Assembly: GCA_963820205.1 (NCBI GenBank)
Contig: CAWFZJ010000024.1
Coordinates: 14-64,013, forward strand
DNA length: 64,000 nt
Source of the DNA: an uncultured Verrucomicrobiae bacterium
GTDB lineage: Bacteria > Verrucomicrobiota > Verrucomicrobiia > Limisphaerales > UBA11358
Direction of reading: 5' to 3'
Below are positions 1-64,000 of this stretch, in pieces. Each line of letters opens with the position of its first letter. Within the stretch, counting starts at the first letter, position 1. The notes under the pieces were generated by a model. It was not told the origin of the DNA. It made no database searches and saw only the letters and a list, made by a program, of their open reading frames with translations. The translations under genes and the position numbers were made by a program.

Positions 1-1211
1 TGCTTCGTTTCATTACGCTGTTTGAGAACCTGGATGATTCCGTCTGGAAGACGGTGCAGATTCCCGGCGGCTTTCAAGAATTGGGGGTTGCCGATGTTCC
101 GGCTGTCTGCTGGTTTCGCCGGGAGTTCACGCTTCCGAATCCATTGCCTCCCGGCAAGGGGACGATATTTCTCGGTGCGATAGAGAAAATGGACACCACG
201 TACATCAATAGTCATTGGGTCGGCGCCAGTTCCTGGGTGGAAAATCCGCGAGCCTATGCGATTGACAACGGCGTTCTGAAACCCGGCCGGAATGTTCTGG
301 TCGTGCGCGTGTTCAAGTTGAAACCACAGGGCGGGTTTCTGGCAAAACCGGATGCGTTGCGTTTGGTTCTTGGAGACGGGACCGTGATTCCCCTGGCCGG
401 TGAATGGAAAGGCGCGTTGAGTGTGGACGCCCGGCCACCGCATTCCCTGCCCTTAACCTTTGAAAATTACCCCACGATGCCTGGTGTTCTTTACGAAGGG
501 ATGATTCAACCGGTGGCTCCCCTGGCCATCACCGGCGCCATCTGGTATCAGGGCGAAGCCAATGCCGAACGGGCTTATCAATATCGAACTCTGCTCCCGG
601 CGATGATCGGTGACTGGCGGAAACTTTTCGGCCAGGGCGATTTTCCATTTTACATCGTCAGCCTGCCCGCCTTCATGCATCGCCGTGACCAGCCGGGCGA
701 CGATGCCTGGGCCGAATTGCGCGAGGCGCAGGCTTTGACCGCCGGGAAGGTGAAAAATTCCGGCCTGGCCGTCACCATTGACACCGGGGATGCCGACAAT
801 ATTCATCCGAAGGATAAACAAGTGGTCGGAGAACGATTGGCCTTGTGCGCCCTGGCGCAAACCTACGGCAAAAAAATTTCCGATGCCGGGCCAACCTTTG
901 CTTCACTGGAACATCTTCCGGGCGCGCTTAAACTTCATTTCCGCCATAACGATGGCGGGTTGGTGGTCAAAGGAGACAAACTGGAGGAGTTCTCCGTGGC
1001 CGGGAAAGACCGCCAATGGCATTGGGCCGATGCCAGGGTGGAAGGAGATTCAGTGATCATATCCTCTCGCTTGGTCTCGAATCCACTGGCAGTCCGCTAT
1101 GCATGGCAAGCCAATCCGGCGGCGACATTTTACAATGGGGCTGGATTGCCGGCGGTGCCCTTCCGCACCGACCAATGGCCGGAGATAACCAAGGGGCGCC
1201 AGCCTTGGTGA
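1..1211 (+). CDS. sialate O-acetylesterase-like (SASA/DUF303, SGNH-type) hydrolase, 5' end outside window
   Basis: The frame of ORF 54..1211 stays open back to base 3, so the gene begins upstream of the window. Motifs AIWYQGEANA, FYIVSLPAF and IHPKDKQVVGERLA are typical of the 9-O-acetylesterase family. Confidence 0.75.
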   Translation, partial: LRFITLFENLDDSVWKTVQIPGGFQELGVADVPAVCWFRREFTLPNPLPPGKGTIFLGAIEKMDTTYINSHWVGASSWVENPRAYAIDNGVLKPGRNVLVVRVFKLKPQGGFLAKPDALRLVLGDGTVIPLAGEWKGALSVDARPPHSLPLTFENYPTMPGVLYEGMIQPVAPLAITGAIWYQGEANAERAYQYRTLLPAMIGDWRKLFGQGDFPFYIVSLPAFMHRRDQPGDDAWAELREAQALTAGKVKNSGLAVTIDTGDADNIHPKDKQVVGERLALCALAQTYGKKISDAGPTFASLEHLPGALKLHFRHNDGGLVVKGDKLEEFSVAGKDRQWHWADARVEGDSVIISSRLVSNPLAVRYAWQANPAATFYNGAGLPAVPFRTDQWPEITKGRQPW

Positions 1212-1465
1212 ACGTGTCGGTCTTTCGCCGCACCAAGAATGATAATAGCCTCATATTATAACTGTTTGGAAAACCGCTTGGTTGGTAATCAACGATAATG
1301 ATTCGATTCTTCATTCTTAATCCAGCCACGAATATAATGATTTGTTCGCGGCTCGAACTTCATCCAATGGATTTTATTGTTGATTTAATTTGGCTGAGGT
1401 GTAAGAGCTTCCCGGTCGGAATTAATCGCCGTCTTCACGAGGCAACTCAACTTGTTCAAGCCATT

Positions 1466-3538
1466 ATGAAAACCCAACTGCAACCTTTGCTTCTCACGCT
1501 GGCGTTGTTTGTCGGCGCAACCACGCAACTCTTTGCCCAAGGCACGGCCTTCGCCTATCAAGGCCGGCTGAATATCAATGGCAGCCAGGCCAACGGACTT
1601 TATGATTTGCGCTTCACGGTTTGTGACGCGCTCACCAACGGCAACATTGTCGCCGGGCCGCTGACCAATTCCGCCACCGGCGTTACCAATGGCTTGTTTG
1701 CGGTGACGCTGGATTTCGGCGCCGGTGTTTTTAACGGGACGGCGCGCTGGCTGCAACTGGATGTGCGGACGAATGGCGCGGCATCGTTCACCACGCTGCT
1801 GCCGCTCCAGCAAGTCCTGCCGGGGCCATATGCCATCTTTGCGAACACAGCCAGCAATGTGAGCGGCACGGTCCCGGCGGCGCAGATTGCCGGAACAATT
1901 TTGAATGCTTCCCTGCCGGCCAGCCCCAGTTTTTCGGGGACGGTCGCAGCCGCCACCTTTGCCGGAAACGGCGCCAGCGTGACCAATTTGAACGCCAATA
2001 ATCTGGCCAGCGGCACGGTGCCGTTGGCGCGGTTGAGTGGCATCACGAGCAATCAACTGGACGCGGCGATCTGGCAACTGGCCACCAACTTGAACGGCGG
2101 CAACGCGGCTCTGGCCACGAATGTGGTGAGTGGCGTCGCCATCACCAATGCCTTCATCACCAACTCGATCTTTGCGGGCAACGGCACGGGGCTGACCAAC
2201 CTCAATGCCGCGCAATTGACCGGCACGGTGCCACTGGCGCAATTGCCGGCGGCGGTGGTTACCAATAACGAGACGGCCATCACCTTGAGCGGCACGTTCA
2301 CCGGCAACGTCATTGGCTCGGCAAGCGCGGCCACCAATTTCACAGGCGCTTTGAACGGCGATGTGACGGGAACGCAAAACGCCACGGTGGTTGCCGCCGT
2401 GGGCGGACAACCCGCGTCCAATGTGGCTGCCGGAGCCAGCGCAGCGAATAACGCCACGAGCGCCGCCACGCCCAACACCATCGTCGAACGCGACGCCGCG
2501 GGAGGTTTTTCGGCTACGAACCTCAATCTGAACGGCAGTTTGACCCTGCCAGCGGTTCCCACCGTTTACTCCGGCGGCAGTGTCTTGTTGCACGCCGATG
2601 GCAATGCCAATTTCTTCGCCGGGCCGAATGCGCGGAACTTGGCCACAATCTGCGCGAACAACACCGCCATGGGGTATTGCACACTCACCAATAACCATGC
2701 CAACAACAACACCGCCATCGGCTCCCTGGCGCTTTCGGCCAACACGAACGGGGTCCACAACACCGCCATCGGCGTGAATGCGTTGCAGAACAACCTCGGC
2801 GGCGGGGCGAACATGGCCAGCGGCGGCGCGGCGCTGGCCAGCAACATCACCGGCAACAACAACACCGCCGCCGGGGATTCGGCGCTCAACTCGAACACTA
2901 ACGGCAACTTCAACACGGCCGCCGGCTACGCGGCGCTGTTCAGCAACACAAGCGGGAATTACAGCATCGGCCTGGGCTTTGAAGCCGGGATGTATGTCAT
3001 CGGCAGCAGCAACATTGACATCGGCAATTTTGGTGTCGCCACCGACACCAACATCATCCGCATCGGTTCGGCCCAGACCAGCACATTCATCGCCGGCATT
3101 TCCGGCGCAACCGCCGCCAGCGGAGTCGAGGTTTTTGTTAATCCCTCCGGGCAACTCGGCACGTTGACTTCTTCGCAAAGATACAAACAGGACATCCGCA
3201 ACATGAACGATGCGAGCGATGCGCTGCTCGCGTTGCATCCCGTCACCTTTCGCTACAAGCCGGACATTGATCCGGCGGGCATCCCGCAATTCGGCCTCGT
3301 CGCCGAAGAAGTGGAAAAAGTAAATCCGGATCTGGTCGCTCACGACGACCAGGGCCGGCCCTACACCGTCCGCTACGAAGCCGTTAACGCGATGCTCCTG
3401 AACGAATTCCTCAAGGAGCACAAAAAAGTCGAGGCGCAGAACACGGAGATTCAGGACTTGAAACAACAGAATGATGCTCTCGCAACACGGTTGAATGAGC
3501 TGGAGTCAACGGTTAAATCACTCGCCGAAAAGAAATGA
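1466..3538 (+). CDS. secreted tail-fibre-like surface protein with YadA/Hep_Hag-like head repeats and a C-terminal Peptidase_S74 intramolecular chaperone domain
   Basis: ATG 1466 gives a signal-peptide-like start (MKTQLQPLLLTLALFVGATTQLFAQG); the tracked start at 1298 is upstream read-through. The centre carries NTA(I/A)G..AL..NT.G repeats. The C-terminus (SSQRYKQDI..HPVTFRYK..GLVAEEVEKVNPDLV..NEFLKEHKK plus a coiled coil) matches the self-cleaving chaperone of phage tail fibres and endosialidases. Confidence 0.8.
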   Translation: MKTQLQPLLLTLALFVGATTQLFAQGTAFAYQGRLNINGSQANGLYDLRFTVCDALTNGNIVAGPLTNSATGVTNGLFAVTLDFGAGVFNGTARWLQLDVRTNGAASFTTLLPLQQVLPGPYAIFANTASNVSGTVPAAQIAGTILNASLPASPSFSGTVAAATFAGNGASVTNLNANNLASGTVPLARLSGITSNQLDAAIWQLATNLNGGNAALATNVVSGVAITNAFITNSIFAGNGTGLTNLNAAQLTGTVPLAQLPAAVVTNNETAITLSGTFTGNVIGSASAATNFTGALNGDVTGTQNATVVAAVGGQPASNVAAGASAANNATSAATPNTIVERDAAGGFSATNLNLNGSLTLPAVPTVYSGGSVLLHADGNANFFAGPNARNLATICANNTAMGYCTLTNNHANNNTAIGSLALSANTNGVHNTAIGVNALQNNLGGGANMASGGAALASNITGNNNTAAGDSALNSNTNGNFNTAAGYAALFSNTSGNYSIGLGFEAGMYVIGSSNIDIGNFGVATDTNIIRIGSAQTSTFIAGISGATAASGVEVFVNPSGQLGTLTSSQRYKQDIRNMNDASDALLALHPVTFRYKPDIDPAGIPQFGLVAEEVEKVNPDLVAHDDQGRPYTVRYEAVNAMLLNEFLKEHKKVEAQNTEIQDLKQQNDALATRLNELESTVKSLAEKK

Positions 3539-3545
3539 GGCCTTT

Positions 3546-4109
3546 ATGAAACTGCCAATCTTAAAAATCAAAGCTGACGGACGGTGGGCGCGAAGCGTCT
3601 TGGAGTGGGGTGACGTGTCACCGCTTTCCCCCGGCGCGACTGGTCGCGTCGTTCCAAAGCGCGGACTTGTCCGCGCACTCCCCAAGCTGCTGCTCTATTT
3701 CTGCCTTTTGACTTCAGCCTTCAGCTTTCGGGCCTGGGGACAAAGCTACAACATTGACTGGTACAAAGTCTCCGGAGGCGGCGGCACGAGCACGGGTGGA
3801 GTCTATTCCATCAGCGGCACCATCGGCCAGCCGGATGCGAGCGGCTCGATGACCGGCGGCAACTACTCGCTCACCGGCGGGTTTTGGGCGCTCTACGCCG
3901 TGCAAACGCCGGGGGCGCCGTTGCTGGCCATCACCTATGCCGGCAACCAAGCGGTGGTGTCATGGGACCCCTCGATCGTGGGTTGGACGCTGCAAACCAA
4001 CGTCAATCTCTCCACGGCGGCGTGGGGCAACTATCTCGGCGCCGTCGTCAACAACCGCGTCACCAATGCGCCGCCCAAGGGCAATCTGTTCTTCCGGTTG
4101 AAGCAATAG
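3546..4109 (+). CDS. hypothetical secreted protein (GG.Y.L.GGFW motif, C-terminal FFRL module)
   Basis: ATG 3546 lies 8 nt after the stop of the upstream gene, suggesting an operon. There is a hydrophobic stretch LLLYFCLLTSAFSFRAWG. The first ~45 codons overlap a REP-like sequence (GDVSPLSPGATGRVVPKRGLVRALPK), so the true start may be further downstream. Confidence 0.5.
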   Translation: MKLPILKIKADGRWARSVLEWGDVSPLSPGATGRVVPKRGLVRALPKLLLYFCLLTSAFSFRAWGQSYNIDWYKVSGGGGTSTGGVYSISGTIGQPDASGSMTGGNYSLTGGFWALYAVQTPGAPLLAITYAGNQAVVSWDPSIVGWTLQTNVNLSTAAWGNYLGAVVNNRVTNAPPKGNLFFRLKQ

Positions 4110-4421
4110 CCAGCAGCCATTCGGCCAGCTAGGCGGCAACCATTGTGAATCGGGCATTGCGCCGGGTGCGCGATAAAGACCGCCGTCATTGACACCGGCG
4201 TTTTTGTCGCCACCGTCTTCCGGCGTCACGAGCCGCTCCTGCGCCTGAAATCAATGAGCAGGAAACGTCCTGCCAGCTCCATATTTTACAATGGCTAATG
4301 CTATAATTTATCACATCTAATGATATTATTTGTTTGAATTAGATTCGGCTGACAGGTAAAAACCGCGCCCAAAAGAAAGAACCGCCGTCTTCACTAGGTC
4401 ACTCAACCTGATAAAGCGATT

Positions 4422-6275
4422 ATGAAAATAAAACTGCATTATTTGCTTCTCACGCTGGCGTTGCTGGCACTCTCAACCCTCAACTCTCAACTCTCAACCG
4501 CCTTCGCACAAGGCACGGGCTTCACCTATCAAGGCCGGTTGAACAGCGGCGGCAGCCCGGCCAGCGGCATCTATAACCTGACCTTCTCGCTGTTCACCAC
4601 GAATACCGGCGGTGCCGCCATCGCCGGGCCGGTCACCAACAATGCCGTGGTGGTCACCAACGGCCTGTTCACAACGATGGTTGATTTTGGGCCGGGTGTG
4701 TTCACCGGTGGCAGCAACTGGCTTCAGATTGGGGTGGCGACCAACGGGGCCAGTGCGTTCATTGCGCTGATGCCGCGCCAGCAGTTGACACCCACGCCGT
4801 ATGCGATTTACGCGGAAAGCGCCAACGCTGCGGACCTGAGCGGCACGCTGCCGGTGAGCCAGGTCAGCGGGGTGGTGCCGCTCGCTCAATTGCCCGTGGC
4901 TGTGATGACGAATTTCGCCACGAGTGCTTCCTTGTCCGGTTTGTTCGCGGGCAGCTTTGGCGGCTCCTTCTACGGCGACGGCACGGGGCTAACCAGCGTA
5001 AACGCGGCAGCGTTGAACGGGTTGAATGCCTCGAGCTTCTGGACGACCAACGGCAACGCGGGGGCCAACCCGACCAACGGCGCCTTTCTCGGCACGACTG
5101 ACTATCTGCCTTTGGAATTCCATGTCATCAACCACCGCGCCCTGCGCATTGAACCCGTGCAGCAAACAAAAATTTCTATAGGCCATAATTATTCCAACGT
5201 CGTTAATATCGTGGGCGGCTCATCAGTCAATTACATCGCTTCGGGCGTTAATGGCTCGGTAATTAGCGGCGGTGGCTCGGTGGATAATTATTTTGACGGT
5301 CTTGAAACTAACTGCATTACCATACTCAATAGCGTGGCTGCTGACTTCTGCTTCCTCGGCGGCGGTGAAGGCAATTCCATCCAGTTGGGAGCAAGGTTCT
5401 CCGTCCTCGGCGGCGGTTACACCAATTCCATCCAGACGAATGCCATCTACTCCTTCCTCGGCGGCGGTGACTACAATTCCATCCAGACGAATGCCTACGA
5501 ATCCGTCCTCGGCGGCGGCGGCGCCAATTCCATCCAGACGAATTCTTACGACTCCTTCCTCGGCGGCGGCTGGAACAATTCCATCCAGGCGAATGCCTAT
5601 TTCTCATTCCTCGGTGGTGGCACAAACAATTTCATCCAGCCGAATGCCTTCGACGCCACCCTCGGCGGCGGAGCGAACAATCAGGTCGGCGGCGCGGGCG
5701 CCACCGTGCCCGGTGGCAACGGCAATGCCGCCAACGGGGTCAACAGTTTCGCTGCCGGCACCGACGCCCAAGCCCTCTACAACGGCGACTTCGTCTTGAC
5801 CGACTGTCACTACACGGATTTTGCCTCCACGGCGGCCAACCAGTTCTGCGCCCGTTTCTATGGCGGCTACCAGTTATACAGCGGCGCCAGTTCCGGCGTG
5901 CAAGTGGCGGCCGGGGGCGGGTCGTGGACCAGCCTGAGCGACCGTAACGCCAAGGAGGCGTTTGAGCCGGTGAACGCGCAGGTGGTGCTGGACAAAGTGG
6001 CCGCGCTGCCCCTGAGCACCTGGAAATACAAGAGCCAGGACGCCTCCATCCGCCACATCGGCCCGATGGCGCAGGACTTCAAAGCCGCCTTCGGCGTGGG
6101 CGAGACGGACACCGGCATTACGACGGTTGACGCCGACGGCGTGGCGCTGGCCGCCATCCAGGGCTTGAACCGGAAATTGGAAGAAACCGTGAAACAAAAG
6201 GATGCGGAGATTCAAGACCTGAAACAAAGCGTGGCGGAGCTAAAAGCGGTGGTTGAGAAACTGGCCGTTAAATAG
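4422..6275 (+). CDS. secreted tail-fibre-like surface protein, paralog of 1466..3538, with 17-aa tandem repeats and a Peptidase_S74 chaperone domain
   Basis: It has a signal peptide (MKIKLHYLLLTLALLALS..AFAQG). The N-terminal ~110 aa align with the 1466 gene (AQGT.F.YQGRLN..G....G.Y.L.F......G...AGP.TN...V.NGLF). The C-terminus (SDRNAKEAFEPVN..LPLSTWKYK..IGPMAQDFKAAFG..GVALAAIQGL plus a coiled coil) is S74-like. Confidence 0.8.
   Translation: MKIKLHYLLLTLALLALSTLNSQLSTAFAQGTGFTYQGRLNSGGSPASGIYNLTFSLFTTNTGGAAIAGPVTNNAVVVTNGLFTTMVDFGPGVFTGGSNWLQIGVATNGASAFIALMPRQQLTPTPYAIYAESANAADLSGTLPVSQVSGVVPLAQLPVAVMTNFATSASLSGLFAGSFGGSFYGDGTGLTSVNAAALNGLNASSFWTTNGNAGANPTNGAFLGTTDYLPLEFHVINHRALRIEPVQQTKISIGHNYSNVVNIVGGSSVNYIASGVNGSVISGGGSVDNYFDGLETNCITILNSVAADFCFLGGGEGNSIQLGARFSVLGGGYTNSIQTNAIYSFLGGGDYNSIQTNAYESVLGGGGANSIQTNSYDSFLGGGWNNSIQANAYFSFLGGGTNNFIQPNAFDATLGGGANNQVGGAGATVPGGNGNAANGVNSFAAGTDAQALYNGDFVLTDCHYTDFASTAANQFCARFYGGYQLYSGASSGVQVAAGGGSWTSLSDRNAKEAFEPVNAQVVLDKVAALPLSTWKYKSQDASIRHIGPMAQDFKAAFGVGETDTGITTVDADGVALAAIQGLNRKLEETVKQKDAEIQDLKQSVAELKAVVEKLAVK
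5355..5690 (+). repeat. 6.5 tandem copies of a 51-bp (17-aa) coding repeat, LGGG..NSIQ.NA..S.
   Basis: Units start at 5355, 5406, 5457, 5508, 5559, 5610 and 5661, each opening with ctcggcggcgg. The array is in frame inside CDS 4422..6275. Confidence 0.9.
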
Positions 6276-6294
6276 GAGGCAACATAAAAATGAT

Positions 6295-7494
6295 TCAACG
6301 ATTTTTCAGCCACCGCAGCCGGCCCAGCCGCTGTTCGAGGCGCGGCAGATAGTGGAACAGGAACGGGTTGAGCATGATGGAAATCATCGCCGCCGCCACG
6401 AGCTGGTGGCCGGCATCCGCTGGCAGCATTTTCAATTCGTTGGCCGCGCGGATGAGGATGAAGGAAAACTCGCCAACTTGGGCCAATCCGACGGCGACCA
6501 CCAGCGCGGTGTGCAATGACTGGCGAAACAATAGCGCCAGAACCAGCGCGGTAAACGGTTTGATCAGGAGAATGACGGCCAGGGCGAACAACAACTGGAA
6601 CGGGTGGGTGGCAACGTAATGCGGATTGACCAGCGTTCCGATCGAGAGAAAAAACAGCGCGGTAAACAGGTCGCGCAGCGGCAGGACCGTCTCTTTGACC
6701 CGCTCGACCAATTGTGATTGACCCGCCACCACGCCGGCCAGGAAGGAGCCGAGCGCCAGGGAGACGCCGAAAAATTCCGAGCCGGCCCACGCAATCCCCA
6801 GGGCCACCGCCGGCACCGCCAGGTTGAACATTTCACGCGAGCCTGCCACCTTGCCCAGGAGCCAGGGCACGAGCCGCAGGCCGAGAATTCCCACCAGCGC
6901 CATGAGCAGAACCAGCTTGCCCAGCGCCGCGCCCAGACTCCCGGCCAGCGACGGCCAATCGCCCGCCATGCCCTGCCGCGCCGCCAATATCGGCAGCCCG
7001 ATCAGCACGATTACCGTGAACACGTCCTCCACCACCAGCCACCCGATCGCCAGCCGGCCGGCGGGAGAGGAGAGTTCATCATGATCCGTGAGCATGCGCG
7101 CGAGCACCGCCGTGCTGGCCACCGAAAACGCCAGTCCCACCACCACCGCCTGCTCCCAGGTCAATCCGGCCAGGCGGGAAGCGCCGGTCACCACCGCCGT
7201 CGCCACCAGACTCTGCATCAGGGCGCCGGGCACGGCGACATTGCGGACGGCGAAAAGCTCGCGAAAATTGAAATGCAACCCCGTGCCGAACATCAGGAAC
7301 ACCACGCCGATGTCCGCCATCTGCTCCGCGATTTCAGCCTTGGCGACAAATCCGGGTGTGAACGGACCGCAAATGATTCCGGCGAAGAGGTAGCCGACGA
7401 TGGGGGAAAAGCGGATGCGGGTGGCCAGGTAACCGCAAAACAGGGCGACCCCCAGGCACACGGCCAGGTTCAACAACAGACCCTCATGGGACAT
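6295..7494 (-). CDS. cation:proton antiporter (CPA2/Kef-type membrane domain, no TrkA domain)
   Basis: 399-aa polytopic membrane protein. The N-terminus LAVCLGVALFCGYLATRIRFSPIVGYLFAGIICGP is typical of the KefB/YbaL-type Na_H_Exchanger family. Confidence 0.8.
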   Translation of the reverse strand: MSHEGLLLNLAVCLGVALFCGYLATRIRFSPIVGYLFAGIICGPFTPGFVAKAEIAEQMADIGVVFLMFGTGLHFNFRELFAVRNVAVPGALMQSLVATAVVTGASRLAGLTWEQAVVVGLAFSVASTAVLARMLTDHDELSSPAGRLAIGWLVVEDVFTVIVLIGLPILAARQGMAGDWPSLAGSLGAALGKLVLLMALVGILGLRLVPWLLGKVAGSREMFNLAVPAVALGIAWAGSEFFGVSLALGSFLAGVVAGQSQLVERVKETVLPLRDLFTALFFLSIGTLVNPHYVATHPFQLLFALAVILLIKPFTALVLALLFRQSLHTALVVAVGLAQVGEFSFILIRAANELKMLPADAGHQLVAAAMISIMLNPFLFHYLPRLEQRLGRLRWLKNR

Positions 7495-7923
7495 TCCTAA
7501 GTGTCGTTGAAATCACCAACGACAACAAGTCTGGCCTGCTGGCGCGTCTCAATTTTGAGCCGGTGTTTGGTTCCGAAGGAACAAGTGAGAATAGTCCGGC
7601 ATTTTAATGCCGGTCCCGGTTGAAAAAACCGAGTCCCGCAGGGACGGCTGAACTGAGATGCGTCTTCCGCCGAAGGGCGCAAAATAACACCGTCTCTGGA
7701 GCGCGGCTTGTCCCAAGCCGCAGCACCGGCAAATGCAAGAGCCGGCTGGAAAGTTTTTATGAACAGGTTTCCGCGAATGGAACTGCTGCGAGTTGGGACA
7801 ACTCGCGCTCCGGCTTTCAACATGAATTCAAATTAATCAAAACGGGACACTGGAATTCACTTTACTCGCCGCGTTTCTGCGGTATCCTTCCGCTTCTGAA
7901 TTTTTCATAATCAGCACAAATTT

Positions 7924-9204
7924 ATGGCAAAACTTACGGTTCGTGATCTGGATGTCCGCGGCAAACGCGTTTTCATGCGCGTGGATTACAACGTGCCGCT
8001 GGAGGAAAAGGATGGCCAGATGGTCATCACCGATGCCACGCGCATCGTCGAAACGCTGCCGACGCTCAAGCTGCTCATCGAACGCGGCGGCAAATTGATT
8101 TTGACCGCGCATCTTGGCCGGCCCAAGGGCAAACGCGACGCGACGATGTCGCTGAAACCGGTCGCGGCCAAATTGTCCGAGCTGCTCGGCAAACGCGTCG
8201 GGTTCGTGGACGATTGCATCGGCGAAAAAGTCGAAACGGCCGTGGCCGGCATGAAGGACGGCGACGTGTTGCTGCTCGAAAACGTCCGGTATTACAACGA
8301 GGAGGAGAAAAACGACCCGGCGTTCGCCGAAAAACTGGCGAAGGTCGCCGACGTTTATGTGAATGACGCCTTTGGCGCGGCGCATCGCGCGCACGCCTCG
8401 ACCGAGGGCGTGGCCCGCGTGGTCGCCAAACGCGGCGGCAAGTGCGCCGCGGGTTTGCTGATGGAGCGCGAATTGAAATTTCTCGGCGATGAACTGGAGA
8501 ATCCGGCGCGTCCGTTCGTGGTCATTCTCGGCGGCGCAAAGGTTTCGGACAAAATCAAGGTCATTGACCGGCTGCTCGAAAAGGCGGACACGATTTTGAT
8601 CGGCGGCGCGATGGCTTACACGTTCCGGCTGGCACAGGGTTACAAGACCGGCAAATCGCTGGTGGAACCGGACGCGACCGGCACCGCCAAGTCCGCGCTG
8701 GCCAAAGCCAAGGCGAAGAACGTGAAGTTCCTGCTGCCCTGCGATGACGTCATTGCCACGCCGGTCAAGACCGACAAGCTCGACAAGAAGGGCAAGCCGG
8801 TCATTGACTTCCAAAATCCGAGGACCAACGGCGACATGAACTGCCCGGACGACGCGGCTGGACTCGACATCGGCCCCGCCACGGCGATGGCCTATGCGGA
8901 CGAGATAGCGAAAGCGAAGACAATTTTGTGGAACGGCCCGATGGGTTTGTTCGAGAACAAACAATTTGCCGCCGGCACCAATGCCATCGCGCAGGCGGTG
9001 GCCGACGCCACGCAGAAGCGCGGCGCGAAGAGCATCATTGGCGGCGGCGACAGCGTGAAGGCGCTCAACAAGATTAAACTGGGCGACAAGGTGACCTTCA
9101 TGAGCACCGGCGGCGGCGCGAGTTTGGAATTTTTGGAAGGCGCGGTCCTGCCCGGCGTTGCGGCGTTGAGCGATCAGAGCAGTTGCTGTTGCTGTTCGCA
9201 CTGA
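7924..9204 (+). CDS. pgk: phosphoglycerate kinase
   Basis: MAKLTVRDLDVRGKRVFMRVDYNVPL, LTAHLGRPKG and GGGDSV..STGGGASLEFLEG. It is full length. Confidence 0.95.
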   Translation: MAKLTVRDLDVRGKRVFMRVDYNVPLEEKDGQMVITDATRIVETLPTLKLLIERGGKLILTAHLGRPKGKRDATMSLKPVAAKLSELLGKRVGFVDDCIGEKVETAVAGMKDGDVLLLENVRYYNEEEKNDPAFAEKLAKVADVYVNDAFGAAHRAHASTEGVARVVAKRGGKCAAGLLMERELKFLGDELENPARPFVVILGGAKVSDKIKVIDRLLEKADTILIGGAMAYTFRLAQGYKTGKSLVEPDATGTAKSALAKAKAKNVKFLLPCDDVIATPVKTDKLDKKGKPVIDFQNPRTNGDMNCPDDAAGLDIGPATAMAYADEIAKAKTILWNGPMGLFENKQFAAGTNAIAQAVADATQKRGAKSIIGGGDSVKALNKIKLGDKVTFMSTGGGASLEFLEGAVLPGVAALSDQSSCCCCSH

Positions 9205-9242
9205 GCGGATGTTCGAGAACGAGGACGAGGACGATTTGAAAC

Positions 9243-10007
9243 ATGAACAAAGAACGCAAATTGATTATTGCCGGCAACTGGAAGATGAACAAAACCGTGG
9301 CCGAGGCGCTGGCGCTGGTCAGCAACCTCAAACTGGCGCTGGCCAATATCCGGGAGGTGGACATCGTCGTCTGCCCGCCCTTCACGGCGCTGGAATCGGT
9401 GTCCAAGGCCGTTCTCGATTCGAATCTCCGGCTCGGCGCGCAAAACATGAGCGAGCAGAATTTCGGCGCGTTCACCGGCGAGATTTGCGCGGGGATGCTC
9501 AAGGAATTCTCCGTGCGCTACGTCATTCTCGGCCATTCCGAGCGGCGCCAATATCAAAAGGAATCCAACTCGCTCATCTCCAGAAAAGCGGCGGCGGTCC
9601 ATGGCGCCTCGCTCAAGCCCATTGTCTGCGTGGGGGAAACGCTTGAGGAGCGCGAGGGAGGACAGACGGAAAAGGTTTTGGAGACGCAGGTGCGCGGCAG
9701 CCTTGCCGGTTTGACGAAGGAACAAATGGTTGAGACCATCGTTGCTTACGAACCGGTCTGGGCCATCGGCACGGGCAAAACCGCAACCACGCAGCAGGCG
9801 CAGGACGCGCACGCCTTCATTCGTTCGCTGTTGATGAAGATTTTTGACGAAGCCGTCGCCAAAAAAGTCCGCATTCAATACGGCGGCAGTGTGAAACCGG
9901 CGAACGCGCGAGAGTTGATGGGCCAGCCGGACGTGGACGGCGCGCTGGTCGGCGGCGCATCGCTTGAACCGCGGAGTTTCGCTGACATTATTAAAAATTC
10001 GATATAG
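9243..10007 (+). CDS. tpiA: triose-phosphate isomerase
   Basis: IAGNWKMNKT, ILGHSERR, AYEPVWAIGTG and YGGSVKP, in the conserved pgk-tpiA-secG order. Confidence 0.95.
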   Translation: MNKERKLIIAGNWKMNKTVAEALALVSNLKLALANIREVDIVVCPPFTALESVSKAVLDSNLRLGAQNMSEQNFGAFTGEICAGMLKEFSVRYVILGHSERRQYQKESNSLISRKAAAVHGASLKPIVCVGETLEEREGGQTEKVLETQVRGSLAGLTKEQMVETIVAYEPVWAIGTGKTATTQQAQDAHAFIRSLLMKIFDEAVAKKVRIQYGGSVKPANARELMGQPDVDGALVGGASLEPRSFADIIKNSI

Positions 10008-10016
10008 AAATTAATT

Positions 10017-10472
10017 ATGAGCGGTTTTTTTGTTGGAATTTTGACAGTTATTCTGGTGCTCAACTGTGCGCTGTTGATTTTGCTGATTTTGATTCAACTG
10101 CCCAAAAAGGATGCCGGCGCCGGCATGGCGTTTGGCGGCGCGGCGGCGGATGCGCTGTTCGGCGCGGGGTCGGGCAATGTGCTGACCAAGGTTACGAAAT
10201 ACGCGACCGTGGTTTTTTTTGTGCTAGCCTTGTTTCTCGGCTATTTGCAAGACCAGGTGCATAAGAACAGCAGTGCCTTGGAGTTTGAAAAACAGTTGCA
10301 GCAAAAACAAACGCAAACCCCGATTTCCGCGCCACAACCGGCAACGACGCCTGCCTCCCAACCGGCGACGCCTCCCGCTTCCCAACCAACGGCTGCGCCG
10401 GCGAACAAGTTGCTGGAAGTCCCCCTGTCTGCGCCAACCAATGCACCGGAAGCGCCGAAGCAATCAAAATAA
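10017..10472 (+). CDS. secG: preprotein translocase subunit SecG with a Pro/Ala/Thr-rich tail
   Basis: Two TM helices flank LPKKDAGAGMAFGG..ALFGAGSGNVLTKVT. It lies directly after tpiA. Confidence 0.8.
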   Translation: MSGFFVGILTVILVLNCALLILLILIQLPKKDAGAGMAFGGAAADALFGAGSGNVLTKVTKYATVVFFVLALFLGYLQDQVHKNSSALEFEKQLQQKQTQTPISAPQPATTPASQPATPPASQPTAAPANKLLEVPLSAPTNAPEAPKQSK

Positions 10473-10491
10473 CGCGGCGACCATTTTCAAC

Positions 10492-10531
10492 CGCGCCCGC
10501 CGGATTTTTCGCGGGCGCGTTTTTGTTTTTT
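10492..10531. terminator. intrinsic terminator hairpin between convergent secG and the MFS gene
   Basis: 9-bp GC stem cgcgcccgc (10492-10500) / gcgggcgcg (10511-19), a 10-nt loop, then tttttgtttttt (10520-31). Confidence 0.7.
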
Positions 10532-10558
10532 GGCCATGTGGGATACCTTGGCCGTCCT

Positions 10559-12028
10559 TTAGTCCTCGCGCCCTGCTTCATGAACGCAGGCGTACTTGCG
10601 AAGGATAATCAAACCGACTGGCGCAACGGTGGCGATGAGGGCCACGATCAACCAGAGGGTTCCCGAATGTCTCACCCCGATCTCCGGGCAATACTTTGTC
10701 AATAGCATACCCGAGAAAGTCCCGAACAGAAGTTTCGCGAGCAGGAAGGGCACATAGGAGAGGGCGCTGTAAGAGGCCTCCTGACCTTTGGGCGCGATGG
10801 CTGCGGCATATTCATAGACGCGCGGCGAGTAAAAAGCCTCCCCGACTGAAAGGAGGGCAACAAACAAAACGATCATGACATAATAGGGATGAACCTCGCC
10901 GTGCAGTCCAAGGTAACCATGGCCCAACCAGCGGCCCACGAAGCCGGTTGCCAGTGGCTTGAACCACACCGTAGGCAGGGCCATGATGAATACCGACGCA
11001 ACTGAAATAATGGCACCCAGCGTCACCATCTTGTAAGCAGAAAACCTTTGGGTGAGGGCGCCAATGAACGGGGCAAGGAAGATGATGAGGATGCTGTTGA
11101 TCGCCCAGAGCCGGCCGATGGGTGCGCCTTCTCCCAATTCGCGGATGCCGAACTTCGGGTAAACATAATACATCTGCATGAAGATCAGCTTCAGAAAAGC
11201 AATCAGCACGAGAAAGAGCAGAAGCCGGTAGAATCCGGTCTGGCGCAAAAGCACCCTGGAGAGCCGGACCGTCTCGCGCAGACTGTCGCGTACGGTCAAA
11301 CACATTGAGTTCCAAAGGTTCTCCCGCTGGTACCTGGCTTCACGGGGAACAATTTTTGGGCCTTCGTCGGTCGCCTCGACTCCATCGCGCAAGAACCACA
11401 GAACCGGCAACAGCAAAATTTCAATCACCAGGCTCGCAAGAAACATGGTTTGATAGGTGGTAATCCTGATGCCGAACAGCGCAAGATGGCCGTGCTCTCC
11501 CAGGTGCTGCCGCACAAAATCGAAGAGAAAAGCGGCGAAAAGGAAGCCGAAATTCATCATCGTGTAGAAAACCGAGAACGAGATGGACCGCTGTTTCGTG
11601 TTGGAGTAACGGCGGATGGCGGCGATCGAAACAGGAGCGCTCAAAGCCTCGCCTATCGCCAGGGGGGCCAGCCCGCCAATGAGCGCCAGCCATTTGAGAT
11701 GCGTAAAGGCCATTACTGCGCGAGCAAAAATGCAGATCCAGACGCCCAGAAAAAATGTCCGGCGCAAGCCGAGGGCATCCGTGAGCGAGCCGACAAGCAC
11801 AATCGCCACGGTCATCATTCCGGACCAGACAGCCACCAGACCCAGGGCTTTCTCGTCGCTGAATCCCAAATCAGACGAAAACCAGAGGACGAGGGTCAAG
11901 TTCGTCACGGCGTAAGCCGCGATTACGAGAAGCTTGACCGCAAACACCAGCCACAACTCCCGCACTGCTCCTTTCAGGACGGCAAATTTGTCGAGAAAAC
12001 CCCGGGGTGCTTGCGGAGTATCAGCCAT
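10559..12028 (-). CDS. MFS transporter
   Basis: 489 aa with about 12-14 hydrophobic segments and an MFS-like loop GSLTDALGLRRTF between TM2 and TM3. The substrate cannot be called. Confidence 0.7.
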   Translation of the reverse strand: MADTPQAPRGFLDKFAVLKGAVRELWLVFAVKLLVIAAYAVTNLTLVLWFSSDLGFSDEKALGLVAVWSGMMTVAIVLVGSLTDALGLRRTFFLGVWICIFARAVMAFTHLKWLALIGGLAPLAIGEALSAPVSIAAIRRYSNTKQRSISFSVFYTMMNFGFLFAAFLFDFVRQHLGEHGHLALFGIRITTYQTMFLASLVIEILLLPVLWFLRDGVEATDEGPKIVPREARYQRENLWNSMCLTVRDSLRETVRLSRVLLRQTGFYRLLLFLVLIAFLKLIFMQMYYVYPKFGIRELGEGAPIGRLWAINSILIIFLAPFIGALTQRFSAYKMVTLGAIISVASVFIMALPTVWFKPLATGFVGRWLGHGYLGLHGEVHPYYVMIVLFVALLSVGEAFYSPRVYEYAAAIAPKGQEASYSALSYVPFLLAKLLFGTFSGMLLTKYCPEIGVRHSGTLWLIVALIATVAPVGLIILRKYACVHEAGRED

Positions 12029-12216
12029 GTGCCTGTCTTGTAATGAAATTCACTGTCACTGTGTTGGACGAATTTGAAACCAAGCAGGCGCCGAGTAAAG
12101 GAAGAACATGGCACAAACGCTTACACCGGCTGCGGACTTGGGAAAGTAAAGCACAGCGCGTCATTCCGTGCATGCCGGGTTATTTTGTTTTGGTGATGGG
12201 TAGAAAACTGTCCGTC

Positions 12217-14046
12217 TTACCAGACAAATAATCCCGGATTCGCCAGCGAAGAAAGGCCGAGCAATGTTGCGGCGTGGCCTTGTTGCGCAACGGCCAGTAG
12301 GCGTTGAAATCTTTTTCCAGTTTCTCGCAGTTCGCGAATGCCCGACCTGGCCAATCGTTTTGCCTCGGAAATTTTTCCCGCCGCCCGCGCCTGCTGCCAC
12401 AGCATGAACTGGCATGACTGCGCGGCCATGCGCGCCGCCAAATCCAATTCCAGCGCGAGGATTTTTGCCTTGGAAGTGTCGGCTTTTTTTAGCAGCGCAC
12501 TTTGTTTCTCAATTTCCTTCAGCGCGGCGCGGATATTTTTGCCGGAAATCCGCGCGTAATGTTTCAATCCGTTCCGGCAAAACAATTCACGCTGTTCCGG
12601 CGGCGGCGCAGCGATGACCGTTCCCAGCGGTGTTTCGTTGGGAGCGGTGAATTTCAACTTACGATGCGCCAAGCCGAGCGCGAAAACCGCTTTGGCCGCG
12701 TTCCCGGTCGGGTCCTTGAAAACGTCGCGGCTCAAAACCGGGATGAGCTTCGCCTCGTCAAAGGTTTTGGCGCACCAGCTTAACGACGCGCCAGCCAGAT
12801 AGGGCAGGTAACTGACGGCCAGCGGCTGCGGATGTCCGCCGTCACCCCAATCGGTGATGAGATAACCGATGGCACCGTGCTTGAGTCCGGCCTTGGCGGC
12901 GGCGCGCATATTGGCCAGCGCGTTGTCATGCCGGCCAATCAAGGTTTGCCACGTCGAGGTGCCGGGACAGACGTAAAATGGGATTTTTGCCTTCGCAAAC
13001 AACGCGGCCTCGCGGTCAAACGGATGGTCCGCTTCGTAGCCCCAGTTCAGGGCGACAAGGTTCGGAGTTCCGCCTTTAGGCGGCGTTTGCAGTGAATCGC
13101 CCGAACCGCCTGAAGGCGGAACTCCAAACGTGTGTAATTTGGGAATAAGCTTTGGATATTTCAAAATGATATCGCCCCAAAACGTCATGCGCTTGCCGCG
13201 TGCGGTAACCTCCTGATGAATTTTTTCCAAGAAATCCAGATAAACCCGGCCCTGGCCTTTTTCCGCGCAAAGTTTTTTGCTCTGGCCGCGGCCCAGGTCC
13301 CAGGTTTCGTCGCAACCGACATTGAAGAACTGGCTCGAAAAGTTCGGCAGCAGTTCGTCGTACAACCCGCGCAGGAAGGGCAGGGTGCCGGGGTGATTCG
13401 GCGCGAGCGTGGATGGCCGGCGGACAAATTCGCCGCCGCCGTCAGCGTAAGGTCCGGAAACCTCGGCCAGCTCTTTGAGATTCGGTCGTTCCAGAAATTG
13501 TTCCAGGTGGCCGAAGGAATTCTGGTTGGGCACGAGGGCAATCCCCAGTTGCTGGCAGTGCGCGTCGAGCTGCCGAATCTCTTCGCCGGTCAGCGCGCCC
13601 CAGCTTTCCCAGACGGATTGGTGATCGCGGTAGGCGAACGTGTGTTCGGTGTAAAGCTGAAGCTCGTTGAGCTTGAAATCGGCGAGGCGACTGGCGAGTT
13701 TGAGCAGCGTTTCAAGCTTGGGCACCCGGCCCCGCGAAATGTCAAGCATCACGCCGCGACGCGCGAAATCCGGCCAATCGCGGATTACAAGGCAGGGCAG
13801 GGTGCGTCCGTATTGGCGTGATAATTGTCGAAACGTCGCCATGGCGGCTCGCATGCCGCCAATTTCACGAAATTCGATCCTCACGCCCTTGCGATCAATG
13901 GTCAGTGTGTAGCCTTCCGGATGCGGCGGAGCGGAGTCGCTGGTGACGACGGAAAACGGCGGGCGCGATTGCTGTTCCGGCAGCGTGAGCGTGCCCGGAA
14001 GCAGCTTCAACGAGCGAGGGCAGGGGAGCAGGACGGGCGATTTCAC
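12217..14046 (-). CDS. glycoside hydrolase family 20-like protein (beta-N-acetylhexosaminidase fold)
   Basis: GTG start. RGVMLDISRGRVPKLETLLKLASRLADFKLNELQLYTEHTF, VPNQNSFGH and FFNVGCDETWDLG fit the GH20 catalytic TIM barrel. It carries an in-frame palindromic insert at 13060-13129. Confidence 0.65.
   Translation of the reverse strand: MKSPVLLPCPRSLKLLPGTLTLPEQQSRPPFSVVTSDSAPPHPEGYTLTIDRKGVRIEFREIGGMRAAMATFRQLSRQYGRTLPCLVIRDWPDFARRGVMLDISRGRVPKLETLLKLASRLADFKLNELQLYTEHTFAYRDHQSVWESWGALTGEEIRQLDAHCQQLGIALVPNQNSFGHLEQFLERPNLKELAEVSGPYADGGGEFVRRPSTLAPNHPGTLPFLRGLYDELLPNFSSQFFNVGCDETWDLGRGQSKKLCAEKGQGRVYLDFLEKIHQEVTARGKRMTFWGDIILKYPKLIPKLHTFGVPPSGGSGDSLQTPPKGGTPNLVALNWGYEADHPFDREAALFAKAKIPFYVCPGTSTWQTLIGRHDNALANMRAAAKAGLKHGAIGYLITDWGDGGHPQPLAVSYLPYLAGASLSWCAKTFDEAKLIPVLSRDVFKDPTGNAAKAVFALGLAHRKLKFTAPNETPLGTVIAAPPPEQRELFCRNGLKHYARISGKNIRAALKEIEKQSALLKKADTSKAKILALELDLAARMAAQSCQFMLWQQARAAGKISEAKRLARSGIRELRETGKRFQRLLAVAQQGHAATLLGLSSLANPGLFVW
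13060..13129. repeat. palindromic REP-like element lying in frame inside the GH20 CDS
   Basis: The arms ggagttccgcct (13064-75) and aggcggaactcc (13114-25) are exact reverse complements. On the minus strand the element is translated as FGVPPSGGSGDSLQTPPKGGTPN without breaking the 609-aa ORF. Confidence 0.8.
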
Positions 14047-14144
14047 AAATGCCGCTGATTATTTTGTGACAGAATCATCACGTTTTCCGCGCGCCGTTGA
14101 GCCAGCCGCCCGCGTCCTCCAAGAGGAGTTTCGCCGGTGCCTCA

Positions 14145-14456
14145 TTATTTGCAATGCGGACAATTCTTGGGCGGCAGTTCACGGATGAAAGCCCACGAAA
14201 CTTCGGCGGTCTGGCCGTTGTCGTAATGAACGTAAAAACCGGCCTGACACCAATCCTCAAGCTCCACCCGCTCGACCTGCGCTTTGGGTGAGATGTGATT
14301 GGCTTTGCGAATGGTCGCGTGCGGTTCGAGAAAGGTCAGGCCATCCTCAAAATCCACCTCGAACGCGTCTTCCCAGGCCAGATAACGCACGGCGGTAAGG
14401 TCAACCATTTTGGCGGTGCCAAACGGTTTTTTCAGTCGCGACAATGTTGGTGTCAT
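14145..14456 (-). CDS. DUF2442-like small protein
   Basis: ATG 14456 (MTPTLSRLKK..) overlaps the stop of the upstream DUF4160-like gene in an ATGA. The sequence AVRYLAWEDAFEVDFEDGLTFLEP..GFYVHYDNGQTAEVSWAFI has a DUF2442-like pattern. Confidence 0.6.
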   Translation of the reverse strand: MTPTLSRLKKPFGTAKMVDLTAVRYLAWEDAFEVDFEDGLTFLEPHATIRKANHISPKAQVERVELEDWCQAGFYVHYDNGQTAEVSWAFIRELPPKNCPHCK

Positions 14457-14653
14457 AAACGGCCTTTGCTTTTCAATTCCATGATTATACTTACCAAATC
14501 TTTTGGCGGTGTCCAGTTTTCCATGCCTAGCAACGTGTCCACATCCACACGGCCAAGCTTTTTGCCCTTGGCCGTTCGCACATGGACATGACGCGGCGTA
14601 TGATCGCCAATCCACCAGAAAATAATATAGCCGCCTCGCCGGACCTTGCCCAT
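14453..14653 (-). CDS. DUF4160-like small protein
   Basis: 66 aa. GGYIIFWWIGDHTPRHVHV resembles the DUF4160 core (..H.PPH.H.). It has a 4-nt overlap with the downstream DUF2442-like gene. Confidence 0.6.
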   Translation of the reverse strand: MGKVRRGGYIIFWWIGDHTPRHVHVRTAKGKKLGRVDVDTLLGMENWTPPKDLVSIIMELKSKGRL

Positions 14654-14665
14654 AGCTCACCTGGT

Positions 14666-15214
14666 TTACTTCGCAATCATTCCTGTTTTCCGCGCATAGT
14701 TGAACAAGCCGCCGGCATCCACGACCGGGCGGACGTCGCCGAGCGGTTTGAATTTGAAAACCTTGCCCGTCGCCTTGACGGTGACAGTTGCCGTGTCGAG
14801 GTCAACGATGACCACATCGCCATTTTTCAGCGTGTCGCACAGGCGCTCGGTGATTTCGCAGGGATAAAGCTCCCCGGTGGCGACGCTGTTGCGGAAGAAA
14901 ATGCGCGCAAAACTCTCGGCCAGCACGATTTTGCAGCCGGCCGAGCCGAGCGCGATGGGGGCGTGTTCGCGCGAACTGCCGCAGCCGAAATTTTTTCCGG
15001 CGACGACAATCGGATACTCGCTGTCGAGCTTGCCGCTTTTGACGAACCGCTCCGGATAAAGCGGCTCGGGCAGGCCGCAAAGCGCAAAGCTGCCGAGCTT
15101 TTCGTATTCGTCGGGCATCGTCGGCACGAGCGTCAGATACTGCGCGGGAATGATCTGGTCGGTGTCAATGTTGTCGCGCACCACATACACCGGCCCGGTA
15201 AAAACGGATTGCAT
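14666..15214 (-). CDS. leuD: 3-isopropylmalate dehydratase small-subunit-like protein (aconitase swivel domain)
   Basis: From ATG 15214: [44 protein letters not shown] and [10 protein letters not shown]. No large-subunit gene is adjacent. Confidence 0.8.
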
Positions 15215-15582
15215 GGCGGGAATGTGCCGCTTGCGAGCGCGATTTTCAATTTGAAAATCAATTCGCACAAAATCGGGATCATCTGCGCACTGCCCCCATT
15301 GGGTAATGGCAGGCCTCCTGCCTGCCGTATCCAGCGGCATCTTTGCCGCCCGGGCCACAAAAAAGAATCCACGTCATAACCTTGTTTCCCAATCAACCTA
15401 CCCGGCTGGAAGCCGGGCGACACGGCAGCCAGGATGGCTGCCGCTACGAGGGCAGTGTGCGGATGAGACCCACAAGATCGGCACCTTGGCAACGCAACCT
15501 TTGTGACTTGCCTCCTTCCGGTGGCTGGATAAGCTCGCACTCGCACTGACCTGAGAATATTAACCAATCAATCCATCGTCCT

Positions 15583-16614
15583 ATGCCTATCACTGCTGCT
15601 CAAATAGCGGAACAACTTCGGGGCGAAGTCCTCGGCGACGGTTCGGTTCAACTCACCGGTTTCGCGCCCGCCGACTGCGCCCGCCCCGGCGATCTTACCT
15701 TTGCCGAAAAAGAAACCCATTTCGCCGCTGCCGAACAAAGCCAGGCTGCCGCCATTCTCGTAGCGGAAGCATTCGCGCCATCGAAGAAAGTTCTCATCCG
15801 CGTGCACAATGCGCGGGTGGCCATGGCCCGGGTGTTGCCGCTCTTTTTTCCACCGGACCAGCCGCCGGCCGGCATCCATCCGGGCGCGGTCATTGCCGGC
15901 TCGGCGCAGATTGATTCCACGGCGCACATCGGACCGGGTTGCGTGGTAAGCGCGCGCGTGCGGCTCGGCGCCCGGTCGGTGCTCATGGGCGGCAACCATA
16001 TCGGGCGCGATTGTCAGATTGGCGACGACGTGTGTTTGTTCCCCAATGTCGTCATCTATGCGCGGACGCAGATCGGAAACCGGGTCAGCATTCACGCCGG
16101 CACGGTCATCGGGTCGGACGGTTACGGCTACGTGTTCGACGAAGGCCGCCACCGCAAAGTGCTGCAGGTTGGCAACGTGATCATCCACAACGATGTGGAG
16201 ATCGGGGCCAACAGCGCCATTGACCGCGCCGCGCTCGGCTCCACTGTTATCGGAGAAGGGACCAAGATAGACAATCTCGTGCATGTCGCGCACAACGTCA
16301 TCATTGGCCGTCACTGCATCGTGATGGGGCAGTCGGGCTTTGCCGGCAGCACGCGCCTGGGAGATTATTGCGTGATTGCCTCGCAGTCAGGAATTGCGGG
16401 ACATTTGAAGCTGGGCAACCAGGCCACCGTTGGCGCGAAGTCCGGCGTGATGCGGGACATCCCGGACGGAGGGGTGGTGCTAGGCTACCCGGCCATGCCG
16501 GACAAACAAGCCAAGCGGCAGATGATCGCGGCGCAACAGTTGCCGGAGTTGATTCGGCGGATGCGCGAACTCGAAAAACAAGTCGAACAACTCAGCGCCA
16601 AAGCCGGCGTGTAA
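15583..16614 (+). CDS. lpxD: UDP-3-O-acylglucosamine N-acyltransferase
   Basis: The N-terminal domain is MPITAAQIAEQLRGEVLGDG...PGDLTFAE. It is followed by a long left-handed beta-helix hexapeptide region and the C-terminal helix LPELIRRMRELEKQ. Confidence 0.9.
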   Translation: MPITAAQIAEQLRGEVLGDGSVQLTGFAPADCARPGDLTFAEKETHFAAAEQSQAAAILVAEAFAPSKKVLIRVHNARVAMARVLPLFFPPDQPPAGIHPGAVIAGSAQIDSTAHIGPGCVVSARVRLGARSVLMGGNHIGRDCQIGDDVCLFPNVVIYARTQIGNRVSIHAGTVIGSDGYGYVFDEGRHRKVLQVGNVIIHNDVEIGANSAIDRAALGSTVIGEGTKIDNLVHVAHNVIIGRHCIVMGQSGFAGSTRLGDYCVIASQSGIAGHLKLGNQATVGAKSGVMRDIPDGGVVLGYPAMPDKQAKRQMIAAQQLPELIRRMRELEKQVEQLSAKAGV

Positions 16615-16806
16615 ACGGCGCGCGGAAAGTTCGGGTTGGCGAAGCTTTTTGATCTGGATTTCCCGGCTTTTGAAATACGGCATTGGCGCTTGCCGAAACA
16701 GCAGGCGCAGTTCCCAGTATTCACCTCGTCCGCTATTTGCCTGCCCATTCCAAAGGGCTGGCAGTTCCAAGGGTTTTGGCATGAAATCTGCCTTCAAAAT
16801 CGCCTT

Positions 16807-17505
16807 ATGCGGAGTAACCAGAGGATATTGCCGCCGGTTCCAGTCACATTGATTGGGGCACTGCCGGTGCTTGTCCTGTTGGCATTTTGTGTATGTGCGG
16901 CACGCGTCAATCATTCGAAACGCACGGTTGGCACATGCGGCATGTTCACCAGAAATCTGGCTGCTGTGCCAGGGGCGGCGGAATCAGTTCAGGCAGTTTA
17001 CAGCCTGACGTCCCTGCAATTTTACTTCAAAGCGCCTCCATTGCCTGCTTCCGCGCCATTTATCAGGACCGTGCCTGCCGCCGTCCTGACAGTTGTGTCG
17101 CAGAGCCTGCCGCCGACTAATTCTCCCAAACCCGCCGTACTTGACGATCGGCGGCTTATCGCCTTGGGGGCGATTGAGACCGGCAATAACGACAACGAAA
17201 TCGGCCGGGCCGGCGAGGTCAGCCGCTATCAAATCATGCCCTCGGTGTGGAAACACTACAGCCATTCAAGTTATTACGATAATCCGCAGGTTTCCCGGGC
17301 AGTTGCCCAGCAACACTGGTCGTCGCTGCGTGCTTCCTTCAAGAAACAAACCGGACGCGAGCCGGACAACTTCGACATGTATGTGCTGTGGAACACCTGC
17401 TACGGCTACTACGCCAGCAAAGGTTTCCAGCCCGCCCGCCTGGATCCGGCGGTGCGCGACCGCGCCCAACGATTCGTGAACCTGGTTGAGCGCGGCGAAT
17501 CGTAG
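16807..17505 (+). CDS. membrane-anchored lytic transglycosylase-like (SLT-like) protein
   Basis: ATG 16807 precedes a TM helix (LIGALPVLVLLAFCVCAA). The C-terminal AIETGNNDNEIGRAGEVSRYQIMPSVW resembles the SLT catalytic E-(S/T) ... Q.MP motif. The start and the family are uncertain. Confidence 0.45.
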   Translation: MRSNQRILPPVPVTLIGALPVLVLLAFCVCAARVNHSKRTVGTCGMFTRNLAAVPGAAESVQAVYSLTSLQFYFKAPPLPASAPFIRTVPAAVLTVVSQSLPPTNSPKPAVLDDRRLIALGAIETGNNDNEIGRAGEVSRYQIMPSVWKHYSHSSYYDNPQVSRAVAQQHWSSLRASFKKQTGREPDNFDMYVLWNTCYGYYASKGFQPARLDPAVRDRAQRFVNLVERGES

Positions 17506-17573
17506 CTGGTGTGTTGAATATTGCCGCCGGCCTTCAACCTTGCCGCTGACGATTTAACTCCTATAATTTCGCG

Positions 17574-18910
<1,337 letters not shown>

Positions 18911-18999
18911 TGATTAAGATACCGAATTTGCGATTTACTGAATGTTTTCGCCGCGAAACTTCGCTGGACAAATCATCAATCATCAATCGTAAATCATAA

Positions 19000-20505
19000 A
19001 TGAAAATTCTCCTGGCCAGCAGCGAAGTCCATCCGTATTCCAAAACCGGCGGGCTGGCGGACATGGTTGGCGCGCTGGGCAAGGCGCTGGCGCGCGCAGG
19101 TCATGAAGCGCGCATCGTCACGCCGCTGTATCGGGGCATCCACGAGCGCTTCCCGGCCATGCGCCGCGTGGACTGGCAATTCGATCTGCCGCTGGGCGCT
19201 CGGCGGGTGCAGGCGCATTTGTGGGCGCTGGAAGTCGAAAAAGGACTGACGGTTTATTTCGTTGACCAGCCGGAATTCTATCAACGCGGCGGGCTTTACC
19301 TGGAGAACCACGTCAGTTACCCGGATAACGCCGAACGGTTCATTTTCTTTTCAAAGTGCGTCGTGCATCTGGCCCGTTATCTTCCGTGGCGGCCGGACCT
19401 CGTGCATGTCCATGACTGGCAGGTTGGGCTGGTGCCGGCATTGATGCTGCACCAGCGGCGCGCCGAAGGGTGGGGGAATCCACCCCCGACTTGCCTGACG
19501 ATTCACAATCTCGCCTATCAGGGAACTTTTCCGGCCGGTGCGTTCGCGCTGACTAATTTGCCAGGGGAATATTTCACAGCCGGGGGCGCTGAATTTTACC
19601 AGCAATTGAACTGCCTCAAGGCCGGAATCGCGTTTGCCGATGCGATTACAACGGTGAGTCCGCGTTACGCGCGCGAAATCATGACCGAGGAGTTCGGGTG
19701 CGGACTGGATGGATTATTGCGTCAGCGGCAGAACCGGCTTTTCGGGATTCTCAACGGCGTGGATCATGAGGAATGGAACACCCTGCACGATCCGTTTCTC
19801 AAACATCCGTATTCCGCGACACGGCTGGCGGGCAAGCGAAAGAACAAAATCGCATTGCAAACGGAACTGGGTTTGCCGGTGGCAGCGGAGGCGCCGCTGT
19901 TCGGCACCATTACCCGGCTCACCGAACAAAAAGGTGTGGACATCCAATTGGGCGCGCTCGAGGAAATGTTAAGCGCGCACATCCAGTTCGTTTTAATCGG
20001 TAGCGGTTCCGCGGCTTATGAACGCGCGTATCTCGATCTCGCGCGGCGATTCCCATCCCAGGTCGCCGTCCGCATCGGCTACGACGAAGGCTTGTCGCAC
20101 CGGATTGAGGCCGGGTGCGATTTCTACCTCATGCCGTCGTGCTTCGAACCGAGCGGCTTGAATCAAATGTACAGCCTGCGTTACGGCGCCATTCCCGTCG
20201 TCCGTGCCGTCGGCGGGCTGGATGACAGCGTGATAGATTGTTCTCAGGACCCAATGCGCGCCAACGGAATCAAATTCCACGAATACTCCGCCCGCGCCCT
20301 GGCCAAGGCCATCCGCAAGGCGTTGGCGCTTTACCAGAAACCCGATTTGCTGCGACGCTACCGCCGAAACGCCATGAAGACGGATTTTTCATGGAAACAA
20401 ACCGTCGGCGAATACATTAAAGTGTACGAAGCGGCCAAAAGCTTTAATTTCGGGCCAGATTTGCAAACCAAAGGGCGTATTCGACAACTGCGGCGCTTGA
20501 AATAA
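19000..20505 (+). CDS. glgA: glycogen synthase (GT5)
   Basis: MKILLASSEVHPYSKTGGLADMVGALGKALARAGHEARIVTPLY, IHNLAYQG and the C-terminal PSCFEPSGLNQMYSLRYG. Confidence 0.9.
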   Translation: MKILLASSEVHPYSKTGGLADMVGALGKALARAGHEARIVTPLYRGIHERFPAMRRVDWQFDLPLGARRVQAHLWALEVEKGLTVYFVDQPEFYQRGGLYLENHVSYPDNAERFIFFSKCVVHLARYLPWRPDLVHVHDWQVGLVPALMLHQRRAEGWGNPPPTCLTIHNLAYQGTFPAGAFALTNLPGEYFTAGGAEFYQQLNCLKAGIAFADAITTVSPRYAREIMTEEFGCGLDGLLRQRQNRLFGILNGVDHEEWNTLHDPFLKHPYSATRLAGKRKNKIALQTELGLPVAAEAPLFGTITRLTEQKGVDIQLGALEEMLSAHIQFVLIGSGSAAYERAYLDLARRFPSQVAVRIGYDEGLSHRIEAGCDFYLMPSCFEPSGLNQMYSLRYGAIPVVRAVGGLDDSVIDCSQDPMRANGIKFHEYSARALAKAIRKALALYQKPDLLRRYRRNAMKTDFSWKQTVGEYIKVYEAAKSFNFGPDLQTKGRIRQLRRLK

Positions 20506-21230
20506 ATTAAATATAACAAACATTGTATAACTATAATCAAGTAAGCTGATACAGCACGGGTACTTTTCAAAACGTGTGGTAAAAACGACGCATGTTCGGC
20601 AAAAAACTGCATTCGTCTTACGGTTTGAACGGTTTAGTAAAGCGTTCGCTTCAATTTGTTGGTCTTCAACGTATATATCGCCGAGGCAAAATTCTATTCG
20701 ATTTATGGAATCCTCTGGAACCTGTAGCTGGAATTCCAGCAGGATCTACGGTGACTGGTGAACGACTCCGGAGTCTTGGTCTTTTCGTGCCGTCTTTTGT
20801 TGGCAAGGAACGTGGTTGGATTTACAGGCCATGAGAACAATCCCTAAAAATCTACGTGCCAAATTTGGAAAAACGTTCCTCTGTGGTTTCTTTTTCGGAG
20901 TGATGATAACTTCTGCGCTTTTTCTTCCGAGATTAATTTTCATTTGGGCCATGGAGGTGCTCAAGTGAATCCTTTTTTTTACAATCTTTCCGTCATGGTC
21001 AACGCACCAAATTGCAGCTTGGCCGGAAGGTGTGCGTTTGATGTTCCTGGGGCGCGCAGAGGTCATGTCTGATTGGTGCGTTTGTCGTGGTATCGAGTTT
21101 CAAGATTTTATTTCGTCTGACTCTCGGAATGAGGCGATTGGCGGCTTGCATTTTCACCGGTCGATCTGTAAAAAGCTGCCGGCAGTTTGAAAATCCGTGG
21201 ATGTGAGGCAGATTGAATCCTGAATTGTTT

Positions 21231-22346
21231 ATGTGCATCAAACTTCGTTCGCTGTTCGTCGTGCTGGCGTTGCTCGCCGGCGTTCATCAGGTCGCTGCCC
21301 AAGGGACAAGGTTTTTCCGGATTTCCGGTCCGGCGGCAACGAAAATGACCGTGTTCCGATCGGACGGCACGCTGGTGTGGAGCAACGCGCTGGCAGGCAC
21401 GAACTATACCGTCCAGACCGTTACCTCGTTGCCCGGCGGAACCAATTGGGTGGATTATGTCCGGCTTTCCGTCACTCAGACCGTCAACACCAACCTGCTG
21501 TTTGACTTCAACCCGCCTGCCGGTATGGCGCTGATTCCGGCGGGTGTGTTCACGATGGGGGACACGCTGGACGGGGAGCACGATGCCGTTCCGGTGACGA
21601 ACGTGGCCGTGTCGGCGTTTTACATGGACGCGAACCTGGTGAGCTACAGTCAATGGCAGACGGTTTATTTCTACGCCACGAACAACGGATATGGTTTTAA
21701 CAATGCCGGTGCGGGCAAGGCGGAGGATCATCCGGTGCAGACGGTGGATTGGTATGACTGTTTGAAGTGGTGCAATGCGCGGTCGCAGCAGGAGGGTTTG
21801 GCGCCGGTGTATTACACGGATGCGGAATTGACTCAGGTTTATAATAATGGCGATAGTGGCACAACAGTCTATCCGAACTGGTCGGCGAATGGGTATCGGT
21901 TGCCGACGGAAGCAGAGTGGGAGAAGGCGGCGCGGGGGGGGTTGAGCAGGCAACGGTTTCCGTGGGGCAGCACGATTAGTGAAAGCCAGGCCAACTACCT
22001 CGGAAACACCAGCTATAGCTACGATTTGGGACCAAATGGCTACAACGCCGCCTTCGATACTGGGGGGTATCCCTACACGAGTCCGGTGGGGTCTTTTGCG
22101 GCGAATGGTTATGGACTCTACGACATGGCTGGGAATGTGTTTGAGTGGTGTTGGGATTGGTATGGGACGCCGTATGGTCAACCAACGGCTAATAATCCAA
22201 CCGGACCGACAACCGGGACCTACCGTGTGTTGCGCGGCGGCTATTGGAGCATCTACGCCTACTCCGCGCGCTGTGCCTGTCGCACAAGCCTCAACCCGAG
22301 TGTCGCCTACTACCGATATGGGTTTCGGTGTGTGAGGGGGCTTTAG
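21231..22346 (+). CDS. secreted formylglycine-generating-enzyme (SUMF1/FGE-sulfatase) domain protein
   Basis: ATG 21231 gives a signal peptide (MCIKLRSLFVVLALLAGVHQVAAQG); the tracked start at 21213 is a TTG. Motifs: MALIPAGVFTMGD, HPVQTVDWYDCLKWCNA, YRLPTEAEWEKAARGG, YDMAGNVFEWCWDWY, RVLRGGYW, GFRCVRG. Confidence 0.8.
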   Translation: MCIKLRSLFVVLALLAGVHQVAAQGTRFFRISGPAATKMTVFRSDGTLVWSNALAGTNYTVQTVTSLPGGTNWVDYVRLSVTQTVNTNLLFDFNPPAGMALIPAGVFTMGDTLDGEHDAVPVTNVAVSAFYMDANLVSYSQWQTVYFYATNNGYGFNNAGAGKAEDHPVQTVDWYDCLKWCNARSQQEGLAPVYYTDAELTQVYNNGDSGTTVYPNWSANGYRLPTEAEWEKAARGGLSRQRFPWGSTISESQANYLGNTSYSYDLGPNGYNAAFDTGGYPYTSPVGSFAANGYGLYDMAGNVFEWCWDWYGTPYGQPTANNPTGPTTGTYRVLRGGYWSIYAYSARCACRTSLNPSVAYYRYGFRCVRGL

Positions 22347-22835
22347 TCTTTTACTCTTTAACACTTTTTGTTGACATCCGAGTTTCACAATTTTGTAGTG
22401 TGCTCGTCCAAACATTAATGCGACTCTGTCCCCTGCCCTGCACATGATGAAAACGGTTATTAGCGCATCAATCCGGACTGTCCGGCGGTTATGGCCAGGA
22501 TCAAGCCGCAACTGTTGCTCTTGCAGGAATATAAATCAATGGATGCGACTTCCAGAAAAGGTTTCGGATTTTTCAACGCAGTCAGAGTGAAACGCAGCGG
22601 TCTGCTCTTGCCATCCGCGAAATACTCACCATGCCATGCCAGTCTCGAATTGGGGTCGGTTGGACCGAGGATGGTCCTGCCCTTGTTGGCATACTAGTTA
22701 AAAGGCATCTTAAAGCACACTTTTTTCGACTCTGATGCGCTGCCAATAAAGCTTCCCTTTGACACGCCAGACAATTCCCGTCAGTTCATTTGATGGTATG
22801 ATCGTGGGTTTATAAAACCCATGTCATGTGTTTTT

Positions 22836-22880
22836 ATGACATGAAATTTTATGACATGAATTTTCACGACATGAAAATTT
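22836..22880. repeat. three tandem 15-bp direct repeats in the leader of the pilin-like gene
   Basis: tatgacatgaaattt (22836-50), tatgacatgaatttt (22851-65) and cacgacatgaaaatt (22866-80). They end 47 nt before ATG 22927. Confidence 0.85.
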
Positions 22881-22926
22881 GGCTGCCTCAGCTAGGTTGC
22901 TTCAAATTCAACAACACAATAACGAT

Positions 22927-23769
22927 ATGAAAAATAACTTTGAAAAATGTTACAAATTCCGGTCGGCGTTCACGCTGATTGAACTTCTAATCGTCATCGC
23001 GATCATTGCGATTCTGGCGGCGTTGCTGCTGCCAGCCTTGAAAGAGGCCAAGCGAAGGGCTCAAAGCATAGCCTGTTTGAACAACATGAAACAATTGGGT
23101 CTGGCGCTGAACATGTATTTAACCGACTCCCAGGATTTCATGCCCTGGGTGAATTGGGGAAACGATCCTCTTTCCAGTGGTTGTCCTGCGGGGTGGTTAT
23201 ATGCCGGTGATCCCAATACGCCTAATAACCTTAATCAAGGCCTGGTCAAGGATACCGCGAACTGGCCCGCGTATCGGGTGGGCAACCTTAAGAACGGTGT
23301 TTATTGGCAATTCCTCCCCAATGCGAATACATTTTTCTGCCCGGTTTTCCTGGCGAATGTGGTGGGAACCAAAACTTGGGATGCTTATCAAAATAAATTG
23401 TCCACTTATGTTATGAATGGAGCGGCGGCCTTCTATCCTCCGATGGGGCAAAATGGCATATATGGATACAAGACTTGTAAGGCGAGCCAGATTTGGAGTC
23501 CCTTGTGCATTTTAAACTGGGAACCGGACGTGACCCAAGCGAACAACTACAATGACGGTTGCAACTACCCAAAAATAGATGAAGGCGTCGCCAAAACGCT
23601 TCACACCAAAGGCGCCAATGTGTTGGCGGTGGGAGGCAATGCGAACATGATGTCATTTAATGACTTCCTGGGTGAAATGAATAATCCGGTCTATGGCGAT
23701 TGCAACCACGGAAAAGGGTTGTTGTGGTGGAATCCAAATCAGTGTGACGGGCATGGACAGGATTTCTAA
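22927..23769 (+). CDS. prepilin-type N-terminal cleavage/methylation domain protein (type II secretion pseudopilin-like, DUF1559-like)
   Basis: From ATG 22927: [38 protein letters not shown], followed by [15 protein letters not shown]. This is typical of the expanded PVC pseudopilin-like family. Confidence 0.8.
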
Positions 23770-23834
23770 TTAGCCGGCTTTTGTGGGCGTTGCCGGTTTT
23801 AGAATTCAATTTCTTCGACCTTCCATTGTTTAAA

Positions 23835-24626
23835 CTATTCCTTTGTGTCGTTGAATCGTTTGGCCATTTTGCGCACGAACCAACGGGGCATGATTCGAAC
23901 CAGTAAAAGGAGAACATGATATTGCCCGCCGATAATGGCCAGCGGTCTGCCCTTGCGAAAGGCGCGGTGGCCGCTGCTTGCAACGGTTGACGCCGTCATT
24001 TTGGGCGTATTCAGCCGCCGCGTTTTTTTGCCGTGCGAGACGTTGCCGAAATTGGTCGCCGTCGGGCCGGGACAAAGCGCCGTCGCCGTCACTCCCGTGC
24101 CAATGAGTTCGTCCGCGAGCGCCTCGGTGAAGGAGAGCACAAAGGCTTTGGACGCGAAATAGACCGCCATGCCGGGGCCGGGCAGGAATCCAGCCAGCGA
24201 ACCGACGTTGAGCACGCCGCCGCGCCGGCGTTCGATCATGCCCGGAAGAAACAACCCGGTCAGGTTCGTGAGTGCGGTGATGTTGACTTGAATCATTTCG
24301 AGCTGTCGCTGGAGCGGCAACCCGGCAAACGCGCCATTTGCGCCGAAGCCGGCGTTATTGACCAAAACGTCAACCTTGATTCCCCTGCCCTGCAATTCCT
24401 TGAACACGCGCGCCGGGATTTCGGGACGGGAAAGATCGGCGGTCAGAACGAGCGTCTCAATTTTATGTGTTTGTCGCAATTCGCCGGCCAGAGTTTCCAT
24501 CGCCTCGGGGTTGCGGGCGAGCAATATTAAATGGCATCCGTCCGCCGCAAAGCAGCGCGCCAGTTCCCGGCCGATTCCCGACGAGGCGCCGGTAATCAAA
24601 ACTGTTTCGTTGTTCGCTGCGTTCAT
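23835..24626 (-). CDS. SDR-family oxidoreductase
   Basis: TGASSGIGRELA (NAD(P)-binding), NNAG and the catalytic YFASK. Confidence 0.85.
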   Translation of the reverse strand: MNAANNETVLITGASSGIGRELARCFAADGCHLILLARNPEAMETLAGELRQTHKIETLVLTADLSRPEIPARVFKELQGRGIKVDVLVNNAGFGANGAFAGLPLQRQLEMIQVNITALTNLTGLFLPGMIERRRGGVLNVGSLAGFLPGPGMAVYFASKAFVLSFTEALADELIGTGVTATALCPGPTATNFGNVSHGKKTRRLNTPKMTASTVASSGHRAFRKGRPLAIIGGQYHVLLLLVRIMPRWFVRKMAKRFNDTKE

Positions 24627-24641
24627 TTTGTTCCCTGCGGG

Positions 24642-25908
24642 TTATTGATTCCCCCATCCAAACCGGCTGGTAATGGGCCAATAGACGAAGAAGGATTTGC
24701 CGATGCAACTTGTTTCGGGAAAATCCCCCCAAAACCGCGAGTCCAAACTGTACATCGTATTGTCGCCCATGACAAAAAGATGATTGGGGGGCACTTGAAA
24801 TTCATGGCCCGGTTCCAGTGCTCTGATCAGCGCATGACCGTAGTACTGGTTTTCCTGGTAATGGATCGTTTTGGTTCCTGGCGGCACGGTGGAAAATGAA
24901 TAAAGATTTTCAAAATGCGGGGTGGACGCGGACAGCGGCTGGCCATCCACCACGAGATGGCCGACCGGCACGGCCTCGCCGCCGAATTGCGCCGCCCCCG
25001 TCACTTCGTAATCCTGGGCCAGTGAAAGCGTCTCGCCGCCCAGTCCCACGAGGCGTTTGATGTAAAACTGGTCGCCCGGCATCCCGACCGCCGCCCGGCG
25101 ATCCTCCGGGACTCCCGCCGTTGCGAAAACGATGATGTCCCCGCGGTGCGGTTTGCGAAAATTATAACTCAGCCGGTCCACAAACAGATGGTCGCCCGCA
25201 GCAACTTTAATCTTCACCACATCCCGGCCCTTTTGACAACTTTGCCCTTCGCCAAACTCCGCGCGGGTCCGCAACCCGGCCCGCATCTGCAAATTTTGAT
25301 CGCCGTAGTCGGGCGGAAACCAGATCGTTTGGGACTGGCCGCCAATCCAGAGGGTTTGTTTGATGTTGAAAATCAAAAATCGGACCGGCGGCTCGACCGC
25401 ATGCAATTCGTCCGTCGCGTTCCGCGACGACATGAATGTAGGAAATGCCTTCAAACCATTCCTTGATTCGTTCCCACCCGGTCGGAATTTTGAAGTTGGG
25501 GTCGCCGGGCCGGCCATCGTGCGGCAGATAGTTTTTCGAGATGACGCCGAACAGCGTCGGCTGCATCGAACCGGTCGGGATTTTGAACGGCTGCACGAAA
25601 AACGTGCGGATGGCCATGGCCACCGCCACCGCCACGAGAATGACTTCCACATTTTCGCGCCACGCGGCGTTCGGATACGGCTTGAGCCACTTGTTGGCGG
25701 CGAAATCAAGCTCGTCCATCTTGATCCGGATTTTGCCGATGTTCTCTCCCGCCGCGACGACATCCCGCAACTGGTTCAGCGCGAGGGTTATTGCGCCGAG
25801 CGCCTGCGGCGAAAGCTGGTCGCGCTGCGCGGCCAGCAGCCGCTCAACATGACTTCGCAGCGCGCAGGCCTGCCGGACGGTTGGAGAAATGAACCAGCGT
25901 AAAATCAT
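24642..25908 (-). pseudogene. lepB: signal peptidase I, one frame break as assembled
   Basis: The N-terminal frame carries IRTFFVQPFKIPTGSMQPTL (Ser box). The C-terminal frame carries GDHLFVDRLSYNFRKPHRGDIIVF, YIKRLVGLGGETL, FVMGDNTMYSLDSRFWG and GKSFFVYWP. Removing one G at ~25422 joins ..YIHVVA to NATDELHAVEPP... Confidence 0.85.
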
Positions 25909-26143
25909 AAATGTTCAGCTTTGACACGAATCGCGCGAATTTTCACGAATTTAATTTGGGCAAAATATCCTCTATGCGGGCAAATAAAAGGAAATTCATG
26001 CCGCTTGAATTTATGCAATCTACACGTTACAAAATTGTTCTTGCGAAACAAAATTGTTTGGAGTTGAATCGCCACCGGTAGCAGGAAATCGCAGGAAATG
26101 GAAATCTCAATGGAAAAAGTCAGCCTTCTGTATCGGGTTCTAA

Positions 26144-27058
26144 GAGCTTATCCCTAAATAATCTTTACACCGTGTGTGGGCTTTGTTACGTTGTCGGCAT
26201 GAGCAAAGTTTACTCTTGGGAAGTGTCCGATGAACTCTGGACTCGGGTCGAGCCGCTGGTTCCAGTGCGCGCGGCGCGGGCCAAAGATCAAAAATACCAG
26301 CGGCGTCCCGGAGGCGGGCGCAAGCCGTTAAAATCGCGCTCCGTGTTCGCTGCCATTGTGTACGTGTTGCGGACGGGTTGTCAATGGAAAGCGTTGCCCA
26401 AGAGTTTTGGCAGTGCCACGGCGGTTCACCGTCGCTTTCAGCAGTGGCGCGCGGCGGGATTCTTCCGCCGACTGTGGCGGGCCGGTTTGGCCGAATACGA
26501 TGATCTGGAAGGGATTGCCTGGGAATGGCAGAGCATTGACGGCACTCAGGGCAAAGCTCCCTTGGCGCTGGAAGCGGTAGGCAACAACCCCACGGATCGG
26601 GGGAAAAAAAGGCACCAAACGCAGTTTGCTGGTCGACGGGACTGGCGTCCCGCTCTCGCTTATCGTCATCGGGGCCAACCGGCATGATGTGAAACTGCTG
26701 GCCGAAACACTGGACAGCATTGTGATTCGGCGACCCAAGCCAACCCGTCGGTGTCGCCAAAACCTGTGTGCCGATAAAGGCTACAGCGGCAAGCCCGCCG
26801 CCGCGATCATGCGGAAACGCGGTTATATTCCGCAGGTGCGGCAAATCGGCCAGGAAACCAAACCGATCTGCGGGCGGAAGCAGCCTGCCCGCCGATGGCG
26901 GGTGGAACGAACGCATTCGTGGTTGAACCGTTTCCGCAAGTTGCTGGTGCGGTACGAAAAGAAGGCGGAGAATTATCTGGGCTTGTTGCATTGCGCTTCG
27001 GCCTTGATTTGCTGGCGAATGTGTTGAATACGTAAAATCGTTATTTAGGGATAAGCTC
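26144..27058 (+). mobile_element. IS5-family insertion sequence (IS427/IS1031-like), 915 bp
   Basis: Perfect 18-bp terminal inverted repeats, gagcttatccctaaataa (26144-61) and ttatttagggataagctc (27041-58). They are flanked by a direct TAA duplication (26141-43 and 27059-61). Confidence 0.9.
26199..27027 (+). pseudogene. IS5-family DDE transposase, split at an A7 run
   Basis: MSKVYSWEVSDELW..RTGCQWKALP..NPTDRGKK continues as GTKRSLLVDGTGVPLSLIVIGANRHD..ADKGY..RWRVERTHSWLNRFRKL in the +1 frame. Deleting one A of 26604-10 gives a single ORF. Confidence 0.85.
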
Positions 27059-27159
27059 TAAGTGTTTCAACGGATAATTGATAATTACGGCAAAGGAACG
27101 TTCAAGTTCTTAAATGAACAAGATATCAGGATGCTGGCGCGGCTAATCGAAGAACTTCA

Positions 27160-27558
27160 ATGAAAACGGTAAGAATTGTCGTCCAACAAGGTCTTGATGC
27201 AACGGGTGAGAAAGAGGAATTTACGTGGGATCTGTATCCCTTGGTTGAAAGCTGTGAAGTCAAACATTTGGACGATCATGGTTTGCCAAAAAAAGGAACT
27301 CTGATCAAAGAAGGAATGATTGTGGTGGGTAAAACTGGCAGGGGGAAGGCATTCAATCCTAATCAAGTGCCTAATGCCCTTGAGTTGCAGGGAATGAAGA
27401 GGAAAGAGCTTCTGTCGAAGTATAGCGATTACTGGACAAACACCTCATGTTACGCATCACAAGACATGTTCGGACGTGTTCAGAATGCTCATTTCGAAAT
27501 AATAGATGGCAAATTGTGTGCGGTAGTTGAACTTGATCTGCCTCAGTTGGATTCCTGA
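27160..27558 (+). CDS. hypothetical 132-aa protein resembling an isolated RNA polymerase beta-subunit hybrid-barrel segment
   Basis: It lies in an AT-richer segment between the IS5 and lepA. HLDDHGLPKKGTLIKEGMIVVGKTGRGK ... NTSCYASQDMFGRVQNAHFEII parallels RpoB [28 protein letters not shown] ... [20 protein letters not shown]. The similarity was judged by eye only. Confidence 0.45.
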   Translation: MKTVRIVVQQGLDATGEKEEFTWDLYPLVESCEVKHLDDHGLPKKGTLIKEGMIVVGKTGRGKAFNPNQVPNALELQGMKRKELLSKYSDYWTNTSCYASQDMFGRVQNAHFEIIDGKLCAVVELDLPQLDS

Positions 27559-27562
27559 TATT

Positions 27563-29356
<1,794 letters not shown>

Positions 29357-29444
29357 TTACAAATCTCGAATGTCGAAATTCAAATTGTGAATCCGAGTAC
29401 AGCAGGATAACTACAATGTGAATGAAGAAAAGAAAATTCCCCTG

Positions 29445-30131
29445 TTAATCATTATCCGAGGCATCTCCGCGTTCTGATCTCGGGGCCAGAACCTTTAAAA
29501 TGCCGGTCAAAATCATCCACAGACCGGAGACACAGGCTATGGCTACGGACCCAAGGAGCCAGATGCTGATGAATCCGATTCTGAACAAGAGTAGAAAGGT
29601 TGCGGCGGCGCCGACGGCCACGAAAATACCCATCAGGATCTTCCCGATACCGTTGCCCCTGATGGTTCTCACCCTTTCCCGGAACATCGCACTAACCATG
29701 ACCGACGCCTCTTCGCGGCCGATTCCCTGAATCATCAAATACTTGATGACTTCCTCGGGTGGATCGCCCCAAATAATCTTTGCCCTGGCTTCATTTTGCG
29801 CCTTGGTATGGTCAACTTCACCCGCGCGGAGTTTGGCTTCCTGCGGCCTGACGCGAGGAGATGGTGCTAAGGCGGGCTGAACTGGCGGCGGGGTTGCGAC
29901 GCGTATGCGCGACCCGCTTCCCGTCGCGGCAGCAACGGTTGGTTGCGCCGACAGGCTTTGGGAGATAACCCCATTGGCCGTGGCGGTGCCATCGGCGCCA
30001 CAAGCTGGACAGGCAATGGCGCCTGGCAGGAGGTAAACGCCACTATCTGCATCGAATGCGTAATGTTGTCCGCATCCGCACTCAATCTTAATTGGAATCA
30101 TCATCGGTGCCGCTCCACTTTGCCGAGACAC
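29445..30131 (-). CDS. hypothetical membrane protein with an N-terminal zinc-ribbon-like CxC...CxxC motif
   Basis: ECGCGQHYAFD...CPACG is followed by a Pro/Ala linker and then 2-3 C-terminal TM helices. The tracked start is GTG 30131; ATG 30104 is an alternative. Confidence 0.45.
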   Translation of the reverse strand: MSRQSGAAPMMIPIKIECGCGQHYAFDADSGVYLLPGAIACPACGADGTATANGVISQSLSAQPTVAAATGSGSRIRVATPPPVQPALAPSPRVRPQEAKLRAGEVDHTKAQNEARAKIIWGDPPEEVIKYLMIQGIGREEASVMVSAMFRERVRTIRGNGIGKILMGIFVAVGAAATFLLLFRIGFISIWLLGSVAIACVSGLWMILTGILKVLAPRSERGDASDND

Positions 30132-30243
30132 ATGATGCGCCTAACCGGTCATTGAACCGCAAAAGTGCTTTTTGCGAAGGCAACACTATTGCCCGGCTTC
30201 ACCCTTGTCCACCAGAATTTACCTGGGTGGGAAACCAATCCCG

Positions 30244-30468
30244 CTAGGCAGAAACCAAAACGGCCTTGTTCTTTTTCAGGTATTTCTCAACGGTGGATAT
30301 GCCGCTGCAGGAGTTGGAGCTTCTGACGGCGTCGGGCTTGGCCAGTTTGTAATGCACCAGCAATTTGCCCACCATGCCTACTTGGAGATTCAATCCCGCC
30401 ATCCGCCAGACTTGACCGGTTTCCAGCGGTTTCAGGCTAATCCGGCGCACCGGCTTATTATTCTTCAT
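30244..30468 (-). CDS. conserved 74-aa hypothetical protein, paralog of 46596..46820
   Basis: From ATG 30468: MKNNKPVRRISLKPLETGQVWRMAGLNLQVGMVGKLLVHYKLAKPDAVR..VEKYLKKNKAVLV. The two copies differ largely at synonymous or conservative positions, which argues for a real protein. Confidence 0.55.
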   Translation of the reverse strand: MKNNKPVRRISLKPLETGQVWRMAGLNLQVGMVGKLLVHYKLAKPDAVRSSNSCSGISTVEKYLKKNKAVLVSA

Positions 30469-30567
30469 AACGGAGTTTGCACCGGAACTTTCAATTAGAC
30501 GAGTTAAATCGCAAGATAAATTGGGATGCAATCTGATACCCTTACCGATGGGGAAACTCATGATCCT

Positions 30568-30654
30568 CCTGGGAGCGCCGGCGTCCCGCCGGCCAGTCGG
30601 GAATTGAAACCGGAATTCGCCGGCGAGACGCCGGCGCTCCCAGGAACTGTGCCC
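30568..30654. repeat. long palindromic REP-like hairpin
   Basis: cctgggagcgccggcgtc (30568-85) and gacgccggcgctcccagg (30637-54) are exact reverse complements. A short version, cctgggagcgccagtgctcccagg, lies at 33891-33914. Confidence 0.85.
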
Positions 30655-30715
30655 CGGTTCAGGGGGTTAAAGCATGAATTCGTTCGGGAGAATTCTCAAG
30701 CGTAGTGAATTTCCA

Positions 30716-32431
30716 TCAAATGCATACCAAGGGCGTTGATCGTGGCACCCGAACCACAACCGTCCCGGCGATTTTGTCGTGCCAGCCCTGCTTCTCCCGG
30801 TCCCAGCCGATCCAGAAGAAACCGAGGAAAAACACGACGGCGGAAAATGCCGCGGCCAGTCCGCGCACGAGCGCCACGAGAAAAGTCAGCGGCCCGCCAT
30901 CGTGGCGCACCACCTGCAGCTTCAGCACAACTCCGCCAATCGTGGTTCCCTTCCATGCCCACAAGCCGGCGAAATAAGCCAGGGCGACAATGAAGAAGAC
31001 CGGCGGGCCGTTCAGAAACCGCAACAAGTATCCGAGCGATCCGTGCGCGAATCCGGTGATAAAGCCCACTGCCACCATATCCAGAAACGCCGCACCCATG
31101 CGCTCCCAAAATCCGGCCCGGGGACAGGACAACACCGGTGAAATTGCCGGCAGCGCGGCAGGTGGCGCCCCAGCGGCAGCTTGAGCTTGCGGCATGACGG
31201 GTGGCAGATTGACCGGAGCCGAGGCGCCCGGGGATTCCGCCGCGCCTGCCGCCTGCCCGCCAGGAACAAACGCCGGAGGAATGCCTGGCGCACTGGCCGT
31301 CGGCGCCGGTGCCGTTGTAGCCATTGCCGCCATGACGGGCGGCGATCCCGAAGCCGGTGGCGGAGCCGTGGGTTGCTCCGGCATTTCACGGCGTCTGCCA
31401 CTGAACATGGCCATGACGACCGTGCCCAACGCCCATGTGCCGGTCAGGGTATAGATGATGAAACCGAGAATTGGCACGAGATAGAGCAGCGTAATGACGA
31501 CCCATCCCAGCAGAAACGCCGCCAGCGGCTTTTGCATCGTCGTGAGATTGAACTGCCGGCCGATTTGTTGGCCGAAGTATTGCAGCAATGCAACCTTTCC
31601 GATCATGCCCGCGAACATTACAGCGATGAGCAGAAAAGGAATGACGAAAATGCCAATGCCTGTGACGACGAGAATCAGGAACACAAATGGCAGCAGGATT
31701 TTGGCCAGCAACCCCGCCAAAATCGTCGTGACGGGACGGCGCGTGATTTCGTCCACGCAGGCTTGGACCGGTCGTGGAAGCGCGATGGCGATTAAAATGT
31801 AAATCAGGAGAAACATGCCGGCGATGGCCCAAAGCCAGCCCAACTGCGGCGCGAGCGGACGCAATTTAAACGCGCACTGATCCAGCCAATCACCCAGCCA
31901 GCTAAAGACCGGCATGCTCACGACTTCTCCATCAATCACAGTTCCTTGGGAGCGTTCCACCGCGCCGCCCACCGCAACAACATCGCCATGGACCTTCGCG
32001 TTTGGCCCCAGCTTTATGTTGCCCAAAACCGCGACCGTATCGCCGTGAACGACGGCGTTGGTTCCCAATTTGATGTTGCCCAGGACCGCGACTGTGTCTC
32101 CACCCGCCTCGTCGCCCACCATTATGTTCCCCAAAATGGCTACCAGGTCCTGCCGCACTTTGCCAAGCGCCGTGGCCGAGCCGCCAATGACCACCATGTC
32201 GTTTGCGGTCTCCCCTGCTGGTAATTCGGCGCTCCGGCAAAATACAACCAGGTCGTTGCTGGAGTTGTCGCCACCTTGCCGGTCGCGCGGTTGTGCGGCT
32301 TCGGCGGCGGCGGAAATTGCAGGTTCATTGGTCTGCGCCACAGCGCGATTCATCGGCGCGCTGAACAGAACCAGCAAACCGAGGGTTGCTGCGCCGTTCC
32401 CAATTAATATATTGCGAAGGATTTTTTTCAT
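30716..32431 (-). CDS. secreted/polytopic protein with bactofilin-like repeats, Pro/Ala linker and C-terminal RDD domain
   Basis: ATG 32431 (MKKILRNILIGNGAATLGLLVL) overlaps the anti-sigma stop in an ATGA. It has GD.VA(V/I)LGNI.(L/V)G repeats and multiple TM helices. The C-terminus AGFWERMGAAFLDMVAV...WHDKIAGTVVV is RDD-family-like. Confidence 0.65.
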   Translation of the reverse strand: MKKILRNILIGNGAATLGLLVLFSAPMNRAVAQTNEPAISAAAEAAQPRDRQGGDNSSNDLVVFCRSAELPAGETANDMVVIGGSATALGKVRQDLVAILGNIMVGDEAGGDTVAVLGNIKLGTNAVVHGDTVAVLGNIKLGPNAKVHGDVVAVGGAVERSQGTVIDGEVVSMPVFSWLGDWLDQCAFKLRPLAPQLGWLWAIAGMFLLIYILIAIALPRPVQACVDEITRRPVTTILAGLLAKILLPFVFLILVVTGIGIFVIPFLLIAVMFAGMIGKVALLQYFGQQIGRQFNLTTMQKPLAAFLLGWVVITLLYLVPILGFIIYTLTGTWALGTVVMAMFSGRRREMPEQPTAPPPASGSPPVMAAMATTAPAPTASAPGIPPAFVPGGQAAGAAESPGASAPVNLPPVMPQAQAAAGAPPAALPAISPVLSCPRAGFWERMGAAFLDMVAVGFITGFAHGSLGYLLRFLNGPPVFFIVALAYFAGLWAWKGTTIGGVVLKLQVVRHDGGPLTFLVALVRGLAAAFSAVVFFLGFFWIGWDREKQGWHDKIAGTVVVRVPRSTPLVCI

Positions 32432-32919
32432 GTTTGCCTTTCTTTCAGCGACGCGCAAAAGGCGAGCCGCCAATAAATTGTTCCCAAACCAACACACGCG
32501 GCGTAGGAGATCAGCCACATAACAGCGATGCCGATGGCGACTGCCGGTCCAAGACTCCGAAACGCCAGCCCCAGCGCATTTGCCAGAGTGTTTACAGCGT
32601 TCCAAACCGCATTCACCCAACTGAACCAACCGGAGACTTCCCTTGCCGCCGGAGTGAGCGTGGCGAAGTGTGCCAGCCGCCAGCTTCCAAAACACAGGAT
32701 CGCAAACGCGGCCAGCAGCCCAACGAACGAAACACCCCGGAGTGCCACCGGCCACGTCTGCCACGAACGGCGATACCAGGGAACCCGGGCGCGTTGCTCG
32801 ATGGCCGCCATCACGCGGCTCGCCAGTGCGCCTGGCGCCGCCAGTTCCGGCAGCGTCTTCAGCTCGCGGCTGATGGCCGCTTCCAATCGTTGGTCGTAAT
32901 CCGGATTCATGCGTTTCAA
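32428..32919 (-). CDS. putative anti-sigma factor (membrane protein)
   Basis: It sits between the ECF sigma gene and the RDD gene. The tracked TTG start at 32919 overlaps the sigma stop; ATG 32910 is an alternative. It has several TM helices. The assignment rests on gene context. Confidence 0.5.
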   Translation of the reverse strand: MKRMNPDYDQRLEAAISRELKTLPELAAPGALASRVMAAIEQRARVPWYRRSWQTWPVALRGVSFVGLLAAFAILCFGSWRLAHFATLTPAAREVSGWFSWVNAVWNAVNTLANALGLAFRSLGPAVAIGIAVMWLISYAACVGLGTIYWRLAFCASLKERQT

Positions 32920-33470
32920 GCCGGGTCTTTTTCCAGTTCCAGGGTGAGGCGAAGCTTTTTGCGCAACGCCTCGCGGCCGCGGGAAATGTCCGTCTTCACC
33001 TTGCCCAGCGACACGCCCAGTTTCTCGGCGATTTCCTCATAGCGTAATCCTTCAAGGTGATAGAGCACCAGCGGCACCCGTTGCGCCGTGGGCAGTTTTT
33101 GCAGGGCCTGCTCCACCAGTTCGTGCCGGTCCCTGGCCTCCAGTTCCTCGCCCGCGTTGCTTTCATCGGCAAATTCCACTTCCGGCTCGCCGCCCGCGTC
33201 AGAGTCGCCGGTGAACATCTCGGAAAAAAAGGTCCAGCGCGAACGATAGCGGGAAAGATGATTCAAACTGAGATTGGTGGCGACCGTCTTGAGCCAGCCA
33301 CCCACGGTCGGGCTGCCCTGCAATTCGCCGAAACGTTCATACGTGCGCAGGAACACTTCCTGGGTCACGTCCTCGGCTTCAGATCGGTTGGAGAGCAAAC
33401 GCATGGCCGTGCTAAATACCATGTTCTGGTAATTCCGCATGAACGCCTCGAATTGTTGCGCATCTGTCAT
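32916..33470 (-). CDS. ECF-type RNA polymerase sigma-70 factor
   Basis: Region 2: VFSTAMRLLSNRSEAEDVTQEVFLRTYE..GWLKTVATNLSLNHLS. Region 4: LPTAQRVPLVLYHLEGLRYEEIAEKLGVSLGKVKTDISRGREAL. Confidence 0.9.
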   Translation of the reverse strand: MTDAQQFEAFMRNYQNMVFSTAMRLLSNRSEAEDVTQEVFLRTYERFGELQGSPTVGGWLKTVATNLSLNHLSRYRSRWTFFSEMFTGDSDAGGEPEVEFADESNAGEELEARDRHELVEQALQKLPTAQRVPLVLYHLEGLRYEEIAEKLGVSLGKVKTDISRGREALRKKLRLTLELEKDPA

Positions 33471-34001
33471 GGTCGGGCCGCAGCCCTCGGCGGCTCATCT
33501 TACATCCGGAACGCTGTTGAACGCAAAACTCTTGCATAACGGTTTGAAATGTTGGCGCGCATGGGGTGCTAGAAATTCCGCCCGGCCCATGCGGGGGCCA
33601 AGTTGGGTATGTCTCCCGACTGCGCCGCCGCGTGCAGGAGGGCGGTGCCGACCAGGCCAGGCCCGGCAATGGGCCGGGGCTTTGCCGCCGCCGGATATTT
33701 CAACCAGCCGGCACACCCGAGCTGCAGCCAGCTCCTGCCCGTGCTGATTAGATGACCGGGTAACGCCGGCAAGGGCTGGGCCTTTTTGAAGGCCGGATTC
33801 ACATTTGCTCTCGCACAGAAACTTTTCATGTTCAATTCCATAACCCGGCAGACCCCCGGATTGTTTCAAAAAAGTTCCGCTCATGAACCTCCTGGGAGCG
33901 CCAGTGCTCCCAGGAACTGTATTTCCGTAATGACGGACGATGCAGGCTTGACCATCCGGTGATTCCGGCTCATTTTTATTCCGTTCGGCGAGCGAAAACC
34001 T

Positions 34002-34442
34002 ATGAAAACCAGAAGCGATATTGCCGTGGAAAAATTTCTCGCCGGGTACAACTGCGCCCAAGCCGTTCTGTACTCGTTCTGCGATGATCTCCAATTCGAC
34101 AAGGACACTGCCCTCCGGCTGGCCAGCGGGTTCGGGGCCGGCATGGCGCGAAAGCAGGGCACGTGCGGAGCCATCACCGGCGGCATCATCGCCATTGGAC
34201 TCAAGCACGGACGCGGCGAGGGGCAGGACCGGTCGCGCACCGATGAAACGTACCGGAAAGTGCGGGAACTCATCTGGCAATTTGAATCCAAGCACGGCAC
34301 GAGCATCTGCCGCACTCTGCTGAATGGCTGCGATCTGAACACGCCCGAAGGCCAGCGCCACTTCAAGGAAAACAATCTCCAGACCAAGACCTGCACCGGC
34401 TGTGTCAAAACAGTCGGGGAGACGTTGGAACATATTCTCTGA
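34002..34442 (+). CDS. C_GCAxxG_C_C family protein
   Basis: FLAGYNCAQAVL, GTCGAITGGIIAIG and the C-terminal CTGCV spacing are typical of this family. Confidence 0.75.
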   Translation: MKTRSDIAVEKFLAGYNCAQAVLYSFCDDLQFDKDTALRLASGFGAGMARKQGTCGAITGGIIAIGLKHGRGEGQDRSRTDETYRKVRELIWQFESKHGTSICRTLLNGCDLNTPEGQRHFKENNLQTKTCTGCVKTVGETLEHIL

Positions 34443-34587
34443 AGCGGGATCCTATTCGATCCAAAGTTTAAAGCCGAGACGCCAAGAGCGCTGAGTTCAA
34501 AAAATGAATCTGAAACCCTTGGCGTCCTCCGCGCCTTGGCGGTTGGTTTACATCTGAAAAATCTCCGTTTCCTACGCTTCTTCCTGT

Positions 34588-35220
34588 TCAAAGACAGGCG
34601 GTAACTTCAGCACCGCTTTCGGGGTTTGATGCAGTTGAGCTTTTCGCGCCCTTCGGCTGCACGTCCGGCACAGAAGGCCCCCGCGGCTGCTCGAAGGGGA
34701 TCTTCGAGCGCAGCAGCAGCGTCCGGAAACACAAATCAGCGAGCGGCAGCACCACGTTGAAGTTCTTGCCCAGGTAACGGTGATGCAGCAGATGGTGTCC
34801 GTTCAACCGGAAAAAGATGCCCGAGCGTTCCACGTGCCGTTTTCCCGGCAGGTGCATGCACCAATGCAGGTATTCGTAAGCCGTAAAATACAACGTGCAG
34901 GCCGCCGCCGCGCCGCACAAAATTCCCCACCTGTGCAGCAGCAAGGCCGATATCAAAAACGGCAACTGGCACACGGCCACGATGGCCGGCCCGCTCCACC
35001 ACGCCATGGGAATGGTCTTCTTGTCCCGTTCATTCACGAGGTGATAGGTGTGGTCCGCCTTGAAAATCCGGTGATGCACCAGCGCGTGCCGTTCAAACGG
35101 ATACCGGAACCATTTGACCGGGCGGTGCATGACATGACGATGCAGCGTCCATTCGAAGAAGGAGCCGAACATCACTCCGGCAACAACTCCAATGGCGCAC
35201 CAAAAAAAGAACGCGGTCAT
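34588..35220 (-). CDS. fatty acid hydroxylase / sterol desaturase superfamily membrane protein
   Basis: From ATG 35220. The histidine boxes HRHVMH, HALVHH, HWCMH and HHLLHH lie between TM helices. Confidence 0.7.
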   Translation of the reverse strand: MTAFFFWCAIGVVAGVMFGSFFEWTLHRHVMHRPVKWFRYPFERHALVHHRIFKADHTYHLVNERDKKTIPMAWWSGPAIVAVCQLPFLISALLLHRWGILCGAAAACTLYFTAYEYLHWCMHLPGKRHVERSGIFFRLNGHHLLHHRYLGKNFNVVLPLADLCFRTLLLRSKIPFEQPRGPSVPDVQPKGAKSSTASNPESGAEVTACL

Positions 35221-35435
35221 AAACGGCTTTCCGCAGTTGCAGACTGAAGGAGGACTTCCAATCAACATCCGACGCAGTTGGTACTCTAACGGTCTTGCTT
35301 GCTGGATTTAATTTCGTCCTGATTCGGTCCCGCGCAAGTTTTATTTCAACGCCGGACGCGCGCTCAACGTGGAGCAGCAAACCAAGGTTGCGTAACACCT
35401 GACGTTGCTGGCGGATTTAACTTTAAAATGCCGCG

Positions 35436-36668
35436 CTATGGTGAAATCGGAATGTTCCGGCTGTTCGGGTGTTCGCCGCTGATAACTTTTGTGCCCTCGG
35501 CCGTGAGGCGCAAATACCAATCAGCCGGCAGTCCTTCGTAGGTCACAAAATAACCCCGCCCCGGCGGCGTGTTGCTGACTTTGAAAATGGCCGTGCCTTC
35601 GTCCACCTCGTCGAACATGCCCACATAGCACATGTCCACGCCGAGATTCGCGACGGCGTTGAATTGTTTCCAGAGAAAATCGCCGCCGAGCCGTGGTATT
35701 TTGGATGTGCCCGGCGGCAGGTGTTTGAGATTGTCCCAACTGAATCCGGGATAAACTTGAGGCAAATAAAACATCCCCGCGTTCGTTGCCGCGGCCAGAT
35801 CCTCCGCCCAATAAGCGGTATTGGCGAACTTGTTTGTGCCGGCGGAATAAGTATTTCCCGTGTTCCATGGGCAATAGCCGTGGAAGCTGCGATACACATT
35901 CGTCCAGTCGCCGGTCGCGCCGGCGCGCCAGTCCCACCACCCGCTGCCAATGAGCGTCACGCCATGCGTCGCATTGGTTTTGAACCACGCGATGATTTGT
36001 CTGGGCAGCGCCGTGCCGGAAAAGCGTTCGGGATAAAATCCAAAAATCATCAACACCGGTTTGTCATCGTGATGCAGATAGCGCGGGTCCTGCGTGATGC
36101 GCAGATTGTCCACGAGATAAATCCAGTCGTTGGTCAACTGGCTGAAGAGCGTATTCGTGTTGGCGCCGCTCATGTCGTATTGAATCATGAACGCGCGGCC
36201 CGTGCGGTTGGCGGCGGCCCGCACGTGAAGCAGCACATTTGTCTTCCAGCTCTGGGTATGGTCCGGCGGAATCTGCGTCACGAACCGCTGCACCACCACG
36301 CCGTCAATGCCGTATTCCCGCATCCAGTCGAAATGTTTGTCCACCGTCTGCTGGTCCTGCGCGCTGAACAAATATGCCTGCGCGCCGCCCGGACAGGTGA
36401 AACCGGCCACGGGATATTTGTTGGTGTACTCGCTCACGTCCGGCCACATGTCAAACGTGATCCTGCCCAGCGCGTTCGTCCCGGGCGGCGTGCTCCAATC
36501 GCGGCTCCAATGATCCCATTCCGTGCCGCCATCCCCGCCCGCGCGGAACCAGCCTTGATAACCGACGAGAACTTTTTTATGCAGCGTGGCGGCGTCCACC
36601 GTCTGGTTCGGGCGGAAGCCGGAATTGGTCTGCAGCACCAGGTCGAGGGCGGCGAGAAGGGCGATCAT
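35436..36668 (-). CDS. putative secreted glycoside hydrolase (GH71/GH99-like TIM barrel)
   Basis: ATG 36668 gives a signal-like start MIALLAALDLVLQ. The motifs VGYQGWFRAGGDG..WDHW, FDMWPDVSEY, MREYGIDGVVVQRF and MFDEVDEGTAIFK suggest a carbohydrate-active TIM barrel. The family call is weak. Confidence 0.5.
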   Translation of the reverse strand: MIALLAALDLVLQTNSGFRPNQTVDAATLHKKVLVGYQGWFRAGGDGGTEWDHWSRDWSTPPGTNALGRITFDMWPDVSEYTNKYPVAGFTCPGGAQAYLFSAQDQQTVDKHFDWMREYGIDGVVVQRFVTQIPPDHTQSWKTNVLLHVRAAANRTGRAFMIQYDMSGANTNTLFSQLTNDWIYLVDNLRITQDPRYLHHDDKPVLMIFGFYPERFSGTALPRQIIAWFKTNATHGVTLIGSGWWDWRAGATGDWTNVYRSFHGYCPWNTGNTYSAGTNKFANTAYWAEDLAAATNAGMFYLPQVYPGFSWDNLKHLPPGTSKIPRLGGDFLWKQFNAVANLGVDMCYVGMFDEVDEGTAIFKVSNTPPGRGYFVTYEGLPADWYLRLTAEGTKVISGEHPNSRNIPISP

Positions 36669-36834
36669 GGCGTCAGTGTAGCAACCACGGTTTCGGGGAG
36701 CAATGGCGCCTGCCTTGCGTGCCGCTCCAGCCACATACGCTGGCACTTGGCCAGTGAAAACTGACATGTTTTCGTTTTCCGCTATGGGGTGTTTACCCTA
36801 TAGCCAGCCGGCCAGAATCGGTTAGTTTAGCAGC

Positions 36835-37230
36835 ATGAAAACAAATCAACTCCGCCGGACGCTCCGGCTGCTGTTATTAAATGCGACCGTTGTGGTTCTA
36901 GCCGCTGGTTGCGCCACCCAAAATGAGAGATCCTACAATCAGGATTTTAATCAAAACCTTCCAACCTCACCCAAATATACCATTGAGAACGTTGATGACA
37001 CACATTTTCAAGTTATCGTCCATCAGGGTTCTCCCTTGCCGGGAACGCAGCGCATCATTTTTGTGAAAGAAGTGGCCTCAACGGTTGCTGCAACCGAAGC
37101 CAAACGCAGGGGCTGGCAAAACTGGGACCTGGGTTATATTCAAGAACGCGATCAAGGGTGGATGCACATTGTTATCGCCGATGTCACCCGTAAAAACGCT
37201 GTCGAAAAGACAACTGACAAAACCCAATGA
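36835..37230 (+). CDS. hypothetical lipoprotein
   Basis: A signal peptide ends in the lipobox LAAGC. The local sequence is AT-richer. I recognised no family. Confidence 0.5.
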   Translation: MKTNQLRRTLRLLLLNATVVVLAAGCATQNERSYNQDFNQNLPTSPKYTIENVDDTHFQVIVHQGSPLPGTQRIIFVKEVASTVAATEAKRRGWQNWDLGYIQERDQGWMHIVIADVTRKNAVEKTTDKTQ

Positions 37231-37534
37231 CGGGTGACGGCGCGACGCGTGACACGAATTTCACGAATTATCACGAATTCAATCTGCGTGAATTCGCGTA
37301 ATTAGCGCCAACCTTCACGGCAGGCGCCAGATGCCGCGCTCCTCCACCAGCCGCCGCATGATGTTCCATACATCCAAGGTCCAGCTGCATTGTTTCACGG
37401 AAACATCCTTCAACGGCCAGATCTGAACCTTTCGGGGATTGACGCAACGGATTTTTTTCGCGGACTTCGGCGGGAATACCATATGTGCTGATATCAAAAA
37501 CCGCCCGTTTTCGTTTTTGGCGGAGTGCGGCAAA

Positions 37535-38113
37535 TCATTGCTCGACGCGTTGCCACAGCTCCTCCACGACAGGATTTTTTTCGGCGCCCATCTGGTAATA
37601 ATTATCCCCGTCCACACGGATTTTGAATCTCGGGTGCTGGCCGCGAAATCGGATCATCTGGCCCGTTGCCGCCTCGATGGATTCCGTATAGCTGTCGCCG
37701 TGAAGCGTGTAATGGCCGCTGGCGGAATAAACGACATTAGACTCGGCGTCGTAAGTGACGATGGCCCAATTGGTCAGGGTGAACATTTTGAAATAACCGC
37801 TGTGAGGCTGAAGGAAGAAAAACTGACCGGTATTCCGGGATCTTGCGCCTGCCATTTCCCAGGTGCCAACGAGCTCGTTCTTCAATTCACTTTCACTTTG
37901 AACCATGGGTGTATGCAGGACGTGATATTCAACCGGATTTTCCTCCTTCAATACGGCCAATGCCCTTTTTTGGTCCACGTGCGCCCTTGCTTTGAGGATG
38001 AGAAACGTGATTGCACCGAGGAAAAAAACAACCCCAATGGCGATGATAATGGCCGTTTTTGCTCTTTGCGATGCCATAGGTTCCAGCGCTCTTTTACTAT
38101 TGCTGCCGTTCAT
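37535..38113 (-). CDS. hypothetical membrane-anchored protein
   Basis: ATG 38113 lies 19 nt downstream of the nuclease gene's stop. It has a TM helix AIIIAIGVVFFLGAITFLIL followed by a beta-rich ~140-aa domain. I recognised no family. Confidence 0.4.
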   Translation of the reverse strand: MNGSNSKRALEPMASQRAKTAIIIAIGVVFFLGAITFLILKARAHVDQKRALAVLKEENPVEYHVLHTPMVQSESELKNELVGTWEMAGARSRNTGQFFFLQPHSGYFKMFTLTNWAIVTYDAESNVVYSASGHYTLHGDSYTESIEAATGQMIRFRGQHPRFKIRVDGDNYYQMGAEKNPVVEELWQRVEQ

Positions 38114-38132
38114 GGTCAAGGAGAACCAGCCA

Positions 38133-39431
38133 CTACCGGATCGTGAAACCCAATTCCGTTGTCTGCACTGCGCCGGTGAACTTCCGCAGCCAGTCAAGCC
38201 ACGCGAGAATGGTGGAGGCACGACGCGCGGGCGTGCTGCTGGTTATTTTGGAATACCGTTCGAGCAGCGCGGCAATCTGCTTTTTGCCGATGCCTTGCGC
38301 GCCTGCTGTGGCTGACAATTCCAGCGCCGCGCGCATGGGTGGGAAATGCGCCAGCAAACCGGCCAGCAAGCGCCGCCGTTCATCCGCCGGGAGGTTCACA
38401 TATTCATTTCCCAAGTCAGTCAGCGCATAATTGAAATTCTTTTCCTGCCGAACCAATCCCAAAAACTCTGCCGCCTCCCGGTAATAACTGCTTTGGCGTG
38501 GAGCAAACTTGTAATGCTTCGCCACCTTGCTTGAAGTGTTGATCCCTTGCGCGATCAGCAGGGGAATTTCCGCCACGCGCCAGAACAAATCCGCCTGCGG
38601 CACGTCCCACAATTGCCCATGCGCACGGCCCGCGACGTGGGCGCGCAGCAATTCTTCAACGGTTAAATGTTTCTTGTCCGGCTCAACTAGAAAACTCTCG
38701 CCGCGTTTGAGTCGCAGCGACTGGTATTGGCCGTCATCAGTAAATTCGTATTCCCAGAACTTGTAGAGGCGTTTGCCCGCAATCTCCAGCGAGCAGAAAA
38801 ACAATGGCCGGGTCGTTTTCTTGGGGATTTCCAGCCGCCATTTGCGATACGGATAAAACAATTGACGCACGATGAAATCTCTTGGCTCGCCGGTTTTCGC
38901 TTCAATCAGTATTATGTCGTTTCGCCCTTCGCAACCCAAGTCAACTTCCACCTGAACCCCCGCGTTGACTTGAATCGGCCCGACATTCCCAACGAAGAAA
39001 TCAATTGCGGGCATTCGCTTTCTATTGCGAATTGTCTGCCGCAAGCCGGGCGTTCCGGCAAAGTTTTCTATCAAGCCGACGTTAAATGAATAATCAAGGT
39101 GTTGTGCCTCACTATCGCCAACGCCCAAGGTTTCAAGTTCAAAATCAAGTTGAGGACGAAAAATCGTCGGCAGTTCTGGAAGTTTTTCGAGTGCGTGATA
39201 ACCGTTTCCTCGGACAAGAACATATTCACCGTTTTTCACCGGCAAAATAAAGTAGCCATGCCTTTGAAGCGCCTTGGGCAAATTCGCAGAGAAATCCACC
39301 TTTGCCATCAGTCGAAGTTCGTTACCGGTAGTTGATTCGATGTCCTTTTTCGTCAGCATTACTAAATCCGCAGTTGTATCCACCTTCTCACACACCAACT
39401 TTTCCCACGCTTCCTCAAATGGCATTGGCAT
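38133..39431 (-). CDS. putative type II restriction endonuclease (PD-(D/E)xK core plus C-terminal winged-helix-like region)
   Basis: 432 aa, starting 10 nt after the Dam-like methylase's stop. VQVEVDLGCEGRNDIILIEAKTG fits D...(D/E)xK. The C-terminal third is helical (..YYREAAEFLGLV..LTDLGNEYV..). Specificity is unknown. Confidence 0.55.
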   Translation of the reverse strand: MPMPFEEAWEKLVCEKVDTTADLVMLTKKDIESTTGNELRLMAKVDFSANLPKALQRHGYFILPVKNGEYVLVRGNGYHALEKLPELPTIFRPQLDFELETLGVGDSEAQHLDYSFNVGLIENFAGTPGLRQTIRNRKRMPAIDFFVGNVGPIQVNAGVQVEVDLGCEGRNDIILIEAKTGEPRDFIVRQLFYPYRKWRLEIPKKTTRPLFFCSLEIAGKRLYKFWEYEFTDDGQYQSLRLKRGESFLVEPDKKHLTVEELLRAHVAGRAHGQLWDVPQADLFWRVAEIPLLIAQGINTSSKVAKHYKFAPRQSSYYREAAEFLGLVRQEKNFNYALTDLGNEYVNLPADERRRLLAGLLAHFPPMRAALELSATAGAQGIGKKQIAALLERYSKITSSTPARRASTILAWLDWLRKFTGAVQTTELGFTIR

Positions 39432-39441
39432 TGGCGTAAAT

Positions 39442-40506
39442 TTAGTCCTCTGTGGTCACAACTACTTCATTCACTTCGCCGCGTTTTGTGCCGTCGCAGT
39501 TGATGGCGCGGCGGGCCTGCACGGTGTGGATTTGAAAATCGCGGTAGAGCCGGCGGATGAAGGGCGTGTCGGAGTTGGAGAGCATCAGGCGCGCGCCGCG
39601 CCGGGCGGCCTCGGCAAACACGGCGTGGAGTTCACGCTGTTCGCCCTCGCCAAAATCTTCCTTGGCGTAGGAGGTAAAACTGGCAGTGCCGGAAACGGGA
39701 TAATACGGCGGGTCAACGTAGGCAAAGTCGCCGGGCCGGGTCTGGTTGAGGGTTTCGCGGAAATCCTGCACTGCCAGATGCACGCCCTCCAACGCGCGGC
39801 TGGCGGCGAGAATGTTATCCTCGTTGTAGAGGCCGGGATTTTTGTTGGAGCCGACGGGGACATTGAATTCGCCGCGGGCGTTGACGCGCCAGAGGCCGTT
39901 GAAGCAGGTTTTGTTGAGGAAAATCATGCGGGCGGCGCGTTCCACGATTTTCTTGTCGTCGCCGGTGAGGTGGTGCTGGGCGCGGACGAAGTAAAAATAG
40001 TCATCCCCTTTGGCCTTGAATTCGGCGGCGTATTCGTCCAGCCGGCGCATGAGTTCGCGGGGGAAATCGCGGACGGCGAGGTAGGTGTTGATGAGTTCGG
40101 GGTTGAGGTCGCGCAGGAACGCCTTCATCTTCGGAAAGCGGTGCTTGAGGTGGAAGAACACCGCACCGCCGCCCACGAACGGCTCGAAGTAGCGGGTAAT
40201 TTCGGCGGGGAAAAATTCGTCGAACTGCGCGAGGAGCTGCGCCTTGCCGCCAACCCATTTCAGAAACGGCTGCGCTTCTTCAGGGGCAACGGCTTCAACG
40301 GCAGCGATATGGAACTGTTCACGGGTGCGCGGACGGCGTGGGGATTTGGGAACGTGCGGGCGAACGATTTCCGAAAGCGACCAAGTTGGGTCAGGAATAT
40401 TTCGGCGAATTCTGTATCGGGTTGGTTTTGGATCAGATCTCCGATCTGAGCGCGCTGGGTTGGCGGCACTTTTTGCTGAACGTTTCCGCCGGGATTTGTC
40501 AGACAT
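39442..40506 (-). CDS. Dam-like (D12 class, alpha-type) N6-adenine DNA methyltransferase with an ~85-aa basic N-terminal extension
   Basis: FLKWVGGKAQLL, FEPFVGGGAVFF (AdoMet motif I), NKTCFNGLWRVN and YVDPPY (motif IV). Confidence 0.85.
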   Translation of the reverse strand: MSDKSRRKRSAKSAANPARSDRRSDPKPTRYRIRRNIPDPTWSLSEIVRPHVPKSPRRPRTREQFHIAAVEAVAPEEAQPFLKWVGGKAQLLAQFDEFFPAEITRYFEPFVGGGAVFFHLKHRFPKMKAFLRDLNPELINTYLAVRDFPRELMRRLDEYAAEFKAKGDDYFYFVRAQHHLTGDDKKIVERAARMIFLNKTCFNGLWRVNARGEFNVPVGSNKNPGLYNEDNILAASRALEGVHLAVQDFRETLNQTRPGDFAYVDPPYYPVSGTASFTSYAKEDFGEGEQRELHAVFAEAARRGARLMLSNSDTPFIRRLYRDFQIHTVQARRAINCDGTKRGEVNEVVVTTED

Positions 40507-40548
40507 CCACGCGGATCGATCCCGATCTCCGGCAAAGGATCAAGTCTA

Positions 40549-40570
40549 AACATTCGATATGTCGAATGTT
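40549..40570. promoter_or_regulatory. perfect 9-4-9 palindrome, candidate operator (C-box-like) in the divergent methylase/controller promoter region
   Basis: aacattcga-tatg-tcgaatgtt. It lies 32 nt upstream of ATG 40602 and 43 nt from the methylase's ATG at 40506. Confidence 0.5.
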
Positions 40571-40601
40571 CGTCGCGCCCAATTTCGGCTTTGCTGATGT
40601 A

Positions 40602-40823
40602 ATGGGTCAAGCTGCCAAACATCGGGTGATTGTGGGGAAAAACATTCGCGCCTGTCGAACCAGCGCGGGGTTGACCTTGGAGCAATTGGCAGAAAAGGCG
40701 GACATGAGCTGGCCCTACCTTTCTGAAATTGAGCGAGGTCGTGAGAACATTTCGCTCGATAAGCTCGCCCGATTGGCCATAGCACTAAATGTCAAGCTGT
40801 CAAATCTAGTTGAGGACGTCTGA
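40602..40823 (+). CDS. XRE-family helix-turn-helix protein, candidate R-M controller (C) protein
   Basis: 73 aa: VIVGKNIRACRTSAGLTLEQLAEKADMSWPYLSEIERGRENISLDKLARLAIALNVKLSNL. The size and position are typical of C proteins. ATG 40566 is an alternative start, but it lies inside the palindrome. Confidence 0.75.
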   Translation: MGQAAKHRVIVGKNIRACRTSAGLTLEQLAEKADMSWPYLSEIERGRENISLDKLARLAIALNVKLSNLVEDV

Positions 40824-41176
40824 AAGATTTCTGTCTCGCAGCGGACGATGTGGGTGGTTTCGCGTTTCTTGCCGTTCGGCGTTTTGGCCCACGCTTCCTG
40901 CAAACTGATGTCCACGGTCGTGTGGACGACCGCGCCGCGCTCGACATGGGCGCAACTCAAAAACACGAACTTGCATTCGTGAAAGATGCGCTCGGTCTGG
41001 ATTTCGGGCACGTCGGCCATGTCGCGTGATCCATTGATCGAATCGGAAAAGATCGCAAGATCAATTTGATGGTAGGGCGCGTCACTCCGTGCGCGCCGTT
41101 CGGTCGCATTCGGGGCAGCGGCGGGCAACGGAGTGCCCGCCCTACCAAAGACAGAGATTTCCATACGCACCCGGAA

Positions 41177-42378
41177 GTGGCGGAGCCAGATTTCTATGAT
41201 TTCGCGGTCGGCCCGGCGGGCCGCGATTTCGACATGGTGCAAATCGAGTTCGACCCCGACGCAGCCGCGTTTGAGCCGGAGGCTGGCGACGGCGGTGGTC
41301 CCGTTGCCCAGAAACGGGTCCAGCACCAGGTCGCCTTCGTTCGTCGAAGCCAACAGGCAGCGTTCCACCAGCGCCACGGGCTTCTGCGTGGGATGTTGCC
41401 CAGCGCCTTTTCTTCGGTGGTTGGTGTCCCAATCGTCCAAATGTTGTCCGGCGCCGGAGTCCCGAGTCCACAGTTTTCAGTCTTCAGTTCTTCGGACTGA
41501 GGACCGGAGACTTGGGACTGGAAACTATGGCTTCGCCAAACCGTTTTCATCTGTTTGCCGGTCACCTTCCGCATTTCCTGGTAATTGAAGACGTGTTTGC
41601 TTTTCTCGCTTTTCGCTGCCCACAAAACCGTCTCCGTCGAGTGGGTGAAGTAGCGGCAGCTCAGGTTCGGGGGCGGATTCGGCTTTTCCCAGGCGATGTC
41701 GTTCAGAATCTTGTACCCGAGCTGTTGCATCGCATAGCCGATGCTGAAAATGACGTGGTGCGTGCCGGTCACCCAAATCGTGCCGTTCGGCTTGAGCACG
41801 CGCTGACAGCGGCGCAGCCATTCGGTGTTGAATTCGTGGTTTAGTTCCGGTCCGCGCGAGACGTCCCAGTCGCCTTTATCCACCTTCACCATTTTGCCCG
41901 CGTGGCAGGTGATGCCGCCGTTGGAGAGAAAATAAGGCGGGTCGGCAAAGATGGCGTCGAACCGGCCGTCGGGATATTTTGCCGCGATGGCGTCGAGTAG
42001 CTCGAGCGAGTTGCCGTGGTAGAGCCAGATGCCGCGCGCTGGGTCGGTGAAGGCAAGGTGTGGAATAGGAGCGCCAATCTCTGAATCGGCGTGTTGGTGA
42101 GAAACGGAACGAGCCGAATCGGAGTTCGGCGTTCCAATGCTGCCATCCTCGCGCAGCTCAAAATGGGCGGGAGAAATCAAATGGGCATGGGGCAAATCAT
42201 CGGCAGGAGCGCGGACTTTAGTCCGCTTCAACGTCAATTCGCATCCGGTTGATGAAGCGGCGTGACCGCCGCGCTCCGATGTCGGCTCTCGACTCTCGAC
42301 TCTCGTCGCTCGACCCGGCTTGGGCGGCGGGGATTTATAGAACGGCTGGCGTCTGGCTGGTTTGGCTTTCTTCGGCAC
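41177..42378 (-). pseudogene. beta-class (CcrM/HinfI-like) N6/N4 DNA methyltransferase, one frame break and a 33-codon in-frame insert
   Basis: Motif IV FADPPYF comes first. After KQMKTVW..IWTIGTPTTEEKALG the frame shifts, and the sequence continues HPTQKPVALVERCLLASTNEGDLVLDPFLGNGTT..GVELD. Restoring aa to aaa at ~41395 joins the two frames. The GTG start at 42378 is uncertain because the first ~105 codons are REP-like. There is no in-frame stop until 40715. Confidence 0.75.
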
Positions 42379-42428
42379 GCCCAGATCAATTGATCAGAAA
42401 GCCGATCCAGATCAAGGGTTAATTCATA

Positions 42429-43728
42429 TCACGGCTTGAAGTATTCCCGGTATTTTGACGGCTGGCCGGATTCCCAAGGGCGATATTGATTGCAGAATTC
42501 AATCCGTTCCGCCGGCGTGGGGTGCGAGCCATACCAGAATTGGATGATGGGTGCCGGCCGGTAAACATAGACGCCGTTTTGCACCAGTTTTACAAAGGCC
42601 GTGGCCGCCGCGTGATTGTTGCGGGTCAGTTCCAACCCGAACCGGTCGGCTTCGTGTTCCACATGGCGGCTGTAAGCCATGTAGGCGGGCCGGTCGGCAA
42701 ACACAGACAGTTGGAAGGCAAGAATAATCAGCGGCAGGGCGGCGAAATCCGATGGCGTGTCAAAGCCCCACCGGTGTTTGCACCGACGGATGACCGGACC
42801 AGCCAGCCAATACCACGCATAGAGTGAAAGGAAGGCCATGAGCGATGCGAAGGCAGCCAGTTTGATGACGTGTTGAAGAACGTAATGCCCCATTTCGTGC
42901 CCGAGAATGAAGAGCAGTTGGTCGTCATTGAAATCCTTCAGCATGGTGTCCCAAAACACAATGCGCCGCGTGCCGAACAGGCCGGTGACATAGGCCTCGT
43001 CCATCCTGGTATCCACGCTCATGTTCATTTCATAAACGCGGCCGCCTTCGATGCCGACGCGCGCGGCTTGGGCCAGGACTTTTGATTCAAGTGTTTTGTC
43101 CTGCAATGGCCGGAACTGATGGAAAAGCGGGTCAATCAGGACGGGTTGGATTAATAGCTGGGCGCACAGGAACAGCGGCACCAGCAAACCCAGATGGAGC
43201 CACCAGCGTCGCGGGCTTTTTTTGATGACGAGAAACGGAATCCAACCCACGGCCAGGCCAATGACCATCACCACCCCCGCGCTCTTGAAGCGTGTTGCCC
43301 AGCCATCGGCTCAGGGTTTGGCTGGTCAGATCGAAGTGGTGGGGAAAGACATAGCCGGCGTAATAGTTCAACGGCAAATTGACAAGGAACCAGAGCAGGC
43401 CAAAGGCAAGCGCGTAGAGAACGAAAGTGAAATACCAGTTTTGCCCTTGTCGCTCCGCCCAGGAGCGAATCCGGGCGGACCATCCGGCAAACAAAAAGAG
43501 TGCGGGCGACAAAAAACTCCAGATGATGGCAGCGATTCCAACTACCACCGTGGCGTGGTAACGCCGGACGGCTTTTTCGCCCGGCACCGGCACGGCAACG
43601 GGGGAGGCATTGGGGCTGGTGATTTGGGAATTGGTTTGTGCCGCCATGGCCGGTTCGCCGGCCCGCGCAAGGCAAATGGTGAACCAGACGCCGGCGCCGA
43701 ACACGAACCAGAACAGAACAGTCTTCAT
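42429..43728 (-). pseudogene. M48-family (Ste24/HtpX-like) zinc metallopeptidase, one frame break as assembled
   Basis: Signal/TM N-terminus from ATG 43728. The catalytic motif is ILGHEMGHYVLQH. Removing one G from the G5 run (C5 on the plus strand, 43274-78) gives ..LGNTLQERGVVMVIGLAVGW... Confidence 0.8.
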
Positions 43729-43992
43729 GGATGCGCCTTTGATAGGCGCGCGCCGCAAGCGAGTCAATCCATTTGGGCGCAGGCTGTTTGCGATTGAGAC
43801 AGGCGGAATCAGTGGTCATTTCACCCGACGTTGAATTCGTGGTTCAGTTCTGGTCCGCATGGCCTGCGTTGGATTTGACTCCGTTGACATGAAATGTCTC
43901 GAAGCTTATCCTGCGCCGGTTTGATAGTGTTCACTCGGAATGAATGCTGGTAATGTTATGCAATCATTGGCCATAATATCTTATCTCATCAT

Positions 43993-46407
43993 ATGAAAAT
44001 CCGCGCCTTACGTTTATCCGCCTTCTTGTTGGTGTCCGCTCTTGGCGGACTTCCGCTCTGCACCCATGCGGCGACCGGTGACGAGCATTGGGATTACCAG
44101 TTTGGCATTCCGGGGACCGATGATGGGGTCGCGGTCATCGCCACCAACGGCAGCGACATGTATGTGGCCGGGCAGTTCCGGTCGGTGGCCGGCGTGGTGG
44201 CGAACCGGGTGGCGCGGTTTGACGGTCTGCGGTGGTCGCCGCTCGGCAGCGGCATCGGCAGCACGAGTGTGTCCGCGCTCGCGTTCCAAGGTGACAATGT
44301 TTATGCGGGCGGCTTCTTTACGAGCGCGGGCGGCGTGGCGGTCAACAATATCGCGCGCTGGGACGGCACCAACTGGTATGCGCTGGGTTCCGGCGTGAAC
44401 AATTACATTTATGCCATGGCCACAGTGGGCAAATATGTTTATGCGGGCGGCATGTTTACCAGCGCGGGCGGCGTGGCGGCCACCAATATCGCGCGCTGGG
44501 ACGGCACCAACTGGTCGGCGTTGGGCCGAGGCGTCTCCGGGCTGCTGGTCAAGACGCTGGCGACCGACGGGACGAATCTTTACGCGGGCGGCGCGTTCAC
44601 CAATGCCAGCGGCGTGACGGTCAATAACATTGCGGTCTGGGACGGTACGAAGTGGTCCGCCTTCCACGGCGATCCGGGCACCAACAGCGCCATCTTTACG
44701 ATTCTAGTGGACGGTTCCAACATCTACTTGGGCGGCGGTTTCAGCAAGGCGGGGGGCGTTGCCGCGACCAACATTGTGAAGTGGAACGGGAGCGGCTATG
44801 AAGCGCTGGGGAGCGGTTTGACGGGAACCAACGTTGCCATTTATGCGATGGCGCGCATGAAGGGCGACCTGTATGTGTGCGGCAGCTTCACCAACGCCGG
44901 AGGTGTGGCCGTCCAGAACGTGGCCCGCTGGAACGGCAGCACCTGGACGAACCTGGCGGAAGGCGTCACGGCCGCCTCCCCAACCCTGCCGTTGTTGCTG
45001 TACGGTTTGGGAGCGGGGCCGGACGGACGGCTTTACGTTGGCGGATTTTTTGATACGGCCGGCACGCTGGGGGTTTACGATCTGGCCGCCTGGGACGGGA
45101 CGAACTGGCAGTTGGTGCGTCCGGGGGCGGGCAACGGACTCTTCATCCCCAGCACGAGCATGGTTCGCGCGGTCGCCGTCAACGGCAATGATTTGTATGC
45201 CAGCGGCACTTTTACGGCGGCCGGGACCATCAAGGCGAACCGGGTGGCGCACTGGGACGGCACCAACTGGTGGGCGATGGGCAGCGGCATGAAAGGAACG
45301 AATGACTCTGTCACCACGGTGGTTTCCGCCCTGGCCATCAGCGGCGGCTACTTGTATGCAGCCGGGAATTTTACCAACGCCGGCGGCGTGACGGTCACCA
45401 ACATCGCGCGATGGGACAGCAGTTCCTGGTCGGCGCTTGGCTCGGGCCTGGACAATCAGGCATCGGCCATGGCCGCCAACGGCAGCGATGTGTATGTGGG
45501 CGGCAGTTTCATCAAAGCGGGCGGTGTCACCGCCAATTACATCGCGAAATGGAACGGCAGCGCCTGGTCGCCGCTGGGGACGGGTCTCAATGGCAGCGTG
45601 TCGGCGATTTCGGTTGGTTCCGATGGCATTTATGTGGGCGGCTCTTTCACCACCGCCAGCGGTGTGACGGTCAGCAACATCGCGCGATGGGACGGAGCGG
45701 CCTGGCATTCGCTGGGCAACGGCACGACCAACGGCGTGGGCGGAACGGTCACCGCCATCCTGCCGGTCTCGCCGACAGAGGTTTATGTGGGCGGCACGTT
45801 CACGACGGCGGGAGTAGTCAGCGCGAACCGGATTGCCAAGTTTGACGGCACAAGCTGGTCGGCTTTGGGCAGCGGCATGTCGGGCGTCACTTCCCCGTCT
45901 GTCAACGCCCTGGCGGATGACGGAGTGTATTTGTACGCGGCGGGCGCGTTCACCAACGCCGGGGGAACCATGGTGTCCACCATTGCGAGATGGGACGGGG
46001 CATCCTGGACGAGTCTGGGCAGCGGTCTGGCGCGGCTGGCCATAGGCGGCACCGGACCCATTGCGGGAACGGGTGCGGCGCTCGTTTTCAATGGAAATGA
46101 TCTTTACGCGGGCGGCATGTTCGTCACGGCTGGAGGCAAGGTTTCGTCCGGAATTGCGCGGTGGAACGGACAGACAACTTTCACGCCACCGGCGGTCATG
46201 TCTCTGGGCCGGCCTTGCATGGCCTCGGGCGGACAGTTCCAGTTCCGGGTGACAGCAAGCTCTGACGTCAGTTATGTCATCGAAGGTTCCGACGACCTGG
46301 CAATCTGGCTGCCAATGACCACCAACAGCGCCAGTCCGTTTATCTGGTTGGATTCAGATTTTTCCAGCCACGCGAATCGCTTTTACCGGGCGCGGCAAGC
46401 TCAATAA
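43993..46407 (+). CDS. secreted beta-propeller-type repeat protein (14 x ~50-aa repeats) with a C-terminal FYRA module
   Basis: It has a signal peptide. The repeat G.FT.AGGV.A.NIA.WDG..W..LG.G occurs 14 times, read from the W(D/N)G motifs. The C-terminal ~80 aa end in ANRFYRA. Confidence 0.7.
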   Translation: MKIRALRLSAFLLVSALGGLPLCTHAATGDEHWDYQFGIPGTDDGVAVIATNGSDMYVAGQFRSVAGVVANRVARFDGLRWSPLGSGIGSTSVSALAFQGDNVYAGGFFTSAGGVAVNNIARWDGTNWYALGSGVNNYIYAMATVGKYVYAGGMFTSAGGVAATNIARWDGTNWSALGRGVSGLLVKTLATDGTNLYAGGAFTNASGVTVNNIAVWDGTKWSAFHGDPGTNSAIFTILVDGSNIYLGGGFSKAGGVAATNIVKWNGSGYEALGSGLTGTNVAIYAMARMKGDLYVCGSFTNAGGVAVQNVARWNGSTWTNLAEGVTAASPTLPLLLYGLGAGPDGRLYVGGFFDTAGTLGVYDLAAWDGTNWQLVRPGAGNGLFIPSTSMVRAVAVNGNDLYASGTFTAAGTIKANRVAHWDGTNWWAMGSGMKGTNDSVTTVVSALAISGGYLYAAGNFTNAGGVTVTNIARWDSSSWSALGSGLDNQASAMAANGSDVYVGGSFIKAGGVTANYIAKWNGSAWSPLGTGLNGSVSAISVGSDGIYVGGSFTTASGVTVSNIARWDGAAWHSLGNGTTNGVGGTVTAILPVSPTEVYVGGTFTTAGVVSANRIAKFDGTSWSALGSGMSGVTSPSVNALADDGVYLYAAGAFTNAGGTMVSTIARWDGASWTSLGSGLARLAIGGTGPIAGTGAALVFNGNDLYAGGMFVTAGGKVSSGIARWNGQTTFTPPAVMSLGRPCMASGGQFQFRVTASSDVSYVIEGSDDLAIWLPMTTNSASPFIWLDSDFSSHANRFYRARQAQ

Positions 46408-46595
46408 ACGCCGCGAGAGAGCGGCCGACTGGATCAAGCGATTTCAGCCACAGATTCACACAGATTTTCACAGATATTGTCTTTTGATTTCCCTTTCCGT
46501 GTTTCATCCGTGTCCATCCGTGGCTATAAAAGTTCTGCTGCTCTCTGCACCTTTGCGCCTCTGCGGTGAATTCCGGCTGGGACCGGGCGGGCGGA

Positions 46596-46820
46596 TTATT
46601 CTTGAATCAAAACCGCCTTGTTCTTTTTCAGAAATTTCTCCACGACGCGCTTGCCGCTCACGGAAGTCTGGGTGCGGACGGCATCGGGCTTGGCCAGCTT
46701 GTAATGCACCAGCAATTTGCCGACGAGTCCCACCTTGAGATTCAACTCCGCCATGCGCCAGATTTGGCCGGTTTCCAGCGGTTGAAGGCTAATCCGGCGT
46801 GCCGGCTTGTTATTCTTCAT
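46596..46820 (-). CDS. conserved 74-aa hypothetical protein, paralog of 30244..30468
   Basis: MKNNKPARRISLQPLETGQIWRMAELNLKVGLVGKLLVHYKLAKPDAVR..VEKFLKKNKAVLI. It has an ATG start. Confidence 0.55.
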   Translation of the reverse strand: MKNNKPARRISLQPLETGQIWRMAELNLKVGLVGKLLVHYKLAKPDAVRTQTSVSGKRVVEKFLKKNKAVLIQE

Positions 46821-46875
46821 AAGGTAGTTTGCCCCGGCGCAGGCTGTTTAACCAGCTAAATCGTAAAACCAAGAT

Positions 46876-46981
46876 GAACCACGAAAGACACGAAGTACAC
46901 GAAAAAGGGCTGAAGCCGGTCATTTTACAAGGTGCAGGCCATGCCTTGTCATTTCGTGTCTTTGGTGTGTTTCGTGGTTTC
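46876..46981. repeat. MITE/REP-like palindromic element, cacgaaa-arm family, copy 1
   Basis: The arm gaaccacgaaagacacgaagtacacgaaaaa pairs with tcatttcgtgtctttggtgtgtttcgtggttt. It is homologous to 49717-49853. Confidence 0.8.
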
Positions 46982-47237
46982 AACTGCTGCCGTTCCGGTA
47001 AGCCAGTTTCACAACCCAATCGGCCAGGAAGAATAAAATGGCTCCCAATATCAGCCCCGGAACGCCAAAAACGAAGTAAGACAGGCTCGATGTCGTCTCG
47101 GCATCGCTGCCCTGGCTGACTTGCAGGATGTTTTCAAAAACATTGTCAAACCCCGACCACACATTCCACAGGCTGTAGATAATCATCAGGAATCCGGTCG
47201 CCCGGACCACAACGCCAAACAGTTCGGATGCTTTCAT
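46980..47237 (-). CDS. hypothetical small membrane protein
   Basis: 85 aa from ATG 47237, with two TM helices (GFLMIIYSLWNVW and VFGVPGLILGAILFFLADWV). The support is weak. Confidence 0.35.
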   Translation of the reverse strand: MKASELFGVVVRATGFLMIIYSLWNVWSGFDNVFENILQVSQGSDAETTSSLSYFVFGVPGLILGAILFFLADWVVKLAYRNGSS

Positions 47238-47313
47238 GTATATTCTGACCAAGCCTGAACCATCGGCGTTTCCGTTGTCAATGCCGGGGTGATGCGAGTG
47301 GCAGGCCACTGCG

Positions 47314-47439
47314 AAATGACTAATGCCTAAATCCTAATGACGAAATATGCCCAAAGCACGAATGAGCAAGCCGAATGACGTATTAGTCATTGGTTCATTT
47401 GGAAATTCTTTTGTCATTATGGTTTAGGAATTAGTCATT
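47314..47439. repeat. MITE/REP-like palindromic element, aatgac-arm family, copy 1
   Basis: aatgactaatgcctaaatcctaatgacgaaa pairs with ttttgtcattatggtttaggaattagtcatt. A related copy lies at 55114-55240. Confidence 0.75.
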
Positions 47440-47515
47440 CAAGGAGGCGTGCCTCCGCACATTTCCCGCGCGTTTTGTTTTGGCAAGCGCGCCGTTCGCG
47501 GATTAACTAGACGCC

Positions 47516-48920
47516 ATGCAAGCCGTGCTCGATTACTTGAAACGCAACCAGGCCCGCTTCGTGGCCGAATTGTGCGATTACCTCCGCTTTCCCAGCGTCT
47601 CCGCCCAGCCGCTGCACAAAAAGGATTTGCGCGCCTGCGCCGGCTGGCTCGTGGACCATTGCCGGCATATCGGCCTCGACGCGCGCCTGTGCCCCACCGC
47701 CGGCCATCCCATCGTCGTCGCCAAAACCCCCGCCTTCGATGCGCTTCGGCGCGGCAAGCCGCTCGCGAATTCAAATGCGAAGCGTCCGCACTTCATGATT
47801 TACGGCCACTACGACGTGCAGCCGCCGGAGCCGCTCGAATTGTGGAAATCGCCGCCGTTCGCGCCGCGCATCCAGGGCCGCTCGATTTACGCCCGCGGCG
47901 CCATGGACAACAAAGGCCAGAACTTCGCGCATTTGAAAGCCGTCGAGGCCTATCTCCAAACCGGCACTCCCCTGCCCTGCGACCTCACGTTCGTCCTCGA
48001 AGGCGAGGAGGAGGTCGGCAGCGCGAACCTCGCGAAATTTCTCAAATCGCACCGCGCGGAGTTGAACTGCGACGCCGTGGTCATCTCCGACACCGACATT
48101 CCCAGTCCCAAACATCCCGCGCTGGCCTATTCGCTGCGCGGCATCATCGCGTTTGAAATCACCGTGCGTGGCCCGGCGCGCGATTTGCATTCCGGCGTCT
48201 TCGGCGGGTCCGTGGAAAATCCGGCGATGGCGCTCGCCCGGCTGCTCGCGCAACTTCGCGACGCCAATGGCCGCGTGTCCATTCCCGGTTTCTACGACGA
48301 CGTCGCGCCGCTTTCAGCCTACGAACGGAAACAATTCGCCCGGCTGCCCTATCAAGGACCGTGACCTCCAAAAATTGCTCGGCGTGAAAAAATTATTCGG
48401 CGAACGCGGCTTCACGCCCACCGAACAGCGCAGCGCGCGCCCGACGTTTGAGATCAACGGCCTGACGAGCGGCTACCAGGGCGAAGGCAGCAAGACGATT
48501 GTGCCGGCCTGGGCGCGGGCGAAAATCACCTGCCGCCTCGTGCCAAACCAAAGACCGGCGAAGATTCGTGAACTCGTCTGCCGGCACATCAAAAAAATCT
48601 GTCCGCCGACGGTGCGTCTCGAAATCGAGGCCGGTCACGGCGCGGAGGCGTATCTGGTTTCGCCCACGAGCGCGCGGGCACGGGCGGCGTTGCGCGCGCT
48701 CGAAGCCGCGTTCGGCTGCCCGCCGGTGCTGATGCGCGAAGGCGGCTCGATTCCCATCGTCAACGATTTCAAAAAGATTCTTGGCGCTGACTCGCTGCTT
48801 CTGGGTTTGGGTCTGCCGGACGGCAACGCACATTCGCCGAACGAGAAATTCAATCTCGATTGTTTTGCCAAAGGCCAGGCCATGAGCGCGCATCTGTGGC
48901 AGGAGTTGGCAGGCTGCTGA
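47516..48920 (+). pseudogene. M20-family dipeptidase, one frame break as assembled
   Basis: YGHYDVQPPEPLELW, ARGAMDNKGQ and LEGEEEVGS in the N-terminal frame. TFEINGLTSGYQGEG and REGGSIPIV..PDGNAHSPNEKF in the next frame. Removing one C of ccc 48347-49 gives ..FARLPIKDRDLQKLLG... Confidence 0.85.
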
Positions 48921-49024
48921 GTAGGAGCCGACGTAAGGAGGCTTTGACTTTTAGAACTCTCAACACTCAACCATGAACCCTCAACCCGATCAGAGCCTCG
49001 TCACCTCGGCTCCTACAAAAATCA

Positions 49025-49597
49025 TTAGACTGCCCACAACCTCAGTTCCGCCCGCAATTGTTCCACCGGCAGGCCCACGACGTTGCTGTAGGAACCCGAG
49101 ATTTCCGAGATAATCAGGTCGCCGTGCTCCTGAATCGCATAAGCACCCGCCTTGTCCAGCGGGTTCACCCTGGCCAGATAATCGCGGATTTGTCCGGCAT
49201 CGAGCGGATGAAACATCACGTCCGTGCTCTCGGCAAAAATCCGTTCCCGGTGTGCGCGCAAATGAATCAGGCTGATGCCGGTGACCACCTGGTGCGTCCG
49301 GCCCTGCAGCCGCGACAGCATCCGCTCCGCATCGGCGCGGCTGGCGGGCTTGCCCATGATTTCGCCGTCGAGAAACACCAGCGTGTCCGCGCCGAGCACG
49401 AGCGAGTCGGGATTTTTCTTTGCCACCGCTCGCGCCTTGCGCCGGGCATTGAGCTGGCAGACTTCAAACGGCGACAATTGCTCGTCCAAAATCTCCGTCG
49501 CGTCGCTGGGGATGACTCGAAACTTCAACTTCAACAGTCGCAACAATTCCGCGCGTCGCGGCGAGGCCGAGGCGAGAATGAGCGGCGGTAAATTCAC
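49025..49597 (-). CDS. maf: Maf-family nucleoside triphosphate pyrophosphatase
   Basis: GTG start. LILASASPRRAELL, LGADTLVFLDGEIMGKP, AGAYAIQ and VVGLP. Confidence 0.9.
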   Translation of the reverse strand: MNLPPLILASASPRRAELLRLLKLKFRVIPSDATEILDEQLSPFEVCQLNARRKARAVAKKNPDSLVLGADTLVFLDGEIMGKPASRADAERMLSRLQGRTHQVVTGISLIHLRAHRERIFAESTDVMFHPLDAGQIRDYLARVNPLDKAGAYAIQEHGDLIISEISGSYSNVVGLPVEQLRAELRLWAV

Positions 49598-49716
49598 GCC
49601 GCGAATTTAAGCAATGCCGGTCGGACTGTCGAGCGGCGGAGCAAGTTGGAGTTCAAGCTTCAGCTTGCCTGGAAGCGCTGGCGTCCCGCCGGCGAGCCTC
49701 AAACCGGCAAACAGAT

Positions 49717-49853
49717 GAACCACGAAATACACGAAGCACACGAAAAAAAGCTGGAACCAATCCTATTATGCGGTGGCAAATTTCAATTGCCGGCGGATCG
49801 GCGGTGTCTGGTCATGCTTTGTCATTTCGTGCGTTTGGTGTATTTCGTGGTTT
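49717..49853. repeat. MITE/REP-like palindromic element, cacgaaa-arm family, copy 2
   Basis: gaaccacgaaatacacgaagcacacgaaaaaaa ... tcatttcgtgcgtttggtgtatttcgtggttt. Confidence 0.8.
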
Positions 49854-49911
49854 AAACTTTTTCAGGATGAATTGAATTTCGCAGGCGGGACGCCTGCGCT
49901 ACTCTGTGCCC

Positions 49912-50451
49912 ATGCAAAGCGATCGCCACATCGTTAACATCGCGCTCATCGGTTTCATGGGCGCGGGCAAGACGTCCGTGGGCCGGCACGTTGCCGAGCA
50001 GTTGCATTTCGATTATCTCGACACCGACGAACTCATCCAATCGCGCACGGGCCGGACCATCACGGAAATTTTTTCGACCGATGGCGAGCCGGCCTTTCGC
50101 AAAATGGAATCGGACCTCGTGGCCGAACTCGCCGCCGGAACCAGAACCGTCATTGCCACCGGCGGCGGTTTGCCGGTGAATCCGCAAAATCTCATCAACC
50201 TGAAAAAATACGCGCTGGTCGTCTGCCTGTGGGCGTCGCCGGAAAAAATCTGGGAACGCGTGAAGAACCAGACGCACCGCCCCCTGCTCCACGATCCCGA
50301 TCCGCAGAAAAAAATCCGCGACCTGCTCGCCGCGCGCGAACCGTTCTACAAACAGGCGGATGTGCTGCTGAACACCGAGCTGCGATCCGTCCGCGAAGTG
50401 GCCCAGCAGGTGGTCCATCAATTCCGGCTCGAAGCCTCCGGCCGGCGATGA
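49912..50451 (+). CDS. aroK: shikimate kinase
   Basis: NIALIGFMGAGKTSVGRHVA..FDYLDTDELIQ..G.TI.EIF...GE.AFR..E. ATG 49912 is preferred; GTG 49906 is also in frame. Confidence 0.9.
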   Translation: MQSDRHIVNIALIGFMGAGKTSVGRHVAEQLHFDYLDTDELIQSRTGRTITEIFSTDGEPAFRKMESDLVAELAAGTRTVIATGGGLPVNPQNLINLKKYALVVCLWASPEKIWERVKNQTHRPLLHDPDPQKKIRDLLAAREPFYKQADVLLNTELRSVREVAQQVVHQFRLEASGRR

Positions 50452-50574
50452 ATGAGGTCGTGGCACGTCTTGGGTTGGTGGTGGGGCGAGCGTCCTCGCG
50501 AGCCGGTTTTACGTGCCAACGCTGCGCGACGGCGGCTCGTCATAGCCTCACCCCACCGAAACTATAGCCGACCC

Positions 50575-51612
50575 ATGAAAGAAAAGATCCGACAGCGGGC
50601 GCTGGAATTGGGATTTGACGATTGCCGGTTCACGACCGCCGCCCCGCCCGCAAGCGCGGGCCAGTTCCAAAACTGGCTGGAGGAAAAGTATCATGGCGAG
50701 ATGGCCTGGCTTGAACGAACCGCCGCGAAGCGCGTTGATCCACACCGCGTGCTGCCGGAAACCAGAAGCGTAATTTGTCTGGCTGCCAGCTACGCGGGCG
50801 AGGTCGAGGGCCATCCACCGCATGCCACGCATCACGTTTCACGTTTCACGTTTCACGGCCTCATCTCCCGCTACGCCCAATTCACCGATTACCACGACGT
50901 GCTCGGCGAACGATTGAAGCAGTTGACCCAGTTCGTGAATCAACTGGGCGGTGCGGAAACGAAATCGCTGTGGTACGTGGACACCGGGCCGCTGCTGGAA
51001 CGCGATTTTGCCCAGCGCGCCGGACTCGGCTTTGTCGGCAAGCATACCAACGTCATCAGCCGGCGATTCGGCAACTGGATTCTGCTGGCGGAGATTGTCA
51101 CGTCGCTCGAACTGGAACCGGACGCGCCGGAGAAAAATCACTGCGGCAACTGCACTCGCTGCATCACCGCCTGTCCCACGCGCGCCATCACCGCGCCGTT
51201 CCAGCTCGATGCCCGGCTTTGCATTTCTTACCTCACCATTGAATTGAAAGGTTCCATCCCGATTGAACTGCGTCCGGCCATCGGCAACCGCATCTTCGGT
51301 TGTGACGATTGCCTGGCGGCGTGTCCGTGGAACCGGTTTGCGCGCGAAGGCCGGTTGATGAAAGAACACGCGCGACCCAACCTGGCCGCACCGGACCTGA
51401 TTGAACTGCTGCAACTGGACGAGGTTGGTTTCAAATCACGTTTCGCCGGCACACCGGTTTTGCGGACGAAACGTCGCGGCCTGCTGCGCAACGTCTGCGT
51501 GGCATTGGGCAACACTGGTGACGCCTCCGCCCTGCCCGCTTTGAACCAGGCCGCCAAAGATTCCGAGCCATTGATAGCCGAACACGCCCGCTGGGCGATA
51601 ACGCAGATTTAA
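50575..51612 (+). CDS. queG: epoxyqueuosine reductase
   Basis: From ATG 50575: MKEKIRQRALELGFDDCRFT, ISRYAQFTDYHDV, CGNCTRCITACPT and GCDDCLAACPWN (4Fe-4S motifs). The C-terminus has HEAT-like repeats. It contains a 7-mer microsatellite at 50833-57. Confidence 0.9.
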   Translation: MKEKIRQRALELGFDDCRFTTAAPPASAGQFQNWLEEKYHGEMAWLERTAAKRVDPHRVLPETRSVICLAASYAGEVEGHPPHATHHVSRFTFHGLISRYAQFTDYHDVLGERLKQLTQFVNQLGGAETKSLWYVDTGPLLERDFAQRAGLGFVGKHTNVISRRFGNWILLAEIVTSLELEPDAPEKNHCGNCTRCITACPTRAITAPFQLDARLCISYLTIELKGSIPIELRPAIGNRIFGCDDCLAACPWNRFAREGRLMKEHARPNLAAPDLIELLQLDEVGFKSRFAGTPVLRTKRRGLLRNVCVALGNTGDASALPALNQAAKDSEPLIAEHARWAITQI

Positions 51613-51716
51613 AGCCGAAACAATAAATAGCCGGCACTCACATAGCCGTATCGTTAACAGAGGAGGAAATAGACGTGACAACTTAGCATTTGGTAATTAC
51701 CGTCATTAACATCATT

Positions 51717-52238
51717 ATGGCAGCGATTCTTCCACAAGCGCGGTTAAAACGCATAGCGGAGGCTTCGTGTGAATGCGTTAAGATTTGGAAAGAGGGCGTT
51801 TCTCTGGAGAAAGATTCAGGTAAAAGAATTCAAATTCTTCTTTGCGCAACGGCAGCCGATCGGTGGAAACTTGGTTATGTTTTTCGCGCTCAAGCAAACA
51901 CGTTTTTTGCTACTCAGCAGTTCCGGAGCGCAATCAGTCGATATTATTACAGTATGTATCACACAATGAGAGCGTGCGTTTTTATTCATCACGAAGGAGA
52001 TGATCATGAGAAACACAGCGAATTGCCCCTGCATATTCCGCCGACTCTCGATCCTGCCGGAACCGATTGGCAAACCAAATTAAAAGACGCTCGTTTGCTG
52101 CGAAACCGAGTCGATTACGAGGCGTATCCGAAGTCTGAAAATGCTTGGAGAAGAAATGCTATTACCATTAGAGCCGACGCAAACCAGCTTGTAATTGTGT
52201 CTCGGTCTTATTTGAAATTGAAAGGCTGCTTGTTATGA
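51717..52238 (+). CDS. HEPN-domain protein (UPF0332/COG1895-like)
   Basis: AISRYYYSMYHTMRACVFI..G...EKHSEL ... ARLLRNRVDYEAYP matches the SRAYYAMFHAA.ALL..G...KH.G ... R...DY pattern of UPF0332-type HEPN proteins. An alternative TTG start lies at 51690. The stop overlaps the next ATG in an ATGA (52235-38). The sequence is AT-rich. Confidence 0.6.
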   Translation: MAAILPQARLKRIAEASCECVKIWKEGVSLEKDSGKRIQILLCATAADRWKLGYVFRAQANTFFATQQFRSAISRYYYSMYHTMRACVFIHHEGDDHEKHSELPLHIPPTLDPAGTDWQTKLKDARLLRNRVDYEAYPKSENAWRRNAITIRADANQLVIVSRSYLKLKGCLL

Positions 52239-53887
52239 ATCAATTAGACCTCTCCCTCACCCCCGACGCCTTAATCAGGAGTCGTTTCGCCGAAGCTGGC
52301 ATTCAAATCAGCGCACTCGACCGGCGGGACTACCCTGAAGAGACGATATTCGTGGTTCGCGTTGCTGAAGCCGATTATGCAAATGCAGTCAAAATTGGCA
52401 ACTCCATTGATCATGAAATCGGGAAATTGAATTTCAAAGGTTTTGTCACCGTCCGCAAAATTGAATCCTCTAGCGCAAGCGTTACTTGGTTGAAAGACGG
52501 AGTTGCAAATTCTAAAGCGAATGAATTGGTAAGTTTATTGACGGCTCGATCCAGAACATCGGAAATTCAACCAAGCCTTCGATACATTCCTGATACGGCA
52601 CGGAACATCGCGACAGTTGTTGCGCCGCGGCATCAATTAATCTTTGGACGCAGAGGTGCCGGGAAAACCGCATTAATGGTAGAGGCGAAGCGTCGGATTA
52701 TGGAACAACGCAATGTTTCGGTCTGGATGAATCTGCAAACTTTGAGATTAGAGTCGGTGCAACGTGCCTTTGTAATAATCTGTCAGCAGGTGTGCCAGGC
52801 AATGCAGGGGCTGTTTATAGAGACAAGTCGAACTCCCCAAGTGTTGTCTACTATCGTTGAACTTGGGGAATATCTCGATAAATTATTCGCTGAGAAAGAA
52901 GTGACAGATCTTGAGATGGGGCGACTAATTCCACGGATGCAACAAACCATTCGCCGGTTTCTCGAGAGTAGTTCCGTTCGAATGTTTATTTTTATTGATG
53001 ACTTGCATTATTTGCCCCGGTCACAGCAACCAATTCTGTTGGACGCGCTGCACGGAATGGTTCGGGATTGTGACGCTTGGTTGAAAATTGCAGGCATCAA
53101 GCATCTGTCTCGTTGGTTTGAGGCTCATCCGCCTCGAGGATTACAAACGGGCCACGATGCTGACCACATTGACTTGGATATCACTTTGGAAAACCCTTCT
53201 AAAGCAAAGCTTTTTTTGGAGGAAATTCTTGTGAGCTATGCTCATAGTACTGGAATTACATCGCTTGCCAGTATAATTTTGAATCAGGCGCTTGATCGTT
53301 TAGTCCTTGCATCTGGAGCCGTCCCTCGTGATTACTTGGTGCTTAGTGCCGGGGCAATTCGGCAAGCACAGCGCCGTGAGAGGGCTAAACTTGTTGGGGT
53401 CCAAGACGTAAACAAGGCAGCGGGAGAAGCAGCAAAAGTGAAACTGACAGAATTGGAGGACGATGCCTCTTCGTCGGCAGGAAGTCCAAAGATTGTAACT
53501 GCTCTCCAGAGGATTCATAGTTTCTGTATCGACGACAAAAGATCTACATACTTTCGGATTGATTTTAGAGATAAAGAACAAAGACCGACAGAGTACAGCT
53601 TGGTCCAAGACCTCATGGATTTACGCCTCATTCACCTTATTGATCCGAGTTTGTCAGATGAGAAAGAGGCCGGTCGGCGGTCCGAAGTGTACATGTTAGA
53701 TCTCAGCCAGTTTTCAGGACAAAGGCTCAAGAAAAGTCTGAAAGTTCTTGATTTTGTAGCGGGTCATTTAGTCCTAAAAGAAACTGGCACCACCAAACCG
53801 GCGAAAGTTGGCAGCAGTTCAAAACAGCGTTTAGGACTTTTGCGACGCGGTTCCTTATTCAATCTTGATAGATTACGCTTAGGTTGA
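52235..53887 (+). CDS. P-loop NTPase, AAA+/ORC-Cdc6-like, with an unassigned N-terminal domain and a winged-helix-like C-terminus
   Basis: Walker A is GRRGAGKT (52646-69). Walker B is FIFIDD (52985-53002). A lid-like segment GAVPRDYLVLSAGAIRQAQ resembles the GDAR.A..LL segment of Cdc6/Orc1. I recognised no nuclease or other effector motif. Confidence 0.65.
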   Translation: MNQLDLSLTPDALIRSRFAEAGIQISALDRRDYPEETIFVVRVAEADYANAVKIGNSIDHEIGKLNFKGFVTVRKIESSSASVTWLKDGVANSKANELVSLLTARSRTSEIQPSLRYIPDTARNIATVVAPRHQLIFGRRGAGKTALMVEAKRRIMEQRNVSVWMNLQTLRLESVQRAFVIICQQVCQAMQGLFIETSRTPQVLSTIVELGEYLDKLFAEKEVTDLEMGRLIPRMQQTIRRFLESSSVRMFIFIDDLHYLPRSQQPILLDALHGMVRDCDAWLKIAGIKHLSRWFEAHPPRGLQTGHDADHIDLDITLENPSKAKLFLEEILVSYAHSTGITSLASIILNQALDRLVLASGAVPRDYLVLSAGAIRQAQRRERAKLVGVQDVNKAAGEAAKVKLTELEDDASSSAGSPKIVTALQRIHSFCIDDKRSTYFRIDFRDKEQRPTEYSLVQDLMDLRLIHLIDPSLSDEKEAGRRSEVYMLDLSQFSGQRLKKSLKVLDFVAGHLVLKETGTTKPAKVGSSSKQRLGLLRRGSLFNLDRLRLG

Positions 53888-55041
53888 TCATCAAACCAAA
53901 CATTTTCAGATAGCTTGATGGTTTTTTCAGGGCGCTGGCGTAGCTCCGCTCGCCCATGACTACATCGGCCACAAATTCACTCAGTTCCTGGCCTCGGATA
54001 CGAAAAGCCCAGTTGCGGAGCCGGGGATAATTGTAAAGCACATTGGCCAGCATCCTGCCCGCGCGCAACTCCCGAAGAATTTCCGTCTCCAGCAGGGATT
54101 GATAAAGTTTGCCTGTCCGGGAAACGTCCAGCCGGCAATCGGCCAGCGCCGTTGCCGCCAATTGTCCGCTCCGGACGGCATAAGATATTCCTTCCGCTGT
54201 CACCGGATCCACCAAGCCGGCGGCGTCGCCCACGAGCAATATCCGGCCGCGTGCCAGCGCTTCCCGCCGGGGCGCCAGCGGAATCAGGTGGCCGTGCTTT
54301 TCGATTTTTTGAATCCGGGCAATCCCGAGCCGTTCCATGTAATCCGTCAACTTTGCGCGGAGATCGGTGTTTGCCCGGCGCGTACTCAAAATTCCCACGG
54401 AAAGATGCTCTCGTTTGGGAAAGACCCAGGCATAACCGGCTTCGATGGAGTTAAAGTCGAATCGCGGGATTTTGCCGAAGCGCTCAAAATCTTCTTCGGC
54501 AAGATGGACCTCGTATTCCAAGGCGGGCGCCAACAGCGGGCAGTTCCGACCAGCCAGCCGCTTTGGCTGTCGCACTGTGTACGCCATCGGCCGCAATGAT
54601 GAACTTTGCCCGAAAGTTGCCCCGGTCGGCGGAGATTTCAACGAACTGCTCCCGCACGGTCACGTGTCGCACCGGGCAGGATTCCACAATCTCGGCTCCG
54701 GCAATTCCGGCTTCGCGGGCCAGCAGGCAGTCCAGGTCCGCCCGCATGGTCATGTGGACAATCGGTTCGGAGCGGGTCACGACGAAATTCAAATCCGTTC
54801 CCAGGAAATTCAATTGAGCCGAATTGAACCTGCGTTCCACAACGCGTTCCACGCCCGGCGGCAACAGCTTGAAAGCGCGATGGAGCACGCCGCCGCCGCA
54901 GGTCTTGTAACGCGGGAGAACTTCCTTCTCCAGAAGCACGACGGACAAACCTTTGCGAGCCAGGGTCAGGGCGGCCGAACATCCGGCCGGCCCGGCGCCA
55001 ATCACCGCGACGTCGTAAAGCTTTGGTTGTTCGGCGCTCAT
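53859..55041 (-). pseudogene. geranylgeranyl-reductase-family FAD-dependent oxidoreductase, one frame break as assembled
   Basis: YDVAVIGAGPAGCSAALTLARKG (FAD motif), IAADGVHS, then LLVGDAAGLVDPVTAEGISYA in the next frame. Removing one C (plus-strand ggg, 54538-40) joins ..WSELP to LLAPALEYEV... The last ~20 codons are AT-rich and overlap the ATPase gene by 29 nt. Confidence 0.8.
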
Positions 55042-55113
55042 GCAAGTTTCTCAAAACAACTTTTTCCGGAGGGGCGAATTACACGAGCCCCCATTTTCAG
55101 AGACGATCTCATA

Positions 55114-55240
55114 GAATGACTAGATTTCTAGACCATAATGACGAAAGAAACCTGAAACCCCAAGCTCGAATGCGCGATGGCGTGCCGGCTTTGGACATTT
55201 GGTCATTTGTCGCATTCTTTAGTCATTCGGATTTAGGATT
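55114..55240. repeat. MITE/REP-like palindromic element, aatgac-arm family, copy 2
   Basis: gaatgactagatttctagaccataatgacgaaag ... tttggtcatttgtcgcattctttagtcattcggatttagg. Confidence 0.7.
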
Positions 55241-55367
55241 AGGGTTTTGCTCCGAAAGGTTTTGGCCTCATCGAGTTCGCCAGCTTTCATCAAACAACGC
55301 TCCTGTTATCATCGTGTAAAGGAAGGGCTGGCCAAGTCACCATAATCAGCCATACTGCCACGGATTA

Positions 55368-57537
55368 ATGAAAGACCAAATCGTCCGTTTGTTGGACCAA
55401 AAAGATTATGTCCCGGCCAATGTGCCGGAATTGCTCCGGCTGCTCCGGCTGCCGCCGCATCGCCAGCAACTGTTGCAGGGCGCGCTCCGCGAACTGGAGC
55501 AGTCGGGCCGCATCGCCCGCATCAAGGGCAACCGCTACATCCAGCCGCGCGAGGCGGATTTGATTCCGGGCCGCATCCGGATGAACCGCCAGGGCAAGGG
55601 CTTTCTCCAGCCGGACGATGCCGGCCTCAAGGAAATCGCCATCCCGGAGGGCGCGACCGGCACGGCCTTGCACGAAGACCGCGTGCTGGTGCGGCGCGAC
55701 GTCCGGCCCAAGGGCTTGCGCTCCGGCGCGGTCGAGGCGGACACGGGCACGGTCGTTCGCATCCTGGAACGGCGGCGCACGCAGATGGTCGGCACGTTGC
55801 AACGCGGACGAAAATTTCTCTACGTCATTCCCGATGATCCGCGCATCCCGCACGATATTTATGTGCCGGAACCGCGCGACATGGGCCGGCCCGCGCGCAT
55901 CGGCGACAAGGTGGTGGTCGAATTGCGCGAATGGGAATCGCGCCACACGAATCCGGAAGGCGAGATCGTCGAGGTTCTCGGCGCGCCGGGCGAGGAAGGC
56001 GTGGACATGCTGTCGGTGCTGCGCCAATACGATTTGCCGCTGCATTTCCCCAAGGCAGTGCTGCACGAGGCGCACGCCATCGGCACGACGGTTCACGCGC
56101 GCGACGACGCGGGCCGCGTGGATTGCCGCCGTCACCGGGTCATCACGATTGATCCCGACGACGCGAAGGATTTCGACGACGCCATCTGCCTGGAACGCGT
56201 TTCGCCGGAGCAATGGCGGCTGTGGGTCCACATCGCGGACGTGTCGCATTACGTGAAGCCGGGCACGGCGCTGGACGTCGAGGCGCGCAAACGCGGCAAC
56301 TCGACCTACCTGGTGGACCGCGTCATCCCGATGCTGCCGGAGGCGTTGAGCAACGAACTGTGCTCGCTCAAGCCGGACGTGGACCGCCTGACCAAGTGCG
56401 TTGAATTTCTCATTTCCAACGACGGGCGGGTGTTGAACGCGAAGTTTTATCCCGCCGTGATTCATTCGCAGCGGCGTTTCACCTACGGCGAGGTGCTGGA
56501 GATTTTGGAGCGCAAGCCCGCGTCCGACCCGATTGAGCAGATGCTGCATCAGGCGCATGAACTCGCCCAGCGCATCCGGCGATTGCGGTTCAAGGCCGGC
56601 TCGCTCGACCTCGATTTTCCCGAAACCAAAATCCGGCTGGACGAACGCGGGAACATTTTGCGCATCGAGAAGACCGTGAACGACGTGTCGCACCAGTTGA
56701 TCGAGGAATGCATGCTGCTGGCGAACGAGGCGGTGGCGGGGCGGTTGATGAGCCAGCACACGCCGGCGGTTTATCGCGTCCACGAAGAGCCGGACGACCG
56801 GCGTTTGCAGGAATATCGCCAGGAGGTGTTGAGCCAGAACGTGCCGTGCGGCAATCTCAGCCAGCCCACCGAGGTGCAGAAATTGTTGTCACCGGCTCGG
56901 CACGCTGCCCATCGGCCCCGCGCTCAAGATCGGCTTTCTCAAATCGCTCATGCGCGCGCGCTACGCCGTCGAGCCGCTCGGACATTACGGCCTGGCCAAG
57001 AAAAAATACACGCACTTCACCTCCCCCATCCGCCGCTACGCCGACCTCGTGGTGCATCGCGCTTTGTTTGACAAAAACTCTCCCGGGACCTCCGCGCTCA
57101 AGGAAACCGCCGAGCACATTTCCGTGACCGAACGCAATTCCGCCGACGCCGAGCGCGACAGCAAGGACGTGAAACTGTTTGCCTTCCTGAAGGCGCAACT
57201 TGCCTCCGGCCATCCGGAACATTATCCGGCGCTGGTGACCGACGTGCGCAACTTCGGCTTCTTCGTGGATGTTTCCGGGCTGGCGATGAGCGGACTGGTG
57301 CCGTTGTCCACGATCGAGGATGACTTCTACGTGTTCGACGCCGCGCGCAACAATCTCGTGGGCCGCCGCACCCGCCGCATCATCCGTCTCGGCGACCAGT
57401 TGACCGTGCAAGTGGCCAAGGTGGACAGCTTCAAAAAGCAGGTGGATTTCCGTCTCGTGGAAGACCGCAAGCCGGTTGCGCGGCCTGCGCGCGGAGCGCA
57501 GTCGCGTCCATCGCGAAGACCATCGGCGCGGGAGTAG
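55368..57537 (+). pseudogene. rnr: ribonuclease R, one frame break as assembled
   Basis: The N-terminal wHTH is followed by the RNB core (ITIDPDDAKDFDDA, HIADVSHYV, STYLVDRVIPMLP). After ~56895 it continues LGTLPIGPALKIGFLKSLMRARY..GHYGLAKKKYTHFTSPIRRYADLVVHR and ends in an S1 domain. Removing one G of gg 56894-95 restores the frame. Confidence 0.9.
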
Positions 57538-57668
57538 GGGCTGAAAAGGTGGCGAGTGACAGGAGGTACGTCCGCCCTCCCCATGAACAGCATGCGCAAG
57601 TCGTTGAAAATCAACAGGGGCGCATTTTGTCGGTTCAAGGGTGCAATGCGCGTATTTGTTCGGGGAAT

Positions 57669-57841
57669 TCTCACCCCGGCCCTCTCCTCCAAGGAGAGAG
57701 AGAATCGTCCTCTGTTCTTTTAAAAATTCGCGCGACGGAATTTACCGAACAGTCATCCGCAAAACCAGAAACATGCAATTGCTATTCCTTCTCCTGGGGG
57801 AGAAGGTCAAGTTGAGGGCGGGCGTAACCTGCAAATTTCAT
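57669..57841. repeat. ~172-bp dispersed repeat, copy 1
   Basis: It aligns along its length with 60958-61128 in the same orientation (ctca.cccggcc.tctcc.caaggaga..gagaatcg ... aaaattcgcgc ... aaaccagaa ... tcctgggggaga.g ... gtgagggcg.gcgtaa). Confidence 0.8.
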
Positions 57842-57856
57842 CCGTGCCACACCAGA

Positions 57857-57918
57857 GTTGGAGTTCACGCTTCAGCGTGTCCCCCGCCGCCCCAACGAGC
57901 TAAAGCTTGAACTCCAAC
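57857..57918. repeat. 62-bp REP palindrome, intact copy
   Basis: The arm gttggagttca (57857-67) pairs with tgaactccaac (57908-18), around a central agcTAaagc. The same element is split by the IS630 copy at 59670-59715 / 60722-60739. Confidence 0.85.
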
Positions 57919-57951
57919 TCGGATTTGCCCTTGCAGCCCGATGGAGACCTG

Positions 57952-59565
57952 ATGAAACTGCGCTTGATGAAACTACGAATATATCTGGTCGGGCTGCTCA
58001 CCCTGTCACTGGCATCCACCGCTTTTGCCGATGGGACAAACCAGTTTCGCGGCGTGTATCTTGAACCCGGCAAGACCGCCGCCGACTACCGCAACGTGGC
58101 CTTGAATCCGCTGGACACCACCAATCGCGAACCAGTTTCTTTTCCCCATGCCACCAGCAACAGCGAGTACAACCAGCGCGAGTTCGCCGCCCGCTGCGCC
58201 ATTGACGGCAACCGCCGCAACGACGACGTGCATGGCTGCGGCTCCTGGGGGCCGCAAAAGGAACCGGACATCTGGTGGCGGCTCGATTTCGGACGGCCGG
58301 TGGAAATTGACAAGCTGGTGTTGTTTCTCCGCGCCGCCTGGACGCCGGCGGACGCGCCGCATGATTCCTGGTGGCAGGAAGCCACCATCGAGTTCTCCGA
58401 CGGCTCCACGGAAAAACTCGCGTTGAAGCAGGTCGCCACCGGCCAGGAATTTCCGCTGGCCAAACGGACGGTTTCGTGGCTGGTGCTCAAAAATCTCAAG
58501 CCCGCCGCCGACCGCTGGTGCGCTCTGTGCGAATTCGAGGCCTGGGGCCGGGATGCCGTTGAATTTGCCTACGTGCCCGATGCCGCCTTTGCCGCGCAGC
58601 TTCGCCAGGATCCGCTGGTGGCCAAGGCAATGGCTGCCATGATGGGATTTCAACGCGCCTCGTGGGAGCAAGGCGTCGCCGGGCAGGCTTTGCTCGAAGC
58701 CGGTGAACGCGATGCCGCCATCGCGCTGGCCCGCGCCTCGCTAATTTATGTGAATCAAAATGGCGTGGTCGCGGCGCTAAACGGTTCCACCACCGACCCG
58801 CTCATGCTGGGAGATTGTCTCTGGTGGTCAGCCCGCCAGACCCGCAACGCCGAACTTGTGAAGGCCGCGGACAACATGCTGCAATTCGCCCTCCAAGGCG
58901 CGTTTCACGCCACGGACGGCACGCCGTATCATCAGGCCAGCTCGCAGGAAATGTGGGCCGACGGCAGCTTCACCACCCCGCCCTTTCTCGCGGCGGCGGG
59001 ACATCTCGATGAAGCGATTGCTCAATTGCTCGGCGTGCATCGCCGGCTCTGGGACGCGGACAAAAAGCTGATGCATCACCGTTGGTCTGAAAAGAAACAG
59101 GCCCTGGTTGGGCCGGCTTACTGGGGTGGCGGCAACGGCTGGACGGCCGCCGCGTTTGCGCGGGTCATTCGCTCATTGCCCGCTGACCGCACGGCTGACC
59201 GCGAACAACTGGCCGCCATGCTCAAGGAATTACTCGATGGCTGCCTGGCGCACCAGCGGCCCGACGGATTGTTTTACAACGACGTGGACAATCCGTCCTC
59301 GTTCGTTGAAACCAACCTGGCGGCCATGCTGGCGTATGCCATTTATGAAAGCGTACGCGGCGGGTGGCTGCCGGAAAGTTATCTGGCCCGCGCCGACCAG
59401 ATGCGCGCGGCGGTGCGCGCCAAGGTGGATCAATTCGGATTCGTTCAGGGAGTGGCGGGCGCGCCGCGCTTCGACCGTCCGGGCGTCTCGGCGGAAGGCC
59501 AGGCATTTTTCATTTTGATGGAAGCCGCCGCGCGCAAAGCCGGCCGGCCCACGCCCGCCCATTGA
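57952..59565 (+). CDS. secreted glycoside hydrolase family 88/105-like (unsaturated glucuronyl/rhamnogalacturonyl hydrolase) with an N-terminal discoidin-like domain
   Basis: It has a signal peptide (MKLRLMKLRIYLVGLLTLSLASTAFA). A F5/8-type-C-like segment (AIDGNRRND..WWRLDFGRPVEIDKLVLF) comes next. The C-terminal alpha/alpha barrel carries YWGGGNGWTAAAFARV, typical of GH88/GH105. Confidence 0.7.
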   Translation: MKLRLMKLRIYLVGLLTLSLASTAFADGTNQFRGVYLEPGKTAADYRNVALNPLDTTNREPVSFPHATSNSEYNQREFAARCAIDGNRRNDDVHGCGSWGPQKEPDIWWRLDFGRPVEIDKLVLFLRAAWTPADAPHDSWWQEATIEFSDGSTEKLALKQVATGQEFPLAKRTVSWLVLKNLKPAADRWCALCEFEAWGRDAVEFAYVPDAAFAAQLRQDPLVAKAMAAMMGFQRASWEQGVAGQALLEAGERDAAIALARASLIYVNQNGVVAALNGSTTDPLMLGDCLWWSARQTRNAELVKAADNMLQFALQGAFHATDGTPYHQASSQEMWADGSFTTPPFLAAAGHLDEAIAQLLGVHRRLWDADKKLMHHRWSEKKQALVGPAYWGGGNGWTAAAFARVIRSLPADRTADREQLAAMLKELLDGCLAHQRPDGLFYNDVDNPSSFVETNLAAMLAYAIYESVRGGWLPESYLARADQMRAAVRAKVDQFGFVQGVAGAPRFDRPGVSAEGQAFFILMEAAARKAGRPTPAH

Positions 59566-59712
59566 CTTGTCGCCTTCCACCGTAGCAGCCGACGTGAGCC
59601 GGCTCTAACTTTCGCCGGATGAGAATGAGCGGACTCATATTGCCTTGCGAACATCGCCATGCGCTCAGAGTTGGAGTTCACGCTTCAGCGTGTCCCACGC
59701 CGCATCAACAAG

Positions 59713-60661
59713 CTAGAGCATTTCCATAAATAATATAGCGTAGCGGGCGTGTAAAAAGAACCCGAGGCAGTCAGCGGGGGTGATGGCGTTGAAAGCGAGT
59801 TTGGCCGCCTCCAGCAAATCAGTCTGGGTGCGCGGGGCCAGGCTGCGAAGGATTTGCTTGATCTTGCTCCACATGTTTTCAATGGGGTTGAAATCAGGCG
59901 AATAGGGTGGCAGATACAAAAGCCGGGCCCCCGCCGCCTCAATGGCCTCCCGGACGCCCTGCACCTTGTGCGTGGCCAGATTGTCCATGATAACCCGGTC
60001 GTCCTTTTGTAGTGTGGGCACCAAACCTTCCCTGACCCACGCCAAAAACATCTCCCCATTCATGGCTCCCTCAAAAAGCCAGGGGGCGCGGGGACCGCTC
60101 AGGCGAACCCCGGAAATGAGGCTGCGGGTCTGATAGTGGCCCTGCGGAATGTGGGCGACCAACCGCTGGCCGCCGGGAGACCGTCCTCGCCAACGGGTCA
60201 TCTTGGTGTTGGCTCCGCTTTCATCCACAAACCCCAACCGGGCCGGATCTATTCCCGCCAGTTGCTCATGCCAATGCGCCCTTTTTTCGGCCACGTCGGG
60301 ACGGTTTTGCTCGGCGGCGTGCAGCGTTTTTTTTATAGGTCAAACCCAGTTTGCGCAGCCACAGATCCATCGTCGAAGTCCCAAACGGGCGGTCCAGGCG
60401 CGAACCCAATTCGGCCAGCGTAGCATCCGGTTGCGCGGCGACCAGCTTTTGCAGGCGGGCTTGGCGGGCGGTGGTTAACAGCGTCTTGCGACCGCACAAA
60501 TGCGTTTGCGGCTGGAGCGTGCCCCGGGCCTTGAACTGTTGCCGGACCCGGCGTACCGCCGCCACACAGAAACCGAAGAACTCGGAAATGTCGCGGGTGC
60601 TTTTGCCCTGTTCATAGAGGTGGATGATGCGCTGACGGGTCGGTAGAGGTATCGCTCGCAT
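59713..60661 (-). pseudogene. IS630-family DDE transposase, split at an A8 run
   Basis: The HTH part is MRAIPLPTRQRIIHLYEQGKSTRDISEFFG...LTYKK. It continues TLHAAEQNRPDVAEKRAHW..FVDESG..IMDNLATHK..LPPYSPDFNPIENMW in the next frame. Removing one base of the T8 run at 60327-34 (A8 on the coding strand) gives one ORF. Confidence 0.85.
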
Positions 60662-60721
60662 GCCCCAGACTTTATCAAATTACGCTCACCTTGTCAAGCT
60701 ACATTATTTATGGAAATGCTC
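59716..60721 (-). mobile_element. IS630-family insertion sequence, 1006 bp, flanked by a TA duplication
   Basis: Terminal inverted repeats gagcatttccataaataat (59716-34) and attatttatggaaatgctc (60703-21). TA is present on both sides (59714-15 and 60722-23). Confidence 0.9.
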
Positions 60722-60957
60722 TAAAGCTTGAATTCCAACCTTGCCCGGCTGCATGGTGGCCGTCTGCAAAGACCACGCTGATTTGAAAATAGCGCGGGTC
60801 ATCCTAAAATGGATACAGGAAAAGAGCCGTTCAAGTGCGGAATGGAGAGTGCGGAGTGCGCCCAAATTTGTTTTACGTCATCGCCAAGCATCGTGCGCCG
60901 AGCTGGCGCGACAAGTTGCCCATGCGGAATTCGGATTTCAAATGGTTCACGTCCTCC

Positions 60958-61128
60958 CTCATCCCGGCCTTCTCCCCAAGGAGAAGGAGAATCGTTCGCC
61001 GGCTTCTTGAAAATTCGCGCAACTGGATTTGCCGGACGGTTAGCCGCCAAACCAGAACGTCCACCAGCCATTTCCTCTCCTGGGGGAGAGGATAAAAGGT
61101 GAGGGCGAGCGTAAAACACAAATCTCAT
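60958..61128. repeat. ~172-bp dispersed repeat, copy 2
   Basis: See 57669-57841. It is in the same orientation. Confidence 0.8.
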
Positions 61129-61216
61129 TCACCCCAATCGTCCATCCCAAAATGATTTCGGCAGCGGCAGTTTTCTTTATTCGGTGCAAGAGGGTTGGTT
61201 TTTGCCGGCAGGCAAG

Positions 61217-61720
61217 TCAGGTCTCATGGAGGTCCGGCCACAACGGTTCCAAGTCCGGGTCTTGCAAGGCCATGTGTTTGATTTTATGGACATCGCCCAG
61301 CGTGCAGGCTTTATCCAGCCAGGCTTTGGCCGCTTCCAAATCACCCAATTGACAATCATAGCACGCCAGATTGTAGGCGATGATTTGCACCTTGGGAAAT
61401 GTCCGCTGGGCTTGAATCAAAATCGCCCGGGCCTGGGGAATTCCGCCGCCGGTTTTTCGCCGGGTCGCATACGCCAGCGAAACCCATGCGCCCGATTCGT
61501 CCGGTTCCAGCCGGGTGAGCGTCCCGGCAATCTCCGCCGCCGCATCCCATTTCCCGGCGGCGGCGTGGATATCGAATTGGACGGCGAGCACATCGGGATG
61601 GGACTGGAATGGCGGCGCGATTTTTCCCACTTCCGCGCCGGCCTCCGCGATATTGCCCAATCCCAGCCAGCCAATGGCGGCTGAAAGATGGTGGCTGTCC
61701 GGTGGTTCCAGCGGTTTCAT
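61217..61720 (-). CDS. TPR-repeat protein
   Basis: From ATG 61720. Helical-hairpin repeats (AIGWLGLGNIAEA, AAGKWDAAAEIA, YNLACYDCQLGDLEAAKAWLDKA). Confidence 0.55.
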   Translation of the reverse strand: MKPLEPPDSHHLSAAIGWLGLGNIAEAGAEVGKIAPPFQSHPDVLAVQFDIHAAAGKWDAAAEIAGTLTRLEPDESGAWVSLAYATRRKTGGGIPQARAILIQAQRTFPKVQIIAYNLACYDCQLGDLEAAKAWLDKACTLGDVHKIKHMALQDPDLEPLWPDLHET

Positions 61721-61845
61721 GTGCGGTTCACAATGACGGAAGAAGGCGAATTTTAGAAGTGAAGAATGCAAAATGGGAAAACACAGAGGTCGAACCAAGT
61801 TGGGGTCTAACGGCTCGTGAGGACACTCGCCCCACCAGTTGCACA

Positions 61846-63375
61846 TCAATGACCGGGGTAATCCCGTCCGATTTCTTTGATCAACTCCCCGGCGTGCGCA
61901 CGGAGCTTCGGGTCGGCATTGGGCAGGAGCAGCGGTTCCAGAGTGTGGCGGGCGGCGTCGGGATTTCGGCTTCTCAGTTGCGCCTGCGCCAGCGTAAAGA
62001 GATAGGCCGGGTTTTCCGGCTCGAGTTGGATGGCCAGTTGCAGATGTTGCTCCGCCGTCGCGAGCGAATCGCCCTGGACCATCTCGAAAAAGCCGAGCAA
62101 TTCATGCGCCGGTCCGAAGCTCGGCATCAACTTGATGGATTTCTGGAGTTCATCGCGAATCTCCGCCGCCTCATCATTTTTCAGGCGGGCATACCGGTCC
62201 TGGGAATCTGCCGTGCGCCGATACTTTTCCTCGGCATAGATATAATGAGCCAGGAAACTGGTCGAGCCGCGCTGCAGTGCCTCCTTCAGGTAGCGCACTG
62301 CTTCGTCGGATTTCCCACGCTCGGCAGCCAGCAAGCCCAGTCCTTCGTAGGGCAGCGGGCCGGCGGGCGCGAGCTTTTGCGCCAGGGCAAAATATGATTC
62401 GGCGGCATCAGGGCGGTTGATTCGGAGAAGTTCGTCCCCGAGACGGAACCAGGTTTCCACCGGAGTGATGACCCGCGTATTCACGGTGATGGATGCCGAA
62501 AGGTACGCCGGCAATGGCAGTTCAATGGGTGTGAACACGCCGCGTTTCAGGTAGCGGCGCAGTTCGGTTTCCACCGCCGGCAGGGTGGTCTGCAACGCGT
62601 TGGTGAAGGCCTGTTCCGGAAACTGGCCCTGAAGAAGGAGATCCCGGAACTGTCTGAAGCGCGCCTTGTACTCCGGGTTGTCGCCCGCCATCAGGAAATG
62701 CGTGAGCAGCCAGGATTCGGCGTAGAAAATTCCCTGGCGATTGCGTTCATTGTATTGCGGCGAGTCGTGAACAACAGAAAACAGCTCGGCCAGCGGCATG
62801 AGCGGTTGTTGTGCCAGCAACTGTAGGTGATGTTCGATGGGGCTGCCGATGCTGACCTGGGAGCCGGTCGTTTCGAAGGTGGAATAAACCTCGGCCATTC
62901 CCTCCTTGAGCCAGAGCGGCCAGAGATGGTCGTTATGCCGGAACAGCAGATGGGTGTATTCGTGGAAGATGACCTCCATTTCGGTGAAAGCCGTGTTGGT
63001 GTCCGGAAGCGCGAGCACAATCAAGTTTTCGTCGCTGCCGCGCTGGAAAAAGGCCGCCAAGTTTGCCGGCTTGCCCTCGTAAAGCGGCAGGAATGGCTTC
63101 AACGATTCCTGGTCGGGAAAAGCCATCACCACAATCGGCGGCGACGCCACCGCCTGCGCCCCGGCCAGCAGGGTGTAGGCCTCGCAAAACTGCTCCAGCC
63201 GCCCGGCCAGTTTGTAAACATCCTGGGGCGCGCCGCAACTGTAGATGTTGAAATGCGCGGTGCGCGTCTCCAGCCAGCGCCGTTGCGCGAGCGGAACATC
63301 GTTCGTCTGGCCGGGAGCGGTGCAAACAACCAACCCCAGCAGCACGGCCAAAACACATAGCGGGCAGCGAATCAT
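61846..63375 (-). CDS. secreted DUF1570/MA-clan-like metallopeptidase domain protein with C-terminal TPR repeats
   Basis: ATG 63375 (MIRCPLCVLAVLLGLVV) gives a signal peptide. The HExxH motif is in IFHEYTHLLF, followed by LKEGMAEVYS. The C-terminal half is TPR-like. Confidence 0.65.
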   Translation of the reverse strand: MIRCPLCVLAVLLGLVVCTAPGQTNDVPLAQRRWLETRTAHFNIYSCGAPQDVYKLAGRLEQFCEAYTLLAGAQAVASPPIVVMAFPDQESLKPFLPLYEGKPANLAAFFQRGSDENLIVLALPDTNTAFTEMEVIFHEYTHLLFRHNDHLWPLWLKEGMAEVYSTFETTGSQVSIGSPIEHHLQLLAQQPLMPLAELFSVVHDSPQYNERNRQGIFYAESWLLTHFLMAGDNPEYKARFRQFRDLLLQGQFPEQAFTNALQTTLPAVETELRRYLKRGVFTPIELPLPAYLSASITVNTRVITPVETWFRLGDELLRINRPDAAESYFALAQKLAPAGPLPYEGLGLLAAERGKSDEAVRYLKEALQRGSTSFLAHYIYAEEKYRRTADSQDRYARLKNDEAAEIRDELQKSIKLMPSFGPAHELLGFFEMVQGDSLATAEQHLQLAIQLEPENPAYLFTLAQAQLRSRNPDAARHTLEPLLLPNADPKLRAHAGELIKEIGRDYPGH

Positions 63376-63642
63376 AGACAAGCCACTTTAAGGCGCTGTT
63401 GAAGATATGTCACCTGCCATCGGCGGCAGGAACGCCGGATTTATCCGGCAGAATTGAACAGGAGCAAACGGAGAGAAGGCGTGGCCGAAAGGCTAAAGGC
63501 TAAAGTTTTTTTAATAAACACCAAAGGCGCATTCTGATGTTCCGACTGCGCCCTCATTACTTTAGCCTTCAACCTTCGTTCTCACTCCGACTTTGTTTAT
63601 TCGTTGACGAACGCGAACCCAGGGGCATACTGACACTTTATC

Positions 63643-64000
63643 ATGAAGATTGGGCATCCATCCCATTTGTTAGCCAAAATTCACATTGGCGCGCTGGCGT
63701 GCGTGTTGCTTGCGACCGGCACGGCACCGGCCTGTACGACGTTTGTGCTGCAAAGCACCAACCACCTCTATTTTGGCCGGAACTTGGATTGGTTTTCAGA
63801 AGACGGACTGGTCATCGTGAATCCGCGCCAGGTGCAAAAGTCCGCCATCGTGATGTCCGGCAGTTCCCCGTTAAAGTGGGTTTCGAAATATGGAAGCGTC
63901 ACGTTCAACAGCGGGGGCTGGGAACTGCCTACGGGCGGCATGAACGAAGCGGGGCTGGTGGTCGAGTGCATGTGGCTGAACGAGACGCAGTATCCCGCAC
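63643..64000 (+). CDS. choloylglycine hydrolase / linear amide C-N hydrolase family (Ntn hydrolase), 3' end outside window
   Basis: My own translation from ATG 63643: MKIGHPSHLLAKIHIGALACVLLATGTAPACTTFVLQSTNHLYFGRNLDW...GGMNEAGL. The signal peptide ends at the nucleophile Cys (A-CTTF). The frame is open to the window end. Confidence 0.7.
   Translation, partial: MKIGHPSHLLAKIHIGALACVLLATGTAPACTTFVLQSTNHLYFGRNLDWFSEDGLVIVNPRQVQKSAIVMSGSSPLKWVSKYGSVTFNSGGWELPTGGMNEAGLVVECMWLNETQYPA

Follow-up and report, generated by a model that had tools for sequence, protein, structure and literature searches.

In the window, i.e., the whole stretch of 64,000 nucleotides analysed here, we have identified a horizontally acquired island of two translationally coupled genes: the first for a putative UPF0332-type HEPN protein and the second for an ORC/Cdc6-like AAA+ ATPase. 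We consider this island to be a self-contained mobile cassette of a toxin and its regulator, most likely a defence module of the abortive-infection type, and would put the probability of this reading at roughly 55%. The pair is found in at least eight bacterial phyla.

An acquired island between queG and a FAD reductase gene

The GC content of the island is 0.459 as compared with 0.592 and 0.594 for the two adjoining 10-kb flanks, and the GC profile drops from ~0.60 to ~0.45 across roughly 51600 to 53950; the preliminary description, which had noted an AT-rich segment beside queG and proposed a sliding-window profile, is thus borne out. Both flanks are ~90% identical to related metagenome contigs, and the blastn homology to these contigs breaks off at 53888 on the right side and, depending on the relative, at 51599–51615 on the left. 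The site is empty in a close relative (L049), with 128 nt in place of the island; this, together with the homology breaks at both edges, identifies the island as the horizontal insertion that had been suspected. Other relatives carry different cargo there, for example an IS element with an AbiGi-like gene (L088), and the insertion site is hence a variable hotspot.

As described earlier, the island holds exactly two long ORFs, both on the + strand, which share an ATGA stop/start overlap. No nucleotidyltransferase gene, the usual partner whose lack had been remarked upon, and no further replication or mobility genes were found among the ORFs within the island. In terms of the flanks, queG is 81–86% identical in amino acids to that of the relatives, and the reductase, a single frame in relatives with 89–93% identity, is split here into two frames with ORFs overlapping at 54484–54641. 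Its C-terminus reads ...KMFGLM-INLSVIYQD-stop in the window as against ...KMFGLMS-stop in the relatives; namely, the insertion cost the reductase its last 1–3 codons and the stop, and nine codons from the island were added. While about 20 codons had been thought to be replaced, the 13 somewhat AT-rich codons before the break are native. The 29-nt overlap between gene 2 and the convergent reductase ORF was correctly noted.

Table 1. Positions in the window of the island, its two genes, their motifs, and the flanking genes.
Feature	Positions	Strand	Basis or remark
queG, epoxyqueuosine reductase, native left flank	50452..51612	+	Pfam QueG_DUF1730, Fer4_16
Acquired island, 2272 bp, between convergent queG and FAD reductase	51616..53887		blastn breaks, GC
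Gene 1, HEPN, UPF0332-like non-canonical class (predicted), 173 aa	51717..52238	+	ORF, fold, profile search
HEPN signature helix R70-SAISRYYYSMYH-TMR85	51924..51971	+	R70, R75, Y77, Y78, Y81, R85 invariant
G94-DDHEKH100-S loop	51996..52019	+	H100 (52014-52016), predicted catalytic histidine
R126-LLR129-N-R-V-D133-Y134	52092..52118	+	non-canonical counterpart of Rx4-6H helix; R126, R129, N130, D133, Y134 invariant in family; R129 (52101-52103), predicted catalytic arginine
ATGA stop/start overlap	52235..52238	+	couples translation of genes 1 and 2
Gene 2, ORC/Cdc6-like AAA+ ATPase, 550 aa	52235..53887	+	PF24389, Foldseek
N-terminal region, ~130 aa	52235..52624	+	alpha-beta-beta-alpha-beta domain (residues 10-75), then linker; AF2
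Walker A G138-RRGAGK144-T145	52646..52669	+	invariant in 38 homologs
Walker B F251-IFIDD256	52985..53002	+	D255 invariant; D256 >=90% conserved
Lid motif A359-SGAVPR365-DY	53309..53335	+	A359 to D366 invariant; R365, predicted sensor-2 arginine
Winged-helix-like domain, roughly residues 418-500	53486..53734	+	AF2 secondary structure
Reductase ORF extension INLSVIYQD-stop, nine island codons	53859..53887	-	antisense to gene 2 3' end
FAD-dependent reductase, native right flank	53888..55041	-	Pfam FAD_binding_3 on N-terminal ORF

Predicted properties of the two proteins

Gene 1 starts either at ATG 51717, giving the 173-aa form in the database (P0121), or at an upstream in-frame TTG (51690). Its AF2 model (pLDDT 95.6) was best matched in Foldseek by 2hsb, the HEPN/UPF0332 protein AF_0298 (AF0298), with other HEPN proteins also scoring, and a profile search against the PDB gave 9xbd, 2hsb, and Retron-Kva2 HEPN; these matches point to the UPF0332-type HEPN fold that had been proposed from the motifs. 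Indeed, the signature motifs pointed out before correspond to the columns that do not vary within the family, namely RSAISRYYYSMYH..RA, GDDHEKHS, and RLLRNRVDY, and an N-terminal extension of ~45–65 aa is also conserved within the family. Among 61 family sequences, H100 and the other polar residues R70, R75, R129, D133, and Y134 are invariant; the HEPN protein of a sister subfamily has its histidine at position 97 rather than 100.

The canonical Rx4-6H motif is absent from gene 1, and the label of "HEPN RNase effector" given in the preliminary description therefore depends on the alignment to the HEPN protein of type IX retrons: the HEPN part of the label stood, and the RNase part is a reading by way of that alignment. 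In the family profile, H100 aligns to H64 of Retron-Kva2 HEPN, R129/D133/Y134 align to R122/D126/Y127, and the signature helix aligns to RSAFNRYYYACF; this match is weak (E 6e-3), with the second aligned segment below significance.

Gene 2 matched PF24389 at 50.4 bits, where the cutoff is 27, and neither DUF499 nor BrxC was matched in Pfam. By sequence search, it had no detectable similarity to solved Orc/Cdc6 chains; its AF2 model (pLDDT 79.6) had Orc1/Cdc6 chains (7jgr_A, 2v1u_A, 2qby_A, and 1fnn) as the best Foldseek matches, with E of 1.9e-8 to 1e-6 over 420–460 aligned columns, a length from which the alignments would reach the winged-helix domain. The earlier assignment as an ORC/Cdc6-like AAA+ protein with a lid and a winged helix thus holds, as do the Walker A (GRRGAGKT) and Walker B (FIFIDD) motifs, and R365, which the AF2 model places in the lid helix, is for that reason the probable sensor-2 arginine. 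The winged-helix-like domain is modelled as H418–434, E439–443, H444–462, E466–474, and E482–488, followed by a conserved beta-hairpin tail up to residue 550. The N-terminal region had no match in Pfam, NCBIfam, or PADLOC, and the sister subfamily does not align there; its domain is a candidate for binding the HEPN protein or for sensing.

These features bear on another reading, which we regard as rather unlikely, in which the HEPN protein is a non-catalytic adaptor for RNA or nucleotides, and the pair is a nucleic-acid-binding regulatory or maintenance complex with the ORC-like ATPase as its working part (e.g., serving a mobile element in its replication, partition, or transcription control). 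As initiators, Orc1/Cdc6 proteins bind DNA, TnsC-type relatives are also among the Foldseek matches of gene 2, and the lack of the Rx4-6H motif would fit with the suggestion that several MNT-associated HEPN proteins without catalytic residues may be non-catalytic (Anantharaman et al. 2013, PMC3710099). The invariance of the six polar residues in gene 1 nonetheless argues against such an adaptor, as does the coincidence of H100 and R129 with the proven catalytic dyad of retron IX HEPN, and HEPN proteins without the motif are still toxic in genome-scale assays (PMC3710099). Also, further genes for replication or mobility are lacking in the island, and the pair is mostly located in chromosomal housekeeping contexts.

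Pairing, distribution, and genomic contexts

Whether the HEPN neighbour is conserved had been left as a question for a collection of homologs. A HEPN homolog lies directly upstream of the ATPase gene in all of the 36 testable related genome loci, which span Verrucomicrobiota, Poribacteria, Planctomycetota, Actinomycetota, Acidobacteriota, Alphaproteobacteria, and Binatia, and in 5/5 loci of the sister subfamily (29% identical; Burkholderiales and others). The overlap, verified as ATGA in the window, is kept as a 4-nt NTGA overlap in 34 of the 36 loci and in four distinct loci of the sister subfamily. The two proteins are co-inherited; the pairwise distances of HEPN and ATPase correlate with r = 0.92, a value reached by none of 2000 Mantel permutations. 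No third conserved gene was found among 103 flanking genes, and the related loci contain neither a minimal nucleotidyltransferase nor an alternative effector in place of HEPN. The constancy of the effector counts against the defence reading, since a swappable effector is a frequent hallmark of sensor–effector defence systems. Consistent with the first impression that the pairing was not a recognised one, PADLOC-DB v2, NCBIfam 2026, and literature searches gave no match to a named system.

The distribution of the pair makes it highly improbable that these are native housekeeping genes with an incidentally low GC content, for example an RNA-processing factor and a chaperone. While the pair is syntenic in a housekeeping context across 13 Poribacteria genomes, with sequence conservation of 53–78%, it was not found at the present locus in any of 80 close relatives, including the one with the empty site. 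Furthermore, the family is small, with 312 clusters at E<=1e-30 in a set of 1.84 billion representatives, and patchy; the GC content of the pair is below that of its flanks in 25/25 loci (mean gap, 0.10), and copies are located in a prophage, on a plasmid, and in recombinase elements. Collections of phages and plasmids are nearly empty of the pair, with one plasmid match, no real phage, and one IMG/VR prophage, which speaks against the proposed defence cassette.

As for the contexts, one copy occupies a prophage slot between an integrase and a cI-like repressor, another is inside a serine-recombinase element, and a third is beside an integrase fragment. The plasmid-borne copy adjoins SIR2-HerA and a PIN protein, and other copies adjoin DUF3644 (a HEC-08-type HEPN), an SNF2-NOV_C helicase with a MORC-like ATPase and patatin, or an N6/N4 methyltransferase. 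Many loci, however, have housekeeping neighbourhoods, and of the 103 immediate neighbours only a minority matched PADLOC models. The idea that the pair sits in defence islands elsewhere thus applies to some copies but not to many others, and with such mixed neighbourhoods a role in defence would be suggested rather than dictated by location.

A plain toxin–antitoxin or addiction module is a possible, albeit clearly less probable, alternative: the HEPN protein would be a growth-arresting toxin and the ATPase a proteinaceous antitoxin that works through sequestration or through nucleotide-dependent remodelling, with no specific sensing of phages, and the cassette would be kept by post-segregational/selfish stabilisation or as a stress response. 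The overlapping two-gene operon, its low GC content and patchiness across phyla, the many copies with purely housekeeping flanks, and the decayed copies in two loci (L030 and L037) are all in line with this alternative; HEPN-MNT modules have UPF0332-type HEPN proteins as their toxins, and a dyad of HEPN and ParA/Soj has been predicted with the ATPase as the antitoxin (Anantharaman et al. 2013, PMC3710099). A 550-aa AAA+ protein of three or four domains is, however, far larger than usual antitoxins, its intact ATPase motifs, winged helix, and conserved N-terminal domain suggest a role in sensing or switching, and several copies are in prophage accessory slots or beside known defence systems. 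The boundary between toxin–antitoxin and abortive infection is blurred, and this alternative is therefore in part the same mechanism under a different name.

Proposed mechanism and known systems

For an abortive-infection-type module, the RNase activity, physical complex, trigger, and phenotype that we infer for the pair may be arranged as follows. Gene 1 would be the toxin, of which the dimer brings His100 and Arg129 together in a composite non-canonical RNase site, the arrangement seen in the HEPN effector of type IX retrons. The ATGA overlap would allow gene 2 to be made only upon translation of gene 1, and in an uninfected cell the ATPase would bind the HEPN dimer and thereby hold the RNase inactive. 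The ATPase may sense an invader cue, possibly foreign DNA, a replication intermediate, or a phage protein, through its initiator-type AAA+/winged-helix module or its N-terminal domain; an ATP-dependent change would then release or activate the RNase, so that translation stops and the cell is arrested.

Among known systems, type IX retrons (Retron-Kva2 and Retron-Yin1) offer a HEPN protein of ~174 aa that, like gene 1, has no Rx4-6H motif but an RSAxxRYYY helix; H100 and R129 align with its histidine behind helix 3 and its arginine on helix 4. In Retron-Kva2 HEPN, H64A and R122A abolish toxicity and defence, and the toxicity is attenuated by a winged-helix partner (10.64898/2026.07.14.738597); the type IX effector cleaves the anticodon loops of tRNA (10.64898/2026.07.14.737667) as well as rRNA, leading to abortive infection, and gene 1 may by alignment be likened to it. 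The retron HEPN is toxic alone and held back by a KH-HTH partner with winged-helix DNA-binding modules, to which gene 2 is comparable, although gene 2 encodes an ORC/Cdc6-like AAA+ protein driven by ATP, and there is no reverse transcriptase, ncRNA, or msDNA. The similarity is marginal (at the E value above) and limited to the HEPN protein.

In both sequence and fold, the HEPN group nearest to gene 1 is that of HepT-MntA (HEPN-MNT type VII; UPF0332/COG1895, with AF0298, 2hsb), and the tyrosine beside the arginine helix (Y134) is retained. The equivalent tyrosine of HepT is the residue that becomes AMPylated. As in HepT-MntA, the operon consists of two genes, one of them for a HEPN toxin, predicted as such here, but the present pair differs in having an AAA+ ATPase instead of a minimal nucleotidyltransferase, the toxin-first order, and the N-terminal extension of gene 1.

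The HEPN-DUF499 proteins (HmaC/type 1 "BREX-related") and BrxC combine HEPN with an ORC/Cdc6-clade AAA+ module and then a winged helix (PMC12839542; PMC3710099), and this N-to-C domain order equals the gene order of our pair. HEPN-DUF499 is, however, one large fused protein with a Swt1/Abi2-type HEPN of canonical motif, always accompanied by a methyltransferase and an SNF2 helicase-nuclease, whereas the pair consists of two separate genes without conserved partner genes. In PrrC/RloC, a HEPN RNase is silenced by an NTPase, and its release upon a phage-linked cue leads to tRNA cleavage and abortive infection; the mechanism proposed above is likened to this. There, an ABC-type ATPase is fused to a canonical HEPN in one polypeptide, and PrrC needs a restriction-modification partner, unlike the pair.

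Dyads of MAE_18760-family HEPN with ParA/Soj, predicted to be a toxin and an ATPase antitoxin (Anantharaman et al. 2013, PMC3710099), are also composed of two genes for HEPN and a P-loop ATPase; they differ in the HEPN family, in the ATPase (ParA/Soj with a deviant Walker A as opposed to an AAA+ of the initiator clade), and in having the ATPase upstream. Finally, Orc1/Cdc6 initiators and STAND NTPases (Apaf-1, Avs) share with gene 2 the AAA+ core, lid, winged-helix module, and a helical insertion between strands 2 and 3, but gene 2 has no replication context and an extra N-terminal domain unlike the initiators, and no large C-terminal repeat sensor unlike Avs/STAND. Taken against these systems, the pair looks like an unnamed defence module of the abortive-infection or toxin–antitoxin type.

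Composition, borders, and site of the island

The GC profile of the window drops from ~0.60 to ~0.45 over roughly 51600-53950. Within this segment, the island (51616-53887) has a GC content of 0.459, as compared with 0.592 and 0.594 in the 10-kb flanks, and contains two long ORFs, both on the plus strand; namely, gene 1 for the HEPN protein and gene 2 for the ORC/Cdc6-like ATPase. The motifs by which the preliminary description had recognized these two proteins were all found in place. The stop codon of gene 2 (53885-53887) sits within the 3' end of the convergent FAD-dependent reductase ORF, which ends at 53859, with an overlap of 29 nt.

Metagenomes were then scanned with the reductase as a query, giving 80 loci. 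The reductase was 89-93% identical in about ten of these, and QueG was also 81-86% identical in several, but neither gene 1 nor gene 2 was encoded in any of the 80. Homology to the window at the nucleotide level (~90%) stops at 53888 in every relative, i.e., one base past the stop of gene 2, and its left limit falls at 51599-51615, where queG ends (51612). The island is a true insertion with exact borders. Indeed, one relative (L049) has an empty site with 128 nt between the two convergent genes, which contradicts the reading of the pair as housekeeping genes, one of the less likely readings. At this position, unrelated inserts of 0.5 to >2 kb were found in other relatives, the products of which are small membrane or unknown proteins. 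Given the empty site and the differing inserts, therefore, the spacer between queG and the reductase gene is, in this lineage, a variable hotspot. At the same hotspot, an insertion sequence (DDE_Tnp_1 transposase) together with an AbiGi-like protein (PF10899, 27.4 bits, cutoff 22.4) was noticed in another relative (L088:523-2206), and the site thus accepts other conflict-type cargo.

The island was previously thought to have replaced the last ~20 codons of the reductase. This is not the case; the native C-terminus reads ...KMFGLMS (stop) and that in the window ...GLM-INLSVIYQD (stop), so that a tail of nine codons has been added by reading through the island DNA. A search of 51400-54200 for direct or inverted repeats and att-like sites gave short chance matches only. 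As to a tRNA or ncRNA serving as an integration target, no Rfam match was obtained in the whole window or in the inserts of the relatives, the sole match being a distant tRNA in L049. Counts in a promoter and terminator scan were not above the shuffled expectation.

Several other features of the region were also noted. The reading frame is broken in three of the flanking housekeeping genes, each of them being divided over two ORFs that overlap and differ in frame, and both island genes are intact. The broken frames, with the reductase a single frame in the relatives, point to indel errors of the assembly or recent pseudogenes. An element of ~170 nt (L047:1978-2143) is located between the reductase and queG genes in most close relatives (L047, L089, L052, L053, L084, L088, L054, L046, L048, L051, and L055) and is absent from the window and the empty site. 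With an identity of 88-97%, it is more conserved than the coding DNA on either side; it contains no convincing ORF, gave no match in Rfam, and could be an sRNA or the end of a mobile element. A hairpin-forming, REP-like repeat of ~100 nt is, furthermore, intergenic and recurrent in the source genome and its relatives (window 48919-49020 and 59582-59612; L047:2217-2319; several other loci). A second region of lower GC (~0.50; 46400-47500), with small ORFs only, lies between the genes for a beta-propeller protein and the M20 peptidase and may be another small accessory insert.

Features of the island and its surroundings (window positions)
Feature	Position	Strand	Remark
Gene 1 (HEPN protein)	51690 (TTG) or 51717 (ATG) to 52238	+	173-aa ATG form is database record P0121
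Gene 2 (ATPase)	52235-53887	+	550-aa ORF
ATGA common to genes 1 and 2	52235-52238	+	From sequence check
Reductase, split	ORFs overlap at 54484-54641		Single frame in relatives 89-93% identical
M20 peptidase, split	47516-48364 and 48153-48920		Overlap 48153-48364
RNase R, split	55368-57071 and 56950-57537		Overlap 56950-57071
Basic 74-aa protein	46596-46820	-	ORF in lower-GC region 46400-47500
109-aa membrane protein	46980-47309	-	ORF in lower-GC region 46400-47500

Co-inheritance and genomic neighbourhoods of the pair

Among 1.84 billion representatives, the family of gene 2 comprises 312 clusters (50% identity) at E<=1e-30 and 1092 at E<=1e-3. Of 37 genome loci, which come from at least seven phyla, 36 could be tested, and all of these had a homolog of gene 1 immediately upstream of that of gene 2; the two genes overlap by 4 nt at the stop and start codons (ATGA, TTGA, or GTGA) in 34 of the 36. 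Pairwise distances of the two proteins are correlated with r=0.92, a value reached by none of 2000 permutations. Also, a sister subfamily with 29% identity in the ATPase and 26% in the HEPN protein, which occurs in Burkholderia, Paraburkholderia, Pandoraea, Delftia, and others, keeps both the pairing (5/5 loci) and the ATGA overlap. No other effector in place of HEPN was found beside homologs of gene 2, the sister subfamily included, and there is no conserved third gene; the 103 flanking genes have no family in common. Genes 1 and 2 are an obligate co-inherited unit, and the pair as a conserved module is well supported.

The phylogenetic spread of the pair is very broad: namely, Verrucomicrobiota, Poribacteria, Planctomycetota, Acidobacteriota, Alphaproteobacteria, Actinomycetota (including Streptomyces, Nocardia, and Mycobacterium), and Betaproteobacteria (including Burkholderia and Delftia). 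Two copies are decayed, one in Poribacteria with a frameshifted ATPase (L030:8001-9627) and the other, truncated, in Bradyrhizobium macuxiense (L037:7666-8732), where the pair is reduced to a HEPN fragment and the last 243 aa of the ATPase. At each of 25 loci, the GC content of the pair was below that of the flanks, with a mean difference of 0.10.

As regards contexts of a mobile or defence type, the pair sits between integrase/ParB-HTH genes and a cI-like repressor in a prophage from IMG/VR, within a large serine recombinase element in Delftia, and is accompanied by an integrase fragment in Nocardia. On a Paraburkholderia plasmid, it adjoins SIR2-HerA and a PIN protein. In the closest relative (78% identity), the pair adjoins a DUF3644 protein, i.e., a HEPN of the HEC-08 type, which is a validated defence gene (10.1101/2024.01.29.577857), another locus has a SNF2-NOV_C helicase, a MORC-like ATPase, and a patatin as neighbours, and an N6/N4 methyltransferase is a further neighbour. 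Purely housekeeping flanks were found at many loci; housekeeping genes make up the majority of the 103 immediate neighbours, and 13 Poribacteria genomes have the pair at one syntenic housekeeping position. Carriage by a plasmid (a distant copy) and by a prophage (that in IMG/VR) was seen once each, and the sole match in a phage collection was short, with 29% identity over 20% of the query. The association of the pair with defence genes is suggestive.

Two further genes beside the pair deserve mention. A 118-aa ORF that is always 3' of the pair in Poribacteria was considered as a third component and rejected, since its product is a Rieske protein; MsrB comes next. Within the sister subfamily, one lineage (L131:10860-12458, L132, and L133) has, after the pair, a 532-aa protein with deaminase domains of the cytidine/MafB19 type; this may be another toxin-like conflict gene.

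Folds and predicted active sites

The HEPN protein of the window scored 13.4 bits (E 0.092) against Pfam PF05168 (HEPN), below the cutoff of 22; the same family was above threshold in a prophage homolog (L126, 31 bits) and is annotated in several to many other homologs, and the JGI name of many homologs is "UPF0332 family". An AF2 model based on 61 sequences (pLDDT 95.6) is an all-alpha, up-and-down helical bundle, i.e., the HEPN fold. In a Foldseek search of the PDB, its best match was AF_0298/UPF0332 (2hsb; E 2.9e-3, TM 0.70 on the target), and further top matches were sacsin HEPN, the HEPN toxin 7ae6, 1ufb, 1o3u, 2q00, and 1wol, with TT1696 and TM0613 named among them. Despite the sub-threshold Pfam score, the evidence for the HEPN family is clear.

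Residues R70, R75, Y77, Y78, Y81, R85, G94, D95, H100, R126, R129, N130, D133, and Y134 are invariant in the 61 sequences. The canonical Rx4-6H at the start of the fourth helix is absent; its counterpart helix has R129-N-x-A-D133-Y134, also invariant in these sequences, with Asp (D133) at the position expected for His. Members of this HEPN group [quoted passage not shown] as was described by Anantharaman et al. in 2013 (PMC3710099). A profile of the family (A3) matched 9xbd (E 4.5e-5), AF0298 (2hsb; E 5e-4), and the HEPN effector of the type IX retron Retron-Kva2 (E 6e-3) in the PDB. In the last alignment, RSAFNRYYYACF pairs with RSAISRYYYSMYH, H100 of gene 1 with H64, and R129-N-R-V-D-Y with R122-G-I-V-D-Y, the second stretch being below significance alone. 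Gene 1 fits, in this profile alignment, a pattern of UPF0332 and type IX retrons composed of an sR-x-YY-x-M/C-F/Y helix, a downstream His, and an Arg-x3-D-Y helix. Retron-Kva2 HEPN has no Rx4-6H, either; H64 and R122 act across the dimer, and toxicity and defence are both lost in the H64A and R122A mutants. The protein cuts rRNA and tRNA, and a winged-helix partner attenuates its toxicity (10.64898/2026.07.14.738597). In a second study, retron HEPN was shown to cleave tRNA in the anticodon loop (10.64898/2026.07.14.737667). Because its motifs align, weakly but consistently, with those of the retron HEPN in which H64 and R122 are needed for toxicity, the product of gene 1 is predicted to be an active non-canonical HEPN RNase. 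A non-catalytic or regulatory role of the pair is less likely.

In the sister subfamily (L041, L127, L129, L131, and L133), the loop of the HEPN protein reads GDDHxKAS with His at 97 and no His at 100, whereas H100 is invariant and position 97 variable in the main family. The catalytic His of the two subfamilies may be placed one helical turn apart.

The ATPase matched Pfam PF24389 "ORC-CDC6-like" (50.4 bits, above the cutoff of 27) and also AAA_16. Its AF2 model (pLDDT 79.6) gave Orc1/Cdc6 as the top Foldseek matches, including 7jgr_A (E 1.9e-8), A. pernix ORC1-DNA 2v1u_A, 2qby_A, and 1fnn_A (E 1.9e-8 to 9e-7, 420-460 aligned columns), and Apaf-1 and TnsC as remoter ones; no solved structure related by sequence was detected, and the link to Orc1/Cdc6 is that of fold and Pfam. 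Three motifs are invariant in the family, namely, Walker A at G138-T145, Walker B at F251-D256, and SGAVPR365D (sensor-2) in the lid. From these motifs and Foldseek, the protein has an AAA+ core bearing both Walker motifs and sensor-2, with a lid and then a C-terminal winged helix after it. Three long helices (175-246) are modelled between the strands at 161-166 and 250-255, the latter being the Walker B strand, and this insertion after strand 2 appears to be as in initiator-clade AAA+ proteins. An arginine finger was not assignable, R293 being conserved at ~70%. Residues 1-130 form a small alpha-beta-beta-alpha-beta domain and a linker in the model and matched no family in Pfam, NCBIfam, or PADLOC.

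Proposed mechanism and comparison with known systems

The folds, motifs, coupling, co-inheritance, and mobility of the pair are established computationally. The mechanism that we infer, at every step, as the most likely one is a HEPN toxin restrained by an ATPase switch. The HEPN protein would be an RNase toxin, and translational coupling would ensure that the ATPase is always made when the toxin is made. The ATPase would keep the HEPN dimer inactive until an invader cue is sensed, possibly by its AAA+ and winged-helix module or by its N-terminal domain; it might then release or activate the RNase in an ATP-dependent manner, leading to translation arrest. The foremost alternative is a plain toxin-antitoxin or addiction module, in which the core biochemistry would be the same as in this favoured mechanism.

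To a more far-reaching reading, we would assign a probability of roughly 35%: the pair may be an unnamed, widespread, two-protein immune system, where an AAA+ ATPase of the replication-initiator (ORC/Cdc6-like) type has been converted into an ATP-dependent sensor switch. Its AAA+ and winged-helix module would recognize the DNA of an invader or a replication intermediate, and the ATPase would gate a HEPN tRNase of the non-canonical His/Arg kind, for which type IX retrons are otherwise the only known source. The pair would then be a protein-only counterpart of the effector complex of retron IX. If validated, a compact two-gene system would join the catalogue of prokaryotic immunity, and the HEPN RNase of the non-canonical His/Arg class, the recent characterization of which was in type IX retrons, would work outside retrons too. 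It would also be a tractable example of an ORC/Cdc6-type initiator fold as a toxin switch, which bears on the evolution of AAA+ and STAND-like sensors in immunity. The queG-reductase spacer is, furthermore, documented as a precise insertion hotspot with an empty site and alternative cargo.

The impression that the pairing belongs to no named system was borne out against PADLOC v2, the NCBIfam antiphage models, and the literature. Neither protein matched a named anti-phage system at full length in PADLOC-DB v2.0.0 or the NCBIfam antiphage models; short partial matches only were obtained (HEPN_IX, 2e-5 over 37 residues; mad8, 9e-5; DS41_1, 19 bits vs a cutoff of 370). Literature searches gave no description of the pair, nor do the papers on HEC, DefensePredictor DS, DARNA/PD-T7-3, and BREX-related systems describe it. 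HEPN-MNT type VII toxin-antitoxin systems (HepT-MntA) have an adjacent MNT antitoxin, whereas the island has no minimal nucleotidyltransferase gene and the top 25 Pfam families of the 103 neighbours include no such family. Type IX retrons have a reverse transcriptase and an ncRNA; in the present case, there is no reverse transcriptase ORF in the island, no Rfam match in the window, and no conserved third gene. In PrrC and RloC, a HEPN RNase is under NTPase control, but the pair is without their ABC ATPase fusion. The ATPase of the HEPN-DUF499 fusions in BREX-related/Hma systems is also of the ORC/Cdc6 clade (PMC12839542), but the pair has neither DUF499 nor a methyltransferase or helicase partner, and HEPN-ParA dyads likewise have an NTPase controlling a HEPN RNase. 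In terms of defining features, the pair fails those of PrrC/RloC, HEPN-DUF499, HEPN-ParA, HepT-MntA, and type IX retrons; the control of a HEPN RNase by an NTPase is already known from all of them.
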